A DNA stretch of 64,000 bases from assembly GCA_000004695.1 (NCBI GenBank), contig CM000153.2, positions 2,784,001 through 2,848,000 on the forward strand. Reading direction: 5' to 3'. The stretch is from Dictyostelium discoideum. Taxonomy: Eukaryota. Made by a program: the position numbers and the translations under genes. Positions 1 through 64,000 of the stretch are shown here, piece after piece. The notes below the pieces were generated by a model. It saw only the letters and a list, made by a program, of their open reading frames with translations. It made no database searches and was not told the origin of the DNA. Each line of letters opens with the position of its first letter. Positions within the stretch are counted from its first letter, which is position 1.

Positions 1-38
1 GGAAGAAAGGGAATATTTTTTATATATATATTTTTTTT

Positions 39-1261
39 TTAATTCATTCTTAAATAAGAACCTGGAGCAAAACCATAAATACCATTTAATTCACCTTCCC
101 ACCATTCACCTTCTGATTTATGAATTGTAATGATATCACCAGCTCTAAATGATAATTCAGAACTATCAACACCAGTGAAATCATATAATGCTGTGGCAGT
201 TGAACTGCCACCACCACCATATAAAGGTGGTGGAGCAGAAGCACCACCATATGGATTTGGTGTTGATTTTTGTAAATTTAAATTTGAAGGATTTGGTGAT
301 TGATGGATATCTTTATCTACAGTTGAATATTGTTGTTGATCTTGTGCACCTGGTTTCATCTTTATTGACGCATTACTCTTAAATACTGGATCTGATCTTA
401 AATTAATTGATGCTGCTGATCTTTCAACACTTGTAATTACTGGTTGATGATCTCTACCTGAATATTCATCAACATGTTTTGTAAGTGATGGTAATGGACT
501 CCATTCATATGATACTTTTTTATGAAATTCTGATTGATATTTTATTAACTATTTTTTTAAATAACAATAAAAAAGAAAAAAAAGAAAATAATATGTTAAT
601 AATAATTTTAAAAACAAATTAATAATAATTTTAAAAACAAACATACAGAAGCAACTAAATAATCTATAAAAATTAATTTATCTTCATTTAATCTTGGTAA
701 ATCATTTAATAATTCTTCATGTAATGAATCATAACCTTCTTTACAAATTCTTAATTTCTCTTCAGTTGGAGCTAATTTTGCTTTTGAAGAGGAACCAGCA
801 CCTTTTTCACGAAGTTTACCAACTTCATTTTTATAACGATCCATATCAACCTTACGAGTTGTTAATTCTTCAGTACGTTTACGAGCTTCTTTATATTGAG
901 AGATATAGTCTGACAATGGTTTTGTGTATGGTTCTGCCATTTGTTCAGTGTAGTCCAATAAATGTTTATCATTGTTGGTTGCTACATCTCTAAGTTTACT
1001 ACCAGGTGTCCACATTGGATCTTGTGTATCATAGAGATCGCATGCATCTTGAGCAATGTCGGTTGTAATCTTATTCAAGTCTTTATATAACTCAATCAAT
1101 TTCTTTGAATTCTTTTGAATCTTTACTAAACGTTCCTCAGTTGAAAATGTTCTTTCCTTTTCATAATGATATTGTACATCAATTGTTTCTTCACTATGAC
1201 CTGTCTTTGTAAATAACATTTGACGAGTTCTTGCAAATTGTGTTGTAATTTTATTTGACAT
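39..1261 (-). CDS. BAR-domain + C-terminal SH3-domain protein (Rvs167/amphiphysin-like). Model join(1261..647,548..39), one 98-bp intron (GTATGT...ATAG).
   Basis: N-terminal exon MSNKITTQFARTRQ...KEGYDSLHEELLNDLPRLNEDKLIFIDYLVAS has BAR-domain character (compare Rvs167 MSFKGFTKA...). The donor GTATGT directly follows ...VAS. The C-terminal exon ends in a canonical SH3 domain (ALYDFTGVDSSELSFRAGDIITIHKSEGEWWEGELNGIYGFAPGSYL). Phase 0 is preserved across the intron. Confidence 0.7.
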
Positions 1262-1436
1262 TTTTTTTTATTTTTTTTTTATTTTTTTTATTTTTTTTTT
1301 TTATTATACTCTTATTATTATTATTATTATTATTGTTATTATTATATTGTATTCTTATTATTATTATTATATTTTAGTAATACTTTAAATATTTGTACTT
1401 TAATGCTAGATATTCTCCAGAAAAATTTTTATTGTG

Positions 1437-1477
<41 letters not shown>

Positions 1478-1764
1478 AATTAAAAAAAAAAAAAAATTAA
1501 AATTAAAAAAAAAAAAAAAAAAAATTAAAAAAAAATAAAATTAAAAAAAAAAAGCAATAAAACGTGGAATGTTTTTTAATATTAAAAAATTTATCACGAT
1601 TGCGGGTGTCAAAAAAAAAGATGCGCATGCGACCCTTATAAACTTCCTTTGCAGTTTTTTATTTTCACTTAATTATTTTTTTTTTTTTTCAACAAGGTTT
1701 ATTATTATTATTTTTTTTTTTTTTTTCAACAAGGTTTATTATTATTATTTTTTTTTTTTTTATG

Positions 1765-1798
<34 letters not shown>

Positions 1799-1814
1799 TT
1801 TTTTTTCTCTGCAA

Positions 1815-1851
<37 letters not shown>

Positions 1852-2059
1852 CCCAAAATCCCTTTTCTTTTTAATTTTTATCTTTTTCTGATTAAATACT
1901 ATCAACTTAATTTATTTATAAAAAATAAATAAATAAAAAAAAAAAAAAGAATTAATTTTATAATATATTATTAAAATAACAATTCTTTTATTTTATTAAA
2001 ATTTAATAAAGTAATCAAAGTTTGATAGAATTGATTAAAATATATATATATATATATTT

Positions 2060-2976
2060 TTAAAGTAATTTTTCAAAATCAAGATAACTGTTATCACCAG
2101 TATTACAAATTGATTTGAATGATACAACTAAATCACCACCAACAAATTTCCAAACCCAATAATCAGATTGTTTTGAATCAAATTTGAATACGATTTTAGC
2201 ATTTGGAGCGATTTCTTGTAATGCTTCAAGTACCATTGCATCAGCACTTCTTGTTGCAAGATTGTAACAAATGTTTGTAACTATTTCACTGAAAATGTCA
2301 CCAATTCTTTCTTGATAAGTTGGTTCAATATTTGGATAAACAGTTTCCAATGAACTTTCATCATATGACCAATCCATTTTAGTAACTTCTTTAGCTTTTT
2401 CTAAAGCTTCAGTGAACTTTTCAGCATTCTCTTTGAGATTAATACGAGCTGGTAATGAGAAAACACCTGGTGATGGAATTACACTTGCAAGTTTAAAATA
2501 TTTAACATCGGAAATGTTTGCAATACTTGGTCTAAAGTGAACTCTTAAATCACCATTAACAAATTCGTATGCCCAATATTGAGTGAATTTTTTATCTTCA
2601 TTTGGTGCAACAATAATCTTTTGATTGGTGTTGGCTTCTAATAAAGCTTCTTTAATCATTTCATCTTTGGTTTGTTCTGCAATACATTCGGCAACACTGG
2701 TGGCAACTTCTTTATAGAAACATTCACCTAATGATTCTTGAACGTATGTATCTTTACATTTTGATGTAATAAGATCAAAATCAAATTCAAAAGTCCAATC
2801 AACTCCTAATGCTGATTTAATTGTTTCATGAGCATTTTTTAAGTGTTCTTCATTATCTCTTAATGATTTTCTTTGACCTGGAAAAAAACAAATATAAAAA
2901 TATTAATATTTTTATTTTTTTATTAATATTATTATTTTTTTTTTTTTTTTTAATATTTACTTAATGGGAGAGGCAT
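2060..2976 (-). CDS. Uncharacterised protein with two internal ~110-aa repeats. Model join(2976..2961,2877..2060); 16-nt first exon (MPLPL), 83-bp intron.
   Basis: Short first exon ATGCCTCTCCCATTAA|GTAAAT; acceptor TTTTTTTCCAG; the phase-1 junction continues into the long ORF. Internal duplication visible (..YWAYEFVNGDLRVHF.. / ..YWVWKFVGGDLVVSF..). I recognise no family. Confidence 0.5.
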
Positions 2977-3620
2977 TTTATTTATTTAGTTTTTTTTTTT
3001 TGATTAAAATTTAAATGTTTATTAAAAAGTTGATTTTTAGTTAATGAAAAAAAAAAAAAAATTTCTTTGTTTAAATACTTTTGAAATTTTAAAATTTTAA
3101 TTAAAATTATAAAATTAAAAAATTGTACAAAAATGCACCATCGTTATTTTACCAATTTCATATCAGAAATAAAATAGAATGATTTTTTTTTAAGATAGTT
3201 AATCGATGAAAGGTTCAATCATTAAAAAAAAAAAAAAAAAAAAAAATCAATAAATATCTAAAAATCAAATTTATTTAGTTAATAATTTTGATAGATTCAG
3301 CGAAATTTTTTTCAATAAATGAACAAATTTTTTTTTTTTTAGTTAGTTTTTTTTTTTTTTTTTTTTATTTTTTTTTTTTTTTTGTTGAAAAAGGAACCTT
3401 AAGGGTTTTATTATTAATGTTACTATTAATATAATAATTTTTTTATTACTTTAAATAGTTTTGAATTGATATATTAATTTTTAAAAATAGTCATTAGTTG
3501 TATTAATTTTTAAAATAATCATTAAGTGCACTAATTTTATTAATTTTATGGTTTGATATCCTTGGTTTAATACAAAACCTTAACTCAAAAATAGTTTAAT
3601 TCATTTTTTTAAAAAGTTTA

Positions 3621-3732
3621 TTGTAAAAACCATTCAAATTTGAACACTTTTTGTAATTTCAAATATTTTTATATTCAAAATTTGAAAATTATACACTTTT
3701 TGTAAGTGCTAAAACTTGAATGGTTTTTACAA
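3621..3732. repeat. Imperfect inverted repeat / hairpin: ~27-bp arms (ttgtaaaaaccattcaaatttgaacac / gtgctaaaacttgaatggtttttacaa) around a ~55-bp loop, with an internal direct repeat acactttttgtaa.
   Basis: Read directly from sequence in an otherwise low-complexity intergenic region. Confidence 0.6.
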
Positions 3733-4153
3733 TAATATTTTATTTTGAAAATTAAAGGGGACTTTGGTAGGAATAATAATAGTTTTTTTTTTTTTTTTTA
3801 TTTTTTTATTTATTTTTTTTAAGGTAATTTTAAATTAAATTTGGACGCTGCACAAAAATGTTCATTGCAAAAAGATTATATGTATAACCAAAAAAAAAAA
3901 AACATCTGAGACTTTTCTCTTTTTTTTTTTTCAAAAAAAAAAATTCACACTCCTATCTTTAAAAAAAAAAAAAAAAAAATCAAAAACAGTATCTATGCAA
4001 ATTATTAATGATGGCGATGTGTCATTGATATTTAAGAAGCCAGTAAATTTAATTTTGGTAAATTTTTTAAAATATTTTTGGGGAAAGATATTGCTAATTA
4101 AATTTTTTTTTTTTTTTTTTTGATATTATATTTTTTTTTTTTTTATTTTTTTA

Positions 4154-4257
<104 letters not shown>

Positions 4258-4465
4258 TTATAAACAAACAAATAATAATTGAATTTTTTTAAATTTGAAA
4301 TTAAAATATCTTCTTAAGATTTTTTTTTTTTTTTTTTTTCTTTGATTTTTTTTTGATTTGAAAGTCAATCTGTTTTTTTTTTCATTTTATTTTTTTTATT
4401 TTTTTTATTTTTTTTATTTTTTTTATTTTAAAAATAATAACACCAAACCCAATATATACATAAAA

Positions 4466-4686
4466 ATGGATAATTTAAAGGAAATAAATAATGATAAATT
4501 ATTTTTTAAAGTTTTTAGAAATATTTATTTAAAAATGGTTATATTTTATCATATTAAATTATTAAATTATTATGAAATTAAAGATAATTATACATTTACA
4601 ATAGAACAATTTCAATCATTTAAATTTAAAGATCATTTATTAAAGTTAAGATTAATAGAACCAATACAAAAATTAGCAGCAGCAGC

Positions 4687-4724
<38 letters not shown>

Positions 4725-6220
4725 ATAATTATTATACAAAAGGTGAACTTTCAAAATTAATACCAAATTCAGTTAAAAGTTTATCAATAGATATTAATAA
4801 TCAATTAGTAGTTGGTGATATAAAAGATGGTTTAACAAGTTTAAAATTTGGTAAAAGATTTGATCAAATATTAACACCAGGATTATTAGTAACGGATGGT
4901 TCATCATTGGTTGAGTTTAATTCAGGTAGTGCATTTAGGAATGGTGATTTAGATTTACAAGTTGGGTCAATACCTTCATCTATTAAATCATTAACATTAG
5001 GTCACAGTTTTAATTCAGTTATTAATGAAAATGTTTTACCAGAAGGATTGGTAAAATTAAGATTTAAAGGATTTAATAAAATGATTGTAAGGAATTCTTT
5101 ACCAAATTCATTATTGGAATTGGAATTTGGTAGAAATTTCAATAGAGCTATAAGTGCGCATGGAACATTACCAAAATCATTGACATCGCTAACGTTGGGT
5201 ATCCACTTTACCCATGTTATCCATATTGGTACTTTACCACCAACACTAAAGAAACTAATTATTCAATCGGTTGGATATAATCAAAAATTTGAAAAAAAGG
5301 CATTACCAGATTCATTGGAGCATTTGGAGTTCAATAAAAATGGGTTCTTTAATCAACCAATTGCTGATAAATTTTTACCACCAAATTTGAAGACTTTGAT
5401 TCTTCCAAAACAATGGTCAAATAATTATGAACCAATTCTAGCACTCCAATTACCAATCAATTTAACTGATTTACAATTTTACTCGAATGAATGTTCTTTA
5501 TTTTTACAAAATGATTCAATACCATCAACAGTTTTAAATTTGAGGATTAATGGTATACTTGGTAATCATTATAGTTTTACAAGGGGTGCTAAAAGGTTAC
5601 AAGGAAATATTATACCTCCATCTATTACCTCTATTGAAACTGGTACGGTTATTAATCTTTCACATTGTATAAATTTAAAGAATTTCAAATTTGATGAAAG
5701 TTTTGATCAGAGGTCTCTATCAAAAGGTTATATACCATCAACTATAACAAATTTAAAACTTCCACCATTATGGAATAGAGAATTGGTATGTGCTAATGGT
5801 TTTGATTTATTTCCAAATTGTTTAAAATTTTTAGATTTAGCATCTTATAATTATCCAATTGGTGAAAATGTTTTACCACCAAATTTAGAATCATTAATAA
5901 TTAATAGTTGGAATTTACCAATTGAAAAAAATACATTACCTCAATCTATAACTTATTTATCAATGAAATCATTCAATCAAAGATTAACTCCATCATCTTT
6001 ACCAAAAAATTTAAAAACTTTAATTCTTCATAAATATAATGTATTATTAGTACCAAATTGTTTCCCACAATCAATTAGACTTATAAAACTTGGTTCAATC
6101 TTTGAAAGAAACAATATCCTATATCCATTCAATAATAATGTTACAATTATATTTGGTAAAAATGATATTAATTTTCCAATTTATCCAAAATTTGAAAATA
6201 AATTACGTTGTAGTGCATAA
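4466..6220 (+). CDS. FNIP-repeat protein (Dictyostelium-type FNIP/DUF repeats), single exon
   Basis: Recurrent ~22-aa units (..LP.SL..L.FG..FNQ.I..G.LP..L..L..) throughout. The real start is most likely ATG at 4466 (AAAAATGG context, MDNLKEINNDKLFFKVFRNIYL...); the 4358 start in the ORF track is poly-T read-through. Confidence 0.75.
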
Positions 6221-6282
6221 ATAAATAAAATAAATAAAAAAAAAAAATTATTTTATTTTTTATACTAATTAGTATTTTATTA

Positions 6283-7622
6283 TCATTTTAATGGTTCTGG
6301 ATTATTAAAATGTGTTTGAAATCTATTAATTAATAAATTATTTGATTTTAATATTCTTGATATAAATGAACCAAAATTTAAATTTGAATTAATTTGAGTT
6401 AAACCATCTTTTGGACCTAGTGATAGACTAATGATTGGTGGTAATAATTTATGTTTTGCAAGTTGGTTTTTATTTTTACCATTTGATAAATCTTTTATAA
6501 CTTTAGCTACTATATTCCCATGTGAAAGTGCATTGTATGTGGTTTTAAGTTCATCAAAATCTGTAATATCACCAATTGCAAATATATTATCGTATCCTTG
6601 AACTTGACAACTTTGATTAACTTTAATTTGACCAATTTCATTAATTTCATTTGAAAAATTAGTTTTATAAGATTCACTATTTAATTTAATACCAATTGTC
6701 CAAATTACAAAATCAGATTCAATTGATAACCCATTTTTAGTTTTATATGTTTTTAATGAAACTTGAAAATTTGGTGATGTTTGATTAATAAAACATTGTT
6801 TTATATCATCTGGAATTTCAATTCTATCATTTAATATAACTGAAACGTTTCTTTTTTTCATAGATTCATTAATTAAATTATTGAATTTATTATTTGTTTT
6901 GGATGATACTAATTTATTACCACTATGAACAATCGTAATTTTCTTTGCCAATTCTTTGTTTTTAATTGGATATTTATTAATAATTTCTCCAACAACTTCA
7001 CAACCTACTGAACCACCCCCAACTATTAATATACTTTTAGCTTGTTTAATTTGTTCTGATATGTCTTTATAGTAATTAAAAATTTCAGTACCTGATATTT
7101 TTTCTAATGGTGCTTTAAAAGGTGCCAATGAATTTGAACCAGTTGCAATTACTAAATAATCAAATGTTAATTCTTTACCATCTTCTAATTTTACAAGAGT
7201 TGGTGAAATTTCAATAACTGTACCATAAATAAATTTACCATTTTTCAATAGTTTATCATATGGTATATATATTTTTTTTGCCAATTCTGGTTCAACTATT
7301 GCTCTTATTGATGCAATACTATTAAAAAATGTTTGTTTTCTTTCAACAACAGTTACTTCAAAATTTGAATCTAATAATTTTGCAACTTGGCTACCTCCAA
7401 AACCACACCCAATTATTAAAACTCTTTTCTTTTCACAATCTCTTGTAATACTACTAAAATAATTAAAAATCTCTATTAATTTAATTAAAATAATATAAAA
7501 AAAAAAAAATTAATTATCTATTTTTTTTTTTTTTTTTTTTTTTTTTATTAATTAAAACAAATTAAATAATTTAAATATATTTTACTTTTTAAAGATTCTG
7601 AAATATTATAAAGGTAATTCAT
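6283..7622 (-). CDS. AIF/AMID-like (AIFM2/FSP1-type) FAD-dependent pyridine-nucleotide-disulfide oxidoreductase, paralog 1. Tentative model join(7622..7586,7472..6283); 5' end uncertain.
   Basis: Colinear with the paralog at 10340..11503 from ..EKKRVLIIGCGFGG (Rossmann GxGxxG) to the C-terminus. The homologous ORF continues above the track's TTG start (7284) to ~7472 with no in-frame ATG, so it needs an upstream exon. The only candidate is ATGAATTACCTT...TTAAAAA|GTAAAA (7622..7586) joined to acceptor TTAATAG|AG at 7474/7473, which preserves frame. It could instead be 5'-truncated. Confidence 0.55.
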
Positions 7623-8017
7623 TTTTTAATAAAAATGAATTATATAAAATAAATTTATATAAACTATTTAGGATTATGATGTGTTGGAATAAAGATTAAG
7701 ATTAAGATTGATATTTTTTTTTTTTTTTTTTTTTTTTATAAATGGCATTTAAACATTTTAACAAGCAAGAATTACGAAATTAAATTAAAAATAATTTTTT
7801 TTTTTTTTTCATTATACCAAAGGGTGTTGCCAAATCAGAATTATGAAACCAAAAAAAAAAAAAAAATCTTAAAAAATTGTAAAAAAATGCATTCCATTTT
7901 AGAAGAGAAGAATAGAATTTTCTATTTGATTTTTTTTTTCCTTTTATTGATAATGGATTATTGTTTTTAATAATTATCTTATGAAAGATTGATTCTTAAA
8001 AAAGTTTTTTTTTTTTT

Positions 8018-8150
8018 TTATTCACCTGTTAAAACAATTTAATTTTACACAAAAAAAAAAAAAACTGGGCTAACTTTTTAATTTTTTTTTTTTTTTTTTT
8101 TATTCACCTGTTAAAACAATTTAATTTTACACAAAAAAAAAAAATATTTC
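8018..8150. repeat. Direct repeat (2 x ~50 bp: tattcacctgttaaaacaatttaattttacacaaaaaaaaaaaa) separated by ~25 bp
   Basis: Near-identical copies at 8018-8062 and 8096-8150. Confidence 0.8.
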
Positions 8151-8178
8151 CTTTGGGCTTGTTCCATAAAATCAAAAG

Positions 8179-8240
8179 GACAGTTGACGAAGTTTTTCTT
8201 TGAATGTAAGGAAATGTTAGATTTGCTGTAAGGTCAACTT
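8179..8240 (-). ncRNA. Class I RNA-type small ncRNA gene (copy A, ~62 nt)
   Basis: The minus strand reads AGTTGACCTTACAGCAAATCTAACATTTCCTTACATTCAAAGAAAAACTTCGTCAACTGTCC, then TTTTG. It has the 11-nt Class I motif CCTTACAGCAA next to a 5' AGTTGAC / 3' GTCAACT terminal stem. A DUSE-like ACCCAAAA box lies ~86 nt upstream on the same strand. Confidence 0.6.
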
Positions 8241-8325
8241 ATAATGTGATTACTTTTATATTTTTCACATTTTAGTTTTAATAACAAAAAATATAAAATT
8301 GAAAACATAAAAATAAAAAATAGGA

Positions 8326-8333
8326 TTTTGGGT
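8326..8333 (-). promoter_or_regulatory. DUSE-like box (ACCCAAAA) upstream of Class I RNA copy A
   Basis: Matches the Dictyostelium upstream sequence element consensus (A/T)CCCA(C/T)AA with one mismatch; position fits the downstream small RNA gene. Confidence 0.45.
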
Positions 8334-8434
8334 TCCACTTTGTTCTCATTAAATAAAAAATTTGTTTCTTTTTTTTTTTTTTTCAATTTTTTTTTTAAAT
8401 TTTTTTTTTAAAATTTTTTCATTTTTTCCCGAAA

Positions 8435-8442
8435 ACCCATAA
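8435..8442 (+). promoter_or_regulatory. DUSE box (ACCCATAA) ~60 nt upstream of the candidate ncRNA starting ~8500
   Basis: Perfect match to the (A/T)CCCA(C/T)AA consensus. The inverted-repeat arm conserved with the 9145-9312 copy begins at 8500, 58-63 nt downstream. Confidence 0.55.
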
Positions 8443-8499
8443 AAAGTTTTTATCAACCAAAAACTCCATTTTTAATTGAAATTCTAACATATGTTTAAT

Positions 8500-8763
8500 G
8501 GGCATATCAGGACATCGAGTTTAACACCTATTCAGACTCCAGAATACAAATTAATTTGAGCGGCAACGTTCTTATCAATCTGCAATACTCATATCATCTT
8601 AGAGGAATGATTGAAAAATCATAATTCTGATGGAGTACAAAAAATGCTGAGAAGTAACAGCATTAAAATAAACATTTAGACTATAGTTGTGAGTCTTAAA
8701 TTCCAACCAGTCAGTAGTGGCTAAAAATCTACAAAACATAAACTCGATCTGATAACTGAAATG
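8500..8763 (+). ncRNA. Candidate DUSE-driven ncRNA (~260 nt, class unknown)
   Basis: Starts GGGCATATCAGGACATCGAGTTTAAC... at the expected DUSE-to-TSS distance and ends at a T6 run (tgtcttttttatttttt). The 5' segment (catcgagttt) can pair with the 3' segment (aaactcgatc), giving a terminal stem. The first ~140 nt are ~90% identical to the inverted copy at 9145-9312. Confidence 0.4.
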
Positions 8764-9144
8764 TCTTTTTTATTTTTTTTTTATTTTTTTTTTTTAATAA
8801 TGATTACAGTAATGATGTGACAACATCCCTATTTATAAAAACAAAAACAGTATTATATACAACAGATCACCTGTCCTCCCAATAAAAGAAGTTTAAAAAA
8901 AAAAAAAAAAATTATTATAACTATAAACAACATTCGATAGAATATAAAATAATAGTAAATTTGGGTATAAATAACAATAATAATAAATAATATTTACATC
9001 AAATTTAATATTTATTTATTAATTATTAATTAATGTTTATTTTAATATTTAAGCTATTAAAAAAAAAAATAAAAAAATAAAAGAAAAAAAATTATTTAAT
9101 TATTATTTTTTTTTTAAACACTGATTAATCAATGGATATGTGAA

Positions 9145-9312
9145 TAATAAAAATAAAATAAATTTGTCAAATGAGATTATGTTCGGAGCACTGAATCTGG
9201 AATACAGTAAAGTTTGCACCTAATTCCTCTGACGATAGAGGAGTGCAGATTGATAAGAATGTTGCTCAAATTAATTTGTATTCTGGAGTCTGAATAGGTG
9301 TTAAACTCGATG
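9145..9312 (-). ncRNA. Second, inverted copy of the candidate ncRNA (~170 nt; shares the 5' ~140 nt with the 8500 copy, then diverges; ends at T-runs). No DUSE upstream, so possibly a pseudo-copy.
   Basis: The reverse complement of 9228-9312 matches 8500-8583 at ~95%; similarity extends more weakly to ~9200. The 3' terminal ~55 nt recur at 63097-63160. Confidence 0.3.
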
Positions 9313-9449
9313 TCTTGATATGCCCATTTTAAGTATATTTAAAATTAATTTGTTAGTTATCTTATAATTTGATTAACTTTTTATGTGTGTTTAAAAAAAA
9401 AAAAAAAAAGAAGAGAATAAAAAAAAGTTAAATTTTGTTTAACAATCAA

Positions 9450-9457
9450 TCCCAAAA
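9450..9457 (+). promoter_or_regulatory. DUSE box (TCCCAAAA) upstream of Class I-like copy B
   Basis: Consensus match; ~72 nt upstream of AGTTGACC. Confidence 0.45.
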
Positions 9458-9527
9458 ATTATTTTTTGGTTTTTAAATTCTGAAAAAAAACAAATTTTAA
9501 TTTTATTTTAAAATGTGAAAACAATTA

Positions 9528-9579
9528 AGTTGACCTTTAAGCAACTTTCTACATTCAAAGAAATCCTTCACCAACTGTC
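9528..9579 (+). ncRNA. Class I RNA-like gene, copy B (degenerate motif CCTTTAAGCAA; strong T8 terminator)
   Basis: AGTTGACCTTTAAGCAACTTTCTACATTCAAAGAAATCCTTCACCAACTGTC + TTTTTTTT. Colinear with copy A (same internal CATTCAAAGAAA segment) but in the opposite orientation, with a weaker terminal stem. Confidence 0.45.
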
Positions 9580-9774
9580 TTTTTTTTAATTTTATATTAT
9601 TTTTTTTTTTTATTTTTTTTTTTATTAATAACTTTTCCTTTCCATCATCTAATTTTTTGATTTACTTAATGTAAATTTGTGATTCTTGAAGGAAAAAATA
9701 GGATTTTTGGTTATTTAAAAAAAAAAAAAAAAAATCTTAATTATTTTTTTGATAATTTAATAAGAAAATAAAAA

Positions 9775-9814
<40 letters not shown>

Positions 9815-9820
9815 ATTCTG

Positions 9821-9828
9821 TCCCACAA
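9821..9828 (+). promoter_or_regulatory. DUSE box (TCCCACAA, perfect) upstream of Class I copy C
   Basis: Perfect consensus; ~89 nt upstream of AGTTGACC, the same spacing as copy A. Confidence 0.5.
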
Positions 9829-9915
9829 AATTATTTTTTATATAATATTTTTTTAATAATTAATTTTTTAATTCTTTTTTTTAATGTGTAAAACATTTAA
9901 GTTAACACATAATTA

Positions 9916-9973
9916 AGTTGACCTTACAGCAAATCTTACAATTTCATCCTAAGAAAAAATACAGTCAACTGTC
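9916..9973 (+). ncRNA. Class I RNA-type small ncRNA gene (copy C, ~58 nt)
   Basis: AGTTGACCTTACAGCAAATCTTACAATTTCATCCTAAGAAAAAATACAGTCAACTGTC + TTTTTTT. Perfect CCTTACAGCAA motif, a 7-bp terminal stem (AGTTGAC/GTCAACT) and a T-run terminator. Confidence 0.65.
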
Positions 9974-10234
9974 TTTTTTTAAATTTTTTTTTGGGATAAC
10001 CATTATTACCTCTCGTTTTAAAAACCAAAAAAAAATGATTTGGTTGGATTGTTGTATCTTTTTTTTTTTTTAATGTCAAATTTGTATTTTTAAATAAAAT
10101 TAAAAAAACAAATAAAATAATCCAAGATTTTAAATTAAAAATAATAAAAATAAAAAAATTAATAAAGGTAATTTAAATTTTATATTTCATAAACTCATTA
10201 ATCCTATTTTAAAATAAAGATATAGACAATTTTC

Positions 10235-10265
<31 letters not shown>

Positions 10266-10339
10266 TTTTAATATACTTAATAAATAATTTTTATTTTTTT
10301 ATTTTTATTTTTATTTTATTTTTTTTTTTTTTTTTTTTT

Positions 10340-11503
10340 TTATTGGATTAAAGGTTTTGGATTATTTAATTGAGAAATATAACGATCAATAAATAATGAT
10401 TTTGATTTTATCATTTTTGTAGCAAAAGAACCAAGACACATAGTTGGACTGATTTGAGTTATACCATCTTGAGGACCTAATGAAAGACTAAGTATTGGAC
10501 CTGATACTTTATGTTTTGCAAGCTTATCATTACTTTTACCTTTAGATAAAGCATCGATTGCTTTTGCTGCAATTGCAGCATGATAGCCAGCATTATATGC
10601 TGTTTTAAATTCATCAAAATCTGTACAATCACCAATAGCAAATACATTATTGTATCCTTGAACTTGACAGCTTAAATTTACTTTTAATTGTCCAGACTCA
10701 TTGATTACATTTGAGAAATGTGATTGATATGATTCACTATTTGTTTTAATACCAACTGTCCAAATTATTAAATCTGCTTGAATTGGTACACCCTTTTCAG
10801 TTGTATAATTTTGTGATGATATTTGAATATTTGGTGAAGTTTGATTTAAAAGGTTAGCTTTAATTTCATCTGGCATTGTAATTCTATCATTTAATATGAC
10901 TTCAACATTTCTCTTTTTCATTGCTTTTGAAACGACATTTGTAAATTTATCATTCATTTTTGGATTCACTAATTTACTACCACTGTGAACAATTGTAATT
11001 TTCTTTACCAATTCTGAATCTTTAACTGGATATTTCTCTACGATTTCCGATACCAATTCACAAGCAACTGCACCACCACCAACTATTAATATACTTTTAG
11101 CTTGTTTAATTTGTTGTGAAAAGTTTTGGAAATAATTTAAAATCTCACTACTACTTTTCTTTTCTAATGGTGCTTTAAATGGTGCCAATGAATTTGAACC
11201 AGTTGCAATTACTAAATAATCAAATGTTAATTCTTGACCATCTTCTAATTTTGCAAGAGTTGGTGAAATTTCAATAACCGTGCCAAAAATAAATTTACCA
11301 TTTTTCAATAGCTTATCATATGGTATATAAATCTTTTTAACTAATTCTGGTTCAACAACAGCTCTAACAGATCCAACACTATGGAAAAATGTTTGTTTTC
11401 TTTCAACTACAGTTACATTAAATTTTGAATCTAATTGTTTTGCAACTTCACAACCACCATAACCACCACCAATTATTAATACTCTTTTCTTTTCTGATGT
11501 CAT
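10340..11503 (-). CDS. AIF/AMID-like (AIFM2/FSP1-type) FAD-dependent oxidoreductase, paralog 2, single exon, 387 aa
   Basis: MTSEKKRVLIIGGGYGGCE (FAD GxGxxG), a second dinucleotide motif ILIVGGGAVACE, and the C-terminal AIGDCTDF motif typical of the pyridine-nucleotide-disulfide oxidoreductase/AMID family. This is the intact tandem partner of the 6283 gene. Confidence 0.8.
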   Translation of the reverse strand: MTSEKKRVLIIGGGYGGCEVAKQLDSKFNVTVVERKQTFFHSVGSVRAVVEPELVKKIYIPYDKLLKNGKFIFGTVIEISPTLAKLEDGQELTFDYLVIATGSNSLAPFKAPLEKKSSSEILNYFQNFSQQIKQAKSILIVGGGAVACELVSEIVEKYPVKDSELVKKITIVHSGSKLVNPKMNDKFTNVVSKAMKKRNVEVILNDRITMPDEIKANLLNQTSPNIQISSQNYTTEKGVPIQADLIIWTVGIKTNSESYQSHFSNVINESGQLKVNLSCQVQGYNNVFAIGDCTDFDEFKTAYNAGYHAAIAAKAIDALSKGKSNDKLAKHKVSGPILSLSLGPQDGITQISPTMCLGSFATKMIKSKSLFIDRYISQLNNPKPLIQ

Positions 11504-11665
11504 TCTTTAAATTAAAATAAAAAAAATAAATTAAAAAATTAAATAAAAAATAAAAAAAATAAAAAAAGTTAACATGTTTTTTTTTTAATAAATAAAATTA
11601 TAACAATATTTATTTTTAATTACTTTTTTTTTTTTTTTTTATATATAAATTATATTTATTAATTT

Positions 11666-11704
<39 letters not shown>

Positions 11705-12144
11705 TTATATAAATAAAATGAAATAAAATAATAGTAAAGTTATTTAAAAATGAAAGTAAAATAAAATAAAAAAAAAAATTTCTGAAAAACATTTTAAAGT
11801 TTAAAAATATACCATAATGCTCATTTTTGTACCTAAAACAAAAAATTCTATTTCAAAACTGACTTTGTGGATCTATTATTTAAAAAAAAATTTATGGGAG
11901 AAAAAAAATAAAAAAAATGAAAAAAATAAAAAAATAAAAATAATTTATTTATGGTATATATTCACAATTAATTTTAGATTGTATCCAAAAAAAAAAAAAA
12001 AAAAAAAAAAAAGTAGATTTTTTATGTTATCAATTTTCTATTTTTATTTTTTTTATTTTTTTTTTTAATAATTTTTTTTTTTTTTTTTTTATTTTTTTTT
12101 TAGAAGTTGAAAGATTTATATATATTTTTTAATTTATGTTTAAT

Positions 12145-12574
12145 TCATTTTAATTCATTCTTTAAATCGTTTTTGATACCACTAACAAAGTTGGATGCTT
12201 TGTTTTTAAGGTTTCTCATTTTGAGGGCACTGTGGGCTAAAACGAAAAGTAATGAAACTAATGTTGTGTAGAATAAAGTTAAACCACTTAATTTATATAT
12301 AACAATGACAGATACTATTTATTGTTATAAATAAAAAAATTAGTATAAATTTTTTTTTTTTTTTTTTCAAAAAAAAAATAATCACTACATACCAACACCG
12401 AGAATAACCATTTGGATCATTGGAGTTAAAACAGCAAAACCAATATTTTTATCACCTTTTTGAACAAAGAATAAATAATAACCAATTGCACCTAATAAAA
12501 GAATTGCAACTAAAAGATTCATATTTGTGAATCTAATTTTGTATGAAATTATATTAGTATGGAGAGAGAAAAAA

Positions 12575-12614
<40 letters not shown>

Positions 12615-12786
12615 CTTACAAAGTAATTAAAAGTACAACAGCAACAATAGCTATATAATTTCCTGAATAAAAATTTAAATTATCTTCCATTCTGGTAATT
12701 GCATTTTGACTTCCAGGGATACTATATCTACCCCATTCAATGAAATCATTCCATGGTTGAAGTTTAATTGAGCTTGATGATGACAT
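12145..12786 (-). CDS. PRA1-family protein 3 (ARL6IP5/JWA-like), model join(12786..12620,12532..12393,12313..12145)
   Basis: Three exons joined at GTAAGT / GTATGT donors and TTAG / ATAG acceptors with consistent phases. Product MSSSSSIKLQPWNDFIEWGRYSIPG...AHSALKMRNLKNKASNFVSGIKNDLKNELK parallels human ARL6IP5 (..LRAWDDFFPGSDRF.. and ..IHASLRLRNLKNKLENK..). Not in the ORF track because all exons are short. Confidence 0.6.
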
Positions 12787-13146
12787 TTGAGGATCTATAT
12801 TTATTGGTATATTATATATGTATATAATTTAGTATTTACAATAAAAAAATCTTATTATAAGAATTTCTGTTTGTGTGTGTGAGTGTGGTGTTATGTAGGG
12901 TTTATATTGTGAGAAAAATAAAAAAAAAAAAAAAATAAAAAAAATTAAAAATTAAAAAAAATAAAATTAAAAAAAAATAAAAAAAATTCAAAAAAATAAT
13001 TTTTTTTTTTTTTTTTTTTTTAATCCAAACGGTATAATTCAAATAATAGATAATTTTTTTTTTTTTTTGTGGTACAAAAACCCCCACATCTATTTTAAAC
13101 TAAAATAATCTTAAAAAATAAAAAACTAAAAATAAAAATAACCTTT

Positions 13147-13181
<35 letters not shown>

Positions 13182-13225
13182 AAATATTCAAAACCAAAAA
13201 TAGTAAAATAAAATTGTGATAATAT

Positions 13226-14195
13226 ATGAATGTTATACCATCCATTGAAAAGGGTAAAGAGGAGGAAACAAATAGTATACCATACAACCAAATACAACAA
13301 CAGCAACAACAACGACAACAACAACAAACAAAAGGAGTGATAGTAAAAGAAGACTCTGAGGAAGGAGGAGAATATGAAAATGGTGGAGATGAAGAATCCT
13401 TATTAATAAACCACAAAAATAATAATAATAATAATAATAATAATGGTTCATCAGATAATTCAGATTCAGATTCAGATTCAGATACAGATTCAGAGAATGA
13501 AACATTTATATGTGTTTGTACATCATGTTATAAGAAACCAGAAGTTAAACCAATTGATAGGAAGAAAGGATTTGTGTCATTATTTTGGGTAATAATATGG
13601 ATTGGATTGAATATGTTATTATTTTTTGTAAATAAATATTTAGATGATAGGAATCCACCATTTGTATTCCCGATATTCGTTATTATGACAGGTACATTTT
13701 CAACATTTTTTGGAAGTTGTATAGCGGTGTTTATATTCAAGATATCGGATTTCCCAATCAAGGAATTACGACAACATAAACTATTGTTATTAGTATGCTC
13801 AGTATTTCAAGCCATTTCATATGTAATGGAGAATGTCAGTATCGATCAAATGTCAATTCCATTGAATCAAGTCATTAAGGCGACAGGACCAGCTTTCATC
13901 ATTATTCTCTCTTTTATACTCTATAGGAAAACTTACCCTTTCTCAATTCTATTGTGTACATTTATCATCATCATTGGTGTTGTCATTACCATTTTCACAA
14001 GTCCACAGATTAAAATCATTGGTTTCCTCTATGCATTTGGTTCAATCATTTTCGCCTCAATTCAAACTGTACTCATTGCAAAATTGGTTAAAAATCCAAA
14101 ATTAAATGCATTATCCTTATTAGTTGCAACCTCTTTACCATCTGCTTTAGTTTGTTTACCAATTTTCTTCATTTTTGAATTTAAAGAAAGTAAGT

Positions 14196-14240
<45 letters not shown>

Positions 14241-14837
14241 CCAACTCCCCCTGTCTCTCTCCCCCTCCCCCTTCTCTATCATTTTATACTAAAATACTAA
14301 TATTATTTATTTATTTATTTTAAAGTGAAACAATATAATGGACCAACTACAATACCAATTATATCAGTTATTGGTTTAGCTATTTCAGCATGTTTTTATA
14401 ATCTTGCACATTTTTATATTGTACAATTTACATCAGCTTTATATTATGTTATCATTGGTAATGTAAAGGTTGTATTAGTAATCATCATTTCATCATTAGT
14501 ATTTGCAAATGGATTCACTCCATTAAATTATTTAGGTGCAGTTGTTACAATGATTGGTTTCATACTTTATAATGTTTTCAAGTATTATGAAAATATTGGT
14601 AAAAATCCACCTTTTATAACACCATTTATAAATTGTTTTATCAAATGTGGTTGTTGTCAAAAGATTAAACCAAAGAAATCAAAAAGAAATAAGAATAAAA
14701 CAAATGATTATAATTATTATGACAATGAAAGTGATAACGAAAATGAAAATAACAATACCAAAAATCAGGATAATAAAAATAAAAATAAAAAAGAAATCGA
14801 AAAAGAAAACATAAATAAAACCATCAATGGTGATTAA
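13226..14837 (+). CDS. TPT/nucleotide-sugar transporter family (SLC35-like) membrane protein with an N-terminal low-complexity extension. Model join(13226..14189,14326..14837).
   Basis: Multiple TM helices (..ATGPAFIIILSFILYRK.., ..FTPLNYLGAVVTMIGFILYN..). Donor GAAA|GTAAGT at 14190 and acceptor TTTTAAAG at 14325 remove a poly-T/CT-rich 136-bp intron and keep frame (A+TG forms Met). The N-terminus carries polyQ, polyN and SD repeats. Confidence 0.65.
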
Positions 14838-14971
14838 TATCCTCCAACTTTAAAAAAAAAATCAAAAAAAGTGATCAACTTATAAAAATAAATAAATAAA
14901 CAAATAAATAAAACTTTGTAATAATACTTAAAATAGATTCTTATTCTATCGGTCAAAAAAAAAAAAAATAG

Positions 14972-15006
<35 letters not shown>

Positions 15007-15519
15007 AATCACAAACCACAATGAAACAACATGTCATTTAAAAAAAATTATTTTTGTTTCGTTTTTATTTTTATTTTATATTTTTTATTTTTTATTTGAA
15101 TGTCAATCCTTGAATCATTGGTTGACAGTTTTTCATTTTTTTTTTTTGAATCTAAAAAAGTAAAAAAATAAACAATCCTAAAAAGGGAATTCTTAAAAAT
15201 AAAAATTGAAAACAATTCAATTGGTTTATAATAAATAATTATTAAACAACCAAAGTAAACCTTTTTTTTTGTTTATTATTTTTTATTTTTTTTATTTTTT
15301 TTACTTTTTTAGATTTTAATAAATAAAAAAATTAAAAAATAAAAAAAAATTAAAAAAAATAAAAAATAAAAATTTTTATTTTTTTAATTTTTTTTTTTTT
15401 TTTTTTTTTAATTCAAAAAAATATATTTTTTAAAAATTTTTTTTTTTTTTCATTTATTACATATCTTTCACAAATAACACTTTGTGAAAAAAAAAAAAAA
15501 AAAAAAAAGAAAGAAGAAA

Positions 15520-15746
15520 ATGGCAGAAAGAAGAGCCGCTATTTTCGGAACTGAAAAGGATCAGTAAGTAATAATTTAACTATTTCACTTCACTACTTTC
15601 TCTTTTTTATTTTTATTATTATTACTATTATCATTCAAAAAAAAAAAAAAAAAAAAAAAAAAATATCAGATGATACTCGCATATATATATACCCAAAAAC
15701 GATTTGTTCGGGTTTTTTTTTTTTTTTCTTCATCTTCACCACTTTC

Positions 15747-15778
<32 letters not shown>

Positions 15779-17400
15779 CAATTGTTTCTTTGTTTTACGT
15801 TATTACCATTTGTCGTAATAATTTTTTTTTTTATTAACCAAAAATAAAAAAATAAAATAAAAAAAATATTGTGACAACTTGTTAATAATTCTCCTTACAG
15901 AAAGGTTTAGAGATATTTTAGTTTTTATTTCACATTTAAACAACAATAATAATAATAAAAAAACAGCATTTAGCACATCAACAAAAATTTTAGCATATTA
16001 TTTTTTTTAGCACAAAAATTTATTATTTTTTTTTTTTATTACTAAACAAAAAAAAAAAAAAAAAAAAAAAGGTAATTTTAAGACTAATATTAATTTAAAC
16101 TCTATTAAAATTTTTTTTCTATTCTTTTTTTCTTTTTTTTTTTCTTTTTCTTATTATATTAATTTAATTTGATTGAATTTTTTTTTTTTTTTTTTTTTTT
16201 TTTTTCCTTCAGACAAAATTGTCCATTTTATTTAAAAATTGGAGCATGTAGACATGGTGATCGATGTTCAAGATTACATAATAAACCAGTATTAAGCCAA
16301 ACTATATTATTACCAAATTTATATCAAAGTCCAATCTCAAAAAAAGCAATTGAAGCAGCAGGAGGTCAAGCACCAAACCTTTCAGATGCAGAATTACAAC
16401 AACATTTTGATGAATTTTATGAAGATATTTATGAAGGTCTTGCAAAGTATGGCCAAGTAGATCTTTTAAATGTATGTGCAAATTTAGGTGATCATTTAGT
16501 TGGTAATGTTTATGTTAAATATCAAAAAGAAGATGATGCAAATGAATCAATTAAGGGTTTAAAGGGTAGATTTTATGATGGTAAGTTTATAAATTTTTAT
16601 TTTATTTTATTAAAAAAAAAAAAAAAAAAAAAAAACCTACCACCTCATACATTTATATTAATATTTTTTTTATTTTTATTTAAATATTTTAAAGGTAGAC
16701 CAATTATTTCTGAATTTTCACCAGTAACAGATTTTACAGAAGCAAGATGCAGGCAGTACGATATAGGAACATGCAATCGTGGTGGATTTTGTAATTTTAT
16801 GCATTTACATAATCCATCAAAGTCATTGTACTATAAATTATTTGGCGATAGAAAGAGTAGAAGCCCAAGTCCAAAGAGAGATTACAGAGATAGAGATAGG
16901 GATTATGGTAGAAGAGGTTACGATAGAGACTATAGAGACAGAGACAGAGATAGAGACAGAGACTATGGAAGAAGAGGTGGTGGTGGCTATGATAGAGACT
17001 ACAGAGATAGAGATAGAGATTATGGTGGTGGCGGCGGTAGATATGACAGAGACTACAGAGATAGAGACAGAGATAGAGATGGCTATGGTAGATCACGTGA
17101 TTATGATCGTGACCGAGACCGTCGTCCATATGACGAGTTTAGAGGAAGTAGAGGCTCAAAATCACCAGAATACTCAAGAAATAGTGGGGGTGACATTCCA
17201 CCCTCTGATCATCACTTTAGTAGATCTCTACTTTTAACAGACTATGCCTATCCTCCACCAACCGGAGGTATTGTAAATGGTAGTCCATCCTCAAATCAAC
17301 CACCTCTTCACCTTCCTCCACCAACCAATGAATATTCACACATTTTACCAATTACAACTACACAATCACCACTCTCTACTGGCTCAAATGGTGGCTCACT

Positions 17401-17433
<33 letters not shown>

Positions 17434-17698
17434 GCAACAACCACAACAACAACAGCAACAACAAACACCACAAATAATACCACAACCATCAGAAAATGGT
17501 GGAAATGTATCAACAATTGGTGAAAAGAGAGTTAGAGATGATGAAACAATAACTTCCGAGAAAAGATTAAAAGGTGAGGAAAATTCTCAAAGTGATGAAA
17601 ATGGTTCCATTCAATGGGCGTCAAATGATGAAAGAAGAACTGATGAATACGATGTTAAAACCTCTTTAAAAACTTCAATCTCTGAATCAAAAGAGTAA
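15520..17698 (+). CDS. U2 snRNP auxiliary factor small subunit (U2AF35/U2AF1). Model join(15520..15563,16213..16580,16695..17698).
   Basis: Exon 1 MAERRAAIFGTEKDQ (human MAEYLASIFGTEKDK). Then CCCH zinc finger NCPFYLKIGACRHGDRCSRLHNKP, the UHM/RRM core LGDHLVGNVYVKYQKEDDA, a second zinc finger after intron 2 (RPIISEFSPVTDFTEARCRQYDIGTCNRGGFCNFMH), and a C-terminal RD/RDY repeat region (RS-like) plus polyQ. GTAAGT donors and phases are consistent. Confidence 0.85.
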
Positions 17699-18047
17699 AA
17701 AAAAAAAAAAACTATATTTAAATTTTTTTTTTTTTTTCCATTTATTTAATTTTTTAAAAACAAAATAAAAAAAATAAAAAATAATAATAATAATGTATTA
17801 AATTAAATCAAACAAAAAATATCTGATTTATTTTTAGATTTATTAAAAAAATTTGAATAAAAAAAAACAACAATTAATTAATATTAAAAGATCTATTAGT
17901 TTTTTTTTTTTTTTTTATTTTATTTTTTTTTTTTTTTTTGTTTTGGCCAAATTTTTTTTTTTTTTTTTTTTTTTTCAATTTTTTTTTTAATTTTATTTTT
18001 TTTCAATTTTTTTTTTTTTTTTTTTTTTCATCAACTTTGATTATAAA

Positions 18048-18865
18048 ATGATTAGAATATTAGTAAGTTTTATAACAATGGGAGGAAAGAATAAATATCA
18101 TTTATTGAACTACAGTAATTTGAAAAAAAAAAAAAAAATAAAAACAAAATAACAAAATAACAAAATAATAAATAATAATAATTATAAAAAATAAAAAAAA
18201 AAAACTTTTTCTCTAATATAAATATATATATATATATTTAATATTATTTATTAAACTTTTATTTATTTTTATTTTAGACAAAGAGTATTGTAAATAATAC
18301 CAGTAGAGTATTAATTAACAATAATAATAGTATTAAAAGTGGTATTATTGGATTTAATAATTTTTCAACAACATCAAACAACACTACAACAACAACAGTA
18401 GCAGAATTAAAAGTTATTGAAAGAACACCAGGTGTTGCCGCACCAAATAAAAGAGCAACACCACCAAAAGTACCAAAAAGACGTCCAGATAAAATTAGAT
18501 CAATCAAATATGAACAATACTCTGGTATTCCAAGAATTGCAGCAAAAGGTTTTTTCAGAATTACAACTAAAGGTTTCGATTATTACTTTTTTGATGTAAG
18601 ATCAAGTGAAAATTTCGCAAAGGAATCAATCGTTGGTGCTGTCAATCATCCAGTTGAAAACATTGAAGAATCAATGAAAGAATTACGTGATAAATCTTCT
18701 TTAATCATGGTTATGGGTGAAAAGGAAAGAGGTTGGCCACAAGCTTGTGAAGCTGCTCTCAAACTTCAAAATAATGGTTTCAAAAATGTTATTGTAATTG
18801 AAGCTGGTATTCAAGAATTAGTTGAAAAAGGTTTCTTTTATACTTCTGAAAAAGATTTTATTTAA
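18048..18865 (+). CDS. Rhodanese-like domain protein. Model join(18048..18062,18278..18865).
   Basis: Five-codon first exon ATGATTAGAATATTA|GTAAGT with acceptor ATTTTAG|ACA in frame. The C-terminal exon contains a rhodanese-type fold (..FFDVRSSENFAKESIVGAVNHPVENIEE...LIMVMGEKERGWPQACEAALKLQNNGFKNVIVIEAG..). First-exon assignment is tentative. Confidence 0.5.
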
Positions 18866-19132
18866 ATATTTAATATAATAATAATAATAATAGTAGTAAT
18901 TTATATAATGAACATAAAAAAAAAAAATAACAACAACAACAAATAACAGTAACATTAAACTACAATAACATAATAATGGTAGTATAGATTGATATGAAAT
19001 ATAAACAAAAAAAAAGAAAAAAAAAAAAAAGAAAGAACGAAAGAAAACATAATATGGAATTGATTAAAAAAAAAAAGATTAAAAAAAAAAAATAATAAAA
19101 ACAAAAATATAAAAAAAAAAAAAAGTATATAT

Positions 19133-19227
<95 letters not shown>

Positions 19228-19228
19228 C
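19133..19228. repeat. (ATTT)n microsatellite (~24 units) between the convergent rhodanese and hemD genes
   Basis: Perfect tetranucleotide repeat. Confidence 0.9.
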
Positions 19229-19237
19229 ATCATTTTT

Positions 19238-20472
<1,235 letters not shown>

Positions 20473-20815
20473 TGATTTTACTTGGGGTGGGGTTTCAGTA
20501 TCATATCCGAAATAATAAAACTTTTTTATTTTTTTTTTTTTTTTTTTTCAGAATAAAAAAAAAATAAAAATTTAAAAAATAAAAAAAAAACAATTCTTAA
20601 TAAAAATAATATCTAAATCTGAATAGTATCCTTAAAAAAAAAAAAAAACAATTCTAAAAATAAAATAAAACCTAGATTTTAATTTCTCACTTTTTTTTTG
20701 TATTTTTACATTGATATATGATTATATTGATATATTATCATTAATCATTTTTTTTTTATTTTGTATTTTTATTGAAATTACTACTATATATGATATGATA
20801 TTTAAAAATCTTTTT

Positions 20816-20850
<35 letters not shown>

Positions 20851-20851
<1 letters not shown>

Positions 20852-21230
20852 TAATTTACATATAAACTAACTCTCTTTTGATATTTTGTTGCTTCAAATT
20901 CATCTTTTTTATAAGTTTTAAGATAATTTGAATATCTTGTACACCATTCAGGTGATGGTGGGTCAATATCTGCTGCATCTTTTAAGTAAATGCCACCCTT
21001 TTCAACATCTTTTTTAACCTCCAATAAGAATAAACCATAACGACCTAATGACTCTGAACTACGAGCACCACTAGTAACAATTCTTTTATATAATTTCTCT
21101 GCTTTATCTATTTCTCCTGATTTTTGAATGAAAATTGCATAACTTAATAATAAACTACTATCATCTATATATATTAAAAATATATTGTTTAAATTGATAA
21201 AATTAGTATTTATCTTTAATAATTATAAAA

Positions 21231-21264
<34 letters not shown>

Positions 21265-21754
21265 TGAAAAACAAACCTTCGTCTAATGCAATCTTTGGAG
21301 CAGCATGTTTATAAGCTTCACCATAAACTTCTTTTGCTTTCTTTGGATTATTTGTTCTTTCTAAAAATTCACCATATGCTTGCCAAGCTCTAGAGTTATC
21401 AGTATCAACCTCTACAGCTTTCCTTAATGATTCTTCTGCTTCTTTATTTTTACCCTCCATTGACAATAATACACCATATTGTGCCAATAGATCTGAATCT
21501 TGAGGTTGTTCTTGTAAACCCTCTATAATATCATTCTTTAAACTTAAATCTGTAATTTCAAATAATGAAGTAGGATTATTTTGTTGTGATGCTGATGCTG
21601 CTCCTTTTCTAATTGTATTGTTTTTTCTTTTATTTGGTGGTTGTTGTCTTTGTGGTTGTTTACCATTTACGTCATTGGTTGGTCTATTTTCTAATCTTTG
21701 AGATTTTGGTACATCTTCACCATTATATTTTTCTTTTGAACCACAACAACCCAT
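20851..21754 (-). CDS. TPR-repeat protein with N-terminal myristoylation/palmitoylation motif (MGCCGSK). Model join(21754..21277,21164..20851).
   Basis: Met-Gly-Cys-Cys start; TPR-like helices (..AQYGVLLSMEGKNKEAEESLRKAVEVD..AWQAYGEFLER..). Donor GAAG|GTTTGT and acceptor TATATAG keep phase 1 into ..DDSSLLLSYAIFIQKSGEIDKAEKLYKRIV..LGRYGLFLLEV... Confidence 0.6.
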
Positions 21755-22090
21755 TATTATTATTTATTATTATTTTTTATTAATGAATTATATGTTAATT
21801 ATTTATAAATATAAATGTATGTATCTATTATTTATTTATTATTTATTTATTATTATTGCGTTTTTAAGTTATTTTATTTTTTTTTTTTTTTTTTTTAATT
21901 GGTTTTTTTATAAAAAAATTTTATTATAAAGAGAAAAAAAAAATTATTTAAAAAATTAAAAAAAAAAAAAAAAAAATTTTGAAAAATTATAAATTGATAA
22001 TATATGTATAAATAATATTTATAACATTCGGTGCCGGGGAAAAAAAAAAATTAAATTAAAAAAAATTAAATTAAAAAAAAAAAAAAATTA

Positions 22091-22130
<40 letters not shown>

Positions 22131-22533
22131 GATCGAATTTTTTGTTGAGATTCCAAGATTAAAGGCAATAATTAAAAAAAAAAAAGAAATTAAATAAAAA
22201 AAAAAATAAAAAAAAGAAATTATTTGTTCATATGAACAAACAATCTTTTTTTTTTTTCAACTAAATATCTAACCGATTTTTTTTTTTTTTTTTTATAAAT
22301 TTTTAATTATTTTGTTGTCATTGTTGGTTAACTATCTTTTTTTTTCCCACCTAATTTTTTTGGGGGAGTTTGAAAAAGGTTTGGAAAAAAAAAAAAATTT
22401 TTTAAAGGTTTGAAAAGAAAAAACACAATCAGTTAAAAAAAAATAATAATAAAAATAAAAAAAAAAAAATAAAATAAAATAAAACAAAACAAAGACAAAT
22501 CGCAATTTTATAATAACCAAATCAAAAAAATGT

Positions 22534-22579
<46 letters not shown>

Positions 22580-23402
22580 TATTTTTTTTATTTTTATTTT
22601 TTTATTTTTTTTTTTTTTCTTTTTTTTAATTTCGATGTTTGCATGTTATCTGATTGGTAGTCTGATTGTTTTGAATTATTATTAATTTTCATTTAAATTT
22701 ATTTTTTTTTTTTTTTTTTAGTTTTTTTAGTTTTTTTTTTAGTTTTTAGTTTTTTTTATTTTTTTTTTTTTTTTAGTATTAACTTCAACTGATATAATAA
22801 AATAACAACATATATAAAATTACAATTCCAACCATCAACACCACAACATCATTGCAACATATTTTTTTCTTTTAATATTAATTACAACGCTGTTTTATTT
22901 TTATTATAATTAAATTTGAGAGGGAAAAAAAAAAAGAAAAAAAAAAATAAAAGAAAAATAAAAAAATAAAATTTAAAAAAAAGGGTTATATAATTCATAT
23001 CGAATCGTATATTTTTTAATTGTAAATAGAAAGAAAGAAAAAAAAAAAAAAAAAAGAGTAAAAATTGAATTTTCTTCAAACCTCACTCACAATCACAATC
23101 GAAATCACACTATAAAACTTTTTTTTTTTTGATTAAATTTTGTATATTTGGTGTTTTTTTGATCACAGGGTGTTATTCTCGCCACGCACCCACACGACTA
23201 TACCACAAAAAAAAAAAAAAAAAATTTAAAATAAAAAATTAAAATAATCAAAAAGCTATTTTTAAATTAAGGAAGATTAAACAAAAAAAAAAAAAAATTA
23301 AAAATTGAAAAAATAAAAAAAATAAAAAAAAATAAAAAAAAAAATAAAAAAATAAAAAATAATATATTATTCAATATAATAAAAATAAAAATAATAAAAA
23401 TC

Positions 23403-23447
<45 letters not shown>

Positions 23448-23689
23448 ATTATTTTCACATAATACATAACTACAAAAATCAAAATAATAACTTTGCAGAC
23501 TTGCTCTATTAATATATATATATATATAAACATATAATTTTTTATTTTTATTTTAAATTATAAAAACCAAACCAAAGTTATAAATAGAAAAAAAAAATAA
23601 AAATAAAAAAATAAAAATAAAAAATAAAAATTAAAAATTAAAAATTAAAAAAAAAAACATACATAGACATATAATTATTTTTATTATTA

Positions 23690-23746
<57 letters not shown>

Positions 23747-24283
23747 TTATATATATTTTATATATAAATACAACCAATAATAATTTTTTTTGAAAACCCA
23801 CACACTCTCACAAACACAAAAAAGTGTAAACCCACTAATAAATATAAAACAAACAAATAAATAATTTATATTTAGAATATTACAACAATAATTTAATTTT
23901 TTAAAAAAAACCAAATAAAACAACAAAAACTATAAATAAATAAAAAAAAATAAAAAAGACAAAAATAAACTCAAACCATCTATATCAATAACACTTCATA
24001 GAGTAGACCCAAATCATCATCATTTTAAAATTAAATATTATCTATTAGTCAATAAACTAACGAGGAGAAAAAGAAAAAAAAAAAAAAAAAAATGTATGTG
24101 TAACTATTATTTTTTTTTTTTATTATTATTATTTTTTTTTTAATTAAAATTAATATAATTAAATAGTTATGTATGTGTCGAAAAAATTGAAATAACATTA
24201 TTTTTGAAACAGTAATAATAAAACCAAGTAAATCTATAATTATTTATATATATTTTTTTTTTTTTTTTTTTTTTTAATTTATT

Positions 24284-24317
<34 letters not shown>

Positions 24318-24488
24318 CTATTTTTTCAATCTATTTTTTCAATCTATTTTTTCAATCTTTTTTTTTCTTTTTTCTTTTTTTTTTTTTTATTATTTAAATA
24401 ACCAAGATATATAATCAACTTTAAAAAAAAAAAAAATTATTCCAAAAAGTGCAACAACAATTCATTATTTATTTTTTTTCTTTTTCCT

Positions 24489-24528
<40 letters not shown>

Positions 24529-24779
24529 AAAAAAAAAAAAAAACAACACTAATCTTAGCCACACAAACACACATACCCACCCACATCAATTAAATTAAAT
24601 AAATTAAATTTTTTTAAATAATTATTTTTTTATTATTATTTTTATACAAAAAAAAAAAAACAATTTTTTTTTAAAAAAAAAAAAAAAAAAAAAACCATCA
24701 TTAATTTTTTTTTTTTATTGTATGATATAAAAATTTATACTTATCATTTTATATAATTTAAAATAGTTTAATATACAAT

Positions 24780-29839
<5,060 letters not shown>

Positions 29840-29923
29840 TATTTTAACAAATAATAATAAAAAAGAAAAAAAAAAAAATGATTTATTCTAATTTATATAT
29901 ATATAAAAAAAAAAAAAAAAAGA

Positions 29924-29969
<46 letters not shown>

Positions 29970-30005
29970 GAATAATAAAATTATAATTTATATGTTTTTA
30001 TTGTT

Positions 30006-30037
<32 letters not shown>

Positions 30038-30045
30038 TATAAAAT

Positions 30046-31374
30046 TTAACTAACTTGTTGTGGTGTCATTTGTAAACTTGTTAATTTACTAATCCAACAA
30101 GGTGGTAAAACTGTTAATTCTTTATTTGATTTATCATGAACAACAGTATTATCTAATTGGAAGATATCAATGTTTTCAACTTTTAACATTGCCAAACCAA
30201 CACCATGAATACCGGTAATGAATTTATCGGTTGATCTTGAAACTGTTTTAATTTCACTATCAGTACCAACTTTAACAGGTTCATCTGATGATTGTTGTTG
30301 ATTATGTTTTGGTGAGATATTTTTAACAATTAATGCAGAGTCTGATGGTGGATGCTCAAGATTTAATGCATTTAGAATACGTTTTGGGAAGAGTAATGAT
30401 TCTTTTGGTGGTTTTGTTGGGTCGATGATTGCTTCATCCATTACACTAGCACTTTCAACATCTTTAACACTCATTACAACTGGGAAAATTCTCTTTCTAA
30501 TTAAACCTGTGAAATGTGTTCTTGAGGTTAATTCTTGGCCTAAATAACATCCCTTATGAAAATCGACACCATTTAAAAGATCGAAATTATATTCCAATGG
30601 AATTATATTTCCCCATTGATATTCTTTAACACCTTGTGGTATACCTTGGCTTAGTCTAAATAAATTATAAATTGTTTCATCTTTACTTTCATATTTTGAT
30701 AATCTTTCTTCAACAACTAAAAAAATTTAAAAATAAAATAAAATAAAATAAATATCAATTAATAAATTATAATTTTATTTTATTATTAGTATTTTTATTA
30801 TTAGTATTAAATATTTACCTAATTGTTTATTATTTGGTACTAATAATCTAACACCCATGATTTGATGTCTTGGATCCATCATGACAGAACATTGATCTTT
30901 CTCTAATTGAGCAAATAATGAGTCATCTCTAACTGTCTTATAAGTTTTATCCAAGATTGAATAGACATTAAAATTTTCAGTGACATCAATGATATCAATT
31001 TTATTTCTAAGTTTATATTGTTTCAAATGGGCCATTGCTTCTTCCAAAATTGAACTATCAATATCGACAATGAACGAATCTAATCCACTGTTGTCTGAAC
31101 TACCTGGTGCCATTGAAATTGGTTTTGGGTTGCCATTATGATGTTCTCTATCAAGTGATATAATTGAATCAAATAATAGTCTACCATTTCCTTGAAGGAA
31201 ACCATTATAAATTGATGTATTTGTTGATTGATTATCCTTTAATCTATTCAAATTATTTGTTGTTAAACCTTGTAAATGCTTTAATGCATCAGGTCCAACC
31301 ACTTTAATTAAACTTCTACTTTTTAATGGTACAACACATTTTTTAATTTTTTCCAATGATTTTAAATTTATCAT
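30046..31374 (-). CDS. IBA57/CAF17 (YgfZ/GcvT-like folate-binding Fe-S cluster assembly factor, mitochondrial). Model join(31374..30819,30716..30046).
   Basis: Hallmark KGCYLGQE motif of the YgfZ/IBA57 family (..DFHKGCYLGQELTSRTHFTGLIRKR..) and a GcvT-like N-terminal half. Donor TTAG|GTAAAT and acceptor TTTTTTTAG keep phase 1. Confidence 0.75.
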
Positions 31375-31706
31375 TATTATTATTATTATATTATAAATTA
31401 TTAATATTATTATTTAATAATTAATTTTAATTTTGGTTTTTATTTTTTTTTTTTCTATGGAAATAATAAATTATTTTAAAGTTTGTTTTTTATTTGTTTA
31501 TGTTTGCTTTTTTTTTTTTTTATTTTTTTTATTGCAAAATTTTTTTTTTTGGTGGTGGAATTATTGTAAATGTTTTTTATTTATTTTTTTTTTTTTATTT
31601 TTATTTTATTTTTTTTTATTTTTTTAATTTGAAAGGATAAATAAAGTATTTATTTTTTGAAATTAAAAAATTTTTTTTTTTATTTTTTTTTGATTTTCAC
31701 AATTTT

Positions 31707-31747
<41 letters not shown>

Positions 31748-31941
31748 AAATTATTTTATAAAATTACGTGTACACCTTTAAAAGGGGTGGGTGCTTATTC
31801 CAATTTTGTTTGTTTTCTTTTGTTTGTTTTTTGTTTTAATATTTTGGGATATAGGAGATAAAATATAAACAGTTGTATATTAATTAATTATTAATAAAAA
31901 ATAAAAATTAAAAAAAAAAAAAAAATAAAAAAAATTAAATT

Positions 31942-33727
31942 ATGAAAAGATTTATATTTTTAATAACATTGGTGTCAATATTATTATTATTATTTTTATC
32001 GATAGATAATACCCATTCATTCCAATTGGATAATAAAAAAAAATCTAAAAATAAAAAATCAAAACAAAATCCAATAACTAAAGATTTTGAAGAGAAATCA
32101 GCATATCATCATACAGACCATATTGAAGATTATCATAATGAAGATCATGATAAAAATATTTTTGATGGTAAATAAATAAATAAATAAATAATAATAAAAA
32201 AAATAATAATAAAATAAAAAAATACATATTAATATATTTTTTATTTTTTTTTTTATTTTTTTTTTTTTAATATTAGAAACAATTGATTTAAATAATTTAA
32301 ATTCAACATTAAAATTATGGTTAGAATCAAATAATATTGGTAAATTTATGGATTTACATTTAACAAAGAAATTACATTTAACAATACCAATTAATTTTAT
32401 ATTTATTGGATTTGGAGGTGAAGGTAATAAAGGTATGGATATTAGTATGTTACAATTGGTTGAATGGTTTCAACATATTGAACATTCATTAAACAATTTT
32501 ATAACACCAATTGGAGAAGATTATACAACAACCGATCAAATGAAAACACCAAATACACATATTGAATATAATTTTGAAATTCAAGTTTCAAAGACAGATC
32601 CAATGGTGAATACGTTGGTTGAGGATGCAATATTTTGGCATCTTAGATCTGAAGCATCTCATTATTTCGAATCGATTAGTTTACCAGGTGATGAAAAGTT
32701 TGAAAAACGTTTCTACACAAATCCACACCTACTATCATCATTACTATCATCATTAAGCAATCATTTAGAATTGGATAAGAATTCATACACAATCTATATT
32801 CTCAACCCAAATCATCCATCAAATGATGGCATTGAAAATACTGATGCCATTTATGGCTATCGTGTTGGTTTCTCAAATCAAGAATTAAAACAACTTTATA
32901 GAAATTCAAATTTAAAAATACCAAATTCTTTAAATCAAGTTCATACTGATTTCGAATTTGCTCAATTATTACAATTTGATAAAGTTTTCGAAAAGAAAAA
33001 GTCACCAACAGGAACAGCAGAGGGAGAGGGTGATCAACCAATTCATATCAATGATAATTTAAAATTTAGAGATCATTCAGTTCAATCAAAAGAATGGGCA
33101 GATCAAATGATTAAAGAATTTGGTGAATTTAAAATTAATTCAATTCAAACCAATCCAAATTGTCAGTTTGGTTCACCAGATACAAAAGAAGATAGATGGA
33201 TTTGTTCAACATTGGAATTGATTTATAGAGAGAATGCATCAATAGTCGCTAGAGCACAAGAGATACTTGATCGTGGTACTAGATATGAACAACTCTACGT
33301 TTACACGGCCCATGAGAATCCAATAGTTGAGAATCCAATGGTTGACACTTGGATCTCTCATAAAAGATTTGCATTCATTGATCTAACAGCTGGACCATTT
33401 GAATGGGGACCATCAGTTGGTGGTAATGGTTTAAAAACTTCAACAACTCTTCCAAAAACACCATCACTAACTCAAGAACAAGAAGAAGAGGTATTGCAAG
33501 AAGAGGCAACCTATCTATCACCTGATCTTGAAACTAAACAAAAACAATTAACTCAAGAATTATTATTAATTGAAACCATTTATAATAATGCTTGTATTGA
33601 TCAAAATTCTGAAAGAACTGATGAAGAGAAAGAAATGTGTGAAGAATTAATTACAAATATTAATAAAATTAAAAAACAACTTGAAAAGGATCAAATTAAA
33701 TTACAAAGAAAATTACAAAATAATAGT

Positions 33728-33758
<31 letters not shown>

Positions 33759-35113
33759 TTGATAATGATGAAGATATTGAAATTGATTTATTAACTGGTA
33801 ATTATAAAGAAGTATTTGGTAATCAAGAACAAGATTTATTCATTTCAAAATTAGGGTCAGTTTTATCAAGTAGTTTAAAACATTTAATAACTCAACCATT
33901 ACCTTTGTTTAGAGTTGCCTATGCCAAGAGAGTAAATTTTAATGTTTTTGTTATTAGTGATCATCAAGATTTTAATGCTCGTGATTATTTTAATTTCAAT
34001 TATGAACATTTTAAATATGAAATTGAAAAACTTAGATTACCAACTCAAGAATTTGTTTTCAATATTAAATCAATTTCAATGTCTGATGATAAACAATTAG
34101 CTTTAGCATATTATAGTAGTTTAAAAACAGTTTTAAATCCAACAATTAATGATGATCATGAATTTAAATCAATTTTAAATTATTATTTAGATTCAAAAGA
34201 TATTAAAAATAGTTTATTAAAATTATTTAATAATTTAGATAGTAATAATAATAATAATAATAATAATGGTGGTGGTGGTGGTGGTGGTGGTGATGATGAA
34301 GATAAAGAAAATCAAGTTAAATATATACCAATTTTCTTATTTTCAATTTCAACAAATAATTCAATTTTAATTGATAAAACTCATCAAGCTAAATCATTAT
34401 CAAATATGGTTATTGCAATTCAAACCAATGTTTTCTCTAGTAATTCAACATTTACAGTAAATGATAATCAATTGAAATATTATCCAATTAATCCTTTATC
34501 AAGTATACTCTCTGCTACTGCTTTGAATTTGGGTGGATTGGTTGGTAATCATATTTCATATAGTGAAGCACATGGTGCTGCTACCTCCAATTGGCATTGG
34601 TCAGTGGGTGATTCACCAACTTCAAAAACTACAACTTATCCATTCACTCATTTCAATGAATTTCAAAGAGATACAATCTTTAGAAACTATATAGCTTCTT
34701 CATTGGAAAGATCGATTGGTTGGGTTAATAAAGGTGTAACCATATTAAATGATTGTAAAACTTCAATTAAAAACTTTGAAAATGCTTTATCCGTATTTCC
34801 TTTAGAAGAGACTGTTTTGAAATTTCAAATTATTAGATCACAATGGAATGAAGTTGCAAGTAGTATAAGAGATTTAGATTTCTCAAAATCAATTAAAATC
34901 TCTTTAGAGGCTGAAAAATCTTCAAGATCTTTCTTTAAAGATTGCGAAAATATTCAAATCTTTTTCATGCAATCTGAATGTCAATCTGATATCACTCAAA
35001 AATTACCAAAAAGAACTTTAGCTATCATTATCATTTGTTTATTAATTAATATTTTAATCATTTCACTTTTAAAAACTTTATATAAAGGTAAAAATAAATT
35101 AAAAATTAATTAA
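31942..35113 (+). CDS. Large type I membrane glycoprotein of unknown function (~1020 aa; signal peptide, C-terminal TM anchor and short basic tail). Model join(31942..32167,32277..35113).
   Basis: N-terminal signal peptide MKRFIFLITLVSILLLLFLSI; donor GATG|GTAAAT and acceptor TATTAG keep frame; C-terminal TM LAIIIICLLINILIISLL then KTLYKGKNKLKIN. Many N-x-S/T sites. No confident family match from sequence alone. Confidence 0.55.
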
Positions 35114-35321
35114 AAAATAAAATAAAATAAAATAAAATAAAAAATTCCAAAAATAAAAAAAAAAAATTAATGTTTTCATTTTTTTTTTTTTTATTTCATT
35201 TTTTCCATTTTATTTCTTTTTTTAAATTTTATTTCTTTTTTTATTTTCATTTTTTTTATTTTCATTTTTTATTTTAGTATAAATAAAGATATCATAATAA
35301 TAATAATAATAAATAACATAT

Positions 35322-36084
35322 ATGGATATTAAAGGATTACAACCAATTTCATTTAGTTCATTTGAAAAATATAGAGAGTTTTTAAGTAACCCTTCTACAT
35401 TATATTACCCAGGTAAAATATTAAATGGGGAATACAATTTTCAAGGTCCAAATGAAACTGTTTTGACTTTATCAAATCTTCCAAATGAAATTTTATCACC
35501 AAATAGAATTTTCAATTGGTTATGTCAATATGGAAATATAACATCTATTAAAGTTGGAAAAGAACAAACTCTTGTAAAATTTTGTGATGGTTTTAATGCA
35601 TATGTGGCTCATCAATTTGCTAATAATACTTTTGCATTTGGAAAAAATATTAATATTTATTGGACAAAATATTTAAGTCTTGAAGGAATTGGTAAAAATT
35701 AAATTAAATAATTTTTTATTAATAAATAATTTTAATATTAATATTTGTTTAAAAAAAAAAAAAAAAGAATTTAATTCTTTAAACAGATTCAAAAGTCAAG
35801 AAAGATTAAAAAATTATGGAGCAAGTTTATTTAGACAAACTCAACAAATTTATATAAGAAATGTACCAATTAATTGCGATGAAGCTACTTTATACAATAT
35901 ATTTAAACAATTTACACCTTACACTCCAATTAATATTCGTTTAGAACCTGATGGATTAAATACAAAATTAAAACATGGTTTAATTAATTTTGTAGATATT
36001 ATAAGTTCAACAGAGTCTTTAATAATTTTAAATAATTTTCAATTTGATAATCATATTTTAGAGCTTAGTTTTTATTATCAATAA
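35322..36084 (+). CDS. Two-RRM RNA-binding protein resembling PTB/hnRNP-L RRM3-RRM4. Approximate model join(35322..35691,35801..36084).
   Basis: The two halves look like atypical PTB-type RRMs (..LTLSNLPNEILSPNRIFNWLCQYGNITSIKVGKEQTLVKFCDGFNAYVAHQFAN.. and ..IYIRNVPINCDEATLYNIFKQFTP...GLINFVDIISSTESLIILNNFQFDNHILELSF). Donor G|GTAAAA at 35692 is clear (phase 1). The only phase-compatible acceptors are weak (CAAG at 35800 or GGAG at ~35817), so the exon-2 start is uncertain. Confidence 0.45.
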
Positions 36085-36187
36085 ACATTATTTAATTTTA
36101 TTTTTTATTTATTTATTGACATGTCAACAAAGTTTTTATTTAGTTGAAAGATTAAATCAAGGATTAGGTAATTTTTGTAATAATATT

Positions 36188-36514
36188 ATGGATTCTACTA
36201 CAATGGTCCAACCTTTAACAACAGCAACTGCATCATCAACAACAGCAACAGCAACAGCAACAACGACAACAGCAAATACAACAAATAGTAGTGGAATTAT
36301 TAATAAAAATTTTGGAGAATCATTAAGATTATCAATGGAAGAAATTCAATTAATTGTATTAGAAACTCAAAAATATGCAATTAAATATCATTCATTACTT
36401 TCACAACAATTACAACAGTGTGATGATTTAATTAATATTCATCGTGGTAAATTAGTAGAGGTTCAAGATTTTTTAAAAAAAATGAAAAAGAGAATCGAAC
36501 TAGTTTCACATTAA
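36188..36514 (+). CDS. Small (108 aa) coiled-coil protein with a T/A-rich N-terminus; function unknown
   Basis: The ORF track starts at TTG 36116; the first in-frame ATG is 36188 (MDSTTMVQ...). The C-terminal ~60 aa is a predicted helix (EEIQLIVLETQKYAIKYHSLLSQQLQQCDDLINIHRGKLVEVQDFLKKMKKRIE). Confidence 0.4.
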   Translation: MDSTTMVQPLTTATASSTTATATATTTTANTTNSSGIINKNFGESLRLSMEEIQLIVLETQKYAIKYHSLLSQQLQQCDDLINIHRGKLVEVQDFLKKMKKRIELVSH

Positions 36515-36572
36515 TTTTTTTCAAAAACAAACTGACAAATTTCGACGCTTTTGTAACCCAGGGTGCAAATTT

Positions 36573-36607
<35 letters not shown>

Positions 36608-36651
36608 TTTTCATTTTCTAAAAAATCGACTTGTAATATATAAAAAAAAAA

Positions 36652-37659
36652 ATGACAGATAAAATTCAATTCAATTATATTGATAATAAATCATCTCTGC
36701 AATTGTTAAAAATTTTACAAATCAAAAATTTTCCAAATCTCTTTCGTTATGAAAATCAAGTAAAACAACAAAATGTATTATCTTTTGTAGACAATGAAGC
36801 AAACCCAACGATTGTAATTTTAATTGATATTTTTAGAGGTCAAATGAATGTATTTCCATTAAATGTTGAAGGTAAATTTATTTTTTTTATAAAAAAAGTT
36901 CAAAATGCCAATGTATTAATGTTAAAAAAAAAAATAAAAAAAAAAAATAAAAAAATTTAGCATTAACAAATACAGCAAAATCCATTGACTGGTCAAATGG
37001 ATTTTTAACAGAATTTAAAAATAATCCATTCATTAAATGGGATGAGATTTTTGAAAAAGTTGGACCAAATAACAAAATAGGTTTAGAAAGACATTTTAAA
37101 TCAACGTAAGTTTTTAAAATTTTTTTTTTTATTTTTTATTATTTATTTACTAATTTTATATAATTATTTATTTTGGTTAAAGTGAAAAAATTTCAATTGC
37201 ATGTGTTTCTCTTGAATATGAACCATTATTTATTGAATCATTAAAAGGTTATTTTAGAAATATGAAACCAGATTCAGAAGTTTTTGATGCATTAACATTA
37301 AAGGTAGATAATATTCAAGAGAAAATTAATGAATTAAAATTAAATTTAGATGAAAATGTAGGACCATTAAAATATGAGGATGCTGAAACCATTAGTAAGT
37401 TTTTTTTTTTTTTTTTAAAAAATAAAGTTTTAAAACAAATAATTAATTAGTTTTTTAATTTTATAATCAAAAAAAAAAAAAAAAAAAAAAAAAAGATAGT
37501 AAATGGCAATATAAATCAAATGAATCAATTAATTTTTTAAGATGGTCATGTACTCAAACTATATCAGCAGGTTATAGAATTAATGGTAAACTTGTTAGTT
37601 GGATTATTATGTATACAGATGGTTCTATTGGTAGTCTTTATACATTAGAAGAGTATTGA
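36652..37659 (+). CDS. GNAT/FR47-like (glycine N-acyltransferase-like) protein. Model join(36652..36871,36961..37105,37183..37394,37496..37659).
   Basis: Four exons joined by G|GTAAAT, AC|GTAAGT and A|GTAAGT donors with phase-consistent acceptors. The C-terminal exon ..WSCTQTISAGYRINGKLVSWIIMYTDGSIGSLYTLEEY resembles FR47-type acetyltransferase C-termini. Family assignment is tentative. Confidence 0.4.
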
Positions 37660-37724
37660 TCTAAAATTAAAAAAAAAAAAAAAAAAAAGAATTAAATAAA
37701 CTTTTGATAAAAAATATTATTATT

Positions 37725-37925
37725 CTAACACTTTCTTAATTTATACTTTAGGTTTAGAGGAAAAAAATATTCTTGCAAGGTGGTATCATATATTTTAATT
37801 AAATTCTTTGAAAATGGTTTCGACCTTCCATACTGTTTTGTTAGAGATAATAATATATCTTCACAAAAAGTGATGAGAAGTTTTGGTTTCAAATCAAATT
37901 CCTTAGTAAAATGGGTTACTGGCAC
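37725..37925 (-). other. Orphan ORF (66 aa, GTG start in the track); probably a terminal exon of an unmodelled gene, or spurious
   Basis: No ATG start; no recognisable family; convergent with the GNAT-like gene. Confidence 0.15.
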
Positions 37926-38154
37926 TCCATAACTAGTTTTTAGTGTTCAAAATTATCTGCCTAGGTATCTATTGGTCTTTGGAAATATATATATTTTTTT
38001 TTTTTTATCTAATATATAAATAAAAAAACAGAGAGAAATAAAAATTTTAAAAAAACAAAAATAGATAATGATTTTTTAAATTAAAAACATATAAATTTAT
38101 TTTTTTCAAGTGTTGGTCACACCAAAATTAATTGTTTTTTAATTACCACCTTGG

Positions 38155-38155
<1 letters not shown>

Positions 38156-38187
<32 letters not shown>

Positions 38188-39521
38188 TGGAAATGAATAA
38201 AAAAACAGATAATACTTGATTAAAGAATAAATTTATCAACTTTTCATTCAATGAATCGATAAGTGCTTTACATGTTTTCTTAATGAATTGAGCCTGGTTC
38301 TCTCTATTTGTTTCAAATTGAAATAATAATGGAATATCACCAACTTTTGATAACTTTTCAGATTTTTCTAAATCTTCAGAATAATAATATTCTTCTTTTT
38401 TTTTCATTTAAACTATAATTGCAAACATTAAAAAGGATCATTGAAATAGATGAGTTTATTAAATCTTTTACTTTTGATTGATCATTGATTGAACCTTTTC
38501 TAAAAAATGTCACATTGCATGGTTTAATTTTAAATTTTTCAATCATTATGTTTATAATTTTTATTCTTTTTAATTGTGAAACTGCAGTACCATTAAAAAT
38601 TAAATTCCAAAACTCTTTATCTGTAAATGGTTTTTCTTTGTTATTATTAATATTAATATTATTTAAATGACTCATCATATATTTATATGATTGTTTAATA
38701 TCGTTGAATGTTGGATTATATTTACTATCCTCAACTAATGATTTTAATGCACCGACACAATCAGATTTTATTATTGTATCTACTGTATCATCTAAATTGA
38801 ATAATGAAATCTTTGGATAAAATTTAAAAATATTTGAAAAAAATTGTTTATCATCTTTAATTTTTGAATAAAGTTTTGAAAAAGATTGTTTATTGAAATT
38901 TGTTAAATATTGATTTCTATTTACTTTATCTTTAATTAATCCATCCATTGTTCAATTAAATAACTAAAATTGAAAATTTCATCATACTTTAATGTATGTT
39001 CACCTGTAAAATAATTATTAAAAATTTGCCTATTTAAATATTTATTTATAAACTTTCCAAAATATTATTTCATTATTATCCATTGGTTTATTATTTGTTT
39101 GAGCTTGTTTATTTAATGATAATTGTTTATTTGTTGTGTTTTTTATTGATTTTTTTAATTTAATTGATTTTCTAATACTTTCTAATAAAATTAACTTGTT
39201 TTGTTTTTCATTTATACTATATTTCGATTTTGAAATTTTTTTAATATCTTTATATGTTTTATTCTCTAATTGCTCCATTTCTCTATCTATATCTTTCTCA
39301 GTATCAACATCTTTATTACTATTATAATTATAATTTTTATTACTATTATTATTTTTATTATTAACTATACATTCAAGAGTTGAAATTTTTGATTTCAATT
39401 GTAGTATCTCTGTTTTCAATTCATTGATAGTATCTAATAATCCTTGTTTCTCTTTACTCTTAATTTTTTTTTTGAAAAAAAAAAAAAAAAAAAAATTTCT
39501 CACAAGAAATAATGTTAACAT
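38156..39521 (-). pseudogene. Degenerate, truncated paralog of the SAP-motif family genes at 39631..43116 and 43341..45545 (at least 3 frameshifts)
   Basis: Order of homologous segments matches the intact paralogs: coiled-coil + SAP-like motif (LENKTYKDIKKISKSKYSINEKQNKLILLESI), then ..NNEIIFWKVYK, then (shifted frame) INKYLNRQIFNNYFTGEHTLKYDEIFNFSYLIEQ, then (shifted again) MDGLIKDKVNRNQYLTNF..CVGALKSLVEDSKYNPT.., then (another frame, ORF 38156..38407) ..VGDIPLLFQFETNRENQAQFIKKTCKALIDSLNEK.. The sequence stops far short of the paralogs' C-terminal half. Confidence 0.6.
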
Positions 39522-39630
39522 TTAAAAAAATTGTAATTTAAATAGAAAAAAAAAAAAATATTGATCACTTTTTAAATCCTATTAATAGTATTTTATTTAT
39601 TTATTTGTTTATTTATTTATTTTTTAAAAT

Positions 39631-41704
39631 TTAAATTATTTCATTATTTTTAAATAAATCTTTTAAAGCATAAAAAGTTGCAGATCCTTTAGAAACATTT
39701 GAATAAAATTGGGTATTAGTGATTGAAATATTACAATCCTCTAAAAGATAAAGAGATAATTGTAAATGGTTATTATTTAAAGCACGATAGAGTATTTCAC
39801 GTAATTGAATTTGATCGAAAATACTTTTTGAATCATTTGATCTTTTTGAAAATATTGATTTATAACCATTATCAACCAAAGCTTTAAATAATCTAATATG
39901 ACCCTTTGTTGCTTCTTTTTCCAATAAACATCTAAGATAATTTGCAAAACAAATTTTATCGCCATTATTTAAAATTACATCTGGATTGTTACCAGTTATG
40001 GTTGTTGTTGTTTTTTTTGTTGGTGTTGTTGGTGTTGTTGGTGTTGTTGTTGGTGTTGTTGGTGTTGTTGGTGTTGTTGTTTCAGTTGTAGCCGAATGAA
40101 AATTTGGTAAACCTAATTTAATAAAATCATTAATGAAACCTTTACATTCAGTATCTTCAATAGTATTGAAAATTTCTTTTGATTTTTTTGAAGCATGAGA
40201 ATAACCAATACCAAAATAATAATATTTTTCTTCAAAAGAGAATGGACTGAAATGATAACTATTTGGTAAAGCATTTCTGTTGTAGAATAACCATCTTTGA
40301 ACTGCAATTACAAAATAATAATTTGGACAGTCGATGTTTGGTAGATAGGGTTTATTATTGCCAGAATTTCTATCTAGAGCTATAGAGTAAAGATAGGTAA
40401 AATCCAATACTGAATTGACGCCTTTATAGCCAATCATATGAGAATTTGTGAAAACAACACCTTTACTATCACCACAACCTTTTGATAGAGGTGATTGAAG
40501 GAAATCTATAAATGTTTTCAATACTAAACCCATTGAATTGAATTGGCAAGTATTTAATATTGGTGGAAGTGGTACTTTGAAAACTATATCTCTTTTAAGC
40601 AATGGCGATGGTGGTGCTGCTGGTACTGATAATAATAATGATTTATACTTTTCAACTAAATCCAATCTACAATTATAAATAAATGCTGTAATTGGCAATA
40701 CTTTACTATTATTTTTTAAACAATTATTAAAAACAAATTCCAATACTTTTTCTGATCTAATAAAATGAAATTCAGTATGAAAACTTGGATTACCACCAAC
40801 ACTGGTTGAAACTCCGATTCCTATTTCATTTATATGTTCAATTTTTAACATTGGTTTATTTAATTGATCATATGCCAATTCTATCAATTCTAAATCATCA
40901 TATAATAAAACTTGCCCAAAGAAAATGTAAATATGATTATCTCCATATTTCTTTTGGAGTGTTACAATATTAAGATATTTGCAAATGTCTTTAATGAATT
41001 GAATTTGATTTTCTTTTTTATTTTGAAATTGAAAGAGAATTGGTATATTTCCAACAAATGATTTATCTTCAAAAATTACATTTCGAATAGTTGAACAAAT
41101 AGTTGATCTTGAAACTTCTTTAAACAATTCTATATCACCAAATCTAAATGAATGCAATAATAAATCTGAATGTTTTGTTTTACGTGATATATTTACTTTT
41201 TCACCTGCTAACAATGAATAAAATTCATTTCCTTCAAAAAAACTATGGCCATAAAACAATCCTAATAATTTTAAAATTGATTTTAATTTATTTTTATTAT
41301 CACTATTATATTGATAATAAACAAAATCAAATATCTTTTGATTTCTTTCAATTTTAGTTATTGATTCAATTGTTTCTTTAAATTCTTTTAAACTTGGAAA
41401 TATAGGTGTAATCTTTCTTTTAATTTTTTTATTACCACCACCACCATTACTATCTTTTTTTTCTTTTTTTTCTTTTTTTTCTTTTTTTTCTTTTTTTTCT
41501 TTTTTTTCTTTTTTTCTTTCAAATTCACTTTCGCTTTCACTACTATCACTTTCACTATTATCATGATTATCTTTTTTTTCTTCCTTTTCTTCTTTTTCTC
41601 TTTCGCTTTCACTACTATCACTTTCACTACTATCACTTTCACTATTACTACTGCTACTATCATTATCTTTTTTTTCTTTTTTTTCTTTTTTTTCTTTTTC
41701 ATTT

Positions 41705-41765
<61 letters not shown>

Positions 41766-42690
41766 CACTTCCACTTTCACTTTCACTTTCGCTATCACTA
41801 CTACTATCATTTTTACTTTTACTTTTACTATCACCTTTCTTTTTTAATTTTTTAAAAATAATATTTTGATAAAAACCTTTTGGTTTTACTTTTAAATGAA
41901 TCATAGATTCACATATATTTATTAAATCTTTAATAAGTAATGATTCTTGGATTGGACAAAATTTTGAAATTTTTTCAAATCTAAGTGGTGTCACAGCTGC
42001 TGGTTTTATATGGTATCTGTTAATCATAAAGTTAATGAATTTAGCACGTTTTCTAAAACAGTATCCAAATATTGATTTCCAAAATTCATTTTCTGTGAAT
42101 GGTAATTTAAATTTCTCTATACTATTTTTATTGTTATTATTACTATTATTTTTATTATTATTATTATTATTATTTTCATTATTATTTGAATTTTCAAAAA
42201 GATTCATCATATATTTAAATGTTTTATAACTACCATCTTTAATTGATTGAATAATATTATCGGTAGTTGGTTTATAATTATTTTCTTCAACTAATGATTT
42301 TAATGCACCAATACAATCAGATTTTAAAATATTTCCAACAGTATAACCAATATTGAATAATGATATCTTTGGATAAAATTTAAAAAAGCTTGTATAGAAT
42401 TTTTTATCCTCTTTAATTGCTGAAAATAAATCTGATAATGATTTTTCAAAACCTGTTAAATATTGGTTTCTATAAACTTTGTCTTTTAACAATTCAATTT
42501 CATTACATTCAATCATGTGACCAACATTAAAAACTTCATCATATCTTAATGAATGTTTACCTGTACATAATTTATTTATAATTTGTCTATTTAAATATTT
42601 ATTTCTAAAAATTTTCCAAAATAATCTTTCACCATCACTCATTGGTATTAGTTGTTGTTTTTGTTGTTGTTGTTGTTGTTGATTCTTCTC

Positions 42691-42758
<68 letters not shown>

Positions 42759-43116
42759 TCAATTTAATAGATTCTCTAATTCTTTCTAAAATATCTAATT
42801 TTTTACCACCCAATTGTTGAACACCATACTTTGTTTTTGCGATTTTTGCTATTGTTTTATATTTTTTAGTTTCTAATTCTTTCATTATTGTATCTATATC
42901 TTTTTCTTTTTCTAAACCACAATCCATATTTTGACTACCATTTTCGTTTTCATTTTCATTTTCAACCTCTTCTTCTATGATAATCTCTTTATTATTATTG
43001 TTTTTTTTATTATTTAATTTTTCTCTTGTTGAAAGTTTTGATTTTAATTCTTGATTTTCTTTTTTTAATTTTTCTATAACATTTAATAATTCTTTTTCTC
43101 TCTTAGAAATACCCAT
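39631..43116 (-). CDS. Large (1161 aa) protein of a Dictyostelium-specific family: N-terminal coiled-coil + SAP-like motif, poly-T/Q linker, conserved LFWKIFRNKYL-containing domain, acidic SE/KEK repeats, TPTTP repeats, possible ankyrin-like C-terminus
   Basis: SAP-like helix-extended-helix motif TIAKIAKTKYGVQQLGGKKLDILERIRESI. Conserved blocks are shared with the 43341..45545 gene (..LFWK(I/V)F(R/K)NK(Y/F)L.., ..CIGALKSL.EE.N.., ..LLYDDLELIELAY(D/N)QL.KPMLKIE.IN.., ..FI.NC.L.KVLPIT.FIYN.RLDLVEKYKSLL..). Single long ORF. Confidence 0.6.
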
Positions 43117-43340
43117 TTTTAACAGAAATAAAGAAACAAAAAAAAAATATGTAGTTAAAAGAAAATTAAAAAAAAAAAAAAAAAAAAATTAAACACGAAA
43201 AAAAAAAAAAAAAAAAATAAATAAAAAAAAATAAAATGTTTTTATAAGTATTTGAGCTAAAATTAAAATCTAGATTTTTTTTTTTCCTAATTTTTTCTTA
43301 TTTTTTTTTTTATTCTATTTTATTTTATTTATTTTATTTA

Positions 43341-45545
43341 TTAAATTTTATTTTTTTTAATTAATAAATCTAAAATATTAAATCCAAATCTTTCAAAATG
43401 ATTTGGTTTATTATAATAAATCCATCTTGCAATTAAAATTTTAATATAAAATTTTAGTGGTGGGTGACCATAAAAACTAAAATAGAATGGTCCTTTTTGA
43501 TTTGTAAATTTATGATTAATTAAATAAATAAAATCAGAAATTGATTTTAAATTATTTAAACCAAAGAAATGTTCATTTTTAAAAATTACACCATCACCAT
43601 CACTATCACCACAACCATTTGAAAGTGATGGTGAATTTATAAAACCAATCATTGCTTTCATTGCAATAGTAATTGAATAAAGTCTATGAGAATAACAAAT
43701 TGGTGGATCTAATTTAAATGATGGTTCAATATTTGATATTTCTTGTGATGATGATGATGGTGATGATGATGATAATAATGATTTATACTTTTCAACTAAA
43801 TCCAATCTACCATTATAAATGAAATTGGTAATTGGTAATATTTTATTACAATTTTTTAAACAATTTTTAAAAATAAATTCCAACACTCCTTCTGACCTAA
43901 TAAAATAAAATTCAGCTTCACATTCTTTTTTATTACTATTAGTACTTGCTCTATAATTATCTTGATTTATAAATTCAATTTTTAACATTGGCTTATCTAA
44001 TTGGTTATATGCTAATTCTATTAATTCTAAATCATCATACAATAAAACTTGATTAAATATAAAATTTAAATAATTTGAATTATTTTTAACCAATTGGCAA
44101 ACTTGTTTAATAAATTCGATTTTATTTTTTAAATTATTTTCAAATTGAAATAACATTGGTTTAAATCCATCATTTGAAACGGGTTCATAAAAATCAAATA
44201 AACAATTTATTAATTTAAACATTACTTTAAATAATTGAAAATTTCCAAACTTAATTGAATTCTTAAATAATTGATTTCTTCTAGGTTCATTACTTTTATA
44301 TGAATAATGTCTATTATTATTTAATAACATTGAATAGAATTCATCATGATTTGAATTACAATTTTCAAAATACATTTTCAATAATTTTAAAATGAAATTA
44401 AATTTTTCATTATCTTTATTATTATTTGAATATTGATCATAAATAAAATCTAATAATATTTGATTTCTATCTGATTTTAATAAAAATAATGATTTATATA
44501 ATTCATTAATTTCATTTACATTTTTAAATATAATATTATTTGATTCGTTTAAATTTAAATAAATAATTGAAATACATGAATTTTTTAAATCTTTAATTCT
44601 AAGTTTTAATTCATCAATTGGGCATTTTTCAAAAACTCTTTTTAATTCTTTTTTTTCAAATTTACATTTATAAAATAATTTTAAATTATCATTATCATTA
44701 AAATTAATATAATTTATAAATTTAAAAAGAAATGATGATGATGAATTATTTTTACTATTTAATATTAATTTCCAAAATTGTTCATTTGGTAAAATATTTG
44801 TTGTTATTGTTTTATTAATTATTAAATATTTAAATGATTTATAACTACATGATTCAATTGATAATTTAATTAAATCAATTAATTCAATTTTTACAAGTTC
44901 TTTAATAATATTAAATTCTTCAAATAATGATTTTAAAGCACCAATACAATCATTTTGAATTATAATTTTTAATATAAATTCTATATCAATTATAATTGTT
45001 GATATATTTAGATAATTATTAATTAAATTTGTATAAAATTGTTTATCATTTTTAATTGATTGAAAAAATGAGAAATTTCCAAACCTATTGTAACCTGTTA
45101 AATATTGATTTCTATTAACTTTTTCTTTTAATAATTCAATTTCATTACATTCAATCAAATGAATTGCATTATGTACATCATCATACGTTAATCTATGTGG
45201 ACCTGAATTTGTATGATTCATAATTTTTGTAATTAAAAATTTATTTTTAAAAACTTTCCAAAATAATTTTTCATTATTATCCATTGGTTTATTATTTAGT
45301 GTTGTTTTTGTTGTTGTTGTTATTGTTGATGAAATGGTTTTTAATTGATTTGATTTTGAATTAATTGAATTTTTTATTCTTTTTAATATTTCAGATTTTT
45401 TACCACCTGCATTAACACCAAATTTTGATTTTGCAACTTTTTTAATTTCTAAATATGTTTTATTTTCTAACTCTTCAATTATTGTATCTATATCTGTATC
45501 CTCACTATTATTGTTATTATCTTTTTCATTATTTATCTCAACCAT
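43341..45545 (-). CDS. Second intact member (734 aa) of the SAP-motif/LFWKVF family; tandem paralog of 39631..43116
   Basis: MVEINNEKDNNNNSEDTDIDTIIEELENKTYLEIKKVAKSKFGVNAGGKKSEILKRIKNSI (SAP-like), then ..NNEKLFWKVFKNKFLITKIMNH.. and the shared downstream blocks. Confidence 0.6.
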   Translation of the reverse strand: MVEINNEKDNNNNSEDTDIDTIIEELENKTYLEIKKVAKSKFGVNAGGKKSEILKRIKNSINSKSNQLKTISSTITTTTKTTLNNKPMDNNEKLFWKVFKNKFLITKIMNHTNSGPHRLTYDDVHNAIHLIECNEIELLKEKVNRNQYLTGYNRFGNFSFFQSIKNDKQFYTNLINNYLNISTIIIDIEFILKIIIQNDCIGALKSLFEEFNIIKELVKIELIDLIKLSIESCSYKSFKYLIINKTITTNILPNEQFWKLILNSKNNSSSSFLFKFINYINFNDNDNLKLFYKCKFEKKELKRVFEKCPIDELKLRIKDLKNSCISIIYLNLNESNNIIFKNVNEINELYKSLFLLKSDRNQILLDFIYDQYSNNNKDNEKFNFILKLLKMYFENCNSNHDEFYSMLLNNNRHYSYKSNEPRRNQLFKNSIKFGNFQLFKVMFKLINCLFDFYEPVSNDGFKPMLFQFENNLKNKIEFIKQVCQLVKNNSNYLNFIFNQVLLYDDLELIELAYNQLDKPMLKIEFINQDNYRASTNSNKKECEAEFYFIRSEGVLEFIFKNCLKNCNKILPITNFIYNGRLDLVEKYKSLLSSSSPSSSSQEISNIEPSFKLDPPICYSHRLYSITIAMKAMIGFINSPSLSNGCGDSDGDGVIFKNEHFFGLNNLKSISDFIYLINHKFTNQKGPFYFSFYGHPPLKFYIKILIARWIYYNKPNHFERFGFNILDLLIKKNKI

Positions 45546-46331
45546 CTTTATATTTTATAAAAAAAAAATAAAAAAATAAAAAAAAATAAAATGTGTCGGT
45601 TAATGGTTTTTTTTTTAAAATAATAAATTAGATATTTAAAAGAATTCCATAAAAAAGTCATTTTTTAAATATCTTTTTTTTTTAAAAAAATAAAAAAAAA
45701 AAGAAAATCACTTTTCTTTTTTTTTTTTTTTTTTTATTTTTTTTGTGTTCTTGAACCCCTGATTTAAAAGGATAATCATCCCAAATAATCACTTTTTTTT
45801 TTTCTAATTAAAAGTTAAATTAAAATTATTTTTTATTTTTTATTTTTTTTTAGAGTTGTAATTACATATTTGTAAAAAATGATTTTGTTGGAATGATTTT
45901 TCAGATATTAAACTTCTAATATTTAATTTATAAAAACTTCCCAAAATAGACTATAAAATTATTATTTGTTTGAAAATTCTCTTTCAAAAAAAATAAAAAA
46001 AAATAAAAAAATAAAAAAAAAAAAATAAAAAAAAAAAATGAAGATGAAGATAACGAAGATTATAATGATGAGGGTATACCAAAAAAATATTAAAACAATC
46101 AATTGATTGTTATATTTTAAAAATTTACAAAAAAAAGATAATTAATGATATCCCTTACTTATTTATACAAAATATTATTATTTTTTTTTATTTTTTTTTA
46201 TGTTATTTTTGTTTAACTACTTTGAGTTTTATCAACCCTAAAGTTTTTTCATTTTTCTCTTTTTTTTTCTTTCTTTCTTTTCTTTTCGTTTTGTGTTTAA
46301 TTTAAATCTATATTAATTATATTGTTGCTAT

Positions 46332-46877
<546 letters not shown>

Positions 46878-47141
46878 CTTTGTGTTTTATTATTGTTTTT
46901 ATGCGTAATGCTGAAAAAAAAAAAAAATAAAAAAAAATAAATAAATAAAAAATTAAAAAAAAAAAAAATGAAAAAAAAAGTGAAAATAAAAAAAAAAAAA
47001 AAATGAAAAAAAAAAAAAACTCTGATTAATCAAAAAAGCAAAAAAGTTGGACAAAAAATTTTTTTTTTATTTGTTTAAATTTATTTTTTTTATTTTATAT
47101 AATTTATTCTTTTTTTTTTTTCAAAACAATTTTTACTTTTT

Positions 47142-47384
47142 TTAAATTACAGAATTTGGATTCATATAAAATCTTTGATCTTTATTTAATTTATCCAAAC
47201 TATTAACTATATCATCAGATAGAGTGAAATCTAAGATCATTTGATTTTCAATCAATCTATGAACATTTTCAGTTTTTGGAATTACAGGGCAATTGTGTTC
47301 TAAACAATATCTTAATAATAATTGTGATGGTGTTCTTCCAACTTTTTTTGCAAATTCTTTAACACTTTCATTATTTAATAACTG

Positions 47385-47422
<38 letters not shown>

Positions 47423-48170
47423 AATAATCACCCACCCAACAACAATAATAATAATTTTTTTTTTTTTTTTATAAAAATTTAAAATTACTTACTCTACCAC
47501 CAGCTAAACTTCCATAACTTTCTAAAATTATTTTATTATTTTTACAAAATTCTAATAAATCTTTTTGAAAATTTAAAGGATGAAATTCAACTTGATTTAT
47601 TGCTGGTTTTATTTGTAAATTTGGTGATGATAAAAGTTCAGTTAAATGATTGATTGTATAATTTGAAACACCAATTGAACGTACTTTTTTATCTTGATAT
47701 AGTTTCTCTAGAGCTCTCCAGGTTTGAGCTCGTTGAATTGAATTACCACTATCACTACCATCCAATCCTTTTACACCAGGCCAATGAATTAAATAACAAT
47801 CTAAATAATCCAATTGTAACTTTTTCAAAGATGATTCAAATGCTTTTAAAGCATTTTCATAACCTTGCTCCATAAAACTACATTTACTAGTTATAAATAA
47901 ATCTTCTCTTTTTATCTTTTTACCATCTAATCCATCATTCTTTGTAACCATTTCATTTAATACTTTACCAATTCTTTCTTCATTATTATACATTGATGCT
48001 GTATCAATACGTCTATAACCATTCTCTAAACCAACTTTAATAATATTTTCAATATCATTTAATTTAAATGTTCCAATTCCTAACATTGGCATTTTAATTG
48101 GATTTAAATTTAATTCATTTAAAATTATAAAATTTTCATTTTCATTATTATTATTATTATTATTATTCAT
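47142..48170 (-). CDS. Aldo-keto reductase (aldose reductase-like), tandem copy 1. Model join(48170..47493,47381..47142), 306 aa.
   Basis: AKR catalytic residues and motifs (..LGIGTFK..IDTASMYNNEE..IHWPG..SIGVSNYTINHL..NQVEFHP..). C-terminal exon (..IPKTENVHRLIENQMILDFTLSDDIV..) after donor AGA|GTAAGT and acceptor AATCCAG. Confidence 0.75.
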
Positions 48171-48494
48171 TTTTTTTTATTTTTTATTTTTGAATTTAAT
48201 AAGAGATAGAATTTGTGTGTGTGAGTGTGTTTTATATGTTATTAAAAAATAAAAAAAAATAAAAAAAAGAAAATAAATCAATTTATATAAAAAAAAAAAA
48301 AAAAATAAACACAAAAAAAAAAAAAATAAACACTAAAAAAAAAAAAAAATAAATAAAAATTATAAAAAAAACAAATTCAATTATTACCAAAAAAAGTTAT
48401 TTTTTTTTTATTTTTAGCTTTTTAGGTTTATTTATTTTTAGCTTTTTTGGCTTTTTCTATTTTTAGCTTTTTTTACTTTTAGCTTTTTTAATTT

Positions 48495-49497
48495 TTAGTT
48501 AACATTACTTGGGTCCCAATAAAATCTTTTATTTTTATTTAAATGATTTAATTTTTGAATATCTTCATTTGAAATTGTAAAATCTAAATTTGAATTTTCA
48601 TATACTCTTTCAGGTTTAATTGATTTTGGAATAACGACTAAACCATTTTGAATAGCCCATTTCAATAAGACTTGAGCAGGTGATTTTGAAAGTTGTTTTG
48701 AAATTTCCAATACTACAGGCTCAGTTAAGATCTCATTACCACCAGAGAGACTGCCATAAGCCTCCAATACGATGCCATTTGATTTACAGTAATTTAAAAG
48801 CTCCTCTTGGAAAAGGTATGGATGGAACTCGACTTGATTCATCACTGGTTTAATTCTACAATTTGATAATAGTTCATGTAAGTGCGATATGGCGTAGTTG
48901 GAAACACCGATAGAACGAACTTTACCATCGTCGTAAAGTTTCTCCAAAGCTTTCCAAGTTTGAGAACGTAGTGAACTCATGCTTTCACCTTTAGGTATTT
49001 CACTATATGTGCCTGGGTAATGAATTAAATAACAATCTAAATAATCCAATTGTAATTTCTCTAATGATTCTTGAAATGCTTTCAATGCATTCTCATATCC
49101 ATGTTGCCAAGTACCAACTTTGGTTGTAATAAATAATTCCTCTCTCTTTACTTTACCTTCTTTAATTAATTCTTTAATTGTATCACCAATCTTTTTTTCA
49201 TTTTTATAATAAGATGCTGTATCAATATGTCTATAACCTAAATTTTTTTTTTTTTTTTTTTTTTTTTTCAATGAAAATAATTAATAATTAATATATTAAT
49301 TATATTTTTAAAAAATTGCTTTTTTTTTTATTTTTTAAAAAAAATAATTACTAACCTTGTTCAATTGCAGATCTTACAGATTTTTCAATATCACTATCAT
49401 CGGTTAAATAAGTTCCTAATCCGATAACTGGAATTTTAATACCATTATTTAATTGAATTGTTGATTTAATAGATTCTGACATTATTTTTTTAATCAT
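48495..49497 (-). CDS. Aldo-keto reductase, tandem copy 2. Model join(49497..49356,49237..48495), 294 aa.
   Basis: N-terminal exon MIKKIMSESIKSTIQLNNGIKIPVIGLGTYL...SAIEQ + G|GTTAGT; the acceptor TTTAG joins GYRHIDTASYYKNEKKIG... The track's poly-K N-terminus is intron/poly-A read-through. The C-terminus is contiguous, with no C-terminal intron. Confidence 0.75.
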
Positions 49498-49890
49498 TAA
49501 AAAAAATTTAAATAAATTATTATTATTATTATTATTAATATTACTATTGGTGAGTGTTTATAAAAAATAAATTAATTTTTTTTTTTTTTTTTTATTCAGG
49601 GTGTGGTCCTATTTATATTAAATTTTTACAAAAAAAAAAAAAAAAAAAAAATAAAATTGAAAAAATAAAAATCTTTTTTTTTCAAAAGCATTTCGATGTT
49701 TCGAATGTTCTTCTTTTTTTAAAAAATAATTGTTTTTTGTTTTTGTTGTGTGTCAATATAGAGAAGTGAGTTGGAGAATATTTTTTTTTTTTTTTTTTTA
49801 AAGAACTACAGTCTAAAAAAATTTTCTATTTTTTAAATTTAAAAAATTCTTTATTTCTTTTTTTTACTTGTTTTTTTATTTTATTTTTTT

Positions 49891-50847
49891 TTAAAGAACT
49901 ACAGTTGGATCCCAACAAATTCTTTTTTCATTGCCCATAGAATCTAATTTTTCCATAATTTCATTTGGAATTTCAAAATCATATAATGAACAATTTTCTT
50001 TAATTCTTTCCGAGTTTGTTGATTTTGGTATAACTACAATACCTTTTTGTAATGCCCAACGAAGCATTAATTGTGCTCTAGTTTTACCTAAAGATTTTGC
50101 ATATTCTACAATAAGATCATCATTTAATTTCTAAATAAAAATAAAACTAAATTAATAAATAATTTTTTTTTTAAAAAAAAAAAAATAAAAAATAAAAAAA
50201 TAAATAAAATTTACTTCACCACGAGTTAATGAAGAATAAGCTTCTAAAATTATATGATTTTTTTTACAAAATTCAAATAAATCTTTTTGATATAAGAATG
50301 GATGAAATTCAACTTGATTTACAGCTGGTTTAATTTGTAAATTTGGTGATGATAAAAGTTCAGTTAAATGATTGATTGTATAATTTGAAACACCAATTGA
50401 ACGTACTTTTTTATCTTTGTATAATTGTTGAAATGCTTTCCAAGTTTCAGCACGAGCTTCTGAATTCTTTGGTGAAGAAGGTTGATTACCAGCTTGACCA
50501 GGCCAATGAATTAAATAAAGATCAACGTAATCCAATTGTAATCTCTTTAAAGAGTTATTACATGCTTCAATTGCTTTATCATAACCATGTTCACTTGTAC
50601 TTGATTTCGTAGTAATAAATAAATCTTCTCTCTTTATTTTACCTTCTTCAAATATCTTTTTTAAACAATCACCAATCGCTTCCTCTTGTCTATAAGATGA
50701 AGCTGTATCAATTAAAATATATCCATTATCAATTATTGCTTCTCTTAAAACTCTTTCCATATCAATTGATTTAATTTGATATGTACCAATACCAAATAAT
50801 GGCATTTCAATACCATTATTTAATTTAATTTTTGATTTTATATTCAT
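49891..50847 (-). CDS. Aldo-keto reductase, tandem copy 3. Model join(50847..50215,50130..49891), 290 aa.
   Basis: MNIKSKIKLNNGIEMPLFGIGTYQ...SLTRGE|GTAAAT; acceptor TTATTTAG then KLNDDLIVEYAKSLGKTRAQLMLRWALQKGIVVIPKSTNSERIKEN...CWDPTVVL. Same C-terminal intron position as copy 1. Confidence 0.75.
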
Positions 50848-50987
50848 TATTAATTTTTTAAAAAAATAAAATAAAATAAAAAAATAAAAAATTAAAAAAA
50901 TGAAAAAAATAAAAAAAAAATAAAATAAAAAATAATTTAATTTAAAAAAATAAATATTTCCATTATTATTTGAAATTTATTTGAAAT

Positions 50988-51396
50988 TTATAAACCTTTA
51001 TTATAAATAAATTCTTTAATTATATTACCATTTTTATCTTTAATATTTCTAAATTGTGGTTCTAATGAATCTGCAGAAATTGTTGATTCTTGTGGGAATA
51101 AAGCAATGGCGGCAGGTAAAGATGTATTAAAGATTGCTGCTATGACTGCTAAATTTAAAGGCATTCTAACTTTTGGATATTTTTTAACAAATGAAGTTCT
51201 TTCAAATAATCCCATTACAATTGGTGGTAATAATAATGCTGGAAATGATGTTGCTGCTCTTGAAAATGCAACTTTATAAACTGCTGATTTACCTGCTTCT
51301 TTACTCTTTCCATGAATTACACCATCTTTATCTTTAATATCAATACCATTACTAAAAATATTAATTTGTGTTTAATTAAATTAAATTATTAATATT

Positions 51397-51435
<39 letters not shown>

Positions 51436-52314
51436 AATAATAATACATACACCATTTCATTACCTCTCATAATTAAAACATTTGCAATACCAGCTGATGT
51501 TACAGCAGTGAATGGTACCATCATTCTAAGAGCACTTGAGATTGTTTTATTTTGAATATTTAATTTATTTACACCCCAACCTAAACCAACTGCTAATGAA
51601 CAAGAGATACCAACTGCACTTGCATAAGCTTCTAAAATTTGTTTATTTGACATTGTATTACTTGCATTTCTATTGGCATGATTTAATGCTATATTATATG
51701 ATTGATTAATCCATTGCCAAAATATAGTTGTACCAATTGATGCATTTGGTAAAATTAAACCTGCACAAATTATAACATTAATTGGTAAAAATGCTGAAAC
51801 ACGAAATGGTAAAAATATTGGTTTACCTGTATCTGGATGAATTGTTGAATCCAAAACTTAATTTAAAAAATAAAAAAATAAATAAAAAAAAAATTAATAA
51901 ATTAGTTTTCTTTTTTTTTTTTTTTTTCTTTTTTTTTTTTTTAAAAATTAAGTTTCCTATTTACTTTTTTTTGCTTTCCATAATTCATCTGAATGCTTTA
52001 CTGGGTCAACTAAACCTTTTTTAAAATTATCTAATAATGTTTTTGATTGACTTAAATCTTTTTCTGTTGCAAATAATGTAGATGGATCAGTAATATCTCT
52101 AAAATTTTGATATCTACCATAAAATGTATTATTATCATATTTGTTTGAAACTATATTTTGATTTTTTTAATAAATATATGAATATATGAATCATTTTAAA
52201 AAATGATGATGAATTAAACAGATTAATGATTTGTTTAAATTATTTATTTTTTTTTTAATTTTTTAAAAAAAAATACTAACCACCGTCAAATACAGGAAAA
52301 GAATTTGATGTCAT
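50988..52314 (-). CDS. Sideroflexin (mitochondrial tricarboxylate/serine carrier family). Model join(52314..52281,52150..51965,51856..51451,51351..50988), 329 aa.
   Basis: Matches human SFXN along the full length (..LWKAKKILDSTIHPDTGKPI.. vs ..[20 protein letters not shown]..; ..FWQWINQSYNIALNHANRN..; the last four residues are NKGL, as in SFXN). Exon 1 MTSNSFPVFDGG is 34 nt. Donors GTTAGT/GTAAAT/GTATGT; the acceptor of intron 2 is a non-canonical-looking AAG. Confidence 0.75.
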
Positions 52315-52986
52315 TTTTTTTTTTTTAGAAATAAAAATACCTTATATATTTATAAATTTGTTTTTTTGATCAAACACTTATGTGAGGGAAAAAAAAAAAA
52401 AAAAAAAAAAAACATGAAAAAAAAAAAAAATTATCGTTTTTTTGAAATTTCAAAATTTTATGAGCTTTCGCAAACCAGGAAAAAAAAAAATAGGGTTGTT
52501 ATTAAAATATTAAAAATTTAAAATTTTATAAAAAAATAATGTTTTGAGATTTGTAAGTTGTTAAAAAAAATACCAAAAAATTAAAAAAAAATTAAAAAAA
52601 AAATTTAAAATTAAAAAAAGAAAAATTAAAAAAAAATTTTTCTGATTAGATATTTTTAAAAAAAAAAAAATTAAAAAACGCAGTGGTGTTAAAAAAATTA
52701 TTTTTAATATTTTTTTTTTTTTATGTTTGTATTTATTTTTAATCACAAAACAACTCTTTGTATTTTTTTTTTTTATTTTTTTATTTTTTTTTTTCTCTAA
52801 ACAAAATTTTCTGTTCTTTACTTTTATATTTAAATTGTAAGAGTTTTTTCAATCTCATGACTATCCATAATTTTTTAATCTTTCTTGACTTTTTAATATG
52901 TGTTTAATTAAATTTTTTTTTTTTTTTTTTTTTTATTTTATTTTTTTTTTTTTCAAAACAAAATTTTTTGTTTTTTACTTTTATAT

Positions 52987-55374
<2,388 letters not shown>

Positions 55375-55432
55375 CGTTCATTCTAAAAATAAATAAAGTT
55401 TTTTTTTTTTCTCGAAAATTAATTAAATTTTG

Positions 55433-55471
<39 letters not shown>

Positions 55472-55512
55472 GGTAATAAAATAAAAAAATAATTATAAAT
55501 CCACTTTTTTTA

Positions 55513-55552
<40 letters not shown>

Positions 55553-55924
55553 TTTTTTTTTTTTATTATTTTTTATTAGTTTTGGATTATTAAAAAAAAA
55601 TATCTTTAATGTTTTAAAGATTGATAATTTTCTCCTTTAATTTAATTTACTGTTAACAATTTAAAATAATATATATAAATTTCAATAAATTATTCTCTTT
55701 TTAAGAAATTAATTTACCATTCAAAAAAGAAACAAAATTATGTCGTGATTTCAATTCATTTCTTTTTTATTTGCGAAGATTTTTTTTTATTTAATAATAA
55801 TTAATAAATTTTAATTTTTTTTTTTTTTTTTTAATTTTTTTTTTTTTTTTTTCTTTTTAATTTTTTATTTTATTTTATTTCATTTTCAAAATATTGGTAT
55901 AATAAAAAAAAAAAAAAAAAAAAA

Positions 55925-56710
55925 ATGGTATCAAATTTATTTCAAGTTAAAGATAAAATTATATTAGTTACTGGAGGTGGTAGTGGTATAGGATATGGTA
56001 TTTCATTAGGATTTGTAAAGAATGGTGCAAAAGTTTATATTTGTTCAAGAGATTTTGAAAAATGTAAGAAAACAGCAGAAGAATTAACAAAGATTGGACC
56101 AGGAAAATGTATAGCAATTAAAGCAGATTTATCGAAATTGAGTGATATTAAAAATTTATTTGAAGAATTCTCAAAATATGAACAGTCATTGGATTGTTTA
56201 GTTAATAATTCAGGTGCAAATTGGGGTGAAGAATTAGAGAAATATCCAGACCAAGCATGGGATAAAGTTATGAATTTAAATGTTAAAGCTGTTTTTAATA
56301 CAAGTGTTGCAGCATTACCATTCCTAAGAAAGAATGCAACCTCACAAGATCCTTCAAGAATTATTAATATTGGTTCAATCGATGGTATTAGAGTACCACG
56401 TTTAGAAACTTATGCTTATTCAGCAAGTAAAGCTGCCCTTCATCAGTTAACTAGAACTTTAGCCGATAGATTAGCACCTGAACATATTCTAGTCAATGCA
56501 ATCGCTGCTGGTCCTTTTATGTCTAAAATGACTAAACAAACTTTTACACAATTTGAGGATTTGGTCAAATCTAGTGTTGCCACTGGTAGATTTGGTAATA
56601 ATGAAGATCTTGAAGGTTTATTGGTATTTTTAACTTCAAGAGCTAGTACTTATATAACTGGTGCTATTATTCCTTTGGAAGGTGGTGTTTTAATTAAATC
56701 AAATCTTTAA
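55925..56710 (+). CDS. Short-chain dehydrogenase/reductase (SDR; 3-oxoacyl-ACP reductase-like), 261 aa, single exon
   Basis: TGGGSGIGYG cofactor motif, NNSG, catalytic YxxxK (YSASKAAL), ..IPLEGG.. C-terminus. Confidence 0.8.
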   Translation: MVSNLFQVKDKIILVTGGGSGIGYGISLGFVKNGAKVYICSRDFEKCKKTAEELTKIGPGKCIAIKADLSKLSDIKNLFEEFSKYEQSLDCLVNNSGANWGEELEKYPDQAWDKVMNLNVKAVFNTSVAALPFLRKNATSQDPSRIINIGSIDGIRVPRLETYAYSASKAALHQLTRTLADRLAPEHILVNAIAAGPFMSKMTKQTFTQFEDLVKSSVATGRFGNNEDLEGLLVFLTSRASTYITGAIIPLEGGVLIKSNL

Positions 56711-57023
56711 AAAAAAAAAAAAAAAAAAATAAATAAATAGTGTTTTTGTAAATTACTTTTAATATGTACCAAAAATAAAGAATTAAAACCATTGTATGAA
56801 AAAGGGTATTTTTATAATAATTAAAACATTTAAACTTTTAATGAGATTTTTTAAATTTTTTGAATCATAAAGCAAAATTTTTTTTTTTTTTTTAATAACA
56901 TCACTCAATTTGAGTGTGTTCTAGGAGAGTTTATTTGTAGTTTTTTTTTTTTTTTTTTTTCTTGTCATTCTTATATAAAGCAAAATAGACTCGGGGTTAA
57001 AAAAATTCAAAAATATCCAATAA

Positions 57024-57095
57024 TCCTTGTTGGTCTAGTGGTGAGGATTTTCGCCTGTCACGCGAAAGGCCCGGGTTCAATTCCCGGACAGGGAG
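57024..57095 (+). tRNA. tRNA-Asp (anticodon GUC)
   Basis: TCCTTGTTGGTCTAGTGGTGAGGATTTTCGCCTGTCACGCGAAAGGCCCGGGTTCAATTCCCGGACAGGGAG: cloverleaf with anticodon loop CTGTCAC, T-loop GGTTCAATTCC, 7-bp acceptor stem, discriminator G. Confidence 0.85.
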
Positions 57096-57105
57096 CTTTT
57101 TGAAA

Positions 57106-60100
57106 ACTCACTCGAAATCCGAAGTTCCGGTTTCTAACTTCATTCAAATAAATTTTTAAAAAAATGAATTTTTTCGATAAACTTAAAGGTGAACTCAACT
57201 TAGGCGAAGAAGAGTTAAATAAAAAAACTATTCAAATAAGGTTATTCTACCCACATACCTTGGAATTAAATAGTAATTCAACAAAATTAATAGATAATTT
57301 CATAGTTAATGGTACTCTTAACATTGTCAGAAGACAAAAGGGTATAACAGTATTCGGTAGAATACTAAAAGAAAAATTCACATTATTACACGAGTGTTAC
57401 AGCACTTTCAAGTATGAAGATTTCCCACTGCAAAAATTCATACTTTACACCCCAGGATATCACTATGTCCACTTTTACACATTTATCTGAAAGAAACACC
57501 TTCATAATCAACTCAAAATCTCTGTTTAAAAAATATAATTCAATCAACCATCAAATAATAGCAGGCGACTTCAATAACAACCACGATTGCAACAGCTTCT
57601 TCGGTACTGAATTACGTAAAATAATAGACCAAGACATGCTACTAGATACTGGTATTGAAGAAAACACTCCAACATTTCCAAGATCAATGAAGAGACTAGA
57701 TAGAATCTACTGTCATCCAACACTACTAAACCAAAATTCAAAACTGGTAGTCCACAACACAGTATTTAACAAATCAGATCACTTTCCCATCACAATCACA
57801 ATACAAACCAACAGAGAAACAACAACAACAACAACAACCAAACTAGAAAGACTCCCTTGGACATTATGTAAAGAAATTCTCAACAACAAACATATACATG
57901 ATGGGTTATCAGAATTAATCAGTAAGAACAAAGATAAGATCAAATCAGTGGAGGAATGGACGAAATTTAAAAATAATGTCATCAGAGATTATTTAAAAAA
58001 AGAACAAAACAAAATAAAGAAAGAAAAGAACAAAAGAAAATACGTAATCCACAAATTACTTGGAAATTGTGATATCATTCCAAAGATGAGAAAAGAACTC
58101 AATGAAGAAATAAGTAGAATATTAGAAGAAGAAAGAAAGGTAAAAGCATGGGATATCAAATTAAAACTCCACCTGCATCAAGAAACACCAAGCAAATACC
58201 TCACAAGTATCCTTAAATCCAGAGCCAAAGATAAATCAATATTCCAAATAAAAGATAAAGATAATAAGACCATATCAGATAAAGAGAACATAGCAAAAAG
58301 ATTTGTTGAATTCTATCAAGATCAATATGAAGAGAAAGAAGATAACGAAGAAACCCACAAGAAGTTATTAGAAAAATGGGAAGTAGACGTTGATTTAATC
58401 AAGAAACTCGAGATAGACAGACCGATAAGAATACATGAAGTGACCAAAGCAATCAAAACTTCAAGTATCCACAAATCTCCAGGTTTAGACGGTATCAATG
58501 CACTATTCTACAAGTACCACATCAACTCAATAGCAAGAATATTGACTATAGCTTTCAACGACCTCCTCACAAATAAGAAAGAAATCCCCACAAAATTCAA
58601 AGAAGGAGTAATAACAACAATATTCAAAAAAGGAGATGAACTAAACATTTCAAATAGAAGACCAATCACCCTTCTCAATACAGATTACAAAATTTTAAGC
58701 AAAATTCTCAACAGTAGATTATTAGATATCACCAGTAAAATTATCAACAAATTTCAAAACGGCTTTGTTCCAAACAGGTTCATCCAAGACAATATTCAGA
58801 TCATGAAGGAAGTAATAGAAATAAGTAACAAAAGAAAGAACAATACACTCATTACCTTTTACGATTTTAACAAAGCATTCGATTCAATCAGCCACAAGAG
58901 TATCACAAGAACATTAGAGCATATTGGTATCCCCCCAAAATTCACAGCGATCCTACTAAACCTACTCAAAGATACTAAAAACAAAATAAAGATCAACGAC
59001 TTTTTAGTCAATGGAATAACAATCAGAAGAGGAACAAAACAAGGAGACCCAATATCACCAACAATCTTTGCTCTAGTTTTAGAACCACTTCTAATAGATA
59101 TCATCAATGATAATACAATCAAAGGCTTCACTCTACCAAATTCCAAATCATTAAAACTCACTGCATTTGCTGACGACATAGCAACATTTACAAACTCCAC
59201 TGAAGAACTAATGAAAATTAATACTAAAATCCAAAAGTACTGCTCAGCAACATCATCATCGTTAAACAAAGAGAAAACAGTAATGATAGCAATAGGAGAT
59301 ATACCACACGATCTACCATTCCAAGAGAGTACAGTCCCAGAAAGATATCTTGGCCTCAATTTCACCAAAACAGGTTTAAATTCAAAATACAACACTTTAA
59401 TCCAAGAAATGAAAAACAATCTAATCAAATGGAAATCACAAGCAATAACGATGAAGGCAAAGATGACAATTCTCAAAACATACGTTCTATCCAAATTAAC
59501 ATACCATCAATACATGGATAATCTAAATGAAGAACAAATTGAGGAAATCAATAACATGACCAGATGGTTCTTATTCTCCTCAGTTAAGAATACATATACA
59601 AAAGAGAGAAAATACAAAACTATGATGAAAATAGACAGAGCATATGCAGATTGGAAAGAAGGAGGCATAAAATTATGGGATATAGAACTAAGACATATAG
59701 CATTCAAAATCTGGTACATGAACAGGCTACTCCATAACAACTACAACAACAACAACAATACCTTACAAGAATGGTACATGGAGCAATTAAGTAGAAAAAA
59801 AGCCCACACTTCAACCCTCAACGATATGTGCAGACACTGGGGTGTATTCAGAGTCAAATTTTACCAAAACCATCCAAAGATAAATGAACTTCCAGACTGT
59901 ATAAGAAACGACAATGACGAACCACTAAAACTAAAAGAAATTTACGAACTCATGATCAAAGACAGACACCCAACACCAAGAAGAACAGAATGGCAGAAGT
60001 TATGGGCGGTGAGATACAACACAGCAATACCCAAAGTATTCATAAACATCAACAGCATTTCTCACCAAAAAGGTAGAAACACCCTCTTCAGATTCTTCTC

Positions 60101-60601
60101 AAGATCACTTCCAGGTATCAACCACGAAAGAGACACCAGATGCAAGATCTGTGGCCACCTATTCAGAGACCCTTATTCTCACCTCTTCACTCTATGCCAA
60201 GATATCCTAGATATTGAAAAAACCATCATATCAACAGTTAACAAATTATCATTCATCAAAATCCACAGATGGTCAATGGATACCTTAGACATATCAAAAT
60301 ACAACAGAACTGAGAGAATCTTCCCCAATCTCATAGGAATAATAGCACACCAATTATGGAAGATAATCTGTCACAAATTGTTCAACACTGATGAAAGCAA
60401 ACCAGAGCCAAAATTCGAGCAAAAGGTCATAGAAACAGAATTACTAAATCTCATCGAAACTGAAAAATTCATCACACTAAAGAAAATCAAACACGACGAA
60501 GCAATACTAAAAAACACCAATCAAGATCTTCACAAATACAAATTCAACAAAGCCTGGCAAACCCCAGTAGTTCCGAACCCTCTTCCAATTTAAGTAGTAG
60601 T

Positions 60602-60628
<27 letters not shown>
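57106..60628 (+). mobile_element. TRE3-type (tRNA-gene-targeted, downstream-inserting) non-LTR retrotransposon, ~3.5 kb, likely 5'-deleted. ORF1 remnant 57164..57490; ORF2 57414..60593 (APE endonuclease + reverse transcriptase); 28-nt poly-A tail 60601..60628.
   Basis: Starts directly downstream of tRNA-Asp in the same orientation. ORF2 has AP-endonuclease motifs (..IIAGDFNNNHD..) and RT motifs (..FYDFNKAFDSISH.., ..FADDIATFT..) and ends in a cysteine/His-rich region. The poly-A terminus is typical of TRE/LINE elements. The antisense ORF 58859..59494 is spurious. Confidence 0.75.
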
Positions 60629-60637
<9 letters not shown>

Positions 60638-61440
60638 GTTAAAAAATTTAATACAATTGAATAATAAAAATAAAATCGTTTAACAAACACCGCCGAAAAG
60701 ACACAAGGACATTCCTTGAAGGTCTGATCACAGGTAAAAAAAAAAAAAAAAATTCAAATAAATTTTATAGGGTATTCCGATTCACTTTGATCCTGATATA
60801 TTTGAGGAGGTAATCAGTGTCGATGGGTGATAAGGTGCTGGTCTATTTGCTTCTTATTCAAACTCAATATCTAAAAATCTAGATGATAATCTTTTTCTTG
60901 AATTGATTTTGCCAACTTTTGTGGAACGGGAAGGATTGAATTTGTTTCTGATGCGTTTATGAATTGGTTAATCACCAGAGTGTTTTCCCTCTGGTCAATG
61001 TTTTTTAAATATTGATTAAGGGAAATAAATAAAACAGTTATTAATAGGTTTATTATGAATTGTTAATTATTTAAAATACAATTATAATTTTAGTTAGGTT
61101 TAAATGCAGATATTATATTAGTTTAGATAATCTAATACAGAATTTTAATCTTTTTTAAAAAAGAAAATGTTATTACTATTATTATAAGTATTCTGATATT
61201 TTTTTTTTTTTTTTTTATACAATTTTAAATTTTAATAAATAAATAATTAAATAATAATTTTTTGGTTAAGGAAATCGTTTGGATCTTTTGAAATATTCTA
61301 TTTAAAAAAGTTTTTTTTTTATTTTTATTTTCAATAGTTAAAGTTTATGATAAATATTAATTAATAAATAGGTTTATTTAATAAATTTTAATTTTTAAAA
61401 TGAAGATATTATTTTAGTTAAGATTTTCCTGTTTTTGTGG

Positions 61441-61640
61441 ATGCATTTTTTTTTTTTTTTTTTTTTGATATAAATAAACTATTGTAGTATACAATTAGTA
61501 TGTTATTTTTATTTATTTATTTTAGGTTTTTTAGTTTTTGTGAATTTAAAATAGTATGTTATTTTAGATTAGGTAATTAATAATTAATTGGTGGTGTAAT
61601 TGTTGGAATTGGTTCATTTGCGTTTATGCTCCATTCTTTT
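61441..61640 (-). repeat. ~200-bp repeat module ending in an oligo-A tail, directly downstream of the inverted tRNA-Asp copy; second copy at 63601..63800 (~97% identical)
   Basis: 61441-61640 and 63601-63800 are near-identical direct repeats. On the minus strand the module starts next to the tRNA 3' flank (AAAAAAGAATGGAGCATAAACGCAAATGAACC..., resembling the 5' start of the TRE element at 57150) and ends in A17 (plus-strand T-run at 61441-61458). Confidence 0.6.
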
Positions 61641-61702
61641 TTAAATTTTTTGGATGCATTTAGAAAATCGGAACTTCGGATTTGTAGGGATTTTTCAAAA
61701 AG

Positions 61703-61774
61703 CTCCCTGTCCGGGAATTGAACCCGGGCCTTTCGCGTGACAGGCGAAAATCCTCACCACTAGACCAACAAGGA
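61703..61774 (-). tRNA. tRNA-Asp (GUC), second copy in inverted orientation
   Basis: The reverse complement is identical to the 57024-57095 gene. ~30 bp of 5' flank and ~55 bp of 3' flank are also duplicated, and the 5' flank+stem fragment (attcaaaaatatccaataatccttgttggt) occurs a third time at 61850-61880. Confidence 0.85.
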
Positions 61775-62033
61775 TTATTGGATATTTTTGAATTTTTTAA
61801 CTCCAAGTGGATTTTTTTGGACAAATGCCTAAAAAATTAAGTGAAAAATTCAAAAATATCCAATAATCCTTGTTGGTATTGTGGATAAAACTTAAACACA
61901 AAAAAAAAAACAATTCAAATATGTCATCAACATCAATCATGAAGCTGATGATAAAATAAAAAAAGATTTAGAAAAAAATTTGGACAAAAAAGATGTTTTA
62001 ATCAAAAGTAATAATACAATTCAAAATTCGAAA

Positions 62034-62061
<28 letters not shown>

Positions 62062-62069
<8 letters not shown>

Positions 62070-62440
62070 CTAACCCCTCTTTTAGAGACCCTGTAAAAAA
62101 AAAAAAAAAAAAAAAACTAAAAATAAAATGAGATCTAGCATCTCAAGGAGAAGCAACTAATAATTGCGTTATCCAATTCAAAAAAAAAAATGGATTTTTT
62201 TTCCTATTAAAAGACTTATAAAACAAATAAATAAATAAATAAATAAACTATTTTAAAAAGCCATCTTTTTACTTTATTGTAATTTATTATTTGTTTCGTT
62301 TTGAAAAAAGTAAACTAACCCTCTTTTAGAGACCCTGTAAAAAACTACAAATAAAATGAGATCTAGCATCTCTAGGAGAAGCAAATAATAATTGCGTTAT
62401 CCAATTCAAAAAAAAAAAATGGATTTTTTTTCTTCAATTT
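62062..62440. repeat. Two direct copies (~145 bp each, 62062-62215 and 62297-62440) of a module (..gtaaactaaccctcttttagagaccctgtaaaaaa..aaataaaatgagatctagcatctc.aggagaagcaa.taataattgcgttatccaattcaaaaaaaaaaatggatttttttt) upstream of the inverted tRNA-Asp. Probably a retroelement (TRE5-type) 5'-module remnant.
   Basis: Direct repeat read from sequence. Position (upstream of a tRNA gene) fits TRE5-type targeting, but I cannot confirm element identity without a repeat library. Confidence 0.4.
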
Positions 62441-62881
62441 AATTAAAAAATCGATTTTTTTTCATTTTTTGTTAATTTTTAATTTTTTTCATTTCCTGCA
62501 TCTTTTTATATTCGACAATACCAAGAATGAATTTTCAAAAATATTTTCTTAAACAACCAATCATGTTTTGGGCATAAAAAAGCTCAATGATTTTACAAAT
62601 TAGTTATAATAAAAATCACAAAGAATGAAATCAGTGATAATGGTGTTGGTGATAATAAAGAGATTAATATAACATTCATATATAAATAATATATAATGAA
62701 CAAGATAAATATTATAACAATTTCTAAATTTAATTTCAAATCAAACAGAATGGCCTACCACGGCAAACTTAATACCTACACTCATTTCCCCGATCCTTAA
62801 TTAATAGTTTTTTTATGGATTTTAATTTTAAAAATTAAGAAGTTATCCCTATTTTAGTATAATTATTATTTTTGATATTAT

Positions 62882-62925
<44 letters not shown>

Positions 62926-63096
62926 TGATTTCTCCTTTAAAGGAAATAAACAATAATTAATAGTTTTATTTAGAGATTTTAACTTTATTTTGTAATTCAG
63001 TTTTTCTATTTTGGTTTGAATTTTAAAAAAAGCAATTTAATTTTAAAATAGTGTTGTTGGTTTTGTTATTATTATTATTTATTTATTTTTTTTTAT

Positions 63097-63160
63097 ATGA
63101 ATTGGTCGAATGAGATGAGATTCGGCAGCACTGATTCTGGAATACAATATACTTTGCAAG
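63097..63160 (-). other. Partial third copy of the 3' ~55 nt of the candidate ncRNA at 9145-9312
   Basis: aatgagatgagattcggcagcactgattctggaatacaatatactttgcaag vs 9169-9222 aatgagattatgttcggagcactgaatctggaatacagtaaagtttgca (~80% identity), then diverges. Confidence 0.3.
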
Positions 63161-64000
63161 TTAGTTTTCTTAGTTTGATTATTTGTAAATGGAAATATTT
63201 TGGGTCGTTAAAATTACTTGGATCTTTTGAAAGAGATAATTTTAAGTCTTTTGTTTTTTTTAAATATTCTAGGATTCCTAGTTTGTACCATTTATTAAGT
63301 AAGATCGAGTATGAGAGGTTTTCATCTTTAGACGGTTAATTGCTATAAAATTGCGTCCAGATGTTAACGAAGTATTCTTATTGGAATCTAAGGTTTGTTT
63401 TTTTTTTTTTTTTACCTAAAAGCGGTGTATTGTTATATTTTATTACATTTTTAAATTTTTAGATTTTTAAATTTTTAAATTTTTATATTGTTATATGTTG
63501 ATATTTTTGGTTATATTATGATTACTACTACTTGTTTTTTGAATCTAAGGTTTGTGCATATAGAAACACTAAAAAATTAAAATTTAATTTACCAATTAGA
63601 TTTTTTTTTTTTTTTTTTTGATATAAATAAACTATTGTAGTATACAATTAGTATGTTATTTTTATTTATTTATTTTAGGTTTTTTAGTTTTTGTGAATTT
63701 AAAATAGTATGTTATTTTAGATTAGGTAATTAATAATTAATTGGTGGTGTAATTGTTGGAATTGGTTCATTAGTGTTTATGCTCCATTCTTTTTTAAATT
63801 TTTTGATGGTTTCGGACCATTGGGTTTCTTTTTGAGTTTTTGTGAGGTTGTTTTTAATTGAGAATTGGTTAAAGTTTGATAACCTTCTTGAATATTCCAA
63901 TCTTATTAGCTTGTGCCATTTTGATTTTAATATATCATAATCTAGNNNNNNNNNNNNNNNNNNNNNNNNNNNNNNNNNNNNNNNNNNNNNNNNNNNNNNN

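Follow-up and report, generated by a model that had tools for sequence, protein, structure and literature searches.

We have followed up a tandem pair of oxidoreductase genes in a stretch of Dictyostelium discoideum AX4 DNA of 64,000 nucleotides (contig CM000153.2, positions 2,784,001 to 2,848,000; hereafter the window). Two long open reading frames lie on its minus strand, one at 10340-11503 and one at 6283-7284, and the frame of the latter stays open further upstream. The former is aifB (DDB_G0285005, Q54NS8, 'Apoptosis-inducing factor homolog B'), a single exon at 10340..11503 that encodes 387 amino acids plus the stop codon. It begins ATG ACA TCA GAA AAG, that is MTSEKKRVLIIGGG, the protein beginning MTSEKKRVLIIGGGYGG, so that the normal start attributed to this copy in the earlier note is borne out. 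[quoted passage not shown] The stop codon of aifB (10340) and the ATG of aifA (7622) are 2.7 kb apart, and a tblastn search found no third aif copy in the window, including a degenerate one in the spacer.

In aifA, the sequence upstream of the Rossmann motif is open (FFFFYIILIKLIEIFNYFSSITRDCEKKRV...) as far as a stop near 7503 and holds no in-frame ATG, as had been noticed before. The annotated gene has a coding exon 1 of 37 nt at 7586..7622 (minus strand; ATG + 34 nt), which reads ATGAATTACCTTTATAATATTTCAGAATCTTTAAAAA from 7622 to 7586, is followed by the donor GTAAAA, and encodes MNYLYNISESLK and the first base of codon 13. Exon 2 (6283..7472, minus strand) contributes two bases to complete codon 13 and then runs through residues 14-408 to the stop codon, and its linker IFNYFSSITRDCEKK precedes the Rossmann motif VLIIGCGFGG. 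Between them lies an intron of 113 nt (7473..7585, minus strand) with GT...AG ends and about 95% A+T. The two exons join in frame to give the 408-residue protein, and splicing at another AG, which lies 19 nt deeper in exon 2, would shift the frame. The earlier note had proposed this two-exon model with the correct donor exon and the exact protein, but the acceptor TTAATAG/AG lies at 7473/7472 and not at 7474/7473. It had also recognized the genes as same-strand paralogs, although their identity, estimated by eye at about 60%, amounts to 68% (260/382, no gaps). In an exact-sequence look-up, both translations matched deposited proteins residue for residue, aifA in two AX4 annotations, and the 408-residue models of three further strains were 95-96% identical to aifA. 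Since dictyBase, GenBank, and UniProt already contain the two genes with precisely this two-exon model, this study adds nothing as a gene-finding result.

We compared the region among six genomes, namely AX4, FIW, FIY, ACTFIZ, D. citrinum, and D. dimigraforme. Pairwise identity was 0.95 for exon 1, compared with 0.43 for the intron, 0.64 for the upstream sequence, and 0.83 for the Rossmann-coding stretch. Within exon 1, 33 of the 37 columns were invariant and none had gaps, and the 34 nt after codon 1 showed 96.5% identity, with neither gaps nor stop codons in any of the six genomes. The intron alignment has gaps in 102 of its 180 columns with invariant GT and AG, and conservation ends exactly at the GT and restarts at the AG. 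The splice junction of aifA is supported by comparative evidence together with two database annotations, although its donor GTAAAA has no G at +5. We found no transcript-derived copy of the 408-residue protein, as its exact-sequence cluster consisted of genome annotations and no near-identical Logan assemblies were returned. With up to 3 mismatches allowed, the exon-1 block occurs once in the window, so that we rejected a repeat or mobile element.

The conservation of exon 1 also raises the idea that aifA starts elsewhere in D. discoideum too and that the 37-nt block is a regulatory or 5'-UTR element instead of coding sequence. The block exceeds the Rossmann-coding DNA in conservation, and its ATG is not conserved. 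Moreover, no synonymous-only change was seen in the 11 exon-1 codons after the ATG, compared with 28% of the main-CDS codons (P about 0.03), indicating that the constraint at the nucleotide level may not be purely coding. A strong claim of non-coding constraint was dropped, considering that this direct count is only mildly unusual. Against a non-coding block, a single frame is open through it to the donor and joins exon 2 in frame, and the boundaries of conservation coincide exactly with the GT and the AG. The promoter of about 350 bp that D. discoideum has in common with D. citrinum and D. dimigraforme carries no other conserved ATG-bearing block, and the unspliced frame offers no ATG of its own. 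RNAalifold predicted no pairs in the block, and all D. discoideum-type models (two AX4 records, FIR, FIW, and FIY) share the annotated exon-1 start. We thus consider another first exon in D. discoideum to be very unlikely and retain the spliced, coding exon 1.

The earlier note had also offered aifA as a 5'-truncated pseudogene left by the duplication, a view in keeping with the missing ATG opposite the aifB start and in the continuous reading frame. However, the aifA frame of 383-387 codons is intact in all six genomes, and its dN/dS between species (0.14-0.21) is similar to that of aifB (0.06-0.18). Lineage-unique changes are mainly synonymous, with 20 synonymous versus 6 non-synonymous changes unique to D. 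citrinum, and the glycine motifs for FAD and NAD(P)H are retained. Also, the aifA protein (Q54NS9) has been quantified by mass spectrometry, and its level falls early in development (PMC6830349, Table 1). Based on the dN/dS values and this detection, aifA is not a pseudogene, and we leave that explanation practically no room.

The order PRA1 - aifB - aifA - FNIP is found in AX4 and the five further genomes, with the pair adjacent and on the same strand, while D. purpureum has one copy in another genomic context. In a neighbor-joining tree, the A clade is sister to the B clade and D. purpureum branches outside both. The tandem duplication claimed earlier is confirmed accordingly, and the tree and gene order place it later than the divergence from D. 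purpureum and earlier than the radiation of D. discoideum, D. citrinum, and D. dimigraforme. The copies are also linked by gene conversion over about 150 nt, at 7120..7263 (minus strand) in aifA, residues about 83-130, and at 11180..11323 (minus strand) in aifB, residues about 61-108; the tract corresponds to codons 58-105 in the trimmed alignment of the CDS, with an A/B residue offset of 22 taken from the BLASTP alignment. Within it, the paralogs share 93-98% of nucleotides, and third-position identity is 0.90-0.97 versus about 0.65 elsewhere. The A and B copies of one genome differ there by 1 nt in ACTFIZ, 5 in D. citrinum, and 7 in AX4, versus 9-19 between species; outside the tract, they differ by about 175-198 nt in every species compared. 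The intact pair in six genomes and the conversion tract indicate, as far as sequence comparison goes, that the duplicates are evolving in concert.

The 2.7-kb spacer between aifB and aifA is a lineage-specific insertion with two Class I RNA genes. It also contains an 88-nt inverted repeat, which we rejected as a structured RNA given folding z-scores of +0.5 and -1.6 and no Rfam match. The ACTFIZ spacer holds a Ser/Thr/Ala-rich gene of 167 residues, which is absent from the AX4 window. A literature search on new Dictyostelium genome assemblies returned nothing usable.

Codon 1 of aifA is ATG in AX4, FIW, and FIY; D. citrinum and D. dimigraforme have ATT there and ACTFIZ has ATA, so that, outside D. 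discoideum proper, only one of the two 'D. cf. discoideum' genomes has the exon-1 ATG. No alternative in-frame ATG was found upstream in D. citrinum, D. dimigraforme, or ACTFIZ; inside the intron, ACTFIZ and D. dimigraforme each have one in frame and D. citrinum has none. The models deposited for these three genomes solve the problem by unrelated fixes, one starting 189 nt 5' of the exon-1 block, another using an ATG that overlaps the conserved donor, and the third being fused to the upstream 167-residue gene. The ATG is thus missing in three of six genomes, yet aifA is under purifying selection there, indicating that the start is insecure outside D. discoideum.

Since no AUG leads through the conserved exon to the Rossmann fold in these three genomes, initiation there might fall to AUU or AUA or to lineage-specific intronic AUGs. 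Judging from this comparison, the exon-1 ATG could be a recent acquisition. A fuller version of this idea keeps exon 1 real and spliced and regards its ATG as a recent gain specific to D. discoideum. Ancestrally, and still today in D. citrinum, D. dimigraforme, and ACTFIZ, the exon would be translated from the near-cognate AUU or AUA, whose A-rich surroundings (AAAAAAUU AAU) are the same, unless lineage-specific ATGs inside a retained intron serve as the start; D. discoideum would then have made the start canonical. The variation of codon 1 among ATG, ATA, and ATT beside a nearly invariant remainder of the exon fits this idea, as do the purifying selection on the ATG-less lineages, the unrelated fixes in their models, and the distribution of intronic ATGs. 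ATT is also the most parsimonious ancestor on the aifA tree (((discoideum, FIY), FIZ), Dcit), Ddim. However, in other eukaryotes AUU and AUA initiate translation weakly, and we found no literature on non-AUG initiation in Dictyostelium by title or abstract. Besides, the comparison is based on single assemblies per species, and an unrecognized upstream exon could exist. We therefore consider the fuller version improbable, while leaving it some real weight. If true, it would be a natural, datable birth of a start codon after a tandem duplicate lost its ancestral one, and a first indication of near-cognate initiation in dictyostelids. In any case, a non-conserved ATG on a conserved exon poses a small testable puzzle of how a duplicate regains its translation start.

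Opposite the aifB ATG, the codon of aifA now specifies Arg, Glu, or Lys. Just before GAAAAG, five of the six genomes carry an ATGG one base out of frame (GATGG in four and TATGG in FIW), from which a start would yield only MVKRKEF followed by a stop. We do not claim this as a relic of the ancestral ATG, shifted by an indel relative to ATGACATCAGAAAAG of aifB, because an ungapped alignment with Arg, Glu, or Lys opposite the old ATG fits equally well.

Both proteins match the full-length Pyr_redox_2 profile (PF07992; E 6.5e-39 for aifA and 1.4e-39 for aifB). In a PDB sequence search, FSP1 chains were the best matches (E 1.4e-55 to 4e-46), with AIFM1 and the type II NADH dehydrogenases (NDH-2) scoring about 1e-11 at best. 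Foldseek also ranked FSP1 best, with TM scores of 0.79-0.83 (query) and 0.89-0.93 (target) compared with about 0.6-0.7 for NDH-2 and AIF, the AlphaFold model of aifA having a mean pLDDT of 89.9. The FAD-binding GxGxxG motif of aifA is G34-C-G36-F-G-G39 and its NAD(P)H-binding GxGxxG/A motif is G164-G-G166-S-V-G169; aifB has GGGYGG and GGGAVA. G34, G36, and G164 do not vary among 43 homologues, and each of G39, G165, G166, and G169 is kept in at least 90% of them. Animal FSP1/AIFM2 is an NAD(P)H:ubiquinone and vitamin K oxidoreductase. The assignment to AIF/AMID (FSP1-like) proteins made earlier agrees with these results, and aifA and aifB belong to the FSP1/AIFM2 family of FAD-dependent NAD(P)H oxidoreductases and are most likely NAD(P)H:quinone reductases. 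For aifB, machine learning predicted EC 1.6.5.9 (PMC13366525). Our literature search found no functional study of aifA or aifB and none of a lipid-peroxidation role in Dictyostelium.

Exon 1 and the linker give aifA about 25 N-terminal residues more than aifB. The extension is strongly amphipathic: its N-terminal 18-residue segment has a hydrophobic moment of 0.67, which none of 5000 shuffles reached. In the AlphaFold model, residues 3-20 are predicted as a helix unpacked from the domain, with low confidence (pLDDT about 50). The first 25 residues have a net charge of only +1 and include three acidic residues; accordingly, the N-terminus is unlike a typical presequence. Residue 2 is Asn in aifA (MNYL...) and Thr in aifB (MTSE...), so the Met-Gly myristoylation signal is absent, and neither protein can be N-myristoylated for want of Gly2. 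In the aligned dictyostelid homologues, this position is Ser, Thr, Asn, Phe, Ile, or Leu, with Gly in one doubtful D. citrinum model. The Met-Gly signal is a property of the animal proteins and not of the fold. A preprint describes membrane targeting of FSP1 through N-myristoylation of Gly2 (bioRxiv 10.64898/2026.05.19.726342).

Taken together, the locus is the annotated head-to-tail tandem pair, and we consider quite probable an overall account in which aifA has a spliced 37-nt exon 1 whose helix would act as an anchor or sorting signal. In this account, aifB retains the ancestral intronless gene with its short N-terminus (MTSEKK...), and aifA has lost the ATG at the ancestral position and, in D. 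discoideum, would be expressed from the 37-nt first coding exon spliced over the 113-nt intron. The extension may thereby alter targeting, as we infer from the predicted structure. The helix at residues 3-20 could serve as a peripheral anchor on membranes or lipid surfaces or as a sorting signal, would replace the N-myristoylation of animal FSP1, and would part the location of aifA from that of aifB. These FSP1-type enzymes of Dictyostelium, uncharacterised in the literature, cannot use the myristoyl anchor that defines the targeting of animal FSP1. Accordingly, aifA and aifB offer a tractable pair, in a genetically easy organism, for understanding how FSP1-like quinone reductases reach membranes or lipid droplets.

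Among known systems, animal FSP1/AIFM2 (AMID) shares with aifA and aifB the fold of two dinucleotide-binding domains and the C-terminal part (29-33% identity in the Foldseek alignment), a core of similar size (about 370-390 residues), and both glycine-rich nucleotide motifs. NDH-2, such as yeast Ndi1, and AIFM1 have the Pyr_redox_2 superfamily and the overall fold in common with the aif proteins but are much more distant (17-22% identity; E about 1e-11 versus 1e-55 for FSP1). NDH-2 attaches to membranes by amphipathic helices at its C-terminus, and AIFM1 carries a mitochondrial presequence of considerable length. Whereas FSP1 has the myristoyl anchor at Gly2, aifA has instead a 25-residue extension with a predicted amphipathic helix.

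The aifA/aifB feature is already annotated; the observation is confirmed and its interpretation is supported. Beyond the annotation lie a conserved exon with a lineage-restricted ATG, an amphipathic N-terminus replacing a myristoyl signal, a conversion tract and an inserted non-coding RNA cluster, and these are of modest interest. In this window, which exact-sequence matching assigns to D. discoideum AX4 (~20% G+C), aifB (10340-11503, minus strand) is a single-exon ORF of 387 aa that exact-sequence look-up identified with DDB_G0285005 / XP_639989.1 / UniProt Q54NS8, "Apoptosis-inducing factor homolog B". The two-exon aifA construct that the earlier note had reconstructed by eye (7622-7586 joined to 7472-6283) is the existing annotation; exon 1 stood as placed, and the acceptor was moved by one base, to the junction between 7473 and 7472. 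The same protein is found in a second AX4 annotation (KAM9942648.1), and 408-aa versions in three other strains are 95-96% identical. Both genes are read from the minus strand, so that aifB precedes aifA in the direction of transcription; "upstream" and "downstream" had been used in the note for plus-strand coordinates. The two proteins are related as claimed, at 68% identity over 382 ungapped residues instead of ~60%. Apart from these two small corrections, to the acceptor position and the protein identity, the sequence statements were all correct.

Without splicing, the frame before the Rossmann motif of aifA is open back to ~7503 only and contains no ATG. When the 113-nt intron (7473-7585, minus strand) is removed, the one spare base of the 37-nt exon 1 and the AG of exon 2 form Lys13, and the frame then runs into IFNYFSSITRDCEKKRVLIIGCGFGG. 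An alternative acceptor AG, 19 nt deeper in exon 2 (TTATTTTAG/TAG), would shift the frame. The modelled N-terminus would yield the peptides (Ac-)MNYLYNISESLK and NYLYNISESLK, and the splice would give KIFNYFSSITR across the junction.

We aligned the 5' region of aifA across six genomes, namely AX4, D. discoideum ACTFIW, two "D. cf. discoideum" (ACTFIY and ACTFIZ), D. citrinum and D. dimigraforme, and compared it segment by segment. The 37 columns of the exon-1 block, which occurs once in the window, showed 33 invariant and no gapped columns with a mean pairwise identity of 0.95, and the 38 columns of the exon-2 linker preceding the Rossmann motif showed 24 invariant and none gapped (0.86). The 100 columns upstream of exon 1 had 28 invariant and 54 gapped (0.64), the 180 columns of the intron 28 invariant and 102 gapped (0.43), and the 43 columns of Rossmann-coding DNA 31 invariant and 3 gapped (0.83). 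Conservation of exon 1 ends exactly at an invariant GT and restarts at an invariant AG, which is the footprint that would be expected from a true exon-intron-exon arrangement. Based on this segment pattern and the deposited annotations, we consider it probable that the two-exon model is right for D. discoideum.

A conserved RNA structure was looked for in the exon-1 block and none was found. We also compared the classes of change in its 11 post-start codons with those of the main CDS, where 49% of codons are invariant, 23% amino-acid-changing and 28% synonymous-only. In exon 1, eight codons were invariant, three carried conservative amino-acid changes (I/L, S/T, L/F) and none was synonymous-only; the probability of 0/11 is ~0.03, which is only mildly unusual. 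The main exon, in turn, keeps an unbroken reading frame of 383-387 codons throughout the six genomes. Its pairwise dN/dS of 0.14-0.21 is near that of aifB (0.06-0.18), and changes unique to one lineage are mainly synonymous, for example 20 synonymous vs 6 non-synonymous in D. citrinum. The alternative that aifA is a 5'-truncated pseudogene was dropped.

The first codon of exon 1 differs between genomes. It is ATG in AX4, ACTFIW and ACTFIY, and also in ACTFIR as judged from its protein; it is ATA in ACTFIZ and ATT in both D. citrinum and D. dimigraforme. ATT is the most parsimonious ancestral codon on the aifA tree, (((discoideum strains, ACTFIY), ACTFIZ), D. citrinum), D. dimigraforme. In the three genomes lacking ATG, a stop a few codons upstream closes the exon-1 frame with no intervening ATG, yet purifying selection acts on aifA in these lineages. 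Their deposited models solve the start in three unrelated ways: in D. citrinum it is put 189 nt upstream of the exon-1 block, in D. dimigraforme at an ATG overlapping the conserved donor, and in ACTFIZ aifA is fused to a 167-aa gene that lies upstream. Three explanations are possible for these genomes. Translation may begin at the near-cognate AUU or AUA itself, or at an aifA exon that has escaped recognition. Lineage-specific starts may also arise by intron retention, and the intron holds one in-frame ATG each in ACTFIZ and D. dimigraforme and none in D. citrinum.

Both proteins match Pfam Pyr_redox_2 across their full length. Among solved structures, FSP1/AIFM2 chains come closest by sequence (E 1.4e-55 to 4e-46), followed by AIFM1 and bacterial NDH-2 (E ~1e-11 or weaker). 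aifA was modelled with AlphaFold from 43 homologues (mean pLDDT 89.9, pTM 0.87). The model superposed on FSP1 structures at 29-33% identity, with TM 0.83 (query) and 0.93 (target), and on NDH-2 and AIF with TM ~0.6-0.7. In the glycine-rich nucleotide motifs, G34, G36 and G164 are invariant among the 43 homologues, and conservation is 90% or more at G39, G165, G166 and G169. The profile match, the ranking of solved structures, the superposition, in which FSP1 gave the best TM, and the conserved glycines thus indicate that the family was rightly called FSP1-like. We infer that aifA and aifB may have quinone-reductase activity. A machine-learning prediction of EC 1.6.5.9 for aifB points in the same direction (PMC13366525), and we found no experimental work on either protein in the literature.

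A PRA1-family gene, aifB, aifA and an FNIP-repeat gene follow one another in this order in all six genomes, with three other genes between aifA and the FNIP gene in D. dimigraforme. In AX4 this neighbour is a long plus-strand ORF (4358-6220) downstream of and convergent with aifA; the same neighbour (Pfam FNIP) also comes after aifA in D. citrinum and the three D. discoideum-type genomes. D. purpureum has a single copy in a different neighbourhood, and in the neighbour-joining tree it falls outside the sister clades of aifA and aifB. The aifA branch is the longer one, the outgroups being 59-60% identical to aifB but 53-54% to aifA, and dN/dS between the paralogs is 0.30-0.54, so the paralogs changed faster once duplicated. 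Gene conversion has homogenised a tract of ~150 nt (aifA 7120-7263, aifB 11180-11323, both minus strand). Within it, paralog nucleotide identity is 93-98% and third-position identity 0.90-0.97; the two genes differ by 1 nt in ACTFIZ, 5 nt in D. citrinum and 7 nt in AX4, differences between species are 9-19 nt, and derived bases are common to both D. citrinum copies. From aligned codon 150 to 383 of the trimmed CDS alignment, the paralogs differ by ~175-198 nt in any species.

The spacer between aifB and aifA varies in size (ACTFIW ~2.1 kb, AX4 2.7 kb, ACTFIY 3.0 kb, ACTFIZ 5.1 kb). In D. citrinum and D. dimigraforme the distance from the aifB stop to the exon-1 block is only ~0.57 kb (L001 7611-8189 and L002 7403-7964, respectively), and only the 350 bp adjoining aifA in AX4 align to these species. 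The other ~2.3 kb of the 2.7-kb AX4 spacer (7970-10339) has no counterpart in either species and is an insertion confined to the D. discoideum complex. In AX4 it holds two Class I RNA genes pointing apart, at 8181-8238 (minus strand, 55.5 bits) and 9917-9971 (plus strand, 51.2 bits), both above the Rfam RF01414 gathering score of 41.5. They have DUSE-like CCCA motifs at ~8325-8335 and ~9821-9828, respectively, and each has an AAATGTG or TAATGTG box ~30-60 nt ahead of the RNA start. Such an upstream motif with a TGTG box is the architecture described for D. discoideum Class I genes (PMC7919456), and both probably belong to the known ~40 loci. Between them lies an 88-nt inverted repeat with arms 88% complementary (8474-8561 and 9264-9351), which had no Rfam match and whose folding did not surpass that of shuffled sequence (z +0.5 and -1.6). 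A pair of unclassified small-RNA genes is one possible reading, a remnant of a duplication another. The repeat occupies islands that are comparatively rich in G+C; its conserved core spans ~8497-8610 and ~9205-9322, with ~110 nt alignable, and the left copy has a DUSE-like AAAACCCATAAAAAG ~55 nt upstream.

Directly 3' of the minus-strand Class I gene is a perfect 58-nt direct repeat (T15-ATTCACCTGTTAAAACAATTTAATTTTACAC-A12; 8005-8062 and 8087-8144, 82 nt start to start). The ACTFIZ spacer carries two near-identical copies of the 167-aa gene (L003 5968-6471 and 8001-8504), which the AX4 window lacks. The gene begins like a signal peptide and ends in a tail rich in Ser, Thr and Ala (MLNKSSLFLAAVAFSNA...); it is the second copy that the deposited 547-aa model wrongly joins to aifA. 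The aifA promoter (7700-7900) shares short blocks with D. citrinum and D. dimigraforme, including a twice-repeated motif TTTCATAATTCT(G/T)ATTTG(G/T)CAA and another, ATCAATCTTAATCTTAAT, which are candidate regulatory sites. Elsewhere in the window, two tRNA-Asp(GTC) genes of equal Rfam score (61 bits) lie 4.6 kb apart in opposite orientation (57024-57096, plus strand; 61702-61774, minus strand).

The first residues of the outgroup proteins, MSEKKK in D. purpureum and MSGNKK in T. lacteum, directly precede the Rossmann strand. The short aifB-type start is therefore the ancestral one, and aifA acquired its extension after the duplication. The aifA codon aligned with the aifB Met encodes Arg, Glu or Lys. 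The best 18-residue window of the extension (MNYLYNISESLKKIFNYFSSITRDC) has a hydrophobic moment of 0.67, reached by 0 of 5000 shuffles, and that of aifB has 0.33. Y3, L4, I7, L11, I14, F15, F18 and I21 lie on one helix face, and AlphaFold places a helix at residues 3-20, undocked from the domain, with pLDDT ~50. The first 25 residues have a net charge of +1 and three acidic residues, which matches a mitochondrial presequence poorly and suits an interfacial helix that binds membranes or lipid droplets better. N-myristoylation is reported to bring animal FSP1 to membranes and lipid droplets (bioRxiv 10.64898/2026.05.19.726342). Considering this, together with the amphipathic N-terminus of aifA and the absence from both aifA and aifB, in contrast to animal FSP1, of Gly2, the proposal that the new N-terminus may change targeting is a reasonable one.

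Follow-up and report, generated by a model that had tools for sequence, protein, structure and literature searches.

Published Class I RNA genes and a candidate structured RNA in the aifA-aifB spacer of Dictyostelium discoideum

Class I RNA genes between aifA and aifB

The window (the whole 64 kb stretch of D. discoideum DNA that was analysed) contains two tandem AIF-like genes, aifA and aifB, with an island of small noncoding RNA genes in the spacer between them. The aifA open reading frame is 332/333 identical to P0004, and the aifB protein is an exact match to EAL64966.1 / Q54NS8. The flanking genes, the island and the three Class I units in it, referred to as copies A, B and C, are listed below with the evidence used for their assignment.

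6283..7622, minus strand: aifA (DDB_G0285003), left flank, 408 aa, one intron (Pfam Pyr_redox_2)
7973..10290, no strand: entire ncRNA island, present in the D. discoideum complex (blast break points and spacer sequences)
8181..8238, minus strand: DdR-56, 58-nt Class I RNA gene, copy A (Rfam RF01414 and exact match in Kjellin 2021)
8266..8272, minus strand: TGTG box AAATGTG of DdR-56 (composite pattern; Table S3)
8326..8333, minus strand: DUSE variant ACCCAAAA of DdR-56 (composite pattern; Table S3)
9450..9457, plus strand: DUSE variant TCCCAAAA of DdR-57 (composite pattern; Table S3)
9511..9517, plus strand: TGTG box AAATGTG of DdR-57 (composite pattern; Table S3)
9529..9577, plus strand: DdR-57, 49-nt degenerate Class I copy, copy B (exact DdR-57 match)
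9821..9828, plus strand: canonical DUSE TCCCACAA of DdR-32 (DUSE search; Table S3)
9882..9888, plus strand: TGTG box variant TAATGTG of DdR-32 (composite pattern; Table S3)
9917..9971, plus strand: DdR-32, 55-nt Class I RNA gene, copy C (RF01414 and exact DdR-32 match)
10340..11503, minus strand: aifB (DDB_G0285005), right flank, 387 aa (Pfam Pyr_redox_2)

The initial annotation had described a tandem pair of AIF-like paralogs enclosing three DUSE-driven genes of Class I RNA type. This description is borne out: the sequences of copies A, B and C are exact matches of DdR-56, DdR-57 and DdR-32, respectively, in the curated fasta (ddi_curated.fa) and Table S3 of Kjellin et al. 2021, and they are flanked by aifA and aifB. 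The units also lie where they had been placed, with literature mature coordinates of 8181-8238(-), 9529-9577(+) and 9917-9971(+) in the window. Table S3 locates DdR-56 at chr DDB0232431 2792179-2792238(-), and subtraction of the window coordinates from those of Table S3 gives a constant offset of about 2,783,999. Judged by this sequence identity, the three units are already published Class I small RNA genes, and the original finding is correct but not new; as first written it adds nothing, since names, map positions and read counts of the genes were already in the literature and Rfam recovers two of them. The island corresponds to a known Class I gene cluster within the aifA-aifB spacer, at about 2.792-2.794 Mb of AX4 chromosome 4.

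Comparison with Rfam and with published read counts separated the three units. Copies A and C match RF01414, with 55.5 bits for DdR-56 and 51.2 bits for DdR-32 against a gathering score of 41.5, whereas a permissive Rfam search of 4 kb gave no RF01414 match for DdR-57 even at E<=10. The search of the published ncRNA set returned all three as named Class I members, but the read counts in the same publication differ widely. DdR-32 is abundant (52,000-88,000 reads, coverage 1) and DdR-56 weak (223-377 reads, coverage 1; Table S3 of this single paper), while DdR-57 has 0,0,0,0,0,0 reads in six libraries and a coverage of 0.

The initial annotation had itself considered that motif and stem might be common by chance in AT-rich intergenic DNA. 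A reading of motif, stem and DUSE as chance matches, with no RNA genes behind them, agrees with two of the counts made in the window: the 11-mer with two mismatches was seen 7 times against 4.7 expected, which alone is not significant, and the 8-nt DUSE consensus alone 9 times against 4.3 expected, a mild enrichment. The remaining counts are far above expectation. The exact 11-mer CCTTACAGCAA is present at two sites, 8223-8233(-) and 9922-9932(+), with 0.00 expected, GTTGACCTT three times against 0.16 expected, with one occurrence at the start of each unit, and the composite promoter pattern CCCAHAA-N49-53-WAATGTG three times against 0.03 expected, its hits being exactly the three units. Taken together with Rfam matches at E 1e-7 to 1e-8 and the fact that the units are published, two of them with read support, these counts leave chance with next to no probability, and we regard this reading as refuted already. 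Two further matches in the window were rejected as units: the near-motif CCTTACAGAAA at 15893 has neither stem nor DUSE context, and a DUSE match at 58353 is part of the ORF of a retrotransposon.

Promoters, folds and expression of the three genes

In all three units, the DUSE is followed 60 nt on by a TGTG box, which fits the published architecture (Table S3 inter_dist = 60); the Table S3 distances for DdR-56 are 28 for the TGTG box and 60 from DUSE to TGTG. Because the TGTG box lies 60 nt after the DUSE, the distances from DUSE to gene amount to 70-88 nt (72-89 nt in the initial annotation). The sequence (A/T)CCCA(C/T)AA assigned to the DUSE applies to copy C (TCCCACAA, 9821-9828), but not to copies A (ACCCAAAA) and B (TCCCAAAA), which match only the looser published consensus [AT]CCCA[AT]AA. 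Likewise, the T-run reported at the end of each unit was found in general, although that of copy A is weak (TCCTTTTGATTTT). Each gene has the Class I promoter layout of D. discoideum, in which the DUSE is followed after 60 nt by a TGTG box and the RNA starts 10-28 nt past the box, and each stops at its T-run, consistent with Pol III-type termination. It is from the T-runs that we infer transcription by Pol III; Kjellin 2021 state only that Class I genes 'may be' transcribed by this polymerase.

Judged by its published reads, DdR-32 is the strong gene of the cluster. Its fold comprises the 6-bp GUUGAC/GUCAAC terminal stem (z -2.08), and a DdR-32-like gene is present in the D. cf. discoideum assembly L007, on the opposite side and the opposite strand. 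The lowest-energy fold of DdR-56 is the same 6-bp GUUGAC/GUCAAC terminal stem, and this gene is intact, with a weakened DUSE and low output in AX4, where it has about 200-fold fewer reads than DdR-32. In two other D. discoideum assemblies, its DUSE site reads canonical TCCCATAA or TCCCACAA, compared to ACCCAAAA in AX4, so that the single DUSE change that may weaken the gene is specific to AX4.

The 11-nt motif is, as the initial annotation had it, perfect in copies A and C and carries two mismatches in copy B (CCTTTAAGCAA). The terminal stem expected from folding formed in copies A and C but not in copy B, where the damaged 3' stem, CACCAAC in place of GTCAAC, results in a lowest-energy fold without it. 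In D. cf. discoideum, the gene at the matching position is intact, with the DUSE TCCCACAA, a perfect motif and stem, and a score of 42 bits. A working cluster of three Class I genes equal in function would agree with the DUSE and TGTG box that each unit has at the right 60-nt spacing, and with their place in the curated list, all three above the Kjellin classifier threshold of 32 (the Kjellin CM score of DdR-57 is 25.6, above the floor of 15; Kjellin 2021). We nevertheless consider equal function very unlikely, given that DdR-57 has zero reads in six libraries and no Rfam match, that its motif (CCUUUAAGCAA) is damaged at two normally conserved positions and its 3' stem broken, and that two further D. 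discoideum assemblies and one of D. cf. discoideum lack the segment bearing it. DdR-57 rather looks like a decaying copy that, according to the published reads, is silent in AX4. The locus thereby illustrates the turnover of Class I genes, with a strong gene, a DUSE-weakened gene and a silent decaying copy in one spacer, and other (wild) assemblies carry differing subsets of the Class I genes of the island.

A candidate structured RNA in the island

The initial annotation overlooked a sequence, here called X, of which the island contains one complete copy, X1, and one partial copy, X2; X1 is the largest RNA-like feature of the interval.

8435..8442, plus strand: canonical DUSE ACCCATAA of X1, its start 65 nt upstream of the first G in X1
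8500..8765, plus strand: X1, candidate structured ncRNA of 266 nt (fold energy, conservation, DUSE, T-run)
9223..9325, minus strand: X2, truncated inverted copy of X comprising positions 1-108 only (inverted repeat I1, alignment, nhmmer)
9381..9388, minus strand: degenerate DUSE ACACATAA upstream of X2, aligning with the X1 DUSE

X1 folds at -61 kcal/mol compared to -43.6 for shuffled sequences (z -4.22), with its 5' end paired to its 3' end; the fold z-scores obtained for X were -4.22 and -4.96. With its own canonical DUSE and T-run, X1 would represent a fourth transcription unit of the island. X2 matches positions 1-108 of the nhmmer profile at E 1e-25, and a canonical DUSE was not found upstream of it. 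On chr 4 (DDB0232431), X1 and X2 correspond to 2,792,499-2,792,764 and 2,793,222-2,793,324, respectively. The two copies are placed in mirror arrangement, X1 adjoining DdR-56 and X2 adjoining DdR-57, back-to-back in both cases.

Four other assemblies keep X1 over its whole length, and conservation ends at both predicted termini. Altogether, five assemblies hold six full-length copies of 257-266 nt with sharp conservation boundaries, and the copy number of X differs among the assemblies of the D. discoideum complex. A DUSE is found at -63 to -65 in five of the six full-length copies, the exception being the copy of D. cf. discoideum L007, and a T-run directly follows every one. The 19-bp terminal stem is unbroken in 6/6 copies, in which it shows four compatible one-sided changes. 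Covariation is thin, with compensatory changes in 2/69 pairs among six copies that are closely related, and certain inner helices are not intact in every copy.

We compared X to known RNAs and to coding sequences. Among 4227 Rfam families, neither the permissive search of 4 kb nor that of X alone gave a meaningful match; cmscan of X alone at E<=10 returned two hits at chance level on the wrong strand, while the same Rfam library detected RNase P RNA in L007. SRP RNA, RNase P/MRP, U snRNA, U3, 7SK, vault and Y RNA were rejected as identities of X, as none of them gave a covariance-model match. Membership in Class I was judged by length, 42-65 nt (up to ~141 in atypical members), and by presence of the 11-nt motif; X, at 257-266 nt, with the motif absent and no RF01414 match, does not belong to this class. 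A search for the sequence of X in the supplements of Kjellin 2021, Liao 2018 (miRNAs), the 2024 NAR paper on Amoebozoa miRNA and the 2022 paper on box C/D snoRNA gave no match, and a metagenome scan with a 28-mer from the 5' end of X gave 0 matches. No ORF of at least 50 aa was found in X. A 22-aa ORF at 8491-8559 begins upstream of the conserved block, and its frame is lost in X2 and in the L007 copy; a coding frame on the minus strand, at which a 3-nt indel between X1 and X2 had hinted, is interrupted by nearby stops and gives no ORF.

X1 and X2 could also be read as the arms of an inverted repeat, either forming a hairpin that serves as a source of small RNAs or being neutral, recently duplicated DNA of higher GC content. 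The arms, at 8474-8561 and 9264-9351, are indeed 88% complementary over 88 nt at a spacing of 702 nt, both are full length in D. cf. discoideum L008, long hairpins are known as small-RNA sources in D. discoideum, and X has no matching Rfam family. This explanation appears improbable to us, as two D. discoideum assemblies and L007 carry a lone full-length X with no partner arm, as each copy folds on itself (z ~-4 to -5) with its own 5'/3' pairing, and as conservation of X stops precisely at the DUSE-predicted start and the T-run, with an own DUSE at -63 to -65 in 5/6 copies. Based on predicted folds and conservation, we tentatively suggest, as a possible though doubtful assignment, that X is a structured, lineage-restricted ncRNA gene of ~266 nt, as yet undescribed, which would be driven by a DUSE, ended by a T-run and coupled back-to-back with Class I genes in a rapidly turning-over palindromic island of the D. 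discoideum complex. As such a gene, X might be co-regulated with or functionally linked to the Class I RNAs. Should X indeed prove unreported, the D. discoideum catalogue would gain a further mid-size ncRNA with a link to Class I genes. As a separate observation, X was seen by eye to be weakly complementary to the 11-nt motif of Class I, at 7/11 positions.

Origin of the island and comparison with known systems

In D. citrinum and D. dimigraforme, the two tandem aif genes are separated by 390-600 bp, a spacer that holds neither a Class I gene nor the 11-mer, and according to blast break points, ~180-200 bp replace the span of the island. Alignment of the D. citrinum spacer at its lone DUSE (L002 9721-9728) gave no convincing homology, and we rejected a decayed Class I remnant at this position. 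The absence of the island in these two species could reflect loss rather than later gain.

These data bear on the proposal of the initial annotation that one tandem duplication made both the two aif paralogs and the RNA cluster. In its favour, the space separating the paralogs is filled by the cluster, and copy A resembles copy B (75% over 68 nt). Such a common origin is not supported, because D. citrinum and D. dimigraforme have the aif pair without Class I genes; moreover, the aif copies are direct while A/B and X1/X2 are inverted, aifA and aifB share only ~68% protein identity, and separate orthologs of the two are present in D. citrinum, D. dimigraforme and D. cf. discoideum. DdR-56, near-identical to DdR-23 and a few bases off DdR-23A, is closer to DdR-23A/B/C, located 1.1 Mb away, than to DdR-57. 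We therefore give this proposal hardly any credence; the comparison refutes a tempting story tying the RNA cluster to the aif duplication, and the island would have an origin unrelated to that older event.

The local inverted duplication that had been proposed for copies A and B is plausible from the arrangement of the sequences, although not for the reason originally given. The shared sequence CATTCAAAGAAA is poor evidence for it, because this sequence also occurs in DdR-23A/B/C, DdR-30 and DdR-50. Since the pairs of Class I gene and X are placed in mirror arrangement, we suggest that a unit of one Class I gene and X was duplicated in inverted orientation. Copies in the island would have been gained and lost since then in different strains; gain and loss of copies is common in multi-copy small RNA gene families. 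All in all, the locus very probably holds the known DdR-56/DdR-57/DdR-32 cluster together with X1/X2 as a candidate inverted pair, the origin of which lies apart from the aif duplication.

X1 shares with DUSE-driven mid-size ncRNA genes, such as those of the spliceosomal snRNAs and SRP RNA, a canonical DUSE ~60 nt upstream of a conserved start and a GC content higher than that of the surroundings; DUSE and raised GC are two marks used for finding ncRNA genes in the D. discoideum genome. It differs from these RNAs in that X matches 0/4227 Rfam families, including the SRP, RNase P/MRP, snRNA and snoRNA models.

With the Class I RNAs (RF01414; DdR-21 to DdR-67; Aspegren 2004, Avesson 2011, Kjellin 2021), of which they are members by exact identity, the three units have in common the length range, the GUUGAC/GUCAAC stem, the motif CCUUACAGCAA, the DUSE and TGTG box, and the intergenic, clustered location. 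In the account given by Kjellin 2021, citing Aspegren 2004 and Avesson 2011, a short terminal stem of the mature RNA presents the single-stranded CCUUACAGCAA motif, Class I RNAs are mostly cytoplasmic, and the class affects early multicellular development; according to the same account, one Class I RNA binds the RRM protein Rnp1A (CIBP) (Avesson 2011). The mature RNAs of the island, with 49-58 nt, would fold as a Class I stem with exposed CCUUACAGCAA. In DdR-56 and DdR-32, this motif is exact and located directly 3' of the 5' stem half, and these two genes do not differ from the class in any respect, whereas DdR-57 departs from the Class I consensus at two motif and two stem positions and has no reads in the published libraries.

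Two other clusters on chromosome 4, DdR-21/49/50/51/22/52 (0.957-0.962 Mb) and DdR-23A-C/24A-B/26 (1.663-1.676 Mb), likewise pack several genes of this class into a few kb and, like the cluster described here, have members on mixed strands and near-duplicates among them. In the present cluster, two of the Class I genes are each placed back-to-back with a copy of the non-Class-I candidate X.

Class I RNA genes flanked by the aif paralogs

The initial annotation had described three Class I RNA-type units (copies A, B and C) in the spacer between two tandem paralogs, the products of which are both Pyr_redox_2 proteins:

6283-7622, minus strand: aifA (DDB_G0285003), annotated as Apoptosis-inducing factor homolog A
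10340-11503, minus strand: aifB (DDB_G0285005), annotated as Apoptosis-inducing factor homolog B; 387-aa ORF, exact match

The three units were confirmed at their positions, with pattern counts far above expectation: the exact 11-mer CCTTACAGCAA was found twice in the window (0.00 expected), GTTGACCTT three times (0.16 expected), and the composite of DUSE core, ~50 nt and WAATGTG three times (0.03 expected), at exactly the three units. Their reading as Class I RNA genes proved correct, as copies A, B and C are base-for-base identical to the curated D. discoideum Class I genes DdR-56, DdR-57 and DdR-32, respectively (Kjellin et al. 2021, PMC7919456). Table S3 of that study lists these genes on DDB0232431 (chromosome 4) at 2792179-2792238(-), 2793527-2793577(+) and 2793915-2793971(+), respectively, and subtraction of the window coordinates gives a constant of ~2,783,999, which puts the first base of the window close to 2,784,000 on chromosome 4 of strain AX4. 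The three genes are thus already named, mapped and quantified, and the finding is already known.

In a comparison with RF01414, the Rfam Class I RNA family (gathering score 41.5), copies A and C scored 55.5 and 51.2 bits, whereas copy B gave no match even at E<=10. Copy B is the weakest of the three on all counts: two positions of its motif are mismatched, a level at which matches are not enriched in the window (7 vs 4.7 expected); its 3' stem half reads CACCAAC and the terminal stem is therefore absent from the lowest-energy fold. The DUSE (upstream promoter element) consensus quoted for all units holds for copy C only, whereas copies A and B carry CCCAAAA and match the published consensus only in its looser form, [AT]CCCA[AT]AA. 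The T-runs assigned to each gene end are strong for DdR-32 and DdR-57, but weak for DdR-56.

In D. discoideum, a second promoter element, the TGTG box (AAATGTG), follows the DUSE at a distance of ~60 nt, and the gap from this box to the RNA start varies (Kjellin et al. 2021, PMC7919456). This layout, which accounts for the long DUSE-to-gene distances reported initially, can be read directly from the sequence of all three units, with an inter_dist of 60 for each gene both in Table S3 and in our pattern search. According to published work, Class I RNAs are mostly cytoplasmic and present the single-stranded 11-nt motif on a short terminal stem; one of them directly binds the RRM protein Rnp1A (CIBP). 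They are developmentally regulated, and knockout of a single gene disturbs early development. Their transcription is DUSE-dependent, and the T-runs downstream of the genes have raised the suspicion that Pol III is involved (Kjellin et al. 2021, PMC7919456).

A candidate structured RNA between DdR-56 and DdR-57

The initial list of units was incomplete, as it missed a fourth one, X1, between DdR-56 and DdR-57. Here, 8474-8561 and 9264-9351 form the arms of an inverted repeat (88% complementary), and the left arm is the 5' part of the GC-richer block X1:

8435-8442, plus strand: canonical DUSE ACCCATAA, beginning 65 nt upstream of X1
8500-8765, plus strand: X1, candidate structured RNA gene of ~266 nt, based on DUSE, T-run, fold and conservation
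9223-9325, minus strand: X2, partial inverted copy from a profile search, covering X positions 1-108 only

X1 is directly followed by a long T-run, and its predicted fold (-61 kcal/mol vs -43.6 for shuffles; z -4.22) joins the 5' and 3' ends by a stem of ~19 bp. Searches of X1 for an ORF of at least 50 aa and for a match in Rfam were both negative. The ~430 bp between X1 and X2 (8785-9222) have GC-richer patches at 8800-8900 and 9130-9222, with no counterpart in the other assemblies compared and no recognisable feature.

X is conserved in four other assemblies of the D. discoideum complex: the profile search retrieved one full-length copy each from L004 and L005 (other D. discoideum) and from L007 (D. 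cf. discoideum), and two from L008 (D. cf. discoideum). The conserved sequence breaks off abruptly at both predicted ends (5' and 3'), a DUSE is located at -63 to -65 in five of the six full-length copies, and all six end in a T-run. The L007 copy has a fold z of -4.96. When the six copies are aligned, the terminal stem is unbroken and has four compatible, one-sided changes; compensatory changes are seen at two inner pairs, and a GNRA loop switches from GCAA to GAAA. Since some inner helices are unsupported and the six copies are a small and closely related sample, the predicted structure of this candidate RNA is plausible, but not proven. X was found neither in Rfam nor in the literature searched, which did not include Larsson 2008 and dictyBase, where it may well be present; it is the sole element of this re-examination that may be new.

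Origin and turnover of the island

The tandem aif pair is also present in D. dimigraforme (L001) and D. citrinum (L002), where the spacer measures ~600 and ~390 bp, respectively; neither RF01414 matches nor the 11-mer nor an X copy were found in these two. The island, i.e. the part of the spacer with the RNA genes, is delimited by blast break points at ~7973 and ~10290, almost exactly the interval first proposed, and is replaced by 180-200 bp in these two species. The aif duplication is older, since protein identity between the paralogs is only ~68% and both species have a separate ortholog of each; in addition, it is direct, whereas the RNA units are inverted. The proposal that one duplication created both the aif pair and the RNA cluster is thereby refuted. 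The D. citrinum spacer contains a lone perfect DUSE (ACCCACAA, L002 9721-9728), which could be due to chance or be a remnant; neither a Class I gene nor an X copy could be aligned to the sequence downstream of it.

For the suggested local duplication of copies A and B, the shared segment CATTCAAAGAAA is a weak argument on its own, because it also occurs in DdR-23A-C, DdR-30 and DdR-50 elsewhere; DdR-56 is nearly identical to DdR-23. X1/DdR-56 and X2/DdR-57, however, are back-to-back pairs, so that a two-gene unit is present twice in mirror orientation. X2 shares the CTGCACTCCTC variant with the L007 copy of X and is therefore not a recent copy of X1, but the partner of DdR-57 in a decayed state. 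Close to the island's left edge, just downstream of the DdR-56 3' end, there is a perfect direct repeat of 58 nt (8005-8062 and 8087-8144, 82-bp spacing, T15-ATTCACCTGTTAAAACAATTTAATTTTACAC-A12).

Further features were seen outside the island. Identical, inverted tRNA-Asp(GUC) genes (57024-57096(+) and 61702-61774(-)) enclose an ORF of 1059 aa (57414-60593(+)) that encodes endonuclease and reverse-transcriptase domains and represents a non-LTR retrotransposon adjoining tRNA genes. Dictyostelium TRE elements are tRNA-targeted and such a placement is expected. In L007, a nuclear RNase P RNA gene (RF00009, 60.5 bits; 21195-21503(+)) is located ~9 kb beyond aifA.

The three Class I genes are in different states, with 51,891-87,902 reads for DdR-32, 223-377 for DdR-56 and none in six of six libraries for DdR-57 (Kjellin et al. 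2021, PMC7919456). The AX4 DUSE of DdR-56 (8326-8333) is the variant ACCCAAAA with a 16-nt deletion immediately upstream; in L004 (~12517) and L005 (~12643), it is canonical (TCCCATAA or TCCCACAA) and the RNA is identical or near-identical. From these sequences, we infer that the AX4 variant may explain why the read count of DdR-56 is ~200-fold below that of DdR-32. DdR-57 looks like a decaying copy: the L007 gene at the matching position is intact (TCCCACAA, AAATGTG, perfect motif and stem, 42 bits) with a colinear promoter, and the DdR-57-bearing segment is missing from L004, L005 and L008. An (AAT)n microsatellite of differing length replaces the X2/DdR-57 segment at L004 11880-12056 and L005 11877-12176. 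The L008 ortholog of DdR-32 (7470-7525(-)) is a further case of Class I decay at this locus, with a 12-nt internal deletion through which the 11-nt motif has lost its 3' half. Island content differs between assemblies: DdR-32, a single X and DdR-56 are present in L004 and L005; in L008, the DdR-32 with the internal deletion is accompanied by two full-length X and DdR-56; and in L007, a DdR-57-like gene and a single X are combined with a DdR-32-like gene that lies on the opposite side and strand. These differences agree with published reports of rapid turnover among Class I genes generally.

Follow-up and report, generated by a model that had tools for sequence, protein, structure and literature searches.

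The 64,000-nt stretch of Dictyostelium discoideum DNA analysed here (the window) probably contains an independent, conserved gene for a structured non-coding RNA (ncRNA) outside the described families. The shorter copy that faces this gene, designated X, would be a decayed duplicate belonging to a second lineage, lineage B, and is designated X'. This reading is drawn from the sequence of the window and of related genomes: a promoter element at its usual distance, ends that can be recognised, a predicted fold and the way in which substitutions are distributed over it. The features of X are the following, in positions of the window, to which 2,784,000 is added for AX4 chr4.

8500 to 8771, plus strand: gene X, i.e., a 266-nt RNA body (8500-8765) and the first T6 (AX4 chr4:2,792,500-2,792,771)
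8435 to 8442, plus strand: DUSE of gene X, ACCCATAA, an exact match to [AT]CCCA[AT]AA
8500 to 8523, plus strand: 5' strand of the predicted terminal helix (GGGCAU-A-UCAG-GAC-AUCGAGUUUA), pairing with 8739-8766 over 20 bp
8558 to 8571, plus strand: predicted GNRA-tetraloop hairpin GAGCG-GCAA-CGUUC, present in all folds and belonging to the invariant 5' domain
8595 to 8632, plus strand: predicted variable hairpin (nt 96-133 of X), within a block of 76-79% identity (8596-8640)
8739 to 8766, plus strand: 3' strand of the predicted terminal helix, whose last base is the first U of the T-run
8766 to 8797, plus strand: oligo-T terminator, T6 A T10 A T12, with T6 at 8766-8771

Promoter, ends and predicted fold of X

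The consensus of the DUSE and its spacing of about 60 nt to the transcription start are known from previous work (PMC3188802, PMC7919456). X has what characterizes a DUSE-driven ncRNA gene, namely [AT]CCCA[AT]AA about 60 nt upstream of the start. The perfect DUSE at canonical distance reported in the preliminary description is indeed there, 58 nt (from its end) to 65 nt (from its start) upstream of G8500, and the probability of finding a DUSE within 5 nt on either side of this spacing by chance is about 1e-3 (calculated from the 9.7 sites that shuffling leads one to expect in 128 kb of strand). This element is conserved in L002 and L003, two of the three D. discoideum-group assemblies in which X was found. 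The GGG at the 5' end of X is the exact start of homology for X, X' and all orthologues, and the predicted transcript starts with a G.

At the other end, the length of about 260 nt up to a T6 that was initially proposed agrees with the 266-nt body followed by the T6 at 8766-8771. At least six T are found directly 3' of AAUG(U/C)C in 4/4 orthologues, their downstream flanks being different, and the chance of such an adjacency between a T-run and the terminal helix is 0.04-0.07. X on the plus strand and X' on the other strand are the longest TTTT-free stretches of the intergenic spacer; considering the composition of X itself, the absence of TTTT from X has no significance (P=0.3-0.5). X also forms an island of 31-33% GC in a surrounding spacer of 6-20% GC. 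It includes no ORF longer than 46 aa, and the 46-aa antisense pseudo-ORF has no exact product on record.

Transcription of X would start at G8500, about 60 nt past the DUSE, and stop in the oligo-T right after the last base pair. Pol II genes as well as Pol III genes make use of the DUSE (Kjellin 2021). Since it serves Pol II genes too, it is the T-run, and not the promoter element, that points to RNA polymerase III as the enzyme transcribing X. The recruitment of Pol II by the DUSE for U1, U2, U4 and U5 leads to another reading, according to which X would be a Pol II-transcribed RNA of the Sm-class snRNA type, with AAUUUGA (nt 54-60) as Sm site and a processed 3' end. A match to RAU3-6GR does lie in the invariant 5' domain of X and is also found in X' and in the L006 copy. 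However, it is a single formal RAU3GR match, of a kind seen in 14% of shuffles (chance P=0.14). It is partly paired in every predicted fold and is located in the 5' quarter of X, away from the 3' end. Furthermore, all the orthologues have retained the T-run that follows the terminal helix, and no Rfam model of U1, U2, U4, U5 or U6 matches X. An Sm-class RNA is unlikely on this evidence.

The fold predicted for the whole of X has a minimum free energy of -62.7 kcal/mol (z=-4.4). The pairing of the 5' and 3' ends of the plus arm, which had been noticed at the outset, turns out to be longer than claimed: the terminal helix comprises 20 bp in three segments, its duplex energy is -20.8 kcal/mol and only 1/5000 random window segments are as good. 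Inside this helix, the predicted fold includes six hairpins. The 5' strand of the helix shows two substitutions among four sequences, both of them neutral for pairing (C-G to U-G and G-U to G-C). The GNRA loop reads GAAA in L006 and GCAA in the three other sequences. As for the variable hairpin, its sequence is hypervariable and 91% of its cells are still paired, with exchanges between G-U and G-C and between A-U and G-U.

Over the four-sequence alignment of X, 97.7% of the cells are paired, in a fold derived from the same four sequences that serve to judge it. Outside the variable hairpin, 2/116 paired columns vary versus 16/95 unpaired ones (Fisher p=9e-5), and both varying paired columns keep their pair. 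No double compensatory substitution is found among the 78 pairs of these four sequences. The support for the fold thus comes from its energy and from the placement of the substitutions, and the covariation analysis gives it no statistical support beyond conservation. One internal helix (87-91/134-138) is lost in L006, for which RNAalifold then offers another long-range helix.

The 266-nt RNA would be closed by its 20-bp 5'/3' helix, which would enclose the invariant 5' domain (with the 8-nt loop AGACUCCA and the GNRA hairpin), the hypervariable hairpin, an invariant hairpin at nt 144-165 and a 3' domain. The terminal helix and the 3' oligo-U would shield the ends of X, and the invariant 5' domain could act as a recognition surface. 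The weakest step of this scheme is the last one, in which X would be a stable RNA with a structural or scaffold role in a ribonucleoprotein. By analogy with other RNAs, the best guess is that X may be a scaffold RNA of Pol III type.

Conservation of X and history of the facing arm

Full-length X is present as one copy in each of the D. discoideum-group assemblies L002, L003 and L006, with 88-94% identity. Between AX4 and L002/L003, nt 1-96 are 99% identical and the 3' 125 nt are 95-97% identical, versus about 79% (90% ignoring gaps) for the spacer beside X in the same comparison. An nhmmer search with the X alignment over all the loci and the window (about 190 kb of D. discoideum-group DNA) gave no further copies. 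The syntenic spacer of D. citrinum and that of D. dimigraforme, the region looked at in these species, lack X, and homologues were found only within the D. discoideum group. Scans of metagenomes with invariant 20-mers of X gave first no match, then five chance matches confined to the 20-mer, in contigs of 42-44% GC.

It could be argued that X is dead or was never functional, its similarity between genomes resulting from a short divergence or from gene conversion between lineages A and B. All the homologues do come from one species complex, covariation is lacking and the L006 copy, whose body is well kept, has no recognisable DUSE, which is awkward if this element is essential. However, the bodies of lineage-A and lineage-B X are 88% identical whereas their promoters can barely be aligned, and substitutions are strongly biased to unpaired positions. 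In addition, the perfect DUSE, its spacing, the G start and the terminator are retained in lineage A, and X', which is truly decaying, looks different (mutated DUSE, indels, truncation). A dead X is thus quite improbable compared with a conserved gene.

The elements involved in the history of X' are listed below.

8181 to 8238, minus strand: Class I RNA r56 (DDB_G0295595), divergent partner of X (RF01414, 55.5 bits; Kjellin 2021 supplement)
9158 to 9222, minus strand: 3' part of X', a Y-type body (82% identity to 63158-63097 of the minus strand; likeness to Y of L006 by eye)
9223 to 9325, minus strand: 5' part of X', a copy of X nt 1-108 (90% identity; nhmmer E=8e-26, model 1-122)
9381 to 9388, minus strand: degenerate DUSE of X', ACACATAA, with one mismatch that breaks the CCC core
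9529 to 9577, plus strand: Class I RNA r57 (DDB_G0295597), divergent partner of X' (Kjellin 2021 supplement)
63090 to 63205, minus strand: second Y copy, with DUSE ACCCAAAA at 63205-63198 and a body from about 63147

The two arms correspond to 8500-8608 (plus strand) and 9325-9223 (minus strand), with about 615 bp between them (blastn E=9e-37). In their first 84 nt they agree at 79/84 positions (94%, a 3-nt deletion being counted), and in the shared part as a whole at 98/109 (90%). The preliminary description was right about an identity of about 95%, but it set the minus arm 13 nt short of its GGG start (9325-9323). It also extended the similarity to about 140 nt, which is too far as it stops around nt 108-122 (nhmmer), and stated that the minus copy lacks a DUSE, while a DUSE with one mismatch is found at 9388-9381. 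This degenerate element occupies the position homologous to that of the X DUSE, and the AAAGTT downstream is common to both. Neither X', with ACACATAA, nor the L006 copy of X has an exact [AT]CCCA[AT]AA upstream of its start; when a correctly placed DUSE is missing, Class I genes are reported not to be expressed (Kjellin 2021).

Other features of X' also depart from those of X. Its GNRA hairpin is gone, owing to a CGG deletion and a G>A change, and its fold is no better than that of shuffles (z=-1.2). The junction between the X(1-108) part and the Y part reads AGAGGAATTA / AAGAAATTAA, and the first T4/T5 runs after X' are found at about 9160-9150. The recurrence of a fragment near 63.1 kb, which had been noticed initially, is real (9158-9218 versus 63097-63158, 82% over 62 nt). 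Moreover, X is followed in L006 by a spacer, a DUSE and Y, and the entire stretch 63360-63090 shows homology to this series. A likeness of X' to U2 stem IIa/IIb (UCCUCUAUC...GAGGA), seen by eye, is absent from X and from the Rfam U2 model.

X is flanked by the Class I genes r56, r57 and r32. Upstream of r56 are found a TGTG box (8266-8272) and the DUSE ACCCAAAA (8326-8333), and upstream of r57 the DUSE TCCCAAAA (9450-9457) and a TGTG box (9511-9517). The motif of r57 is degenerate (CCUUUAAGCAA) and this gene has no Rfam match at E<=1; its position is colinear with that of the Class I gene in the L006 unit. A Class I gene and X are arranged divergently, their DUSEs lying back to back, and this unit, which spans about 450 bp, is conserved. 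Only unit A is found in L002 and L003, and only unit B in L006, where full-length X is followed by Y. In the alignment of the units, AX4 unit B groups with L006 and AX4 unit A with L002.

This distribution is consistent with a history in which X' would be the remnant of an older paralogous unit made of a Class I gene and X, i.e., lineage B (r57 and X'). In D. cf. discoideum, lineage B would still have a full-length X, with the DUSE gene Y about 220 nt further on. In the AX4 copy of lineage B, the DUSE core would have changed from CCC to CAC and the GNRA hairpin would have been lost. A microhomology deletion of about 450 bp would then have removed a segment beginning at X nt 109 and ending shortly before Y, leaving an X(1-108)::Y chimera, and the 63.1-kb fragment would be the other Y copy. 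The initial suspicion that the minus copy is a pseudo-copy or a variant fits well with this mutated DUSE and with the fusion, by deletion, of the 5' 108 nt to a small and unrelated DUSE gene. Judged on its sequence, the minus arm X' is a broken, chimeric old duplicate and not a second working gene.

The description of the locus as an inverted pair of genes should be corrected accordingly in part: both arms are real, but their pairing was overstated as L002, L003 and L006 have one copy each. The presence of a single copy in each of them indicates that the inverted arrangement is peculiar to the AX4 haplotype and does not represent the functional unit. It is very improbable that the two arms cooperate, i.e., that through read-through or convergent transcription they give an RNA hairpin or dsRNA of about 830 nt, with a 108-bp stem, that would be diced into small RNAs. 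In favour of this, the arms show about 90% complementarity and lie opposite each other at a distance of about 615 bp. Against this, X is intact in each of the genomes with one arm only, strong T-runs follow both arms and the X' promoter is mutated. Furthermore, conservation spans the whole 266-nt X, beyond the shared 108 nt, and the supplement of the DrnB study has no miRNA at these coordinates.

In the same way, the arms are almost certainly not the terminal inverted repeats (TIRs) of a DNA transposon, which would be non-autonomous and measure about 830 bp, even though they are inverted copies of about 108 nt and the similarity starts at their outer ends. L002 and L003 lack 8782-9581, yet carry arm 1 at the same site within a full-length, promoter-bearing X, and in L006 the other arm is part of a full-length X. 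Unlike what is expected of a TIR element, similarity runs outward from both arms into promoters and Class I genes, and no further copies exist in the 190 kb searched. The refutation test given in the preliminary description, that of a transposon, is thus negative, the orthologous sites keeping the single arm as a whole gene. Compared with these two readings, the inverted pair looks like a by-product of duplication rather than a functional device. If X is expressed, the conserved association of a Class I gene with X suggests that such divergent units duplicate and decay as modules.

Family tests and comparison with known systems

Rfam was searched at the gathering threshold for the window, and with E<=10 for 8400-9400 and for X by itself. 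No match to X better than E=1.3 was obtained, and those found are chance ones (RAGATH-17, PVT1, snoU13 antisense, psRNA6). The snoRNA, MRP or SRP-like classes put forward initially do not hold, as shown by this best E value of 1.3 and by the lack of a RUGAUGA box and of a 3' ACA. The look-alikes of U2, U6 and 7SL had been considered to be at chance level, and they are indeed 10-11-mers that no model supports.

Several families were considered individually. X is not a Class I RNA: it has no RF01414 match at E<=10, the best occurrence of CCUUACAGCAA has 3 mismatches and its length is 266 nt. No model match was found for SRP RNA, including Dictyostelium_SRP, and the predicted fold has no pair of S-domain helix 8 and helix 6. 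There is no model match either for RNase MRP or RNase P, and the D. discoideum MRP RNA, with its P3c helix, has already been described elsewhere. As for box C/D snoRNAs, including the U3, U8 and U13 types, AX4 X has no RTGATGA; GUGAUGA is found only in L002 X, within the variable hairpin, and the snoU13 match (11 bits, E=6) is on the wrong strand. For telomerase RNA, whose template should be complementary to at least 1.3 telomere repeats, the longest template-sense match of X to GGGGAGAGACA, which is the D. firmibasis repeat and not that of D. discoideum itself, is 5 nt, and a 7-nt match to the 21-mer telomere repeat is only CAAAAAA.

X is not included in the supplement tables for Class I RNAs (Kjellin 2021), snoRNAs (Diesend 2022) or miRNAs (DrnB study). 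A literature string search with 17-20-mers of X gave no match, and nothing usable was found in the literature on Dictyostelium telomerase RNA or vault RNA. As a separate observation on this region, the numbering of the lncRNA ids CUFF_3502-3505 (Rosengarten 2017) puts them between 2.786 and 2.796 Mb of chr4.

Two more specific proposals, tentative and rather unlikely as they stand, are that X represents a new dictyostelid class of Pol III type inherited with Class I genes as a divergent pair, or that it provides the RNA of a conserved particle, such as a vault-, Ro- or 7SK-type RNP. The panhandle and the variable centre of X fit with either of them. To our knowledge, no RNA has been assigned to such conserved particles in Dictyostelium.

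In the model organism D. discoideum, most of the ncRNA catalogue comes from libraries of size-selected short RNAs and from homology of the Rfam type. An RNA of 266 nt without family would escape both routes. If X is expressed, a mid-size structured RNA joins the DUSE regulon, and a second type of gene becomes available beside Class I for studying the role of the DUSE and its spacing in transcription. It would also provide a natural inactivation series composed of a gene that is intact, a copy whose promoter is deleted and a truncated chimera whose promoter is mutated. Besides, the modular duplication and decay of units made of Class I genes and X would be relevant to how rapidly Class I loci turn over from one species to another. 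Without expression of X, the locus would nevertheless illustrate clearly how duplication and deletion yield an inverted repeat that looks designed.

Various known systems can be compared with X. In AT-rich protists, RNAs of unknown function such as the Plasmodium RUFs are GC-richer, structured and conserved islands that belong to no family; X differs from them by its dedicated promoter element and its defined ends, and no relationship is implied. Like the animal vault RNA, Y RNA, 7SK and RMRP, X has an upstream-only promoter, a G start and an oligo-U 3' end. It also resembles animal panhandle RNAs by its paired ends, long stem and variable centre, and its size is near those of RMRP and 7SK. 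This is an analogy only, as X has no Ro-binding helix, GAUC-GAUC, CR-I/CR-V or model match. The upstream element and its distance are the same in X and in the U1, U2, U4, U5 and U6 genes of D. discoideum, whereas there is no match in sequence or structure; U6 ends in a T-run, as X does.

The closest parallels are with the Class I RNAs (RF01414). X is much longer than these RNAs (266 versus 42-65 nt), has a longer helix (20 versus about 5 bp) and has neither a TGTG box nor a match to their covariance model. However, they share a DUSE at about -60, a G start, a terminal stem, a variable interior and an end in a T-run. Both are restricted to dictyostelids, and X stands next to a Class I gene in the conserved divergent unit.

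Setting, promoter and ends of X

The candidate ncRNA gene X and its facing minus-strand copy X' lie within a 2.9-kb spacer separating two tandem AIF-like oxidoreductase paralogues. Kjellin et al. 2021 (PMC7919456) list in their supplement the Class I RNA genes r56, r57 and r32 of D. discoideum AX4 chromosome 4; by these coordinates the window-to-chr4 offset is exactly +2,784,000.

Features of the locus (window positions unless stated)
~6283-7450, minus: AIF-like oxidoreductase paralogue DDB_G0285003
8181-8238, minus: Class I RNA Rfam match flanking the X/X' pair
chr4 2,792,181-2,792,238, minus: r56 (PMC7919456 supplement)
8435-8442, plus: perfect DUSE of X, ACCCATAA, 58-65 nt upstream of G8500
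chr4 2,793,529-2,793,577, plus: r57 (PMC7919456 supplement)
9917-9971, plus: Class I RNA Rfam match flanking the X/X' pair
chr4 2,793,917-2,793,971, plus: r32 (PMC7919456 supplement)
10340-11503, minus: AIF-like oxidoreductase paralogue, 387 aa
63090-63205, minus (L006 7094-7200, plus): candidate gene Y, with DUSE and conserved core

Many Dictyostelium ncRNA genes carry a DUSE ([AT]CCCA[AT]AA) some 60 nt upstream (PMC7919456, PMC3188802). Shuffled sequence is expected to hold 9.7 sites per 128 kb of strand, from which the chance that one falls within +/-5 nt of this spacing is calculated as about 1e-3. The 266-nt body of X ends in T6-A-T10-A-T12 and no ORF >46 aa was found in it. X and X' are islands of 31-33% GC amid a 6-20% GC spacer (21.7% for the window overall), each being the longest TTTT-free stretch of the spacer on its own strand.

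Syntenic DNA was retrieved via the flanking AIF protein. Two loci from D. discoideum-group assemblies (L002 and L003) each have one complete X, preceded by a perfect DUSE and closed by a T16 terminator, in the order r56-type Class I gene, X, r32-type Class I gene; 175 unrelated bases stand there in place of window 8782-9581, i.e., X', r57 and their promoters. The D. cf. discoideum locus L006 also carries a single full-length X (88% identical, T8 terminator), which matches X' in orientation and position, unlike X. No X was found between the AIF genes of D. citrinum and D. dimigraforme (390-600 bp); among the species compared at this syntenic locus, X is thus confined to the D. discoideum species group.

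The genes bordering the ncRNA cluster, 6283-7450(-) and 10340-11503(-), are tandem paralogues of AIF/ferroptosis-suppressor-like FAD oxidoreductases. In D. citrinum and D. dimigraforme their spacer measures 390-600 bp; in the D. discoideum group it spans 2-5 kb, occupied by ncRNA genes. The L006 copy of X has no DUSE despite its well-kept body and T8 terminator: in L006 6540-6610 the region from DUSE to -30 is deleted, and an octamer, TCCGAATT, lies exactly at -60. This copy is either an unusual promoter variant or a recently dead copy. On the same D. cf. discoideum contig (JBTAPI010000007.1), a second locus, L005, lies 1.8 Mb from L006 with the same order of AIF gene, Class I gene and gene of ~166-167 aa (small genes matched by size and order); only one of these two places retains X.

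Fold and constraint

The pairing of both ends of X, first noticed by eye, is part of a 20-bp terminal helix in three segments (nt 1-24 with nt 240-267). The energy of this duplex, -20.8 kcal/mol, is equalled by 1/5000 random window segments, and the whole-RNA fold has a z of -4.4. Besides the terminal helix, consensus folds of three and of four sequences both retain hairpins at nt 30-47, nt 48-83 (including its GNRA loop), nt 144-165 and nt 180-213, with standard pairs in 97.7% of cells.

Identity of AX4 to L002/L003, by region
X nt 1-96: 99%
X 3' 125 nt: 95-97%
X promoter: 92-97%, without indels
Block 8596-8640, variable hairpin of X: 76-79%
Class I gene r56: 98-100%
Spacer around X: ~79% (90% without counting gaps)

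Substitutions in X avoid helices: outside the variable region, 2/116 paired columns vary versus 16/95 unpaired ones (Fisher p=9e-5, the fold being derived from the same sequences as used in this test). Both varying paired columns still pair (C-G to U-G, G-U to G-C), the tetraloop changes from GCAA to GAAA, and the variable hairpin has undergone many base changes, yet is 91% paired. The internal helix 87-91/134-138 is absent in L006. No pair has changed on both sides, so covariation proof is absent. A non-functional relic is an unlikely reading of X.

The segment UGGAGU(A) of X has two candidate partners: UACUC, with which the MFE fold pairs it, and ACUCCA (6 bp), the loop of an invariant hairpin; the segments concerned are window 8536-8541, 8586-8590 and 8631-8637 (X nt 37-42, 87-91 and 132-138). 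Judging from these complementarities, an alternative conformation or a pseudoknot is possible. The X of L006 has neither pairing option.

Origin of the inverted pair

Over the first 84 nt, the plus arm (8500-8608) matches the reverse-complemented 9223-9325 at 94% identity; extending the comparison to 109 nt lowers this to 90% (blastn E=9e-37). The similarity begins exactly at GGGCAUAUCA in both and ends at about nt 108-122; thus the ~95% start given in the preliminary description holds, while its ~140-nt extent has to be shortened.

X' consists of a copy of X nt 1-108 that runs straight into a Y-type body (9222-9158). In L006, X is followed first by a ~220-nt spacer, then by a DUSE (TCCCAAAC, 7094-7101) and the short body of Y. 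The whole of this stretch has a homologous counterpart in the window, 63360-63090(-), with a DUSE of its own (63205-63198); the recurrence previously noted at 63.1 kb thus proves to belong to a longer homologous stretch. At the junction, X reads AGAGGAAUUA where the Y leader reads AAGAAAUUAA. Together with the L006 arrangement, this indicates that a ~450 bp deletion removed X nt 109-266 together with its terminator, the spacer and the promoter of Y. X' has ACACATAA, not a DUSE, at the DUSE site, has lost the GNRA hairpin (CGG deletion and G>A) and has a fold no more stable than those of shuffled sequences (z=-1.2). The minus arm, earlier considered a pseudo-copy or variant, combines a mutated DUSE, a lost hairpin and a chimeric join with Y. 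Its partner r57 has a degenerate motif and counts as a weak Class I gene.

Alignment of four ~450-nt units reveals a common module, in which a Class I gene preceded by a TGTG box and a DUSE stands back to back with a DUSE followed by X. AX4 unit A (r56 and X) clusters with L002 and L003, and unit B (r57 and X') with the L006 unit, on the basis of shared spacer sequence, C88, orientation and position beside the 387-aa AIF gene. This grouping indicates that A and B are old paralogues, differentially lost.

The preliminary description had considered arms that are terminal inverted repeats of a DNA transposon as a danger to its own reading. This was checked and is ruled out, the chance being negligible, by the orthologous sites, which retain one arm as a complete gene. 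For the same reason a function needing both arms fails, and a hairpin small-RNA locus made of X and X' is very improbable.

Several observations concern the neighbourhood of these units. The annotated Class I RNA r57 (DDB_G0295597, 9529-9577(+)) has a mutated 11-nt motif (CCUUUAAGCAA); relative to r56, its 3' stem is weaker and part of its interior is deleted; no Rfam Class I match was found for it even at E<=1, and it may be decaying like its partner X'. Upstream of r32, AAAATAGGATTTTTGGTTATT (9697-9718) is similar to AAAATAGGATTTTGGGTTCC (8319-8338), which is the DUSE region of r56 in antisense. This likeness suggests that the bidirectional promoter module is present here a third time, in degenerate form, and that such units have duplicated repeatedly. 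The DUSE of Y is ACCCAAAA in AX4 and TCCCAAAC in D. cf. discoideum, followed after ~55-60 nt by a conserved core, CCAGAAUCAGUGCU...GAAU...UCUC...ACCAAU; no nearby T-run was found for AX4 Y. For Y, Rfam yields only a sub-threshold match, on the opposite (+) strand, to the archaeal C/D sRNA sR33 (21.6 bits, E=0.016); L006 does not conserve it. A 205-bp direct duplication (63601-63805 = 61448-61652, 99% identical) flanks the Y locus and a tRNA (61703-61774, -). Just downstream of another tRNA (57024-57095), a 1059-aa ORF (57414-60593) is read from its sequence as reverse-transcriptase-type, the element being a putative tRNA-associated retroelement, presumably TRE-like.

Class and likely mode of action

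X has no match in Rfam 15 at gathering thresholds, nor does 1 kb around it at E<=10; X alone gives four chance matches (E 1.3-6). X thus fits no Class I, U1/U2/U4/U5/U6, U3, SRP (including a Dictyostelium-specific model) or RNase P/MRP model. The 10-11-mers recalling U2, U6 and 7SL, already called chance-level, receive no backing from these models, and the snoRNA, MRP or SRP-like classes suggested earlier find no support; the D. discoideum MRP RNA is already in the literature. C box, 3' ACA and Class I motif are all absent from X, as is a template for the telomere repeats known from D. firmibasis. X is absent from the Class I, snoRNA and miRNA loci of the published supplements compared, and a string search of the papers covered did not find its sequence; an annotation elsewhere may already exist.

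With a promoter element, its spacing, defined ends, a stable closed fold, a purifying pattern and no family, X is quite probably a real, independent structured ncRNA gene. Both polymerases use DUSE (PMC7919456). Pol III would transcribe X, because the T-run directly follows the helix and is kept in four genomes; the helix and the 3' oligo-U would protect the ends of an RNA acting as a scaffold. A Pol III scaffold RNA is only tentatively proposed as its mode of action. A Pol II Sm-class RNA, also compatible with a DUSE, appears rather unlikely; the single Sm-like heptamer of X is partly paired and at chance level (P=0.14).

The original observation stands and tells more than its first description did, though it is not extraordinary: the locus is an orphan ncRNA gene candidate with a decaying chimeric paralogue and an evolutionary account of the inverted repeat. 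X is filed as a DUSE-regulon ncRNA gene without RNA family. The other DUSE-driven genes are closest to it in working. Among them, Class I RNAs are alike in gene architecture, whereas X departs from them in length, motif and model. In design, X also recalls panhandle RNAs made by Pol III in animals (vault, Y, 7SK, RMRP), a likeness by analogy.

Follow-up and report, generated by a model that had tools for sequence, protein, structure and literature searches.

A motif of the HeH fold and ankyrin repeats are known together in ANKLE1 and ANKLE2 (LEM4), metazoan proteins in which the HeH-fold unit is a LEM domain. In metazoans these are single-copy genes with no known tandem expansion. The SAP, Rho_N and HeH families (PF02037, PF07498, PF12949) provide a second point of comparison, as units of ~35-45 residues with a helix, a Gly-containing loop and a helix. 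A third is given by adaptors that combine an F-box with repeats (F-box-LRR or F-box-WD40), with a short conserved N-terminal block before variable repeat domains, and with tandem gene arrays, pseudogenes and relaxed selection; the F-box-FNIP proteins of Megavirus serve as the comparison system (PMC9525666).

Here we describe a locus with likenesses to each of these systems, at 38156-45545 on the minus strand of the window (the whole 64,000-nucleotide stretch of Dictyostelium discoideum DNA that was analysed). It holds three homologous neighbours, B and A, which are intact, and C, which is decayed. We consider it likely that they are a head-to-tail array of three paralogues from a Dictyostelium-specific, uncharacterised family, built of a coil, a HeH/SAP motif, a linker, a conserved block that we call the LFWK block, and an ankyrin-like helical domain. 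The family is uncharacterised and fast-evolving in social amoebae, and joins a HeH/SAP-type motif to an undescribed N-terminal block and ankyrin-like repeats. Literature searches with gene IDs, motif strings and SAP plus ankyrin in Dictyostelium found neither a description of the family nor localisation, expression or binding data for its members; DDB_G0285083 is mentioned merely as a gene-list entry (PMC4334915), and DDB_G0285075 (P0063) has no locus on record.

Organisation of the array

43341-45545, minus strand: gene B (DDB_G0285087), intact, 734 aa (ORF; exact match to XP_640003.1)
39631-43116, minus strand: gene A, intact, 1161 aa (ORF; AF2 model)
38209-39464, minus strand: pseudogene C, remnant of a C-type copy (tblastn frames -3/-1/-3/-1; alignment to intact C3'-C5')

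The preliminary description had proposed three consecutive homologous minus-strand loci, and tblastn searches of the window with A and B as queries bear this out (E of 1e-59/1e-39 for A against B, 2e-41 for A against C). Its coordinates for A, B and the C fragments (38156-39521) were also right. B is named 'SAP domain-containing protein' in UniRef, and A has an identical 1161-aa gene call in a second assembly, whose independence from the reference is assumed. The full block order is present in A: a leucine-zipper-like coil, the HeH/SAP-like motif, a poly-T/poly-Q linker, the LFWK block and the ankyrin-like solenoid.

42994-43104, minus strand: predicted coiled coil of A, residues 5-41 (single long helix in AF2, pLDDT ~81)
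42757-42900, minus strand: HeH/SAP-like motif of A, residues 73-120 (AF2; family profile searches)
42643-42756, minus strand: poly-Thr/poly-Gln linker of A, residues 121-158 (translation; pLDDT below 50)
42565-42624, minus strand: LFWK block of A, LFWKIFRNKYLNRQIINKLC (degenerate pattern; family alignment)
41848-42564, minus strand: N-terminal part of the ankyrin-like solenoid of A, residues 185-423
41410-41847, minus strand: A-specific acidic/Ser/Lys low-complexity insert, residues 424-569 (alignment; disordered in AF2)
39634-41409, minus strand: C-terminal part, helical repeat domain of A, residues 570-1161 (conserved blocks; AF2)
45363-45494, minus strand: HeH/SAP-like motif of B, residues 18-61, DIDTIIEELENKTYLEIKKVAKSKFGVNAGGKKSEILKRIKNSI (sub-threshold Pfam SAP; family profile)
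45207-45266, minus strand: LFWK block of B, LFWKVFKNKFLITKIMNHTN (degenerate pattern; top information content in the family alignment)

It had been proposed that all three copies share one block order, including a coil and a homopolymeric linker. The succession of HeH motif, LFWK block and repeat domain is indeed common to them. The coil is restricted to A, with heptad positions L10/L17/L24 and I14/N21/L28 as read by eye, and to C, which has a segment homologous to it; B has none, and no coiled-coil exon was found upstream of B. A truly homopolymeric linker is seen only in A, where T22 is joined by a run of Q; it is replaced by a short T-rich one in B and is absent from C. B, which thus runs from the HeH/SAP-like motif through this linker and the LFWK block to the solenoid, also lacks the C-terminal ~150 aa of A. 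The acidic/Ser/Lys insert that interrupts the solenoid of A is missing from B and the C-type copies in the alignment.

The HeH/SAP-like motif

A profile of 21 family motifs matches the Rho N-terminal domain (3l0o, E 1.9e-4), the Ku70 SAP (1jjr, 7.9e-4) and the SIZ1 SAP (2rno, 5e-3). Searched member by member against Pfam, the same motifs give Rho_N in 6/21, SAP in 4/21 (best 4e-7), SAP_new25 in 4/21 and HeH in 1/21. The AF2 model of A has helices at 74-82, 86-95 and 106-127 with a loop at 96-105 (pLDDT 73-82), and together with the in-register alignment it shows the helix, extended Gly-containing loop and helix of the superfamily, a unit of ~35 residues with conserved hydrophobic spacing; the AF2 models have only 9 sequences behind them, and the mean pLDDT of the full model is 55. 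Helix 2 is opened by a lysine pair, and the profile lines up in register with YGLKSGLKKQELLE of Ku70 and ELESMNIKQLYEIAKSLGIPRYTSMRKRDLI of Rho. Unlike in the known families, helix 1 is one residue longer and an additional short helix stands before it. Taken singly, the B motif scores E=0.02-0.03 (14.5-14.9 bits) against Pfam SAP, under the cut-off of 23.9, the A motif has no SAP match, and neither A nor B alone passes any Pfam threshold. The SAP-like motif proposed earlier thus holds at the superfamily level and not for A and B individually: profile matches and predicted structure support its membership of the SAP/Rho_N/HeH superfamily.

Instead of forming the second helix of a SAP/HeH domain, the basic helix GGKKLDILERIRESIKLKK might be read as a WH2 actin-monomer-binding motif, which would make these proteins actin regulators. 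A narrow profile of 7 sequences does match the WH2 repeats of N-WASP (summed E 6e-4), and with Pfam WH2 there are weak matches for 3 of the 7 sequences (E >= 0.049) and for the C fragment (E 0.068). However, each single-domain match to N-WASP is insignificant (i-Evalue >= 35), and an amphipathic helix followed by LKK(T/V) is not found family-wide: LKK is limited to A and the C-type copies and missing in most of the 21 aligned motifs, and LKK(T/V) is absent from B, which has INSKSN, and from the broad family. WH2 also has no first helix and no Gly-containing loop, both of which belong to the conserved unit here. The broad family profile matches Rho_N and SAP and not WH2, and WH2 is matched in 1/21 members against 15 matches to HeH-clan models. 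We regard the WH2 reading as extremely improbable and retain the SAP/Rho_N/HeH assignment.

The ankyrin-like repeat domain

The region described earlier as a conserved domain of ~600 aa is conserved, and modelling and profile comparison identify it as a diverged solenoid of ankyrin-like repeats and not a novel fold. Its predicted fold agrees with stacked antiparallel helix pairs at a period of ~30-33 residues. Residues 570-1161 of A include ankyrin-like C-terminal repeats (GHIRLFKALVDNGY...), and residues 1056-1150 are helical in AF2 with pLDDT 75-87. The relationship to ankyrin comes from P0049, a protein whose residues 98-153 are Pfam Ank_2 (E 4.6e-15) and which is homologous over the same region: aligned with P0049 by hhalign, A9 scores 94.3% with E 1e-7 across 111 columns, and the C-terminal profile segment of the A domain has 9 matches to one true ANK protein. 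None of A, B and C matches a Pfam Ank model at E<=1, and a consensus designed ankyrin aligned by hhalign is not significant (prob 0.2%). In contrast to canonical ankyrin (Pfam Ank clan), the TPLH/beta-hairpin signature is not visible in the A/B domain, which is broken by long irregular, low-confidence stretches. As part of the same likely overall reading, the helical domain of the family would span 550-900 residues of degenerate ankyrin-like helical hairpins.

The family resembles ANKLE1 and ANKLE2 in having a HeH-superfamily motif and ankyrin-type repeats in one polypeptide, and by analogy this combination suggests tethering to chromatin or the nuclear envelope plus protein binding. However, the two groups differ in the order of their domains and the number of repeats, no sequence relationship between them is detectable, the family has no GIY-YIG or other catalytic domain, and the ANKLEs are not known to carry an LFWK block.

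The LFWK block and the FNIP gene

The motif LFWK(I/V)F(R/K)NK(Y/F)L starts at 42624 in A and at 45266 in B. The domain that it was said to open is present in both, and in C the motif is degenerate. Its degenerate DNA pattern has 4 sites in the window against 0.18 expected, 20-fold over shuffled sequence. In the alignment of 37 members no other block is as rich in information as this one, at 2.72 bits per column; its consensus spans ~20 residues, (E)xLFWKVFRNKxLxKxI. Its pLDDT in AF2 is 41-62. In relatives without a SAP motif the block stands directly at the N-terminus.

4463-6220, plus strand: FNIP-repeat gene with the family N-terminal block in its first ~32 residues (Pfam FNIP E=3e-67)

This gene opens with KLFFKVFRNIYL / LFFKVFRNIYLKMVIFYHI from 4499 and resembles the family in its LF(F/W)KVFRN block, which is followed by a poly-T linker and the FNIP repeats (FGxxFN LRR, PF05725). 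Unlike FNIP-repeat proteins, A, B and C have a helical body, not an LRR one; Pfam detects FNIP repeats only in the gene at 4463-6220 and in none of the three. The N-terminal module postulated to be common to the family and the FNIP gene is recovered when the family N-terminal profile is aligned with the FNIP N-terminus by hhalign (prob 93.4%, E 2.5e-7, 41% identity). These values argue against a chance or compositional match, a concern in an AT-rich genome (A+T 78%) with a Lys/Phe/Asn-rich proteome, where the alignment spans only ~32 residues and the block is not covered by any Pfam or PDB family. The excess of the DNA pattern over shuffled expectation, the same position a few residues past the initiator Met (MDN..(D/E)KLF(F/W)KVF(R/K)N), and the occurrence of the block ahead of bona fide ankyrin repeats in P0049 also count against chance, which we hold to be very improbable. 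Searching the PDB with a profile of the LFWK region gave no match, and scans of giant viruses and metagenomes for the block gave pattern matches of which 0 were confirmed.

The identity of the block as an F-box, a unit of ~45 aa with LPxEIL...W, was rejected at the sequence level: 0/33 regions match F-box, F-box-like or PRANC at E<=10, and the hhalign probability for an F-box alignment is 1%. The sequences of that reference alignment are confirmed as F-box by Pfam in 6/6 cases.

Proposed role of the modules

We propose that the proteins may act as tethers and partner binders. The lysine-rich HeH/SAP motif may bind DNA or chromatin, as was surmised before, and would anchor the protein on nucleic acid or chromatin, acting as a dimer through the coil in A and the C-type copies. 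The variable ankyrin-like solenoid would bind protein partners, and the invariant LFWK block would contact something common to all members and to at least some FNIP-repeat and ankyrin proteins.

More tentatively, and on balance improbably, the LFWK block may be an undescribed docking module placed before interchangeable, fast-evolving recognition domains, with the arrays as a diversifying repertoire and the HeH/SAP motif sending one branch to chromatin. The block is conserved more strongly than any other element, is without a counterpart in Pfam or the PDB and precedes three repeat types, a pattern typical of adaptor-docking modules. The family shares with the F-box adaptors a short conserved N-terminal block ahead of variable repeats, as well as tandem arrays with pseudogenes under relaxed selection; unlike in those adaptors, the block has no sequence similarity to the F-box. 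If such a module existed, it and the arrays might serve recognition, for example of pathogens, or self/non-self interactions.

A docking module of this kind would be analogous in function to the F-box or SOCS box and unrelated in sequence, and its recognition domains would be ankyrin-like solenoids here, the FNIP/LRR repeats of the gene at 4463 and the canonical ANK repeats of P0049.

Copy C is a pseudogene

39462-39464, minus strand: lost start of C, ATT against ATG in intact copies (alignment)
39047-39048, minus strand: 2-bp deletion within the LFWK block of C, leading to an immediate in-frame TAA
38947-38948, minus strand: 4-bp deletion in C, second frameshift
38390-38399, minus strand: extra A in an A-run of C, third frameshift, adjoining a ~300-bp internal deletion
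38156-38209, minus strand: 3' breakpoint of C; homology stops at ~38209, then poly-T

The claim that this copy carries at least three frameshifts and has lost its C-terminal half proved correct, and start loss and two large deletions come in addition. The deletions are of 24, 18, ~300 and ~1160 bp, the first two in-frame; the 3' truncation removes ~1.16 kb of coding sequence relative to intact copies. In the AX4 annotation C is divided into two 'hypothetical protein' genes, DDB_G0285017 (39042-39521) and DDB_G0285015 (38376-38948).

The frameshifts might stem from misassembly or mark introns, or the pair of annotated genes might encode functional short proteins. Both fragments are protein-coding in the annotation, the 159-aa ORF retains the coding sequence of coil and HeH motif, and one of the three frameshifts sits in an A-run. 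However, the second, AX4-like assembly GCA_054883475.1, again taken to be independent of the reference, is identical across the whole C locus, which speaks against sequencing errors, and the 2-bp and 4-bp deletions lie outside homopolymers. The stretch between them encodes homologous protein in another frame and is therefore not an intron. The native ATG is ATT, and the annotated 159-aa ORF begins at an upstream ATG and runs through poly-T/poly-A promoter-like sequence. In total C has lost ~1.5 kb of its coding sequence, and a dN/dS of 0.80-0.87, near neutral, speaks against functional short proteins. That C is no pseudogene is very improbable in our judgement; as judged from these comparisons C is a real pseudogene, its start loss, frameshifts and deletions are real in the genome, and its constraint is relaxed. 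DDB_G0285015 and DDB_G0285017 are corrected to fragments of this single pseudogene.

C had been called a young pseudogene. The identical lesions and the intact C-type copies in a related lineage uphold 'pseudogene'; at least 8 lesions and the near-neutral dN/dS go against 'young'. C is probably a remnant of a multi-copy sub-array rather than a fresh duplicate. It is roughly equally similar to C3', C4' and C5', and we do not claim a chimera of particular copies.

Copy number, selection and family breadth

An assembly diverged by ~7% has 7 copies at this site against 3 here. Five of them are C-type, 3/5 intact, where AX4 has one broken C. The dN/dS ratios, whose comparison among the copies had been recommended, are 0.62 for A and 0.35 for B besides that of C, and 0.02-0.20 for conserved neighbours; by this measure selection on A and B is relaxed yet purifying. 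These figures fit the lineage-specific, dynamic family supposed earlier, and the locus documents strong copy-number change between close lineages. The array would turn over by tandem duplication, deletion and decay.

The analysis provides a domain-level annotation (HeH/SAP-type motif, LFWK block, divergent ankyrin-like solenoid) for a group of Dictyostelium 'hypothetical proteins'. Apart from annotation, evolution and the LFWK lead, this is an ordinary lineage-specific gene family with no major surprise. Its spread extends past this locus and across Dictyostelium species, with members in D. discoideum, firmibasis, citrinum, dimigraforme and purpureum. Word-indexed homologue searches retrieve at least 5-9 proteins; the whole family becomes visible by exhaustive HMMER search, which gives at least 58 clusters at 50% identity in group-4 dictyostelids.

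Organization of the array

The family array lies on the minus strand of the window (G+C ~20%) and comprises two intact paralogues of SAP-motif proteins, A and B, together with a decayed third copy, C.

Members of the array (window coordinates)
43341-45545, minus strand: gene B, 734 aa
39631-43116, minus strand: gene A, 1161 aa
38156-39521, minus strand: C, a group of short ORFs

The three consecutive minus-strand loci had been described as homologous, and tblastn searches of the window with A and B bear this out far above chance. A and B match each other with E values of 1e-59 and 1e-39, and A matches C with E 2e-41 through the successive frames -3, -1, -3, -1, the homology of C stopping at the equivalent of A residue 737. 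Gene B is an exact match to XP_640003.1 (DDB_G0285087) of the reference strain Dictyostelium discoideum AX4, and its product carries the UniRef name “SAP domain-containing protein”. The coiled coil ascribed to all three loci is present in A and C but not in B, upstream of which a coil-encoding exon was sought and none was found; likewise, the linker is a true homopolymer in A but not in B or C. The preliminary description is confirmed with such small corrections, and its interpretation is largely right.

Copy C is a pseudogene

Judged from its alignment to the intact C-type copies of assembly GCA_054859385.1, against which the lesions were scored, AX4 C is the pseudogene it had been taken for, and not a subtle one.

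Lesions of C relative to the intact copies (window coordinates)
39462-39464, minus strand: loss of the start codon, ATG to ATT
39047/39048, minus strand: 2-bp deletion within the LFWK block (the conserved ~20-residue stretch LFWK(I/V)F(R/K)NK(Y/F)L), with an immediate TAA
38947/38948, minus strand: 4-bp deletion
~38391, minus strand: extra A within an A-run, beside a ~300-bp deletion
~38209, minus strand: final ~1.16 kb of coding sequence gone

C also bears two in-frame deletions (24 bp and 18 bp), and the dN/dS of its fragments against the intact copies is near neutral (0.80-0.87). The 2-bp and 4-bp indels lie outside homopolymers. The chromosome-level assembly GCA_054883475.1 equals the window across all of C, with 14 gap positions as the only differences over 11 kb; this makes sequencing error very unlikely, on the assumption that this assembly is independent of the reference. 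In the AX4 annotation the two largest fragments are nevertheless separate protein-coding “hypothetical protein” genes.

AX4 reference gene models over C (window coordinates)
38376-38948, minus strand: DDB_G0285015 (XP_640000.1), fragment of C
39042-39521, minus strand: DDB_G0285017 (XP_640001.1), fragment of C

The 159-aa AX4 model over C begins at an upstream ATG and passes through poly-T/poly-A sequence. Both gene models are in need of correction.

Copy number and paralogues

In GCA_054859385.1 (JBTAPF010000002.1; labelled D. discoideum) the flanks are 92-94% identical to the window, that is, ~7% diverged. The syntenic site holds seven family copies: B', A' and five C-type copies. The latter lie between A' and an acetyltransferase-like gene (~16.4-32.6 kb in merged L001/L002 coordinates), and the ~16 kb that carry them are missing in AX4. 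Intact ORFs of 882-901 aa are found in three of the five; one of the others consists of two ORFs without the SAP motif and one is partial. dS is higher between intact C-type copies (0.11-0.13) than for the orthologous pairs A/A' and B/B' (0.07-0.08); these counts are small, and they suggest that the C sub-array may be older than the split and that copies were then lost in AX4. AX4 C resembles the C-type copies C3', C4' and C5' to about the same degree, so that no single orthologue can be named. Outside the window, the 329-aa AX4 protein DDB_G0285075 shares 91.6% identity with the C-terminal half of B; it is an additional, probably truncated, paralogue of the B type, located at another site of the chromosome.

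The SAP-like motif

Gene A has no Pfam match for the SAP-like motif, and B matches Pfam SAP below the cut-off of 23.9 bits (14.5-14.9 bits, E 0.02-0.03). A narrow 7-sequence profile of the motif gives weak matches to N-WASP WH2 repeats and Ku70. Taken by themselves, the window proteins would thus lend weak support to a SAP assignment. Far stronger evidence comes from the wider family, where a profile of 21 motifs matches the N-terminal domain of Rho (3l0o, E 1.9e-4) and the SAP domains of Ku70 (1jjr, E 7.9e-4) and rice SIZ1 (2rno, E 5e-3). Searched member by member in Pfam, 6 of the 21 motifs hit Rho_N, 4 SAP (best 4e-7), 4 SAP_new25, and one each HeH and WH2. AF2 predicts two helices in A (86-95 and 106-127; pLDDT 73-82) with a Gly-containing loop between them. 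Together these data indicate that the motif is a member of the helix-extended-helix (SAP/Rho_N/HeH) superfamily, and it is at this level that the SAP/HeH reading holds. The WH2 likeness is seen in A and the C-type copies, where it does not extend beyond the K-rich second helix; B does not show it.

A degenerate ankyrin-like solenoid

The large domain matches no Pfam family. Full-length AF2 of A, from a 9-sequence MSA, is all-helical and poor (pLDDT 55); its confident blocks span 200-320, 340-410 and 1056-1150. In the sub-model of A 155-415 (pLDDT 72; 80-96 across most repeats), helices are arranged in pairs that recur about every 30 residues. Foldseek of the AF2 models gave no significant match. 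The family region aligns to P0049, a relative with the LFWK block at its start, over 111 columns (hhalign 94.3%, E 1e-7), and the aligned residues 98-153 of P0049 are Pfam Ank_2 (E 4.6e-15). For the C-terminal segment of the family (GHIRLFKALVDNGY...) there are nine matches to a genuine ankyrin protein; similarity of the large domain to consensus ankyrin is not significant. We conclude from profiles and models that the domain is a strongly degenerate ankyrin-like solenoid, ANK-like in fold and descent but not by sequence-model membership. A ~145-residue (SE)n/(KEK)n low-complexity insert (A residues 424-569, window 41410-41847, minus strand), restricted to A and A', splits the helical domain in two and is predicted to be disordered.

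The LFWK block

No stretch of the family is more conserved than the LFWK block, which with 2.72 bits per column tops all 20-column blocks in information content (37 members). No counterpart was found in Pfam or PDB, and scans of viral and metagenome contigs yielded no confirmed relatives. A sequence-level comparison with a control detected no F-box in it, and this identity was rejected. In SAP-less members the block follows the initiator Met by 3-10 residues, and A, B and C keep a Met at the corresponding spot (PMDNNEKLFWK...; PMDNNEK at A 159-165, PMSDGER at B 88-94), which is the start of the SAP-less relatives P0005, P0006 and P0062. Either the coil and SAP extension was added upstream of the ancestral start codon, or the SAP-less gene models lack an exon. 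The sharing of this N-terminal motif with the FNIP gene (4463-6220, plus strand; Pfam FNIP E 3e-67), whose N-terminus is MDNLKEINNDKLFFKVFRNIYLKMVIFYHI, is upheld by hhalign of the family profile (93.4%, E 2.5e-7, 32 columns). Found in the FNIP gene, in P0049 and throughout the family alignment, the block thus precedes ankyrin-like, canonical ANK and FNIP/LRR repeats.

Family spread, selection and proposed mechanism

Exhaustive HMMER searching recovered representatives of 58 clusters at E<=1e-3, with 24 also passing E<=1e-10; in about half of the 58, the SAP-like motif precedes the LFWK block. The species with named members are D. discoideum, D. firmibasis, D. citrinum, D. dimigraforme and D. 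purpureum; a protein of Tieghemostelium lacteum has the N-terminal module alone in common with them. This is an uncharacterised lineage-specific family, built of known kinds of parts and one undescribed conserved block. Its dN/dS (A/A' 0.62, B/B' 0.35, C-type paralogues 0.53-0.61) is above the 0.02-0.20 of well-conserved neighbours; constraint is relaxed and selection is still purifying.

A search of the literature found no experimental work on the family genes. The architecture, the homology relationships and the pseudogenisation are demonstrated here. For the mechanism, we suggest that the HeH/SAP motif would serve as a tether to nucleic acid or chromatin and that A and the C-type copies might dimerise through their coil. 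The ankyrin-like solenoid may bind proteins, and the invariant LFWK block could contact a common partner.

Neighbouring features

Just upstream of the array, three aldo-keto reductase paralogues lie in tandem (~47.4-51 kb, minus strand); compared with the other assembly they show a dN/dS of 0.4-0.5, calculated from very few substitutions. A 795-aa ORF (52987-55374, minus strand) has no Pfam match or family similarity, and its gene call is kept in both other assemblies. Two tRNA-Asp(GTC) genes stand in opposite orientation at 57024-57096 (plus strand) and 61702-61774 (minus strand). About 320 bp after the first, a 1059-aa ORF (57414-60593, plus strand) has endonuclease (Exo_endo_phos) and reverse-transcriptase domains. 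This arrangement resembles a non-LTR retrotransposon of the TRE type, which targets tRNA genes. The region is G+C-richer (0.27-0.33) with strong AT skew.

What the first reader, a model, noticed from the sequence alone, without database searches (positions are those of the whole stretch)
47142..50847. Three tandem aldo-keto reductase genes with different intron positions
Copies 1 and 3 share a phase-0 intron just before the last ~80 residues. Copy 2 has no intron there and instead has one after the first 47 codons, which its neighbours lack. That pattern records intron gain/loss within a young tandem array. The copy-3/copy-1 first exons are nearly identical over the ..SIGVSNYTINHLTELLSSPNLQIKPA.NQVEFHP.. 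segment, suggesting recent gene conversion. A 20-bp duplicate of copy 3's 3' end (aagaactacag) sits 90 bp downstream.
Basis: seen in the sequence. Interest (0 to 1): 0.5.

Follow-up and report, generated by a model that had tools for sequence, protein, structure and literature searches.

The report
Three tandem aldo-keto reductase genes
Three neighbouring, already annotated aldo-keto reductase genes of Dictyostelium discoideum do have introns in different places. They are old duplicates that still swap short stretches of DNA, and one intron is probably a recent gain seen only in D. discoideum and its closest relatives.

Summary
Window 47142-50847 (minus strand) holds three intact aldo-keto reductase (AKR) genes. 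They are identical to the annotated D. discoideum AX4 proteins XP_640005, XP_640006 and XP_640007. Copies 1 and 3 share a phase-0 intron 79 codons before the stop (intron B). Copy 2 lacks B and has a phase-1 intron (A) after codon 47. An RNA-derived contig confirms that A is spliced.

The array is not young: the copies are 51-54% identical in protein, the three-gene array is present in five related genomes, and D. purpureum has two copies.

- **Intron B** is inherited. Single-copy orthologues in Heterostelium and Cavenderia have it within one codon.
- **Intron A** occurs only in D. discoideum, D. cf. discoideum and D. citrinum. It is absent from D. firmibasis, D. dimigraforme and D. purpureum. 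That is most simply a recent gain at an AG|GT site (about 0.6 versus loss).
- **An extra intron in copy 1 (A')** is found in D. firmibasis and D. dimigraforme, 15 nt from the A site.
- **Gene conversion** is real. Copies 1 and 3 share an 85-nt perfect run (P<=1e-4). The direction is copy 1 to copy 3, and the newest part is specific to D. discoideum.
- **The 22-nt 3' duplicate** is real and limited to the AX4 lineage.

These are ordinary processes in known genes, so interest is modest.

The parts
47142..48170 (-). AKR copy 1 (305 aa; XP_640005.1 / Q54NR2). Exon 1 is 48170..47493 and exon 2 is 47381..47142.
   Evidence: Spliced translation is identical to the annotated protein. PF00248 E 1e-44. 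dN/dS 0.13-0.22 against orthologues.
47382..47492 (-). Intron B of copy 1. It is 111 nt, phase 0, GTAAGT..CCAG, and lies after codon 226 (LAGGR|LLNNE).
   Evidence: Present at the same column in copy 1 of all six discoideum-complex genomes.
48495..49497 (-). AKR copy 2 (XP_640006.1 / Q54NR1; 289 aa from the ATG at 49482, 294 aa from the conserved in-frame ATG at 49497). Exon 1 runs to 49356 and exon 2 is 49237..48495.
   Evidence: PF00248 E 9e-53. The RNA-derived contig L010 covers 49517..48463 with the intron removed.
49238..49355 (-). Intron A of copy 2. It is 118 nt and phase 1, inside the Gly codon of EQ|GYRHID. The donor is GTTAGT. It is flanked by the direct repeat AGGTTA.
   Evidence: Present in D. 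discoideum (AX4 and ACTFIW), D. cf. discoideum (two genomes) and D. citrinum. Precisely absent in D. firmibasis, D. dimigraforme and the D. purpureum copy-2-like gene.
49891..50847 (-). AKR copy 3 (290 aa; XP_640007.1 / Q54NR0). Exon 1 is 50847..50215 and exon 2 is 50130..49891. It is the orthologue of the single-copy gene of other dictyostelids.
   Evidence: PF00248 E 2e-47. Groups with D. purpureum P0144 (96%) and with the single-copy genes (88-92% bootstrap).
50131..50214 (-). Intron B of copy 3. It is 84 nt, phase 0, GTAAAT..TTAG, and lies after codon 211 (LTRGE|KLNDD).
   Evidence: Same alignment column as intron B of copy 1.
47611..47695 (-). Copy 1 side (the donor) of the 85-nt stretch identical to copy 3.
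50333..50417 (-). Copy 3 side (the acceptor) of the conversion tract. It includes a 6-nt insertion and the SSPNLQ residues, which otherwise occur only in copy 1.
   Evidence: Copy 3 of all other species reads S--Q[SC][TI]; the tract is shared by D. discoideum isolates ACTFIW and ACTFIR.
47783..47819 (-). Copy 1 side of a 37-nt stretch identical to copy 2 (49019-49055; LQLDYLDCYLIH). It is a candidate older or recurrent copy 1/copy 2 conversion tract.
   Evidence: P<=1e-4. Copy 1/copy 2 identity is elevated here in all six species.
49019..49055 (-). Copy 2 side of the 37-nt stretch identical to copy 1.
49884..49905 (-). Original 22-nt sequence spanning the last four sense codons, the stop codon and the first 3'-UTR bases of copy 3.
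49791..49812 (-). 22-nt duplicate of the copy-3 3' end, 93 nt downstream in the copy 3/copy 2 spacer.
   Evidence: The homologous site in D. discoideum ACTFIW and in all other species lacks it.

Best explanation
The region is a tandem array of three functional genes for NADPH-dependent aldo-keto reductases of the bacterial YvgN/DkgA-like type. These are probably reductases of reactive carbonyls such as glyoxal and methylglyoxal. The organism is Dictyostelium discoideum.

**Shown**
- The gene models equal the annotated proteins.
- The catalytic Asp, Tyr, Lys and His are kept in all three copies.
- All three copies are under purifying selection.
- The array is old.

**History of the copies**
- Copy 3 is the orthologue of the single gene found in other dictyostelids.
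- Copy 2 belongs to a paralogue lineage shared with D. purpureum.
- Copy 1 is found only in the D. discoideum species complex, and its origin is unresolved.

**History of the introns (inferred)**
- Intron B, shared by copies 1 and 3, is inherited from the ancestral gene. The copy-2 lineage lacks it in every species sampled.
- Intron A of copy 2 arose recently, in the common ancestor of D. discoideum and D. citrinum. It was an insertion into an AG|GT site, leaving an AGGTTA repeat and an atypical GTTAGT donor. I give the gain about 0.6 against loss.
- In the same clade copy 1 lacks a second 5' intron (A', 15 nt away in the alignment) that D. firmibasis and D. dimigraforme carry. This is probably a precise loss.

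**Ongoing DNA exchange (shown)**
- The copies keep exchanging short tracts by gene conversion.
- The newest event copied about 85 nt from copy 1 into copy 3 within D. discoideum proper. It lies on top of an older copy 1/copy 3 tract.
- A copy 1/copy 2 tract also exists.
- The 22-nt repeat of the copy-3 end is a small templated patch found only in the AX4 lineage.
For: - **Identity and function class.** PF00248 hits for all three. Exact matches to XP_640005-7. The closest solved structures are B. subtilis YvgN (3f7j, E 3e-97 with the profile) and YtbE. D56, Y61, K96 and H129 are invariant. dN/dS is 0.09-0.22.
- **Age of the array.** Pairwise protein identity is 51-54%. The three-gene array is seen in five further genomes. 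Two copies exist in D. purpureum and a single copy in H. album, C. fasciculata and T. lacteum.
- **Orthology.** Bootstrap support is 96% for copy 3 + D. purpureum P0144, 88-92% when the single-copy genes are added, and 58-65% for copy 2 + P0028. Copy 2 and P0028 also share the HYPG..IPKGE loop and the RFYW C-terminus.
- **Intron map.** Exact protein-to-genome mapping of 23 genes gives 9 positions.
- **Intron B.** It lies at column 234 in copies 1 and 3, and at column 235 in H. album and C. fasciculata.
- **Intron A.** It occurs only in the clade {D. discoideum, D. cf. discoideum, D. citrinum}. That clade is separated from {D. dimigraforme, D. firmibasis, D. purpureum} with 98% bootstrap. The coding sequence is colinear at 289 aa with or without the intron. 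Splicing is confirmed by contig L010.
- **Conversion.** The 85-nt run has P<=1e-4. Within the tract 27 of 28 same-residue codons are identical, against 10 of 20 when compared with copy 2. Polarity and timing come from the codon alignment across species.
- **Duplicate.**
Against: - **Gain versus loss of intron A is not settled.** Only one outgroup exists for the copy-2 lineage (D. purpureum), and its orthology has moderate support. If D. firmibasis and D. dimigraforme are sister species (27% bootstrap), the loss scenario needs only two losses. Genome-wide in Dictyostelium, losses outnumber putative gains about 10:1 (PMC4683709).
- **No source for intron A.** None could be found. Four of the six bases of the AGGTTA repeat are expected from splice-site consensus alone.
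- **Annotation quality.** Intron positions in the newer genomes rest on annotated proteins without RNA evidence that I could check. However, their lengths (not multiples of three) and the conserved residues across junctions require splicing.
- **Copy 1.** Its placement in the tree is unresolved (47-50%).
- **Untested.** Substrates and expression were not tested.
Confidence: 0.8

Rival explanations
1. Intron A is old in the copy-2 lineage. It was lost precisely, by recombination with reverse-transcribed mRNA, in D. firmibasis and D. dimigraforme and separately in D. purpureum. Nothing was gained.
For: - Precise losses are the dominant mode in Dictyostelium: 441 losses against 40 putative gains in D. 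discoideum (PMC4683709).
- The absence in D. firmibasis and D. dimigraforme is exact to the base.
- The branching order of these two species is not resolved (67% versus 27%).
Against: - It needs two or three independent losses against one gain.
- The lost intron would be a 5' intron, whereas reverse-transcriptase-mediated loss favours 3' introns (PMC4683709).
- No other member of the family in any species has an intron at this column.
- The donor GTTAGT/GTTTGT is the only GTT donor among the roughly 30 introns mapped here.
Confidence: 0.33
2. One reading: a young tandem array in which the differing introns record gain and loss since the duplications.
For: The copies are adjacent, on the same strand, and differ in intron positions. 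A stretch of near identity suggests recent contact.
Against: - Protein identity between copies is 51-54%.
- The array is conserved across the species complex, and two lineages are already present in D. purpureum.
- The shared intron B predates the array.
- Near identity is confined to 85 nt and is explained by conversion.
Confidence: 0.05
3. The near-identical copy 1/copy 3 segment reflects strong selection on a cofactor-binding part of the protein, not DNA exchange.
For: The segment includes the conserved SIGVSNY and NQVEFHP motifs, which are invariant in all three copies.
Against: - Synonymous sites are homogenised too: 27 of 28 codons are identical, against 10 of 20 versus copy 2 for the same residues.
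- The variable loop SSPNLQ, with its 6-nt insertion, appears in copy 3 only in D. discoideum and matches copy 1.
Confidence: 0.02
4. The 22-nt duplicate is a relic of a fourth, degraded AKR copy or of the original duplication junction.
For: It reproduces the last codons and the stop codon of copy 3 and lies between two copies.
Against: - It is absent at the homologous site in another D. discoideum isolate and in all five related genomes, which read GGA(T)CTTTTAAAAA there. It is therefore newer than the array.
- tblastn finds no other AKR-like sequence in the spacer.
Confidence: 0.03

Closest known systems
Bacillus subtilis YvgN and YtbE (glyoxal/methylglyoxal reductases; PDB 3f7j, 3d3f, 3b3d) and the DkgA-type 2,5-diketo-D-gluconate reductases
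   Same: Same fold family (PF00248). About 50% identity over the full length. The catalytic Asp-Tyr-Lys-His and the IPKS cofactor motif are kept.
   Different: The Dictyostelium proteins carry an insertion of about 11 residues after the HWPG motif. Copy 1 has a poly-Asn N-terminus and IPKT instead of IPKS. Substrates are untested.
Genome-wide intron loss and gain in Dictyostelium (Ma et al. 2015, PMC4683709)
   Same: Precise presence/absence of short AT-rich introns between species. Losses are attributed to recombination with cDNA. Gains are rare, and most have no identifiable source.
   Different: That study compared D. discoideum with D. purpureum and more distant species. Here the changes are dated within the D. 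discoideum species complex (about 8-12% coding divergence) and lie in tandem paralogues. I could not establish whether these genes were in their tables.
Intron gain at AG|GT proto-splice sites with short flanking direct repeats (double-strand-break repair model described for Daphnia, cited in PMC4683709)
   Same: Intron A sits in CAAG|GTTA and is bounded by AGGTTA on both sides.
   Different: The repeat is short and largely dictated by splice consensus. No source sequence or polymorphic population is available here.
Interlocus gene conversion between tandem paralogues (concerted evolution of short tracts)
   Same: A sharply bounded tract of identity including synonymous sites. The tract disagrees with the species relationships. 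There are nested older tracts.
   Different: Tracts are very short (37-85 nt) in otherwise strongly diverged genes. The genes therefore do not evolve in concert as wholes.

Membership tests
Aldo-keto reductase superfamily (PF00248) | Full-length match to the Aldo_ket_red profile | tested here: met
   E 1e-44, 9e-53 and 2e-47, covering profile positions about 4-290 of 291.
Aldo-keto reductase superfamily (PF00248) | Catalytic tetrad Asp, Tyr, Lys, His | tested here: met
   D56, Y61, K96 and H129 (copy 1 numbering) are invariant in the three copies. They align with the IDTA..Y, ITSK and LIHWP motifs of YvgN. Assignment of these motifs to the tetrad rests on established knowledge of AKR1B1 and YvgN.
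Aldo-keto reductase superfamily (PF00248) | NADPH-dependent carbonyl reduction | not testable with these tools
   Needs an enzyme assay.
Interlocus gene conversion | Tract of identity far longer than expected from the overall divergence, including synonymous sites | tested here: met
   85-nt run versus a permutation mean of 14.5 and maximum of 38 (P<=1e-4). 27 of 28 same-residue codons are identical.
Interlocus gene conversion | Within the tract the acceptor resembles the paralogue rather than its own orthologues | tested here: met
   D. discoideum copy 3 has the SSPNLQ form of copy 1. Copy 3 of six other genomes has S--Q[SC][TI].
Recent spliceosomal intron gain | Intron confined to a derived clade and absent from outgroups at a colinear site | tested here: met
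   Present in 5 genomes of the discoideum/citrinum clade. Absent in D. firmibasis, D. dimigraforme and D. purpureum P0028. The coding sequence is 289 aa in all. Outgroup sampling is thin.
Recent spliceosomal intron gain | Identified source sequence | tested here: inconclusive
   Similarity to intron A' or to the B introns is no greater than background. blastn was swamped by low-complexity matches. A whole-genome search was not possible.
Recent spliceosomal intron gain | The new intron is actually spliced | tested here: met
   Contig L010 from SRR24091728 carries an uninterrupted 294-codon frame and joins 49356|49237. That the run is RNA is inferred from the absence of the intron.
Reverse-transcriptase-mediated intron loss | Exact deletion of the intron with the flanking coding sequence unchanged | tested here: met
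   Copy 1 of the discoideum/citrinum clade is colinear with D. firmibasis and D. dimigraforme copy 1 across the A' site. The same pattern would also fit a gain in the other two species.

The most novel reading that the evidence does not exclude
On one short branch, the ancestor of D. discoideum and D. citrinum, copy 1 lost its 5' intron and copy 2 acquired one only 15 nt from the homologous position, in the same phase. This could be a single event. The intron excised from the copy-1 transcript may have reverse-spliced into the transcript of the neighbouring paralogue, been copied back into DNA, and been fixed. That would be intron transposition between tandem paralogues. The evidence does not exclude it, but nothing positively supports it beyond the coincidence in time and place.
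Probability: 0.05. Interest if true: 0.75.

Novelty: new member of a known kind. Interest (0 to 1): 0.33.

Why it matters
The genes and the processes involved (tandem duplication, intron loss and gain, gene conversion) are all known, so this changes no general view.

Its value is as a clean, well-dated small case. Three paralogues and nine genomes give nine intron positions. One of these is an intron that is spliced in D. discoideum and precisely absent in species only about 11% diverged in coding sequence. Well-dated candidate intron gains are scarce in Amoebozoa: the only genome-wide study found a source sequence for just two.

If further group-4 genomes confirm the gain, this locus would be a convenient model for asking how new introns arise in an intron-poor, extremely AT-rich genome. 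The nested conversion tracts also show that paralogues only about 65% identical still exchange stretches of less than 100 nt. That matters for anyone building trees or designing knock-outs for these genes.

Tried and rejected
- **Source of intron A.** Local alignment of intron A against intron A' and against all B introns gave z-scores no higher than between unrelated AT-rich introns. Even orthologous intron A of D. discoideum and D. citrinum is not recognisably similar, so the test has no power.
- **blastn for a source.** A search with the introns against the window and all fetched loci was swamped by poly-A/T and AT-rich matches.
- **Loss of A' by conversion from copy 2.** The only hint is a CGT-to-AGA change next to the site. 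That change also fits the AT mutation bias, and an intervening R/H difference is not converted. I left it as a weak hint.
- **Intronisation of coding sequence as the origin of A.** Rejected, because the coding sequence is colinear and of equal length with and without the intron.
- **Hidden AKR fragments.** I looked for a fourth copy or AKR fragments in the window and in the D. purpureum spacer and found none.
- **Published tables.** I looked for these genes in the supplementary tables of PMC4683709. Without their DDB_G identifiers I could not tell. A full-text search for the accession numbers found nothing.
- **Tree-building problems.** The first bootstrap attempt timed out. Support values were computed on rooted clades and are unreliable, so they were replaced by proper bipartition counts.
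Full report
**What is there.**
The window is extremely AT-rich (21.7% G+C), and exact protein matches identify it as Dictyostelium discoideum AX4. Between 47142 and 50847 the minus strand carries three genes.

| Copy | Exons (minus strand) | Length |
|---|---|---|
| 1 | 48170..47493 + 47381..47142 | 305 aa |
| 2 | 49497..49356 + 49237..48495 | 294 aa (289 aa from the annotated ATG at 49482) |
| 3 | 50847..50215 + 50130..49891 | 290 aa |

Each spliced translation equals an annotated AX4 protein: XP_640005.1/Q54NR2, XP_640006.1/Q54NR1 and XP_640007.1/Q54NR0, all named aldo-keto reductase. All three match Pfam PF00248 over its full length. tblastn finds no further copy in the 64 kb.

**Check of the observation.**
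- Copy 1 has a 111-nt intron after codon 226 and copy 3 an 84-nt intron after codon 211. Both are phase 0 and fall in the same alignment column, and both leave a last exon of 79 codons.
- Copy 2 has no intron there. It has a 118-nt phase-1 intron inside the Gly codon of EQ|GYRHID, after codon 47 of the long form. Copies 1 and 3 read through that site.
- A 937-nt contig assembled from run SRR24091728 (L010) contains an uninterrupted 294-codon frame. It aligns to window 49517..49352 and 49239..48463, so the intron is removed exactly as modelled.
- The 22-nt duplicate is at 49791-49812 and 49884-49905.

**The array is old, not young.**
- The three proteins are 51-54% identical, and the coding sequences 63-67%.
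- Copy 2 is as similar to Bacillus YvgN-type reductases (about 50%) as to its neighbours.
- The same three genes, in the same order next to a sideroflexin gene, occur in D. firmibasis (L001), D. dimigraforme (L003), D. citrinum (L008), two D. cf. discoideum genomes (L004, L009) and a second D. discoideum isolate (L011).
- D. purpureum has two copies (L002). Heterostelium album, Cavenderia fasciculata and Tieghemostelium lacteum each have one at the locus found.
- In neighbour-joining trees with proper bipartition bootstraps:
  - Copy 3 groups with D. purpureum P0144 (96%) and then with the single-copy genes (88-92%).
  - Copy 2 groups with D. purpureum P0028 (58-65%). This is reinforced by the shared HYPG..IPKGE loop and RFYW C-terminus.
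  - Copy 1 has no orthologue outside the complex, and its position is unresolved.
- All three copies are under purifying selection (dN/dS 0.09-0.22) and keep the catalytic Asp, Tyr, Lys and His.

**Intron history.**
I mapped each annotated protein back onto its genomic DNA exactly and placed the introns on a common alignment. The 23 genes have nine intron positions.

| Intron | Position | Where it is found |
|---|---|---|
| B | Column 234, phase 0 | Copies 1 and 3 of all six complex genomes |
| B-like | Column 235, phase 0, in a variable loop | H. album and C. fasciculata single-copy genes |
| A | Phase 1, EQ\|GYRHID | Copy 2 of D. discoideum AX4 and ACTFIW, both D. cf. discoideum and D. citrinum |
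| A' | Phase 1, inside the Asp codon of GYRRI\|DTAS, 15 nt 3' of the A site | Copy 1 of D. firmibasis and D. dimigraforme only |
| Others | Unique positions around the HWPG motif, including a 26-nt mini-exon | The D. purpureum genes |
| Other | Unique position | T. lacteum |

- B is best read as inherited from the ancestral gene. Copy 2 and P0028 lack it, and so does D. purpureum P0144.
- In D. firmibasis and D. dimigraforme copy 2 is an uninterrupted 870-nt frame. The junction reads CAAGGTTAT or CAAGGATAT.

**Gain or loss of intron A.**
- Concatenated coding sequences separate {D. discoideum, D. cf. discoideum, D. citrinum} from {D. dimigraforme, D. firmibasis, D. purpureum} with 98% bootstrap. 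D. firmibasis is basal in 67% of replicates, and D. firmibasis + D. dimigraforme form a clade in 27%.
- One gain therefore competes with two or three losses.
- In favour of gain:
  - No other family member has an intron at this column.
  - It is a 5' intron.
  - Its donor (GTTAGT, or GTTTGT in D. citrinum) is the only GTT donor among about 30 introns mapped here.
  - It sits in an AG|GT site and is bounded by AGGTTA on both sides.
- In favour of loss:
  - Precise losses are about ten times more frequent than putative gains in Dictyostelium (PMC4683709).
  - There is only one outgroup.
  - Most of the repeat is dictated by splice consensus.
- I put gain at about 0.6. No source sequence could be found, and the tests have no power in such AT-rich, fast-evolving introns.
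- The absence of A' from copy 1 in the same clade is most simply a precise loss, but a gain in the other two species is not excluded.

**Gene conversion.**
- Copies 1 and 3 of AX4 share an 85-nt perfect run (47611-47695 and 50333-50417). The background identity is 66%. Permutation within codon positions gives a mean longest run of 14.5 nt and a maximum of 38 nt in 10,000 trials.
- In the tract 27 of 28 codons for shared residues are identical. Only 10 of 20 are identical against copy 2.
- The cross-species codon alignment gives the direction:
  - Copy 1 has SSP[NTS]LQ in every species.
  - Copy 3 has S--Q[SC][TI] in every species except D. discoideum proper (AX4, ACTFIW, ACTFIR). There it has the copy-1 form, including the 6-nt insertion.
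- This event therefore went from copy 1 to copy 3, after the split from D. cf. discoideum (about 3% coding divergence).
- It lies on an older shared tract. Runs of 47-67 nt occur in D. cf. discoideum, D. citrinum and D. dimigraforme, and no significant run occurs in D. firmibasis.
- A separate 37-nt run links copies 1 and 2 (47783-47819 and 49019-49055, P<=1e-4). Elevated identity is seen there in all six species.

**The 3' duplicate.**
The 22-nt repeat of the copy-3 end is not a chance match. However, it is absent at the homologous site in D. discoideum ACTFIW and in all other species, which read GGA(T)CTTTTAAAAA there. It is thus a recent small templated insertion between microhomologies in the AX4 lineage. 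It is not a relic of the duplication.

**Comparison with what is known, and verdict.**
- The proteins are ordinary members of the aldo-keto reductase superfamily. They are closest to B. subtilis YvgN and YtbE.
- Intron turnover in Dictyostelium and gene conversion between tandem paralogues are both documented phenomena.
- New here is the dating of an intron presence/absence difference, probably a gain, within the D. discoideum species complex. The direction and timing of the conversion events are also new.
- I rate the finding as a new member of a known kind with modest interest.

Noticed in passing
window 49483-49497 (minus strand): An in-frame ATG five codons upstream of the annotated copy-2 start (MIKKI-MSES..) is conserved and in frame in all six discoideum-complex genomes. 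It lies inside the RNA-derived contig L010, which starts 20 nt further upstream. The true start is probably this ATG, giving 294 aa rather than the annotated 289 aa.
   Followed up: partly
window 48403-48498: A tandem array of TTTTTAGC(T) units (AGCTAAAA on the gene strand) lies directly after the copy-2 stop codon, and part of it is within the transcript contig. There are four copies in AX4, two in one D. cf. discoideum genome and none in the other species.
   Followed up: partly
window 49609-49617, 49691-49710, 49761-49779 (minus strand): Three sequence blocks upstream of copy 2 are conserved across the species complex in an otherwise unalignable AT-rich spacer. They are TATAAATAG, a GAAnnTTCGAA dyad resembling a heat-shock element, and ATTCTCCAACTCACTTCTC.
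   Followed up: no
window 48495-49497 versus 47142-48170: Copy 2 has a higher coding G+C content (29.7%) than copy 3 (26.7%) and copy 1 (23.9%), with many C-ending codons where its neighbours use T or A. This may reflect higher expression or biased conversion.
   Followed up: no
L002 7902-8930 (D. purpureum P0144): The copy-3-like gene of D. purpureum lacks intron B. It has two unique introns (74 and 67 nt) flanking a 26-nt mini-exon that encodes the (Y)LIHWPGVK motif with the catalytic His.
   Followed up: partly
L003 2848-3104 (D. dimigraforme copy 3): Intron B has expanded to 257 nt through TAATAA-type repeats. It is 84-116 nt in the other species.
   Followed up: no
window 57024-57096 (+) and 61702-61774 (-): Two tRNA-Asp(GTC) genes with equal Rfam scores lie in opposite orientation 4.6 kb apart.
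   Followed up: no
window 8181-8238 (-) and 9917-9971 (+): Two Dictyostelium Class I RNA genes (RF01414; 55.5 and 51.2 bits) lie 1.7 kb apart on opposite strands.
   Followed up: no
window 46477-46636 and 46632-46877: A (TAT)51 microsatellite abuts an 81-codon minus-strand reading frame (MLSHSQKVVRLYRKAIK..). Its position matches the 106-107-aa gene called downstream of copy 1 in the related genomes. A sideroflexin gene (PF03820 in the related loci) flanks copy 3 from about 50988.
   Followed up: no

Follow-up and report, generated by a model that had tools for sequence, protein, structure and literature searches.

Evidence for repeated integration of TRE5 and TRE3 retrotransposons at a tRNA gene cluster of Dictyostelium discoideum

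A tRNA gene cluster in a 64,000-nucleotide (64-kb) stretch of Dictyostelium discoideum DNA, called the window below, has very probably been hit repeatedly by two known tRNA-targeting retrotransposon families, TRE5 on the upstream and TRE3 on the downstream side of the genes. The cluster comprises tRNA-Asp(+), tRNA-Asp(-), and, past an N-gap, tRNA-Phe(-). The mapped insertions each carried a poly(A) tail and a perfect duplication of 9-15 bp, most were 5'-truncated, and each duplication word occurred in the window only at its two or three expected positions, so that the repeats are not due to chance. TRE5 lay 44-49 bp upstream and faced away from the gene, and TRE3 lay 51-60 bp downstream in the gene's orientation; the published rule is 44-54 bp upstream in opposite orientation for TRE5 and 40-150 bp downstream in the same orientation for TRE3 (PMC5911963). 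The preliminary description had read the region as a place where retroelements land at fixed positions beside tRNA genes, and this was borne out; the features it listed were located exactly or to within a few bases of the positions given. The features, with window coordinates and strand, were as follows.

56879-56974, minus: 5'-truncated TRE5 3' fragment, A16 read as a T-run, 12-bp duplication
57024-57096, plus: tRNA-Asp(GUC) copy 1, Rfam tRNA 61 bits
57115-57134, plus: degenerate external B box, 3'-flank motif AAATCCGAAGTTCCGGTTTC, kept across species
57157-60751, plus: TRE3-type non-LTR retrotransposon (3595 bp) with RT, an independent copy at locus L001, and a 15-bp duplication
60767-61437, no strand: ancestral spacer between the tRNA-Asp genes, oriented the other way round in two other D. 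discoideum assemblies
61447-61650, minus: 5'-truncated TRE3 3' end of a second TRE3 family, 204 bp, tail A21
61702-61774, minus: tRNA-Asp(GUC) copy 2, Rfam tRNA 61 bits
61819-62190, plus: TRE5-A insertion 1, duplications TGGATTTTTTT (61808) and TGGATTTTTTTTC (62191)
62204-62419, plus: TRE5-A insertion 2 (A-module piece, C-module, A12), third duplication copy at 62420-62432
62884-62990, minus: poly(A)37-terminated 3' fragment, putative retroelement, with a likeness in L001
63399-63540, minus: 142-bp poly(A)-terminated fragment, 15-bp duplication GAATCTAAGGTTTGT, span 63384-63555
63589-63945, minus: 3' part of a long TRE3 copy entering the N-gap, left duplication TTACCAATTAGA at 63589-63600

TRE elements integrate via target-primed reverse transcription, and their proteins recognise the RNA polymerase III complex, namely TFIIIB upstream and TFIIIC on the B box/external B box downstream. 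The two tRNA-Asp(GUC) genes were identical, as the preliminary description had stated, and faced one another (convergent). The copies aligned over 186 nt at 90% (56982-57166 against 61815-61632), with 100% identity from -24 to about +10, and the homology ended at about -45/+45, retroelement sequence lying outside the homologous block. The 3'-flank motif recurred at 61664-61683 (-), downstream of copy 2, and was retained beside tRNA-Asp of several species (AGTTCGGATCC in D. dimigraforme; GGGTTCGACCCC / AGTTCGACTCCGG in D. firmibasis). The external B box (ex-B) concept has been described (PMC5911963). The flanks of the two copies probably resemble each other through a conserved external B box and gene conversion between the copies.

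The TRE3-type element reported 3' of the plus tRNA-Asp was located 60 bp downstream of that gene in the same orientation, between perfect 15-bp copies of ATTCAAATAAATTTT (57142-57156 and 60752-60766) that were unique in the window. Its ORF1 started at 57164 and the ORF2 remnant reached 60593. For the APE and RT domains ascribed to ORF2, RT was confirmed (RVT_1, E 2e-36, in the ORF 57414-60593), whereas only the last third of the endonuclease was present (Pfam Exo_endo_phos, 24.8 bits where the cut-off is 24.5; profile positions 146-225 of 225). A CX2C..HX4C zinc knuckle, CKICGHLFRDPYSHLFTLC, was found at ORF2 residue 910. The element does not end in the poly(A) at 60601-60628, as had been proposed; this A27 run (60602-60628) is internal and is followed by a 3' UTR tail (60629-60735) and the terminal poly(A) (60736-60751, A16-17). 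The same element was present at L001, 89 bp downstream of a tRNA-Phe, where it is flanked by a 17-bp duplication of its own and likewise finishes with the A-run, a 124-nt tail, and poly(A). Comparison with this independent copy gave the true ends of the element and an 874-bp internal deletion at 57484/57485, by which the end of ORF1 and most of the endonuclease were lost. Through this deletion ORF1 runs directly into the final third of the endonuclease, and the copy is dead. A 1147-aa D. discoideum ORF2 (P0001) with a full endonuclease matched this ORF2 at 99% identity; the matching ORF2 proteins are named 'hypothetical protein' in the database. The element thus combines the ORF2 domain order, the downstream same-orientation site, and the poly(A) with duplication of TRE3. 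Its site was empty in L004, another D. discoideum assembly, and fragments of its family also occurred downstream of tRNA-Asp(-) in D. citrinum.

The 204-bp TRE3 end was located 51 bp downstream of tRNA-Asp(-) in the gene's orientation, between 9-bp copies of TGGATGCAT (61438-61446 and 61651-61659), and its site was likewise empty in L004. The preliminary description had noted here a 200-bp module with a tail of A17 that began like a TRE 5' end and was repeated further downstream. The repeat was confirmed (61448-61652 and 63601-63805, 205 nt, 99% identical, spacing 2153 nt), with a tail of A21 instead; the 5'-end likeness came from shared tRNA flank and A/T-rich sequence, and the module represents a 3' end, from a TRE3 family other than that of the large element. 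The long copy at the gap measured 4761 bp in a gap-free assembly, with a second TTACCAATTAGA copy at its far end, and ended 52 bp downstream of tRNA-Phe(GAA)(-), directly after the external B box. Since the 4761 bp carry an ORF2 deletion of about 134 aa, the intact element would be about 5.2 kb. The ORF2 of this second family was 99.4% identical to GenBank AAD43057 'pol', a record carrying no visible element name, and the family was the largest AX4 copy set among the TRE3-like clusters. TRE3-A is characterised by an ORF2 matching the deposited TRE3 'pol', by the greatest abundance among TRE3 elements, and by a length of about 5.2 kb. The pieces 61447-61650 and 63601 to the gap are probably TRE3-A, an assignment (against TRE3-B, C, or D) that rests on AAD43057 'pol' and the published consensus lengths; TRE3-B (5279 bp) is a possible other candidate. 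Among the smaller poly(A)-terminated pieces, 62884-62990 had a counterpart in L001 (83.5% identity), likewise ending in poly(A) and located 3' of a different tRNA-Phe, and both ends of the fragment 63399-63540 resembled the 3' UTR of the large TRE3.

On the upstream side, the TRE5 fragment 56879-56974 was oriented opposite to tRNA-Asp(+), with 49 bp between its 5' end and the gene, and was flanked by ATAAAGCAAAAT (56867-56878 and 56975-56986). It was absent from L004 (102-bp difference) and matched the 3' end of an element in L001 at 91% identity. [quoted passage not shown] By this resemblance to the L001 element, the fragment appears to be TRE5-B-type.

TRE5-A, formerly called DRE, accounted for the insertions upstream of tRNA-Asp(-). 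Insertion 1 began 44 bp upstream of the gene, in opposite orientation, and consisted of an inverted target copy (61819-61877), part of the 3' B-module (61878-62034), A30, a C-module (62065-62179), and A11. Insertion 2 is an A-module-to-C-module deletion derivative of TRE5-A. Its A-module piece was 87% identical to positions 1043-1151 of L012, a full TRE5 located 46 bp upstream of a tRNA-Asp; the same TRE5-A-type element also occurred 46 bp upstream of tRNA-Phe (L011). In L012 the B-module was duplicated from 5' to 3' (1268-1595 against 6265-6596; 332 bp, 98.8%) and the terminal module was about 130 bp; 61894-62190 and 62308-62445 aligned to its modules at 80-92%. In the definition of TRE5-A (PMC3159450), a second B-module lies in the 3' UTR ahead of a C-module of about 134 bp that forms the 3' end. 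L012 fits this definition, and the insertions agree with it and with the upstream, opposite-orientation site. The two copies of a module of about 145 bp noticed earlier were indeed present (62059-62203 and 62304-62432, 85.6% identical) and are the C-modules of these tandem insertions. One duplicated word occurred in three copies upstream of tRNA-Asp(-) and nowhere else in the 64 kb. The tandem copies are explained by repeated hits at the same site, a sequential targeting described before (PMC5006619 supplement); because the middle copy of the duplication, at 62191, is similar to A-module sequence as well, two sequential events and one complex event are both possible. Occupied tRNA genes amount to 61%, and those occupied by both families to 13%.

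The third partial tRNA-Asp copy of the preliminary description was present (61844-61884, 95% identical to 57001-57041), as an inverted copy of target DNA fused to the 5' end of TRE5-A insertion 1. Its tRNA-derived part corresponded to flank -47 to -1 plus tRNA nucleotides 1-11, and the next 7 nt came from the TRE5-A B-module. We tentatively suggest that, during one TRE5-A integration, 58 nt of the target itself were copied as an inverted segment, which was then joined to the truncated element at a short shared motif. The partial copy would then be a by-product of integration, in which synthesis switched onto target DNA, copied the flank and the first 11 tRNA nucleotides inverted, and was joined to the element. 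No description of an inverted target copy at the 5' junction was found for TRE elements, including TRE5-A, in the literature searched. If this reading is true, the copy would record that the reverse transcriptase, or the second-strand primer, switched onto nicked target during target-primed reverse transcription. A fold-back origin is weakened by the distal 24 nt: relative to the flank as it stands today they carry a 5-nt indel and several base changes, and a fresh copy would be free of these differences. The same excess divergence favours another, unlikely explanation, in which the partial copy is the remnant of a third tRNA-Asp, head-to-head with copy 2, destroyed by a TRE5-A landing inside it. 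Against such a former gene, a third copy was absent at this spot in L004, L005, and L006; the partial copy sat within the interval bounded by TGGATTTTTTT, with its outer end at the canonical -44 of tRNA-Asp copy 2, on which a near-perfect palindrome is centred; and the join to the B-module fell at a short common GGT/ATTGT motif. Nor is TRE5 known for insertion within tRNA genes. The near-palindrome, about 128 nt long and directly upstream of tRNA-Asp(-), had a DNA fold of -42 kcal/mol (z -11); if the inverted copying is true, this hairpin could be a source of small RNA.

It had also been proposed that, after retrotransposition at a tRNA-Asp, the second gene with its flanks arose by inverted segmental duplication. 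The copies match fully across the gene and the 24 nt that precede it, and resemble each other for about 45 nt on either side, which fits such an event, but it is very improbable: the homology stops at about -45/+45 with no retroelement sequence within it, the elements beside the two copies differ in family and carry their own duplications, and the common 3' flank is an external B box conserved across species. In addition, the SDR orthologue had a tRNA-Asp(GUC) pair beside it in D. firmibasis, D. cf. discoideum, D. citrinum, D. dimigraforme, and two other D. discoideum assemblies; in total, the syntenic pair was present in seven other assemblies, representing four to five other species-level taxa. 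Its orientation varied between species, being convergent in D. firmibasis, D. cf. discoideum, and the two other D. discoideum assemblies, where the pair occurred without these insertions. Six flanking genes were syntenic, which argues against mis-assigned paralogues. In the two other D. discoideum assemblies, the sites of the insertions flanking both tRNA-Asp genes were empty and the genes were spaced by 805-809 bp, against 4605 bp here. Because the pair is present in relatives and the sites are empty in these assemblies, the tRNA-Asp pair is ancestral and the insertions are later; a recent segmental duplication was accordingly rejected.

Collapsed or mis-joined repeats near the gap, with the second tRNA-Asp, the partial copy, or the modules as artefacts, had likewise been considered in view of the adjacent N-gap and the many repeats and homopolymers, but are hardly credible, as a second, gap-free, chromosome-level assembly was collinear over 46000-63945 (17,946 nt, 99.7%; 10 mismatches and 11 gaps, chiefly in homopolymer lengths) with the same hairpin and modules. 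This assembly continued across the gap, which hides about 4.4 kb: the remainder of the TRE3 and, past it, tRNA-Phe(-) and a TRE5-A fragment. The tRNA-Phe gene has TRE3 and TRE5-A insertions of its own.

The ancestral spacer was inverted in the window: 60879-61441 aligned to L004 11710-11133 in minus orientation at 79.5%, and the 3'-flank types ccggttt and ccgattt were swapped between the haplotypes. These findings suggest that recombination between the tRNA-Asp copies flipped the spacer in this haplotype.

The biology at this locus is already known, and the locus is a textbook case of how, in a genome densely packed with genes, TRE5 and TRE3 find safe sites for integration at tRNA genes. For annotation, it shows that A-runs inside TRE 3' UTRs imitate element ends, and that common external B boxes together with gene conversion imitate segmental duplication. 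The assembly comparison adds that the insertions are polymorphic and that a flip has occurred in the stretch bounded by the inverted tRNA genes, which could interest studies of TRE activity and tRNA-gene-mediated rearrangement in wild isolates.

The TRE3-A, B, C, and D elements of Dictyostelium discoideum reportedly go back to Szafranski in 1999 and Glockner in 2001. With the TRE3 family of tRNA-gene-targeted non-LTR retrotransposons (reviewed in PMC5006619 and PMC5911963), the large element shares two ORFs, an ORF2 with endonuclease, RT, and zinc knuckle, the poly(A), and the duplications, and 5' truncations are shared here as well; the internal A27 in the 3' UTR, mimicking an element end, is no difference in kind. 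Its reconstructed length of 4469 bp exactly matches none of the published consensus lengths (5229, 5279, and 4734 bp), TRE3-C (4734 bp) being the nearest when compared by length alone. The TRE5-A insertions share with the known element an architecture of A-, B-, and C-modules in which the B-module recurs in the 3' UTR, as well as tandem arrays from repeated targeting, and the TRE5-A insertions and the apparent TRE5-B-type fragment share the position 44-49 bp upstream of tRNA genes in opposite orientation. Elements of the L1 type show anomalies at the 5' junction, namely 5' inversions by twin priming, template jumps, and extra nucleotides. Insertion 1 resembles these in having a complex 5' junction with a microhomology joint in a 5'-truncated, poly(A)-tailed, duplication-flanked element, and differs in that its inverted segment is target DNA, not element sequence.

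ARAGORN detected exactly two tRNA genes in the 64-kb window, both tRNA-Asp(GTC). All the repeats listed in the preliminary description were present in the sequence, but their boundaries and identities required correction. The features are as follows:

57024-57096, plus strand, tRNA-Asp(GTC) copy 1 (ARAGORN; Rfam 61 bits)
61702-61774, minus strand, tRNA-Asp(GTC) copy 2 (ARAGORN; Rfam 61 bits)
61844-61884, partial tRNA-Asp copy
61448-61652 and 63601-63805, 205-nt repeat pair (99%)
62059-62203 and 62304-62432, ~145-nt module pair
62884-62990, minus strand, poly(A)37-ended fragment
63399-63540, minus strand, poly(A)-ended fragment bounded by GAATCTAAGGTTTGT, the ends of which resemble the 3' UTR of the large TRE3

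The source was assigned to Dictyostelium discoideum, since the adjoining SDR gene is DDB_G0285033 and the proteins of the retroelements have 99% matches in D. discoideum. Alignment of the two tRNA-Asp copies covers 186 nt with 90% identity (56982-57166 against 61815-61632); they are 100% alike from -24 to about +10 and then about 80% alike out to roughly -45 and +45. The 3' flank common to both contains the motif AAATCCGAAGTTCCGG, which is kept across species (as AGTTCGGATCC in D. dimigraforme) and which was read from its sequence as a putative degenerate external B box. At the D. cf. discoideum locus (L006 17055-17123), the 3' flank of tRNA-Asp(-) consists of tandem aaaatcact units, not of the conserved external-B-box motif.

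The large TRE3 downstream of tRNA-Asp(+) was compared with an independent copy at a tRNA-Phe locus in a second D. discoideum assembly (L001). Both copies continue beyond the ORF2 stop with an A-run and a 124-nt tail before the real poly(A) begins. The 15-bp sequence ATTCAAATAAATTTT, duplicated perfectly at 57142 and 60752 and absent from the rest of the window, flanks 57157-60751. Based on this duplication and the L001 comparison, the element ends at 60751 and not at the A27 run at 60602-60628; the poly(A) end previously placed at 60601-60628 is thus incorrect. The window copy lies 60 bp downstream of tRNA-Asp(+). In L001, 89 bp separate the tRNA-Phe from the downstream copy, which shares the orientation of the gene, follows closely on the external B box GTTCGACTCCC and is flanked by a 17-bp duplication of its own. 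Comparison of the two copies placed the start of the element at the ORF1 ATG or just before it, and 874 bp (L001 8323-9196) are missing from the window copy, a loss that joins ORF1 codon ~106 to ORF2 residue ~103. The remaining ORF (57414-60593) holds RVT_1 (E 2e-36) and a zinc knuckle at the C-terminus but, of the endonuclease domain, only the final third; it is 99% identical to an intact 1147-aa ORF2 protein of D. discoideum (P0001). The reconstructed full length was 4469 bp, which is closest, as compared by length alone, to TRE3-C among the published consensus lengths (TRE3-A, 5229 bp; TRE3-B, 5279 bp; TRE3-C, 4734 bp; PMC5006619 Table 1). Downstream of tRNA-Phe in L001 (10739-10870), CTTCATACCCAACTATATTTTC occurs twice between three long A-runs, a pattern that resembles a further pile of minimal poly(A) insertions with one common target-site duplication.

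The 200-bp module, which had been described as beginning like the 5' end of a TRE, turned out to be the 3' end of another TRE3 family; the large element's 5' end resembles it only through common tRNA flank and A/T-rich sequence. The minus strand from 63945 to 63601 consists of an ORF2 C-terminus, a 3' UTR and A19, and 61447-61650 is the final 204 nt of the same family with an A21 tail. The latter fragment, bounded by TGGATGCAT, has the orientation of tRNA-Asp(-), its 5' end being 51 bp downstream of that gene. In a gap-free assembly, the ORF reaching into 63601-63945 goes on; it shows 99.4% identity to the D. discoideum 'pol' of GenBank AAD43057 and carries an internal deletion. Because the AAD43057-like cluster has the most AX4 copies among the TRE3-like clusters, the elements at 61447-61650 and from 63601 to the gap are probably TRE3-A.

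Three copies of the word TGGATTTTTTT, at 61808, 62191 and 62420 and at no other site in the 64 kb, lie upstream of tRNA-Asp(-) and bound two plus-strand poly(A)-ended insertions. These were compared with a full-length element (L012) located 46 bp upstream of another tRNA-Asp and having the duplication CAAATGATTTTCA. The L012 element contains a 200-bp A-module, a B-module repeated in the 3' UTR (332 bp, 98.8%) and a ~130-bp terminal module, and was identified as TRE5-A because this layout matches the published definition. The segment 61894-62190 aligns to its 3' B-module and C-module, 62197-62307 to its A-module, and 62308-62445 to its C-module plus 26 nt more of similar tRNA-Asp upstream flank. 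These alignments indicate that the '145-bp modules' are the C-modules of two tandem TRE5-A insertions, 61819-62190 (insertion 1) and 62204-62419 (insertion 2); tandems formed by sequential targeting have been described (PMC5006619 supplement). Two other assignments of the units at 62065-62440, to the TRE5 A-module (70% to the 199-bp repeats of L001) and to an ancestral Asp-Phe spacer seen only at the orthologous spot, were dropped after a unit of this type was found upstream of tRNA-Phe with its own duplication (L011) and as the terminal module of the full TRE5-A (L012). Both kinds of element have long internal A-runs in their 3' regions. [quoted passage not shown] GG directly follows the target-site duplication in both the L012 element (992-993) and insertion 1 (61819-61820), and these starts fit the extra guanosines reported at the 5' junctions of complete integrations (PMC3159450).

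Upstream of tRNA-Asp(+), the fragment 56879-56974(-) matches the 3' end of the L001 TRE5-type element with 91% identity. It is bounded by ATAAAGCAAAAT and lies 49 bp from the gene in opposite orientation. Since the L001 element has neither a 3' B-module nor a C-module, the fragment is probably of the TRE5-B type; a reading of the L001 element as TRE5-A with a C-module 3' end was reversed by the B-module duplication test.

The third partial tRNA copy of the preliminary description does contain the flank and the tRNA start, but it is the 5' end of TRE5-A insertion 1. From 61819, the plus strand reads sense upstream flank (-47 to -1), tRNA nucleotides 1-11 and then B-module, with GGT joined to ATTGT at the junction; the bases of its two 'mismatches' come from the B-module. 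The partial copy and the real flank of tRNA-Asp(-) form a near-palindrome (fold -42 kcal/mol, z = -11) with its centre at about 61822-61826, which is the integration point. The resulting hairpin (61757-61884), directly upstream of tRNA-Asp(-), has a 41-bp stem (95%) and further inner pairing; it is also present in the second, gap-free assembly and is absent from the orthologous loci in two other D. discoideum assemblies (L004 and L005) and in D. cf. discoideum (L006). The partial copy may have arisen in the course of target-primed reverse transcription, by a jump of synthesis to the target DNA; that it is the remnant of a destroyed third tRNA gene seems unlikely. A 10-bp repeat, TTTGGACAAA (61816 and 61979), was rejected as a duplication around the partial copy, its second copy being B-module sequence. 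Rfam miRNA and Phe-leader matches on 61743-61884 were regarded as generic hairpin matches far under the gathering scores (miRNA-precursor-like matches, 42-46 bits versus 83-180).

The gap-free locus was extended using the reconstructed annotated 1115-aa product of the large element. The long TRE3 that enters the window gap from 63601 is 4761 bp there and is bounded by TTACCAATTAGA (63589 in the window). Its 5' end adjoins the external B box GGTTCGACTCTC, 52 bp downstream of tRNA-Phe(GAA)(-). Bounded by AGAATATATTA, a 181-bp TRE5-A 3' fragment lies 46 bp upstream of this tRNA-Phe. In blastx and tblastn searches against all TE proteins, no coding remnant was found in 60753-61447 or 62400-63620, and the haplotype-specific 62433-62883 and 62991-63383 (~850 bp) matched no TE proteins, other loci or Rfam families; permissive blastn and tblastx runs, in which A/T-rich low-complexity matches predominated, were left out of the results. 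A short coding-like similarity (82% DNA over 62 nt) was observed between 63096-63173(-) in the repeat cluster and 9157-9233(-), 3' of the ORF 10340-11503(-), with the peptides ..CK[VL]YCIP[ED]SVL.. and PN[LI]ISFD[QK]FI. It could represent part of a gene or a 3' end that was retrocopied, and is not a TRE protein.

Assembly collapse, one of two origins previously proposed for this pattern, is contradicted by the second assembly, which has no N here, is collinear with 46000-63945 over 17,946 nt (99.7%, 10 mismatches, 11 gaps), spans the gap and departs from the window chiefly in the length of homopolymers. The other, an inverted segmental duplication, was examined at orthologous loci, which were found via the SDR gene and have syntenic flanking genes. 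The tRNA-Asp pair is convergent in D. discoideum, D. cf. discoideum (order Asp(+), Asp(-), Phe(-)) and D. firmibasis (where 1083 bp separate the genes and the external B boxes are clear), whereas D. citrinum and D. dimigraforme have both syntenic genes on the minus strand, as a direct pair (L007 11136-12335, L008 11360-12730, L009 11376-16188), indicating that one gene was inverted during species divergence. In L004 and L005, the pair is 805-809 bp apart and the sequence is uninterrupted at all three insertion sites flanking it; the spacing matches the window without its insertions (4605 - (3595+15) - (204+9) = 782). A 138-aa ORF from L004 gave no match in a protein search. The pair in other species and the empty sites in other D. 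discoideum assemblies indicate that the pair is ancestral and the insertions later and polymorphic, which contradicts the segmental duplication.

Furthermore, in an alignment with the other D. discoideum assemblies the spacer 60879-61441 is reversed (79.5%), and ccggttt and ccgattt, the two 3'-flank types, have changed places (window 57097-61701 versus L004 11080-11884 and L005 11079-11887). These results indicate that the inter-tRNA segment was flipped in one lineage, which is consistent with recombination between the inverted tRNA-Asp genes. The 5' flanks (56964-57023, 61775-61834, and the L004 and L005 equivalents) show greater similarity inside one haplotype than across haplotypes, and aaatattatcaaaaatatcc is common to the 5' flanks of both L005 copies. 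The greater likeness within haplotypes suggests gene conversion between the tRNA-Asp copies, reaching about 25-45 nt past the gene.

Taken together, the insertions mapped at both tRNA-Asp genes and at tRNA-Phe place TRE5 upstream and TRE3 downstream of all three tRNA genes, with duplications, which confirms the proposed retroelement landing zone. Two minor curiosities are the 5' junction with its proposed fold-back origin and the inversion that the tRNA genes probably mediated. Both families have been reported at 13% of tRNA genes, and all features fit TRE5/TRE3 biology that is already known.
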